The translations under genes were made by a program, and so were the position numbers. Below the pieces are notes generated by a model. That model worked only from the letters and a program-made list of their open reading frames with translations. It made no database searches and was not told where the DNA came from. A stretch of DNA of 20,000 nucleotides from Asterionella formosa (Eukaryota), in NCBI GenBank assembly GCA_002256025.1, contig NKIB01012462.1:58316-78315 (forward strand). Direction: 5' to 3'. Every line of letters begins with the position of its first letter. Positions within the stretch are counted from its first letter, which is position 1. This document shows, piece by piece, positions 1 through 20,000 of the stretch.

Positions 1-1503
1 GTAGGACCATGTCAAGAATATTAGCTTGAGTCACGAGGATTGTGGACCTGATTGTGATCCAACGAGTCGAATCTTGCATTGCCATGCCAATCAGCCACGT
101 AATGAGATCAAAGATTGAAGTTTTCTATGGACATGTTCAGTGGACATTCGAAGAGAGTTTTAGAACGAATTTGTGAGAAGCAAAGATGAATGGAAAGGAT
201 ACTTAAGTTTAGCTCAAAATTTTTGATTATCAATTACAGAAATAGTGTGTTAATTGACAGGAAGGTCAATTAGTTTATCTACTAGCTAGCAGGAAGGCAA
301 CAAGCAGAACAGAGAAAAAGTAGGTGGTACTAGGGAGTACTAATAGCACGTAAAAATCTACGTAAAGAAATCCAGACTGCAGGAAGGAGTACAAAGCTTT
401 TTAACATGACCAACCAGCACCTTGACTAACAAGCATTTGAATTGGTATGCTGTGCGTCTGTGTACTGTATTCTTGGTATATGAAGTGTATCAAGAAGGTC
501 CGGTAGCACACGTTTTATGTGTACCTTTTCAGTCTTGAATCACTCCCAATGATTCATCACATGCCTGCTGGACAAGATAGCCCAGCTTTTGATGGAATTA
601 ATATTCCTCAAGTAATTTATATGGAAAATGTTACTCTTATTGACTGTTGGCGATTTGCAGAATCGGTATCTGGTGAGCACGACTCGGATTTGATAACTGA
701 TGAACCGCTTCATCAAACAGTCTTCTAGCTTCGGAATACAATAGATTTTCTCAATGACTTTTATGCCTGCTATGAAGTATGTACTTGCATAGACACAACC
801 ACTACCCCCCCCCCATCAAGGTGTCCTTGCCAATTCTATGAACATATGCATGTAACGTTCTATCTATAAATATCGTCACAGTCATTATCATGCCTGATTC
901 AATAGCCTACCGGAGTACCACTATATTTGCAATATCATACATATCACTTACTATGGCCGGGATATATGATATGCTCAGGGTACTACCCAAAGCAGCCCTT
1001 GTCGATGCTAGTACAAATTTTTTCTGCCTATTTATTGCGATTTTTTCTAGGTATAAAACACAAGAGTGTAGTCGTTGTGAGCGGCCGGAAAATACTGTAT
1101 CATGTTGTATCAACCTTGTCCATGACGAAAATAACAAATATCTCCATGAAAAATGAGAATGACGCCTTGCTATTTGATACCTATAGTATATGCATAGTAG
1201 CTCACGACAGAGACAATTTTATCGTAAAGAATTAGTTTAATAACACTGATATTGATAACGAAAAGGGAAGTTGCCAATGGAGCATTTTTTCATGTAATTT
1301 TTAGATGCACAATTCAGAACAATGGTCATATGAACAGATTTGACACTTTCACAGTATGCAACACTCTGAACTACGGTAATCTATAGGTCGAACCAAATTT
1401 TGCTTGATTCTCTATCTTAAGTATCAATTAATAGTCCATTGCCATTTTTTAAATGACTCTTTAGTTTCTGATTACTGATCCAGTTGGTGACTAGCAAGTG
1501 CAT

Positions 1504-1597
1504 ACGACTAGAAATCTGCTGACAACGATTAGAACTTGCTGACCACGACTGAAATTCGCTGACTAGAAATTGCTGACTACGATAGAAGTTACTGATT
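1504..1597. repeat. Degenerate minisatellite, about 5 copies of a ~16-21 nt unit (ACGACTAGAAATTGCTGAC-like)
   Basis: Units read directly: acgactagaaatctgctgaca / acgattagaacttgctgacc / acgactgaaattcgct / gactagaaattgctgact / acgatagaagttactgatt. Confidence 0.7.
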
Positions 1598-2492
1598 GGT
1601 GAATTCCAGTAGCAAACCGACATCCAGTTGTTGAAAATTTTTACCAGTAGTAGCAAGTGAACAAAATTTCAATGATCAGAACACGACTTGCTTGGATCCA
1701 ATGAATGATAACTTAAGATTATAGAAAGTTACTTAAGAGAGTTTGGAATGGAGAGGAGCCAGCCTATCTTATCCGGCAGGTAGTATGGGACGAGTCATAG
1801 GGAGAAGTTTGAAACTTAATAGGGGCGCATAAAATGTAAGCTACTACTAGGACTTCTAGGGGATTACCAGCAACTGCATTTTAGGTGATGTTCTTTTAAC
1901 CAGTAAGTTTGCGAAATGCAAACATAAGCAAGATGTTTTTGTAGGCCACCGGTAAATCCATCTCCATTCTGATACAACAAACATGAGATACACACCATGG
2001 TAGGAGTAGGTAGACTATTGATCTATTTATTGACAAATCTCCCGTAGATGTGTATATTTACTGATGGCTCCCTTTATGTATGTACAAGCATAAAGGGTAC
2101 CTGCAAGTTGCGGTCATTTTGCTAAAATTGCTAACGTGACGCAGGACAGGCGTTAAATTACATAGAAAACGTCATCAATTCAGTCTTTAAAATCGTCTGT
2201 ATGCATGGTGTTAGTGAAATAATAGGTTTTATGCTAATTAGATTCTTCAAAACAGGGAAACGTCAAGAAAGCACAACAATGACCAGGGCAGGAGTAGAGG
2301 GGCGGCCCGAAGCAAAAGTAAGAAAAGTAAGCAAGTCTTGCTTTCGTTGCTTTATTCTCTCCCAACTCCAAAACCTTCTCCTTTTCCGACCGAAGTGATT
2401 AAATTACCTGCTATCTTAGCTAATCAACGGCTTTCAAAGACTTGAGGATTAGAAATTCGTAACTGCCAGCATCATCATGATAGCAACGACCC

Positions 2493-2824
2493 AATATAAC
2501 TATCATAAACTTCTGGTATGTATTTACCGTACGTACGCATGTTATGTATGCATGTATAGAAAAGGAATACCAGTAAATTCACCTCCATTGTCATGTATAG
2601 AACTTCTGGATGCGGATATTGGGCTAACCTATCATTTTCAAATTTCATTGCAATAAATATAACTATTATAAACTACCGGTATGTATTTACAGTACGTATG
2701 CATGTTATGTATGCATGTATAGAAAAGGAATACCAATAAATTCACCTCCATCATTGTCATGTATATAACAACGCTCTGGATAGGGATTTCGGGCAAACCA
2801 ATCAATTTCAAGTTTCATTGCTAT
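2493..2824. repeat. Diverged tandem duplication, 2 copies of ~163-169 nt
   Basis: Copy 1 starts at 2493 (aatataactatcataaac) and copy 2 at 2656 (aatataactattataaac). They share ...gcatgttatgtatgcatgtatagaaaaggaatacca.taaattcacctccat... and both end in ...tttcattgc. Confidence 0.9.
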
Positions 2825-3149
2825 TTATTCTTATGTCATATTATCATTGATACATGAAATTTCTGCTAAATTGGTGACTGTGTGAACACAAGTTAGAGCA
2901 CGAAATTCAATCACTTGTGCAGCCAACCACTGTTATCTTCCATGGACGAATTAAATCCACTGCGACTTCTGACCATTGTAATAACAAGGCATTCCTAGGT
3001 GCGAATTCAACATAACCATAAACAGGTAATTTCGTATGTTGACATGCTTCACATATGCTTTCAGTATGTTCAACTCTTGCTTTTAATGTGGGGTGAGATT
3101 AAATTGCGTATGAATTGCAGCATTTAATTTTTTTCATACCCACATGAAC

Positions 3150-4148
3150 TAACACCTATTGTGTACTTTGGTGTCAAATAAGCGAATGAGTTGCATACCA
3201 AGATTAAATTATAAACTCATATTTTCAATATTCTACTACTTCTAGTTAGTTAGTACTTCACTTTGAATTCAAAAAGAGTCCAATTAGAATTAATAATGTT
3301 AGTTCCAGCAGATTCCTTGTTTGTTCTCCTACTGCTAGTACAAAAGATAACTCACAGATATTGCCTTGTCTGATTGGATGAGCGTTGGGATACACCCTGA
3401 TGCTAAGTCCCATGACAGTCTCAACAAAGTCATGGTGATGTAGCCGGAGGATTATCTTCCTCATGATATCTTTGAGAGTCAGGATCAGTGGATGCTATGA
3501 TAATAATCGATAAAACATTTTAACATGCTGGTGATGGACTTCTCTGCCTATCTCAAGACCTTAAATAAGCTACTCAAACTCATGATGCATCATCCAGATG
3601 ATCAGGAGGTGTTGGCCAAGTTGACGATTTGAGGATGATTGTCATTTACTTTATGCCCGATTTGTGCTGGCATTTAATCTTTTCATTACCACATGAGCTT
3701 ATATCTGATGATACCAATCAACAGTAGGATCCAATAGTGACATAGGAATGGCAATACACCAAGTATCCCTTGGATTCTTCACAAAACATGATATCAAATG
3801 TATTTCATGAAAATTGATAGATGGAAATTTTAAATCAACAAGAGGCTTCCACTGATTGTGGTGCATTGATCATATCTTGGTTGAACGATTCCAAACATTG
3901 ACCTAGTTGTGATGCACAAAAAGTTCTGAGTTTTGATGTTTAGTATGTTGTTATCCTTCATCAATGGGACCACTGGGCCTTGAAAGTGGTACTATATCAA
4001 CATTTTTAATTCTAATTGGACTCTCTTTGAATTCAAAGTGAAGCATCTAACTGGAAGTAGTAAAATTTGTTGAATATATAAGTTTATTATTTAATTTGAT
4101 TTTCAACTCTTTCTCTTAGGTTGACACCAAAGTATACAGTAGGTGTTA
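3150..4148. mobile_element. Non-autonomous DNA transposon (~1 kb) with ~150-bp imperfect terminal inverted repeats
   Basis: 3150-3300 (taacacctattgtgtactttggtgtcaa...cttcactttgaattcaaaaagagtccaattagaattaataatgtt) is the reverse complement of 3999-4148 (aacatttttaattctaattggactctctttgaattcaaagtgaag...ttgacaccaaagtatacagtaggtgtta). There is no intact internal ORF. The ends fit a TA duplication or a decayed TTAA. Confidence 0.85.
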
Positions 4149-4505
4149 CCAGTACCCGGTAGTCGAGTGCTCTCATTATTGAGTTCTGATACAAACGATG
4201 TAACCCTACATACATCGGTGTTGTGGCGCGGGCTCACCCGTTACCCCTGGTACCAGGTACCTGGTACCCTGGTACTGTAGAGAATAGAGGGGAGGAAGGG
4301 GCAGAACATGAAGGGCATGGGTCGCGACAGCCGGGCGGGCCGGTTGCTGAAGTTAAAGTTGACACCTTGGTGACACTGATAAATTCGGATTCCTTGGGGC
4401 GCTCACAAAATATTGTTAGCAAAAACTTTCTCGTCTGATCTCCTCATAAAAAGCTCGACCATTTGACTACAAATCTAGTTAGTATATACTACAAAGCACG
4501 CAACA

Positions 4506-4866
4506 ATGACCTCAATTTTGCATTTCCTCTTGCTTTCTTCCTTTTTGGCATCGTTCATGTCAGTGGAAGCCAAAGCCTCACGCCGCAGCGTGCTTCCAAT
4601 GCGGGACTTTGGGCACCGTTCCCTTCCTAATAATAATGGTCAAAGCTCCTTCAATCTTTCTCGCTTCTCGTCTTCATTCACTGGATTCTCCGGCCTTGAC
4701 CATGATGACCATATGCATGTTGTAAAAGCGAGCAACAAAAATCATGCCAAAAAAGGTGAGTGCAAGTGCAATGCCGATGAAACATTCCAAGTGAATACTC
4801 ATTCCTCTTTCGTTTAAAGTTCCAAATGCAGAATTGGATCCACTTCCCTTTCACTTTGGTTTCTAA
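4506..4866 (+). CDS. Small putative secreted protein, 98 aa, join(4506..4755,4820..4866); the unspliced alternative is 103 aa ending at 4817
   Basis: ACAATG start context and hydrophobic signal peptide MTSILHFLLLSSFLASFMSVEA. Consensus donor AG|GTGAGT at 4756, then a pyrimidine tract and AAG acceptor at 4819. The spliced frame reads ...HAKKVPNAELDPLPFHFGF*. No family recognised. Confidence 0.55.
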
Positions 4867-5318
4867 GGTCACTCATGGTAGAAATCCGGAATATCTTTTG
4901 AATTTCTCCTACCATTGCATTGTTAATGTTACAAAAGAACGTGAAGCATCTTGCCAAACTGCACATGCAATAAAAACAAGGTTTTTACTTTGGCACAAAT
5001 GCAATACTCCGCGCCACCATTTTTCTTCTACGAAAGTAATTACATTCCATGAATTTATTCCAGTTGATGAGCACTCTAGATATGCTAAGACAGAAACCTT
5101 TGATGTTTTATTATTCATTTGTCTCAATTATATAAAAGACAGAATAGTTCATGTATAATTTAATGTGCCACTTCTCACCGGTATTTGATAAAGGAACAGG
5201 ATGATTCCTCAGCGAGTATGTACAAATTCTGTACGACAAAATAAAATTCCCTCGACAGTAGCAATTATTTCTAATACATAAGCACTACTGGTGTTATGAC
5301 ATTATATATAAAGTGGAA

Positions 5319-6782
5319 TCAAACCTCGCCATCTCGCTCCATACGCTTTGCCATCCGTTTCAGTGCTTTCATGCCGAGATCTGCGGTCGAAACATAGGGT
5401 TCCCCTATCTCGCCTTCTTCAAAACTTTCGAATTGCTCCATTTTTGGAACAAAGTCACCGACATCTCCATCGTAGTAAACCTTATCACTGTTGCTATGAA
5501 TCCAATCATAGCCTTGATCATAGGCCAGCTCTTCCCCATCATCAAACGGCATTATATTTCCATCTTCGTCCAACTCCAACCCTCCAACATCTTCGGCCAT
5601 TTCATTATTTCGTTCCAACTTGACTCGCAACTCACCAACTCTCGTTTCACAGGCTTCTAGAATAATGGTCCAAAGGGCCTTGGTTCCCTCACCGGTAACA
5701 CTACTAATCTGAAGTGGCTGCCCTTCGGGCAGTCCGAGCTCCTCTCTAATGGTCTCCATACTCTTCTCCACTTCGTTTTTGCTCAGCTTGTCTATCTTGG
5801 TGGCCACCACGACAATCGGAACCCCAATATCATACAACGCCGCTAAAATAGCACGGTCATCGTCGGAAGGGACTCGTCTGGAATCAACCAGCAAAATACC
5901 AAGTGCCAATTCTTCTCGTTTGCTTAAATACCGTTCAGCAGCTTCTTGAACTGACTGCTGAATCTCTTTGGACAATTTCGCGTATCCAAATCCAGGCAAG
6001 TCGGCAAGACCTAGCAATGCCTTTTGTGTCCCCTTCATCGTTCGTTCCATAAGTGTGTACAAATTCACGCTAGCAGTAGCTCCCGGCGTTTTTCCAACGC
6101 GTGCTTCGTCGCTGCCGGATGGCACCAATCGGTTCAACAGACTGGATTTTCCAACATTGGAGCGTCCCAAAAATGCCACTTCAGGGACACCCAAACGGGG
6201 AGGAAGTCGATGGTCTAAATAGCTCCCCACAAACGTCATACCGGATGCAGAGGCTGGCTGGAACCGCTTCCATGCCAAGACACTTCGTTCCGCGTCCGAG
6301 AGCATATTTCTTGCCAAGGTCTTTCGGACAGGGGCAAGCTCTTCAAGGGGAGTACCAAGTTTGATTAATTCACGGCGACGTTTTTCGGCTTGTACGTTTT
6401 CTTTGGCATCCTTGGGGGACAGGACTTGCCAGGGCGGAGCACGAGAATTTTGACTGGGAAGTTGTATGTTTGGTTTTGCAGCACGTGCTTGTTGTTGGCG
6501 GGCTGATTTTTTGGGGTCGTAGTCTTCGTTGCGCTTGTCGTTCTTGCTCCTCGTCTTTTTCGGTTTGAGTGGGTTTCCTTTTTTATTAGTTGTTTTTGGT
6601 TTGTTGTTCTCGTTTTTGTTCTTGCCTATTGGTGGACCCAGGCCCATCAAGAGTTGAAGGGTGTTCGTAGCTGCTGGTCGACTAATCGGAGCGAATCCTT
6701 CAACGGAGCTGACCACGAGTAGTCCAGCTGTTGCAATAGCGCATAGCCGTCTACGGCGAGCAGTGCATTCCGTCGCTGGCAT
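5319..6782 (-). CDS. engB: EngB/YihA/YsxC-family ribosome biogenesis GTPase, predicted plastid-targeted, 487 aa, intronless
   Basis: G1 PEVAFLGRSNVGKSSLLN, ARVGKTPGAT (G2), DLPGFG (G3), TKIDK (G4) and ISS (G5). The N-terminus has a signal peptide ending VEG-FAP (ASAFAP-type). Confidence 0.93.
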   Translation of the reverse strand: MPATECTARRRRLCAIATAGLLVVSSVEGFAPISRPAATNTLQLLMGLGPPIGKNKNENNKPKTTNKKGNPLKPKKTRSKNDKRNEDYDPKKSARQQQARAAKPNIQLPSQNSRAPPWQVLSPKDAKENVQAEKRRRELIKLGTPLEELAPVRKTLARNMLSDAERSVLAWKRFQPASASGMTFVGSYLDHRLPPRLGVPEVAFLGRSNVGKSSLLNRLVPSGSDEARVGKTPGATASVNLYTLMERTMKGTQKALLGLADLPGFGYAKLSKEIQQSVQEAAERYLSKREELALGILLVDSRRVPSDDDRAILAALYDIGVPIVVVATKIDKLSKNEVEKSMETIREELGLPEGQPLQISSVTGEGTKALWTIILEACETRVGELRVKLERNNEMAEDVGGLELDEDGNIMPFDDGEELAYDQGYDWIHSNSDKVYYDGDVGDFVPKMEQFESFEEGEIGEPYVSTADLGMKALKRMAKRMERDGEV

Positions 6783-7333
6783 GTTTGCAAAGCAGTAGTA
6801 TTAGTAGTAGTAGAATAGTGCGTGTTCTTTTAGTGGATAGTGTTGAATCGAATGCGATACACTCGTGCACTATCGATGATCATGGTGGTGAAGATCAATT
6901 GAATATTATTCGACAAACGAGTTGGTGTCGCTCGCCTCAGCTCGTCCGATGGTACCTGGTACCTGCTACTCAGGAATGATACCGGTGTTCAGCTATAATT
7001 ACAAAACATATCATTCATATGTATGATTCGTAAATAAGTATGGGAACAAACTGGTAATACCTTCATGCAGCAGCATGTGAATATTTATCAACCTACCGGA
7101 ACTGGTAGCGGTTGGTAATGGGACTCTGCTTCATCCTCGTCTGGTGTTGCCATTCATCACGAAACAAATTGAAGCAATGGTCACCAATTGTGTCAGTCTG
7201 TTCATCTGTCGCTTTGCTTTATATTTATACATACATATGTATGGACGAGTTTGATCAGTTATGATCATATCGGTTACCGGAGCAGTACTGGTACCAGGGT
7301 AACAGGTATTTTATCAATCATGTTTATATGCCT

Positions 7334-7450
7334 GGGAAGGTCCGGTTGTCGAGATATTTAGCTTAATTTTTTAAGGTAAAAATGTGTTGAACCAGACCGT
7401 CCGGGGGAAGGTCCGGTCATCGAGATAGTTAGCTTAATCTTTTCTTAAGT
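7334..7450. repeat. Direct repeat of ~43 nt, 2 copies with period 71, in the divergent engB/FKBP intergenic region
   Basis: gggaaggtccggttgtcgagatatttagcttaat at 7334 versus gggaaggtccggtcatcgagatagttagcttaat at 7405. Confidence 0.85.
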
Positions 7451-7787
7451 TCAAACGAAATCATGAATGTGTATGTAGGAGTATATCCCATTTACGTGCG
7501 ATGAGTACCGGCAGGTACAGTACTAAGAAACACATCACCCATCATGAGCAAACGGTTTATATCCCAACATCATGATAAGGAGGAGATCTTACATCAAATC
7601 ATCCGAACAACAATAAACTGAATCATCGTCTGGAGACGGGTGATCCAACATTCTATAGTTGTTCAAATAACAGTACCAGGTACTGACAGTTCCATCTATA
7701 TACATGCACGACAATTCTAAAAACGTGACCACATCAGAGTCTACAAGACGATACATAACGCCTTTGTCCAAGAAAACAGTACGAACA

Positions 7788-8785
7788 ATGAGGACCACAA
7801 CAGCAGCATCCATCGCAATAGTAGGACTCATCATGGCCATGACGGTCACCAGCGTCGCATCCTTTACACCCTCCATCATCATGTCAATGAAGCGACAAAA
7901 GACTGTCTACCATGCAGAAAATGAAGACAAACTGGAAGCGGGTTCGCATGAAGAACTCATGTATACACTCGGAGTTAACCTAGCCCGACAACTTGGTGAC
8001 ATTCGACCTTTGATTGAAACCGGAGAAGAATTAAAGCTAGTCGCTAGAGGACTTGTGGATACCGTCGTTGGCCATTTGCCAGATGAGGAACAAATGATAC
8101 TTATTGCTAAGCGGGGCAAGGATGTTAATACGTTGATTGCTGCACGAGCGTAAGTTTATTTGTATACTGTCATGCGTGATGGGTGCATCATTCATCATGG
8201 TGGACGTCATAAAAAGTGTATCGGCGAAGGAGCACTAATCTCGCCTTTTTTGCAACACATTCACACAGGGACGCCATTCGCATCCAATTGGAAGCCACAG
8301 GACGCAGCATGCTGCAGGAAATGAAAGAAACAGAAGGGACGACACCCTTGGATGGGGGAGTGATCTTGCACGTCTTGGAGGCCAACCCTGATGGGCAACG
8401 TCCTACCAAGGGAAGCACTGTCAAGGTGGCCTATCACGGTACCTTGGCCGATGGCACCGTCTTTGATACCACCATGAACGAGGAGCCAGTCACATTCGCC
8501 CTGGGACAAGTCATTCCAGGATGGAGAACCGCACTGTTGAAGATGCACGAGGGGGAAACCGCAATGGTTGGCATTCCGCCAGAAGAAGCGTATGGACCAG
8601 AGGGAACTCCAGATGGGTTGATTCCGGGAGGGTCGACATTGTTTTTCAAGGTACAGTTGATACAGGTTATGACAGCAGCGATTGGAGGGGCGCCCACCTT
8701 GTTTGGAGGGGACGGCTTAAAGTTAAGCAAGGGAGAGAAATCTATGGGTTTGTTGGGGGCAGATGGTAAACCAATGATTAAGTAG
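7788..8785 (+). CDS. FKBP-type peptidyl-prolyl cis-trans isomerase with FkpA/Mip-like N-terminal domain, predicted plastid-targeted, join(7788..8149,8269..8785), 292 aa
   Basis: The FKBP domain reads PTKGSTVKVAYHGTLADGTVFD...FALGQVIPGW...IPPEEAYG...IPGGSTLFFKVQL. The N-domain has YTLGVNLARQL. Intron GTAAGT(8150)...CACAG(8268) joins the two ORFs in frame (ARA|DAIR). The presequence ends VAS-FTP. Confidence 0.92.
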
Positions 8786-9518
8786 GTGCTTCGCAATTTC
8801 AATAGGCATGGTTGAATCTTAATCCATAAATAGTTGTGTTCATGATCTGTCTCTTGCACTGATCGGGATAGAACAAAAGTTCCAGCAATATGGAGGGGAG
8901 GGGGGTGTCTATGACATGTGAACCAAGCCAGATGTTGCTTATACTAGAGATGCAAGTATACCAACTCACTTTACCTATATCTCTTATAAATAATAAGAGG
9001 TATGTTGAGTATTGCAAGCTACACTACATATGATGTATTGGGAAGTTCCTTTGTTGCCAAACTTTTCACCAGAGCTGGCCTTCTTCACATGATGGTTACT
9101 GCATGTCTCAAGTCAGTCATGTCAATTCATTTGTATGCCACCTCTCCCTTATGTTAGCAGCCCAACAGCTGCCTTAGCCCAACCATCAATCTCCACCAAA
9201 CTAGAAATAAGCGAAATATCATTTTGTTGCTACCTGTATGTAGGTGCAAAATAATACATAAATAACAACTAAATGTGAGGAGTGCAGCATTTCATTATTG
9301 GAAAAACTACATATGACCTACCGGTATACCGGTGTGCACTTACACAGAGGCAATCTACGACCAGTATTCCGGTACCTGGTAACTTCTCTACCAGGGACAC
9401 CTGTCATAGCGATACGCCGCTGCCATCATTTTTATTTTCTGTCGTATCATTTTTAGGACTGTCCATTCTATATTTCAGATCGAAGAAATACGAAAGGCTC
9501 AACAATACCGGTGCTGGC

Positions 9519-11076
9519 ATGGTACTTACCACTTTATTTCCCAACCCGACGCTCGCCTCGTTGACACTTCTCTTATTGCTGCAGACATGCTCTTCTTACA
9601 CTCCCGTGCGAGCCCATACGACTGGCTTTGCTTCGAAAGCAACGGAATTACGGGCAGCAGCCACGGCCATTCCGCTTCCATCGATCAAACGGGACGAAGA
9701 AAAAACAGATGCTCCAAAAATTGGAGTTTTGCTTCTCAATCTAGGAGGACCCGAAACAGGCGATGACGTTGAAGGTGAGAGATAGCGAGTTTCTCGTGAA
9801 AGCTGCCCCCAGCGAGTGTGTGACAGTACCGGTGGTCCTAACCAATACATGTGCAAAAACTCGCGTCGCAGGATTCCTCTTTAACTTGTTCGCCGATCCT
9901 GACATTATTCGATTGCCTGGACCTCTCTCGCCTTTGCAAAAAATCATCGCGCTATTCATTTCCAAGAGGAGAGCTCCCAAATCCCGGGCTGCATATGACT
10001 CCATCGGTGGCGGATCTCCCATTCTCAAGTACTCCAATGAACAAGCAAGGCTTCTGTGTGCATCGTTAAAAGAACGGTATGATCTGGACGTCAAACCCTA
10101 CATTGGCATGCGATACTGGCACCCCTTCACTGAAGAAGCTCTGCAGCAGATTCAAAAGGACGATATTAAGGCCCTTGTCATTCTGCCTCTCTACCCACAG
10201 TTTAGTATAAGCACGTCAGGATCGTCGCTCCGCGTGTTGCAAGAAGAATTCGCAAAGCATTCCGATCGCCTTGGCTTTGTCCATACCGTCGTGCCGTCAT
10301 GGTACGATCGACCTGGGTATGTAAAAGCAATTTCGGATTTGATTATGAAAGAACTTGATAGCTTTACACCGGAAGAACTTGCCGCCGCTGGCGACGACCC
10401 ATGTCCTCGTCACATCTTATTCAGTGCTCACGGGGTTCCACGGTCCTACATTGATGCTGGAGATCCATACAAAAGCCAGATTGAAGAATGCGTAAAGACT
10501 ATTACAGCAGCTCTTCCAGGAGAAGATCAAGGGGTCAAAGTGCACTTGAGTTACCAATCTCGTGTCGGTCCCATTGAATGGCTCCGACCTTACACCGACG
10601 ATGTTCTGCCGGAGTTGGGCCAAGCTGGAGTCAAAAACCTTGTGGTTGTCCCTATTTCGTTTGTGAGCGAACATATTGAAACACTGGAAGAGATCGATAT
10701 AGAATACCGAGAACTAGCAGAGGAGAGTGGGATTGAACATTGGAGACGATGTCCGGCCTTGAACACGGACGCTACCTTCATTTCAGATATGGCCGATATA
10801 GTGGCTGAAGCCCTAGCGGAACCCACGCAAACGGTCACAGAAGCTTGCGTTGCGAATAATTGTGGAGATTTCGAGCTGAACACTATCAACGATAGCTTGG
10901 GTATTAACTCTGCGGGAGTGGGAGGTGTTGGTGCAAAGGCTGAACTAATCAAGTCAAAGTTACAGGAGAAGGAACGAATAAATGGGCGTGTCGCGATGGC
11001 AGGAGTGCTAGCTACGTTGCTGTTGGAATTGCTGAGTGGGAAATCGTTGACTCATTTATTTGGAATCAATTATTGA
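9519..11076 (+). CDS. hemH: Ferrochelatase (protoporphyrin IX Fe chelatase), plastid type with C-terminal CAB/LHC motif, join(9519..9774,9872..11076), 486 aa
   Basis: Family motifs KIGVLLLNLGGPE, FLFNLFADPDII, IGGGSP, GMRYWHPFTEEA, LPLYPQFSISTSGSS, FSAHGVP, YQSRVGPIEWLRPYT and SFVSEHIETLEEIDIEY. Intron GTGAGA(9775)...GCAG(9871) is in frame. The presequence ends CSS-YTP and the C-terminus has ERINGRVAMAG. Confidence 0.96.
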
Positions 11077-11146
11077 AATAGTGTTGTGAAGAATGCGACG
11101 GCTCTATTTTATCAGTAGGTAAATTGTACAATTAAATCTCAAGCCA

Positions 11147-12244
11147 TCAAATCTCATTTACCATATTTTCGACGGTTTCACCTAGTGAACTGAGAACATC
11201 AGGTGCTGTCATGGATCGTTTATGCAAATCATAAGCTCGCTTGGTTGCTTGCTTAGTAACACAGCAAGCAGACAAGCACGAGAGGAGACGATCCGTCGGT
11301 TTCCCATCTTGTGCGAGGATCTCGTTCCAGGCCATAAATGTACCTACTGTCCCGGCTAGAATATCTCCAAGACCACCACTCCGCTTTAATCCTCCTTCCT
11401 CCTCGCAAACAAGGGTTGCATCCACTTGCGTTGGACATGAAATAACATCAAGTGCTCCCTTCTGGATGACAATACCTGAAGTTACTGCCGCCAAATGTCC
11501 ATTATGGGCATCAAGCAATCGTTTGTATTCGATAACATTTGGGGTCAACACTACTTTATCGTAGCATTCAAAAATGCCTCGATTCTCAGGCAAAGTCAAT
11601 AGGAAGAGCGCATCCGCGTCAACGACCATTGATAGATTCATCTCGATACCAATCTTCATGATCTGTGCCGTGGCACGAAGCACCAGGGGGCATCTCCCCA
11701 GTCCAGGTCCAATCACCAATACATGCATTCGATCCATCATGGATGACACTTCCCTCGTCATTTTTTCAACAAGCTTTTCCTGTGCGAGTTGATCCTCCTG
11801 TTCCACGGCCAAGTCAAAGTCAGCAGCACAGTACACCCCAGCCACCATCAATTCAGGTGAATAACATTTGATGGGTGTAGTGGCCTCTTGAGCACAGAAT
11901 ACGTAACACAAATCGGATCCCACCTTCAAACTAGCCATACTGGCATAGTAAGGTGCCCCTGTGTATCGGGACGACCCACCGAGGACTCCGACTCGACCAC
12001 TGCTGCCCTTGTGGGAGCTCGCGGACAACGGAATGATGCATTTTGAAATCGCAACTGACTTGAAGTCTTTCCATCGTTTTGGAGATGATGTTGTCATTGA
12101 TGATGCAGAGCGTTGCGATGGCTTCCAGGCAGAAGCACCAGGAGCTAGCTGAAGGACTGAAGTGGCGGAGAGTAGCAAAATTGAAACGAAAGAAACTGTA
12201 CTATTGTTTCCTGCCTTTCGACCAATCGAAGGGCTCACTAGCAT
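11147..12244 (-). CDS. NAXD: ATP-dependent (S)-NAD(P)H-hydrate dehydratase (YjeF C-terminal/carbohydrate kinase family), 365 aa
   Basis: Motifs HKGSSGRVGVLGGSSRYTGAPYYA, IKCYSPELMV, VIGPGLGR, VVDADAL, VLTPNVIEY and GGLKRSGGLGDILAG. The N-terminal hydrophobic stretch ends ASA-WKP. Confidence 0.93.
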   Translation of the reverse strand: MLVSPSIGRKAGNNSTVSFVSILLLSATSVLQLAPGASAWKPSQRSASSMTTSSPKRWKDFKSVAISKCIIPLSASSHKGSSGRVGVLGGSSRYTGAPYYASMASLKVGSDLCYVFCAQEATTPIKCYSPELMVAGVYCAADFDLAVEQEDQLAQEKLVEKMTREVSSMMDRMHVLVIGPGLGRCPLVLRATAQIMKIGIEMNLSMVVDADALFLLTLPENRGIFECYDKVVLTPNVIEYKRLLDAHNGHLAAVTSGIVIQKGALDVISCPTQVDATLVCEEEGGLKRSGGLGDILAGTVGTFMAWNEILAQDGKPTDRLLSCLSACCVTKQATKRAYDLHKRSMTAPDVLSSLGETVENMVNEI

Positions 12245-13491
12245 ATCAAATCAATTCCAATGCATTCATGAGCCAAGGCCAAGGTAGGATAAAGGTGAAG
12301 CAAGAGGGTCGTGATGATTCGAGCCTGTGTTTGTTTGTGCACTGACATGAGGGGTGATGTAACAGTGACTGTCAGTGGCAAATCCTAAGTGCGTTTCCGA
12401 CTTTGCTTCTCTGCATCTTCTATGATATAAGGCGTTTGTTCACAAAGAAGAAAATAACAGTTTTTTGTGTTCATGCAATTACGGTAGTCTAATGTCGGTT
12501 TACCGTATTGTCAGGAGTAGTTTTACTTCATCAATAAATAAAGCAAGTAAGCATTGAAGCGGACAGGTTTCTTTGGCGAATAATGTAGACTACCGGTAGG
12601 GTACCTAATACACGAAGCAAAATACTTTTACTTACTAGGTACGGAGACCCTGTTACCGGTACTCTGCTTTGTTTCCCTCATAGTATGAGAGCAGTCTTTT
12701 ACTGCGACTCCCAGATGTATCATACCAGCCAATCATTGATTGTCCCTCGGAAAAGCCATCTGCCCTGGACATATGTGCCGTTGATTTCAGCTGTACCACA
12801 TCATCTATCCAATCAAGGTTGCTACCTTTATGCCACACTGTCGGAATACCTGTATGTTGGATACTTTTACATATTGGGCTCGTCACACATTGCATATACC
12901 GTAATGAATAGGTGGATGGTGGAGTACTCCTATATAATAAGAAAGGACCCATGGTATTGGCACATTGCTGATATGTTGTTCAATATTGCTAAACAGTCGT
13001 GCGTGGCGGGAGGAACAATTTTGCGCGCCATTCAAATCCAGACCGCCGGGACAAAGGCTGATGATTGCGAACATGTGCTCCCAAATCAAGGATGCAGCGC
13101 AGCCTTTCATCTGGACTGGTACCCGTATCTTAGTCTGTCTACTTTTGAATCCTACGGAACATCTGTCGCTTTCGTATATATAGTTTATTCGTCAACTATA
13201 TGATGATATGTATGGACACACTTTTCTTAAAAGAATGGATAATATTATATGTGGTCTACATCGACTGTCGGTAGTATTAATGCTACTTACAGAAATTATA
13301 TTGAGCCTACATATAGTTGTAGAATGAGCAGTACAATACTATCATCCTGGATTCTTTGCCATTTTCGACCTGTTCCTTGCGGGTGATGTCGGCATTTCAC
13401 TGGCCCTTATTCACTATAATTCGTCCTGCTCATCGTTGTATCTCAAATCACTTTCCATCTAAGCTCCCTTTGTCGTAGCTGAACTTTTAGA

Positions 13492-15874
13492 ATGATCAGG
13501 GGAGCTTACATGATTGCCTTGCTCGTGGCCCTCCTTTCGGTACAAGAATCCCTGAGTTTCACTCAGGTCAGATTCCAGCATCTTGTGCGAGTCCCATCGC
13601 AGTTCAGAAATCGGGTTTTCGCGGCTGAGCCTGATATTGAGACCACTTCCACTGTCCCTCCTGATCCAGAAGAACTAGATGATGAAGATGATCTCACTGA
13701 AGCTCCGCTAGTAATAAAGACCAAGCGCTCTCTGTACGAAATCCTTCGAGCACCTCGCAATGCAACAAAGGCAGAACTCAAGGTCCAATACGTTGCGTTG
13801 GCGCGAGAGACACACCCTGACGCACTCATTGGAACCAACAGTAGCATCGACACGTCAGCTTCGTTTTCCGAGGTTGCTGAGGCATGGAAAATTTTATCGA
13901 ACCCAAGGGATAGGCGACGCTACGATCGCTCCCTTCAGACAGAAGCCTTTGCTGGCAACATTGAAGTCATTGCTGTCAAAGTTAGCGAACAAGCTGGGCC
14001 ATCCATGATGAAGATGTTTGAAAAGGTGGCCGTTCCTTTTTTGAGACGTACAGCCGTGACTGCGGTGGCATCTTTCTCAGCCGCAGCTGGGGATATTATA
14101 AGATCCAATGGAACAAAGATCGACTTTGGGCATGCCGTTTCGATGGCAGTAAAGGCAGGAGAAGCAGCTGGACGGATTGTTGATGGTATGGAGGCATTGG
14201 AAAAGAACAAGGAACTTGAAGAGAGGTAATTGGGAATTATCTGACGATGAATGCGACTTTGCTGGACAAGAAACTAACTCATCGCGTTTGCAGGGCAATG
14301 CAGGAACAGTCCCAGGTAATCATTCAAGATGTGAGCAAGCTGCCCGAGTTCGTTGATAATGGCAAGAATTTATCTGCCACTTCTGCATTTAGGTAATTAT
14401 ACTCTTTCTAGAAATGAATGAGAGACATGAGCGTTGAACTTACTGATTGTATTACAGGGCCCTTCTTGAGGCGGAGCAAGGCAGGCAGTTGGAGGACAAC
14501 CAACCGGAAGTGAGCGACTCTGGTCTGATTTCACCTTCAATTTATGAATCCATGTGAGTAAGCACTATTTTGTAGCAGAAACTTTTTCGATAACATTTCA
14601 CTGACCTTTATTCCTGTTTGAAGAATATTGGATGAAACTCTGCGAGGCAATACTGTACCGATCAGGCCACCTGAAAAACCTTCATCCGCACTTCAAATGA
14701 TGTAAGTAATCAATTTTCTGAAAAGGAATGTTTTCTGTATGAGCAGTGATCTTAAACATTGCATTTCAGGACCGTGGATGACGCGGAACGGACCATGGAG
14801 ATCAAGGGCAATCTATCGGGCGCTATTGACGAGCTTATGGATTTGACTTCAGCCTATGAAAAAAGGTGAGTTTAACGTACGCAGGTATTCGTGTCTGCAG
14901 GTGTTTTGATGATAACCTTATGACCAGACTAACTGATCTTTTCACAGTGCCCTGGACGAAACGGTTCATGCTAAGAGGGTACAGGCTGAGCTTTCGGAAG
15001 TGATTGATGAACTTATGAAATCAACCTCCGTGAAGGAAACGAAGTGAGTTGATACCAGCTGTTAAAAAGCGGTAAATTTGGCGCTCGATGTACTGACTTT
15101 TCCTTATTGCAGGGGCTTGGACAAAACGGAACGTGCCATCGAGGTCCAATCCAAGCTTTTGGGAGTGATTGATGAGCTTGTTGACGAAACTGAACGAGCC
15201 ATGGAGGTCCAGGCCAAACTTTCGGAGGTTATTGATGAGTTGATGAAAGCATCTCATGACGAGAGGACAGCGTGAGTAAATTCTCAACGGTGACTGAAGG
15301 TATTCTTCAGTGAACGAATGCTTACATGGTGTTATACAGCGCATCAGACATATATGAATCTGTCACGGAGGTTCAGCCTCAGCTTTCTGTAGTGAAGGCG
15401 GAGTCCGAGAATTCTCCGTCGTCGACGACGATGATGTGAGTAGATGCGCGTGTACTAATGGTTATGGCAATGAATTGCATGAAATTTTTATCTTACTGTT
15501 TGGTTTTTTTTTGTTTAGGTTTGCCGAGGATTCGGTGCGGGTCAAGGACATGCAGAGAAAACTTTCGGAAGTTATTGAAGAACTAATCAGCTCAGCTTCG
15601 GAAATCGAAATGACGTGAGTAGAACGACCACGCTGCCCACTGATGTGAATAATGTAACTTTTCACTGATACTTCTCCTACAGAGCATTGGACGAAAGGAA
15701 AAGAGCCATGGAGGCTCAGGCTAAACTATCTGACGTGATTGATGGCCTCCTTAAATCCACTTCGACACGAACTAAGGCGTGAGTAAAAGTAGCGAATAAT
15801 GGTATGACCATGGATATGTATTTCCTAATTTGTCTTGTTTCAGGGTCGTGAAACGAGCGAAATTTAGGCCTTGA
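13492..15874 (+). CDS. J-domain (DnaJ class C) protein with exon-encoded helical repeats, 11 exons, 558 aa: join(13492..14225,14294..14392,14458..14553,14624..14701,14770..14865,14948..15043,15113..15271,15340..15435,15519..15614,15683..15778,15844..15874)
   Basis: The J domain reads SLYEIL...LARETHPD...FSEVAEAWKILSNPRDRRRYD and the presequence ends SLS-FTQ. Ten GT-AG introns of 65-83 nt (donors GTAATT x2, GTAAGT, GTGAGT x7) splice into one uninterrupted 1677-nt frame ending ...VVKRAKFRP*. Confidence 0.85.
14294..15778 (+). repeat. Tandem exon+intron duplication array (unit ~165 nt) encoding a ~32-aa repeat, consensus ALDETERAMEVQAKLSEVIDELMKSxS
   Basis: Exon lengths are 99, 96, 78, 96, 96, 159, 96, 96 and 96 nt. 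The recurrent DNA motif is ctttcgga[ag]gt[gt]attga[ta]ga. Confidence 0.88.
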
Positions 15875-15930
15875 GCTGTAGTGCAGACCATTTCAAGTGA
15901 ACAAATCGTGCATTGAAATAACTCAGCAAC

Positions 15931-16707
15931 TTAGTAAGCAATACCGTATGCAGGCTCCTTCTTTGTTTTGACTTTCTTCTTGTATTCCGCCGGCGTTTGA
16001 AATTTCTTCCCTTGCTTCCATATGCCTCGCTTTCGTTGCTTAGCCAATTCAATTTTCTTCTCTAGCAGCTCGCGTTTGTTATCATACTCGGCTCCACCTC
16101 CAATATACAAAGTTGCAAGACCGTTTTCTGCCAGTTTCACGCTCACGTCTTGCTTGGTAAATGGTAAGAAGCCAGGAGTAGTAACTTTGGCAACGGCCCG
16201 ATTATATTGATCCTTCCGGAGCAACTTGACTCGAACTACTTTTCCATCCACCATGCCTCGAGTATAATCCGTGGCTTCTTTGCCATATGGCTGTGCTGGG
16301 TTTCCGAAATGAGCTATCTCAGGACAGTCAACTCCATATATGCGAATGCTCATTGTAGATTCTGAAATTTTTCCGGTGTAACCAGATCCAATAGATAGTG
16401 GGTAGTATGGATAATGTCGAACGCGGAAAGTGTCGCCATCGACAATCTTTTCCACTCTACCATATATGACTTTTTTATATTTAAAAAGCTTTGAAGGGAT
16501 GTCATCTGCTGTTTGATACTAAATCAATATAAGTTGATGTGTGTGGAGGTTTCTGGGTTAGAGTTTCAAAGGCATTGCCGAAAAGGGTCAACTAGAAACG
16601 CTACTCACTTGCTGGAAAAAGGGCATACTATGAACAGGGTCGGGATCGGCAAAGAATGTTGTCAAGGTGAAGATCACAGCAGGTAGAGCTTGTGTCAAAA
16701 GGCGCAT
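15931..16707 (-). CDS. Staphylococcal nuclease (SNase/thermonuclease)-domain protein, LCL3-like, complement(join(15931..16518,16609..16707)), 228 aa
   Basis: Motifs YQTADDIP...IYGRVEKIVDGDTFRVRH, IRIYGVDCPE, QPYGKEA, KDQYNRAVA and AKQRKRGIW. The minus-strand intron GTGAGT(16608)...TTTAG(16519) links an upstream exon MRLLTQALPAVIFTLTTFFADPDPVHSMPFFQQ in frame. Confidence 0.9.
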
Positions 16708-18333
16708 TGAAAGGAGGAAAATATAATTCGAACGAGGAATGAGGGAGGAGGGCGATGAAGTTCAAATTCGTTCCGTTTTCTCACAAGGACCGTATATTGT
16801 GAAGAAGCCAACTGCGATAAAGTGCCGGCACGGCTGATTTCAACAGTCCCCGGTATCATAAATAGAAAAAACCGGTATAGCAAACCGGTAGGATCATACC
16901 TGGTACCCTGGTACCGTACCAGGTAACTGGTGCTCTGTACTACACACAACATACCTACCTGCAACCTGCTCCACAACTGTATCTGTACTGTCAATTCTAT
17001 ATCCCGGTATGTATGATATGCATTGCATGAATAAATCGTGCGTAGAAATGATAACTACACGACTGCCAACGGCAATTACCATTACCGGTACCGGTACTGA
17101 TGTTGTGACATCACCAAGAATCAAACAAGCAAAACTGTTGTGTCATAAGTATCAGGTACCTGATGACACCATTCTGACGTCAGCAAAAAATAACCTCGCA
17201 TTTTCTCAAGGTCTTCCAACCTGTAGTAGTACTGTCCTGGAATTACTGGACAGATCGTTCTCGCACTGCTCATTTACTTAGTATTCTGCTACCGGTATAT
17301 ATACTGTCTACCCATATTTCCATTCAGACATTTCTCATACTGCATCTAGTCTTCAGACACTTGTCGACATTAACAGCCTAACAGACACATTTTGACCACA
17401 CTCTCCCCTGTTGATGCTCAACATACAAATTTGTCATGGATAAGTGATGACTGTTACCAGACAGTTGTAGCTAGCAGTATTAAAATGGCTGCAAAGTCTA
17501 CAAAACCAACACACATGAGGAACTGACATTCAGTTCAGGAAACTATTTTTGGGATTTGTAAATGGAATAGCAATTCCTACAGATGGTGAAGTCCAACATA
17601 TAAGACTGAAATGATTGGAATCAACAATCATACAAAATCAATCAATGACAGAGAGTGGATTGAAGTCAAGGACAAGTCCAGGAAAGTAAGATTCATGAAA
17701 CAAGATCAATTTGGTACTAAGGAATTTCCATTGACACTTTACAGACAACCATCATTTCATGCTTTAATTTGGTTCCTACTACTCTCTTCCAATTTTGGCA
17801 GTACATTTTCCTTAAGTAAATGGCAGTCCATTGAGGGGCTATAGAAATCAGCAATCCAAAATTTCCTTGCTTAACGAGATGGCAGTACAATTCACTCAGC
17901 AGAAAAAACTTGGGGCTATTGAAATATTGAAGGTAGTTGTGCAATCCAAAAACAGAGCATATCAAGTATACAAATATGGGCGTAGTTTGTTCGGCTTACC
18001 ACCGCCCGGTTCTCTTGCCTCCCATGCATTGAACACAAGAGTACTGGGCGCACTCAGATAATAAAAAATATTAAATCATGTGTGAATTAAAACACAAATT
18101 ATTTTGGCGATTTGATACATAATAACATTGCTGCGCTCTGATAATCGAGATATTTTCGTAGATCATTTATCTGACATCAAATATAAATTTAAGTTCAATT
18201 TATAGCAGTTATTTTTTCATAGCGAGACATCCTCTTGGGTGCTATGCCGCCTCTTTTGTACACTGTATTCATGAGTTCAATAATATCACCAGTGTAGGTC
18301 ACTGACCATGTAGGCTCGCTAACTCTCATCTCC

Positions 18334-18363
<30 letters not shown>
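18334..18363. repeat. (TGA)10 microsatellite
   Basis: Ten perfect TGA units read directly. Confidence 0.97.
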
Positions 18364-18365
<2 letters not shown>

Positions 18366-18677
18366 CGATGAGCCGACGAAACACTTGAAACAAGCCGTGA
18401 CTCTATGGAACAAAGTACTGGGAGATTCTTAGTGAGAGAAGACCTTGCACAACAAGATTTATGACACATGATCTTGTGGAGGCATTCAAGCAACTACTTT
18501 GGACAAGCTGGAATACACTTTTTTCGCCATGACAGGGGTAAAATGGGTTAAAGACAGCTATTATGCAGGACAAGACACCAGGAACTTTATCGGACATGAC
18601 TAGTGCACACCATGCGAATTGGACACCAAATTTGGAAAACCAAGCATTGTTTGCAAAGTTAAGTAAAATCCGAGAGA

Positions 18678-18941
18678 ATGTGCACTGAAATCGCAGCACT
18701 AAAAATCATTGCATACCATGATGATGTTGAGCGAAAGTATTTATTGAAGCTTGGAGATGAGCCCAACATTTCAAACCCTATGCTAGAATTTTTCCTACAT
18801 GGCGCCATTAGGGAATCCAAGTACAAGTAAGAAAAGTATGGAGAAGCCATGACACACTCATAAAAAGCATATACCACTGCCAAGGAGCAAGGACGCGAAA
18901 CTCATGGGGTTCTTTCAGGCATAATTATGCAATCCAAGTGA
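18678..18941 (+). pseudogene. Possible decayed coding fragment inside the TIR element, with one TPR-like helix
   Basis: The frame reads MCTEIAALKIIAYHDDVERKYLLKLGDEPNISNPMLEFFLHGAIRESKYK*EKYGEAMTHS*KAYTTAKEQGRETHGVLSGIIMQSK*. Both internal stops are TAA, one transition away from CAA. Confidence 0.3.
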
Positions 18942-19282
18942 CATGGCAAGGTACTTTCAGGACGAAATTGTTGAAAATTCAGCGATATTAAAGCTAATAA
19001 ACTAATGTATAGAATAATAAATTGCACTCAGTCTTCATTTTGCTTTATTGTCAGCAACCAGCAGGACAGACATCACACATGAATTGATAGTGCAACCACT
19101 TAGATTGTAATGCAGGTGGATTGTGAGCAAGAAGACATGATCACAAAAAAATTGAAGCAGACAATTGATGAACATCTAATATACCTTTAGGATTATTGAT
19201 GTGTATATGTATATGCATATCAATTCCTATTTTGGTGAGAGCAAGCCATTTTCTGTATGAGCAAGCAAGTTTTGAAATTTTA

Positions 19283-19776
19283 TTGGAAATAATATTTTGT
19301 CATGCATGCCTAGACCTCCACTTAAATAATGCACTGCTATTCATAACTGAAAAAATTTGTGGTTGTGTTGACCAATTGTGGTAACTTGGGTTTGAGTCAA
19401 CAGCACAATAAAACACAAATTTTGGGGTTATGGGTACAACGATTTGTGTTTTAATACACACGAGGAGGATATAATATAATATTTTAATGTCAGAGTGCGC
19501 CCACTCACAGGCACATTCATCTCCACTCTCGGTCGTGTCTTACCTTCAGTAGGTGACTTATGTGTAAACGTACAGGACTACCGGTAAGTTTTTCCTGATC
19601 CATTTTGGAAATAATATTTTGTCATTCATGCCTAGACATCCACTTAAATAATGCACTGCTATTCATAACTGAAAAAATTTGTGGTTGTGTTGACCAATTG
19701 TGGTAACTTCGGTTTGAGTCAACAGCACAATAAAACACAAATTTTGGGGTAATGGGTACAACGATTTGTGTTTTAA
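19283..19776. repeat. Near-identical 172-bp direct repeat (19283..19454 and 19605..19776)
   Basis: Both copies run ttggaaataatattttgtcat...acaacgatttgtgttttaa. I counted 4 mismatches by eye. Confidence 0.95.
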
Positions 19777-20000
19777 GGTTCCTGCATTTGAACCCCTAGG
19801 CAAAAATTAAAATATTGCTTAGGGTTGCCGAAATTCCCTGGAACTAAGAATTTTTATGAGTTAATTTTGAATAACGTGATTCCAATTGAAATATTTGAAT
19901 CACTGGAAATTTGCGCGTACATACATAGATTCCTTTTCGAATTCAATAAATATATACATAAACGTTCTCCATCGCTCAATGTTTATATACCCTATCATAC

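Follow-up and report, generated by a model that had tools for sequence, protein, structure and literature searches.

An Asterionella formosa J-protein gene with an array of repeat exons consistent with tandem duplication of an intron-spanning segment

Structure of the gene and its product

The window (the whole stretch of DNA analysed here) comprises 20,000 nucleotides of an Asterionella formosa contig. A J-domain gene lies on its forward strand at 13492-15874, and a frame-walking script resolved it into 11 exons with a product of 558 aa. The same script gave 10 introns, all GT..AG and all in phase 2, with lengths of 65-83 nt (in order 68, 65, 70, 68, 82, 69, 68, 83, 68 and 65 nt); every donor reads GTAA or GTGA. 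Of the nine internal exons (99, 96, 78, 96, 96, 159, 96, 96 and 96 nt), six share the length of 96 nt as well as the phase. These exon lengths and intron figures match exactly those of an earlier note made on this DNA. No ATG was seen by eye upstream of the gene, between 13391 and 13492, and its end is 56 nt from a convergent SNase gene. The neighbourhood is intron-poor, as the earlier note had described it: open frames of a GTPase, an FKBP, a ferrochelatase, a NAD(P)HX dehydratase and the SNase fit 0-1 introns each. The features of the gene are as follows ("script" denotes frame walking, "RNA" transcript contigs and "profile" the repeat profile).

13492-15874, + strand: J-domain gene, 11 exons, 558-aa product (script)
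13492-14225, + strand: exon 1, 734 nt; presequence, J domain and family-conserved helical region; ends ...KELEE(R)
13492..13626 (end approximate), + strand: putative N-terminal presequence; hydrophobic core MIRGAYMIALLVALLSV, ESLS-F, then a basic/hydroxylated stretch
13732..13926 (aa 81-145), + strand: J domain, Pfam PF00226; HPD at 13813-13821
14226..14293, + strand: intron 1, 68 nt, phase 2, GTAATT..CAG; common to relatives, taken as ancestral (script, RNA)
14294-14392, + strand: E2, 99 nt; degenerate unit at the position of the ancestral exon-2 head (script, RNA)
14393..14457, + strand: intron 2, 65 nt, phase 2 (script, RNA)
14458-14553, + strand: E3, 96 nt; degenerate, P/G/S-rich, net charge -5 (script, RNA)
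14554..14623, + strand: intron 3, 70 nt, phase 2 (script, RNA)
14624-14701, + strand: E4, 78 nt; degenerate unit with in-register LDET.R kept (script, RNA)
14702..14769, + strand: intron 4, 68 nt, phase 2 (script, RNA)
14770-14865, + strand: E5, 96 nt; clear repeat copy (script, RNA, profile)
14866..14947, + strand: intron 5, 82 nt, phase 2 (script, RNA)
14948-15043, + strand: E6, 96 nt; clear repeat copy, 0 aa differences among natural variants
15044..15112, + strand: intron 6, 69 nt, phase 2 (script, RNA)
15113-15271, + strand: E7, 159 nt = 63 + 96; two copies within a single exon
15272..15339, + strand: intron 7, 68 nt, phase 2 (script, RNA)
15340-15435, + strand: E8, 96 nt; degenerate unit with in-register EVQ.QLS kept
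15436..15518, + strand: intron 8, 83 nt, phase 2 (script, RNA)
15519-15614, + strand: E9, 96 nt; clear repeat copy (script, RNA, profile)
15615..15682, + strand: intron 9, 68 nt, phase 2; some natural transcripts keep it, giving 511-aa products
15683-15778, + strand: E10, 96 nt; clear repeat copy (script, RNA, profile)
15779..15843, + strand: intron 10, 65 nt, phase 2; some natural transcripts keep it, giving 543-aa products
15844-15874, + strand: E11, 31 nt; basic C-terminal decapeptide (A)VVKRAKFRP, then stop TGA

The J domain with its HPD motif, read from the sequence by the earlier note, was recovered by PF00226 (E 1.7e-15; 57.3 bits vs a cut-off of 27.8), and the match was confirmed on P0025. 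The motif stands in the context THPDAL, and alignment A1 shows no variation at its three positions. DnaJ was the sole Pfam family passing its threshold at E<=0.1; the G/F region, the zinc finger and the DnaJ C-terminal domains were absent from the window protein in this Pfam search. Class C J-proteins are set apart from classes A and B by the lack of these three elements. By its predicted domain content, the window product is a class C (type III) J-protein.

The N-terminus of the window protein (..LLSVQESLS-F-TQVRF..R..R..) resembles the bipartite ASAFAP signal. In the diatom plastid presequence as outlined in PMC4329603, the signal peptide is cleaved, F occupies position +1, and a basic/hydroxylated transit peptide follows. 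A hydrophobic core followed by S-F was found in 61/94 family N-termini in a crude regular-expression scan (not ASAFind). The plastid-type bipartite presequence proposed earlier is thus plausible, and the motif suggests that the window protein is located in the plastid.

The remainder of the protein is an acidic tail (pI 4.63, net charge -22) built from a 32-residue unit, predicted to be an acidic amphipathic helix. The earlier note had described the units in these terms and named no domain for them, and none of them matched a Pfam family. Off-diagonal tblastn matches among the repeat exons reached E 6e-10. Six clear copies were found in E5, E6, E7 (two), E9 and E10, and the hydrophobic pattern is in register across the five full copies. 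The claim of nine paralogous exons therefore holds for these five and was overstated for the other four. In-register similarity of E8 and E4 is weak, 15/1000 and 37/1000 shuffles scoring as high, and these exons appear to be weak relics; E2 and E3 showed no profile similarity (239/1000 and 511/1000 shuffles as high), and their kinship to the other units is read from size, phase and position only.

At the DNA level E7a and E7b are 74% identical, more than any other pair. Loss of an intron was considered as the source of this double copy and rejected; it is a 21-codon duplication within the exon.

A single-sequence AlphaFold model of the window protein was unreliable (mean pLDDT 43) and was left out of the fold search. 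Complex prediction with two tail copies (residues 325-552 of P0025) gave a score of 0.00, which is neutral on self-association. ESM Atlas searches with the window tail and with the C-terminal part of the relative P0002 (see below) gave no usable match.

Transcripts and alternative forms

All ten junctions were bridged by RNA contigs from three studies. This confirms the gene model of the earlier note and its joining of the J-domain exon to the repeat exons. A single 2595-nt contig of run X1, starting at 13391, carried all 10 joints with 0 mismatches. Run X5 (separate study, polyA) and run X7 (a 95-99% variant) each gave 10/10 joints, four of those in X7 being reported with allelic letters at the joint. 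Run X6 gave 7/10 joints together with unspliced pieces at 15591-15707 (intron 9) and 15728-15863 (intron 10). Among 23 near-identical database proteins, the 15 listed comprised 4 of full length and 11 that stop at an exon-intron border. Proteins from natural transcripts stop exactly after E2 (272 aa), E3 (304 aa), E4 (P0030), E9 (511 aa, two entries) and E10 (543 aa, three entries).

The earlier note had suggested that the symmetric 2-2 exons may behave as a cassette array, from which different subsets are left out so that isoforms vary in their number of helices. Each of the nine internal exons has a length divisible by 3 and lies between introns of the same phase, so the reading frame would survive any skip, and exon skipping is reported in a diatom in PMC5859163. 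However, none of the 15 joints listed from the four RNA runs skips an exon (weak evidence, since contigs suppress rare isoforms), and none of the 15 listed of the 23 near-identical proteins lacked an internal exon; the same exons were retained by all listed natural variants. We therefore consider variable exon inclusion very unlikely.

The prematurely ending proteins raise another reading, in which intron retention yields a ladder of truncated proteins with 0-9 modules, or lacking just the basic last decapeptide. Because the introns are in phase 2 and start with GTRA, a retained intron reads xxG|TAA or xxG|TGA, and translation would stop at the module border. All 10 donors have this form, the natural-transcript proteins end exactly after E2, E3, E4, E9 and E10, and the unspliced X6 pieces span introns 9 and 10; PMC5859163 presents intron retention as a prominent feature in Phaeodactylum. 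However, an in-frame stop is the automatic outcome of phase 2 combined with a GTRAGT donor, and the same contigs arise from partly spliced pre-mRNA or from DNA in total-RNA libraries. Upstream premature stops would normally trigger decay, and the ladder is read from transcript sequences. A functional ladder of this kind seems quite improbable to us. Its strongest form, in which the array is a built-in length dial and regulated retention of a chosen intron sets the number of acidic helices, is highly improbable; if it were true, the new repeat domain would tune the client or scaffold load per Hsp70 recruiter.

Two-exon relatives

The window gene belongs to a large J-protein family, with 3255 library proteins matching at E<=1e-3 and 32 at E<=1e-30. 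The matches cover residues ~70-239 of the window protein. Most family members are unlabelled, and diatom (MMETSP) transcriptomes are the source of those with labels. Literature searches on diatom plastid J-proteins brought up no paper that describes the family. A PDB profile search returned J domains only, its 70 matches all lying over profile positions ~40-143.

After the J domain, the window protein has the conserved helical region of the family (..VAVPFLRRTAVT..AGRxVDxMELxEKSxELExR; alignments A1, A2 and A4). In many relatives the ORF stops precisely where exon 1 ends in the window gene (query residue 239). At the genomic loci L001 and L002, exon 1 is followed by a stop, a short gap and one long frame starting AL(K/..)E...KLSEV.., and the phase-2 intron directly after ..ELE.R, which is intron 1 of the window gene, makes the same break. 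P0195 is an ORF that runs from within the intron through the entire C-terminal domain. The relatives thus consist of two exons, with one long exon after the phase-2 intron encoding a basic coiled-coil domain of ~240 aa.

Two such relatives are P0002 and P0003 (Dactyliosolen fragilissimus, MMETSP), whose exon 1 is 69% and 43% identical to the window protein, respectively. They share with it the style of presequence, the HPD J domain and the VAVPFLRRT... region, and their intron lies at the same position and in the same phase as intron 1. Unlike the window gene, they have one copy of the helix, followed by the motif RLxLxLxTPxSxLSSxEA and the basic coiled coil, which is encoded in one exon; the window gene has ten short exons in this place. 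The window protein lacks both the motif and the long C-terminal coiled-coil domain. For the part of P0002 encoded by exon 2, the pI is 9.26 and the net charge +5. In a model of P0002 (45-sequence alignment, mean pLDDT 82), one helix (195-256) crosses the exon junction, with long helices after it. A Foldseek search of this model against PDB gave nothing at E<=0.001, just J domains and weak coiled-coil rows.

That the array stands in place of a C-terminal domain conserved in the relatives had been overlooked in the earlier note.

A first metagenome scan with P0002 as query gave no matches. A scan with alignment A2 confirmed 212 loci, of which 80 were kept; three of these are family members (L001-L003), and the remaining 77 have a J-domain match only. 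No relative with a repeat array was found, in a search in which genomic ORF callers overlook 96-nt exons, and none of the 177 other fetched proteins had at least two repeat copies.

Origin and putative function of the repeat tail

Both parts of the repeat unit have a counterpart in the two-exon relatives. A profile of the six copies gives a single match in P0002, over aa 229-248, which are the 20 residues that open its exon 2 (iE 1.7e-7). For the tail of the unit, the 12 residues after VID were compared with the last 12 of exon 1. This pairing ranked first of 217-252 windows in 5/6 relatives, and rank 3 of 228 was obtained with the window's own exon-1 end; the column-shuffle p for the match was 0.0005. 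With moderate confidence, we read the unit as the ancestral exon-2 head fused to the 12 residues that close exon 1.

The earlier note's proposal that an exon plus intron unit was duplicated in tandem to build the array stands in refined form, with a two-exon ancestor and a segment that crosses its intron. The ancestor would have had exon 1 (presequence, J domain and helical region), a phase-2 intron, and an exon 2 with the helix start ALDETERAMEVQ..L..VI. followed by the basic coiled-coil domain of ~240 aa. The duplicated segment would comprise the last ~35 nt of exon 1, the entire intron and the first ~61 nt of exon 2. Because such a duplicate holds the whole intron and the flanking exon parts, each copy brings an acceptor, a donor and the same phase. 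Repeated in tandem many times, in about nine rounds, it would give symmetric 96-nt exons, each coding for a single acidic amphipathic helix of 32 residues. One additional 63-nt duplication inside the exon would account for E7; four units (E2-E4 and E8) would have decayed to P/G/S-rich linkers, and the ancestral C-terminal domain would have been lost, with the array in its place. The exon and intron pattern fits an origin by tandem duplication of an intron-spanning segment.

Pooled over the five full copies, pS was 0.66 (near saturation) vs a pN of 0.36; these are noisy estimates from 31 codons per unit, and the pairs are non-independent. The introns of the copies could not be aligned, their pairwise identity (24-66%) being limited to splice signals, as expected with old copies at this pS. 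Judged by this divergence, the repeat copies are old.

Among the full-length natural variants, exon 1 showed 0 aa differences, and so did E2, E6 and E10, whereas the tail showed up to 14, with E8 the most variable exon (5 alone). The tail is thus evolving much faster than exon 1, which is also compatible with relaxed constraint. A redundant duplicate could have lost its C-terminal domain, the repeat tail being a tolerated slippage product without a role and the J-domain part alone mattering, if anything does. This would agree with the degeneracy of 4/10 units, with the confinement of all variant differences to the tail, and with the failure to find an array-bearing relative. However, the splice sites of ten introns and one open frame are intact despite saturated synonymous divergence among the units, pN is about half of pS in the good copies, and E2, E6 and E10 are invariant. 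The in-register hydrophobic pattern is preserved in five full copies, and spliced mRNA was found in RNA runs from several studies. A neutral or decaying tail is accordingly unlikely in our estimation.

We consider it likely that in the window gene intron-spanning tandem duplicates replaced the ancestral C-terminal domain, giving a class C J-protein with a new acidic tail. Within its large unnamed family of J-proteins, the gene would be an expressed paralogue specific to this lineage. Its J domain, through HPD, would recruit and activate an Hsp70, and the acidic helical-repeat tail (-22), in place of the basic domain (+5), may act as a module that binds clients or a scaffold. The identity of the Hsp70 partner and the binding role of the tail are putative. 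Some chloroplast class C J-proteins pass a specific client to stromal Hsp70; a preprint describes Chlamydomonas CDJ2 as delivering VIPP1 to HSP70B (bioRxiv 10.1101/2025.08.22.671721). The window protein probably resembles CDJ2, as portrayed there, in its working logic, in which an organelle-targeted J domain is joined to a helical C-terminal part of non-canonical type and the latter selects the client.

The window gene is a clear case of an already known mechanism, in which duplication multiplies a pre-existing intron. In Arabidopsis TOUCH3, a whole pre-existing intron and the flanking exon parts were duplicated (Knowles & McLysaght 2006, as cited in PMC4974935). As summarized there, TOUCH3 shares with the window gene a tandem duplicate made of a whole intron and exon sequence on both sides, with ready-made splice sites; the window gene differs in its approximately nine rounds of duplication, its neighbours with 0-1 introns and the loss of the original downstream domain. 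It would show, as a well-resolved natural case, how a new repeat domain can arise together with nine new introns from a single type of event, intron-spanning tandem duplication, with the two-exon relatives and the derived form both open to comparison in an intron-poor genome region. General principles are unchanged by this finding. It points to a large and as yet uncharacterised family of J-proteins, partly from diatoms, whose presequences are of plastid type, and the apparent swap of a presumed client-binding domain, from basic coiled coil to acidic helical repeat, offers a useful start for the study of organellar Hsp70 clients in diatoms.

In an exon-1 tree, the window and P0002 types fell into a single clade together with four further pairs (95/91 support), and this clade is internally unresolved; the tree left out P0050, P0054, P0055, P0062 and P0202, in which the trimming motif was not found. 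Given this lack of internal resolution, the P0002 type may represent either a paralogue from the same genome or an orthologue from elsewhere. The closest relatives are P0203/P0205, P0048/P0211 and P0198/P0207, and genomic ORF callers would have overlooked any 96-nt exons in them. One observation, the only one of its kind, hints at the same genome: a 28283-nt ENA contig is listed with each of three kinds of ORF, exon 1 of the window type, exon 1 of the P0002 type and exon 2 of the P0002 type.

Structure, transcripts and J domain of the gene

Reading of the sequence and a scripted frame walk reproduced exactly the exons and ten phase-2 introns that the earlier note had proposed for the J-protein gene at 13492-15874 (+). 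The walk placed the first exon as follows:

13492-14225, + strand, exon 1 (E1)

The introns (68, 65, 70, 68, 82, 69, 68, 83, 68 and 65 nt) are GT..AG and phase 2 throughout. The internal exons (E2-E10) measure 99, 96, 78, 96, 96, 159, 96, 96 and 96 nt, and the last exon of 31 nt ends with TGA at 15874, giving a product of 558 aa.

The stretch or part of it is present in 20 public runs from 16 studies, mostly lake/freshwater metatranscriptomes; 19 runs are recorded as RNA. Exon joints were checked in contigs from four of the 20 runs. X1 carried 10/10 joints in one 2595-nt contig with 0 mismatch to the window. All ten were also found in X5 (polyA, from a study other than that of X1) and in X7 (a 95-99% variant, with allelic letters at the joint in four). 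X6 carried 7/10, together with low-depth unspliced pieces over introns 9 and 10 and one odd joint. The J exon is thus fused to the repeat exons in RNA. Because RNA contigs span the joints, the two tests named with the original model, for transcripts ending near 14230 and for a separate repeat-exon transcript, favor that model. The odd X6 joint (15252 to 15326) lies in a contig of depth 9 that begins in intron 6 (15083); it has CT..AC ends, skips 73 nt, leaves the canonical intron-7 joint unused, and is followed by 111 nt with 8 mismatches. Possible explanations are a divergent variant, antisense splicing and an artefact of assembly.

Pfam placed a DnaJ domain at aa 81-145 (E 1.7e-15; 57.3 bits vs cut-off 27.8), and the HPD lies at 13813-13821, bearing out the J domain claimed previously. 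No family other than DnaJ scored above threshold in Pfam, for the nine repeat exons singly or for the whole protein. The N-terminus has a hydrophobic core, then ESLS-F, then a basic hydroxylated stretch. In PMC4329603, the diatom plastid presequence is described as a signal peptide with F at +1 of the cleavage site ('ASAFAP' motif). Of the 94 family members whose N-termini are complete, 61 showed a hydrophobic core with [ASGC]F after it in a crude scan. The motif in the window protein and in these relatives makes plastid targeting plausible rather than proven.

Two-exon relatives and origin of the repeat unit

A word-index search with exon 1 returned 20 proteins, 16 of which have the J domain alone in common. 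The four true relatives were P0001, P0002, P0003 (from the diatom Dactyliosolen fragilissimus) and P0004, with 100%, 69%, 43% and 46% identity to exon 1, respectively. An exhaustive phmmer search with P0025 (552 aa, the same sequence as the window product from Met7 onward) gave 3255 library matches at E<=1e-3 and 32 at E<=1e-30. Good matches were confined to residues ~70-239, and many matching ORFs stopped precisely at residue 239, where exon 1 ends. The repeat region matched only P0047 and P0088 in the library, two fragments of the same gene (99% identical).

After '..ELE.R', full-length relatives have one single helix ('ALDETERSIEVHANLSAVINKR' in P0002, 'ALEETERAMEVQSRLRDVIDRR' in P0195), followed by a conserved 'RLxLxLxTPxSxLSSxEA' motif and a coiled coil of about 240 aa. 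In genomic loci L001 and L002, exon 1 is followed by a stop, a short gap and one long frame for helix, motif and coiled coil; the P0195 ORF starts within the intron and extends to the C-terminus. These structures argue that the ancestral gene had two exons around the same phase-2 intron. Locus L003 has an uninterrupted frame and represents a transcript or else a gene lacking introns. An AlphaFold model of P0002 (45-sequence alignment; mean pLDDT 82, pTM 0.59) predicted one helix at residues 195-256, spanning the exon junction, with long helices after it. PDB sequence and fold searches gave no explanation for the family protein beyond the J domain.

The P0002 sequence was found nowhere else in the window. 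P0028 (window-type exon 1), P0043 (P0002-type exon 1) and P0204 (P0002-type exon 2) each list a 28283-nt ENA contig, and P0198 and P0203 alike list 25968 nt, a hint that both types of gene may sit linked in a single genome. The exon-1 tree gave no resolution within the closest clade. Outside the window, the relative P0049, one ORF of 472 aa, reads from an exon-2-type coiled-coil domain directly into a presequence-less exon-1-type J region. For P0049 and for P0206, an exon-1 ORF, the JGI contig listed is 2680 nt long, which suggests that some other organism has copies of the family gene arranged head to tail in tandem.

A repeat profile was built from the six clear copies (E5, E6, E7a, E7b, E9 and E10). 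It matched P0002 once, at aa 229-248, the exact head of its exon 2 (iE 1.7e-7). Single matches at the equivalent place were found in 8 of 177 other fetched proteins (six P0002-type; P0063 and P0053 weak), and none of the 177 had two or more. The 32-residue unit resembles ancestral exon 2 up to 'VID' (residue 20), not beyond. The 12 residues that close the unit ('ELMKSTSVKETK', with variants) match the 12 that close exon 1 ('ELLEKSQELEKR', with variants; column-shuffle p 0.0005). The exon-1 end was the best window for them in five of six related sequences (rank 1 of 217-252), and ranked 3 of 228 in the window gene's own diverged exon 1.

A unit with the head of exon 2 and the tail of exon 1 fits tandem duplication of an intron-spanning segment. 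The duplicated segment would have begun ~35 nt upstream of the exon-1 end, taken in the entire intron and stopped ~61 nt into exon 2; each duplication would add a 96-nt exon that keeps the frame and brings working splice sites in the same phase. Arabidopsis TOUCH3 is a precedent for this mechanism, as cited in PMC4974935. E7 (96 + 63 nt) contains a 21-codon duplication within the exon, giving E7a and E7b, the youngest pair (74% DNA identity); it does not reflect a lost intron. These findings support and sharpen the earlier proposal of tandem exon-intron duplication, a known kind of mechanism, as what reshaped this class-C J-protein. The function of the tail we can only infer. We regard the gene as a clean evolutionary case, of moderate interest, within an intron-poor lineage.

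Age of the copies and isoforms

Clear copies had 53-74% DNA identity (48% for the E9-E10 pair), and introns were alignable at splice signals only. For the five full copies, pooled pS was 0.66, near saturation, and pN was 0.36, from short units and non-independent pairs; the copies are old, with partly conserved protein sequence. All five have a common hydrophobic pattern. E8 and E4 carried weak in-register remnants (shuffles scoring as high: 15/1000 and 37/1000, respectively), and shuffle comparison revealed none in E2 or E3. The claim that the internal exons are paralogous holds for the six clear copies and weakly for E8 and E4; E2 and E3 may belong with them by size, phase and position. Net charge is -22 (pI 4.63) for the window tail, which is acidic, and +5 (pI 9.26) for the basic exon-2 part of P0002.

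Natural variants were taken from a 90% cluster, in which 15 members were listed out of 23. Among these 15, the full-length variants all had the same exon-1 protein sequence and differed at up to 14 aa in the tail (5 in E8; 0 in E2, E6 and E10), and no variant had an altered exon number. In X7, compared with the window over 13544-16100, 680 nt of exon 1 had no differing letter; E8 had 8 in 97 nt, E6 had 4 and the 3' region had 7. Such very uneven divergence along one gene might stem from recombination, from conversion between repeats or from chimeric assembly of the contig.

Variable exon inclusion, as previously proposed, is so far unsupported: none of the 15 listed joints in X1, X5, X6 and X7 contigs, and none of the 15 listed proteins, skipped an exon. 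Four of these proteins spanned the full length (552 aa, counted from Met7), and the remaining 11 stopped exactly at an exon-intron border, at E1 (three, including partial P0021), E2, E3 and E4 (one each), E9 (two) and E10 (three). They end there because phase 2 with GTAA/GTGA donors puts a stop at a retained intron (xxG|TAA or xxG|TGA). At least one short E1 form derives from a 28-kb contig, presumably genomic. The retained-intron forms in these contigs may be regulated products or unspliced RNA.

Neighboring genes

Five neighboring genes were noted:

5319-6800, - strand, GTPase (MMR_HSR1), 0-1 introns from open frames
7671-8785, + strand, FKBP-type isomerase, open frame split by one apparent intron
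9279-11076, + strand, ferrochelatase (PF00762, E 3.5e-102), apparently one intron
11147-12250, - strand, NAD(P)H-hydrate dehydratase, 0-1 introns from open frames
15931-16518, - strand, staphylococcal-nuclease homologue (PF00565, E 3.6e-23)

The intron counts of the first four, judged by open frames, agree with the 0-1 reported for neighbors in the earlier note. The nuclease-homologue gene converges on the J-protein gene, with stop codons 56 nt apart (15875-15930); RNA contigs cross both genes, and their 3' UTRs must therefore overlap. A 204-codon open frame (no start required) at 12589-13203 (+), just upstream of the J-protein gene 5' UTR, may be non-coding. The ferrochelatase has a C-terminal extension with a hydrophobic end stretch ('..GRVAMAGVLATLLLELLSG..'), which looks similar to the light-harvesting-type motif that anchors plastid ferrochelatases in the membrane.
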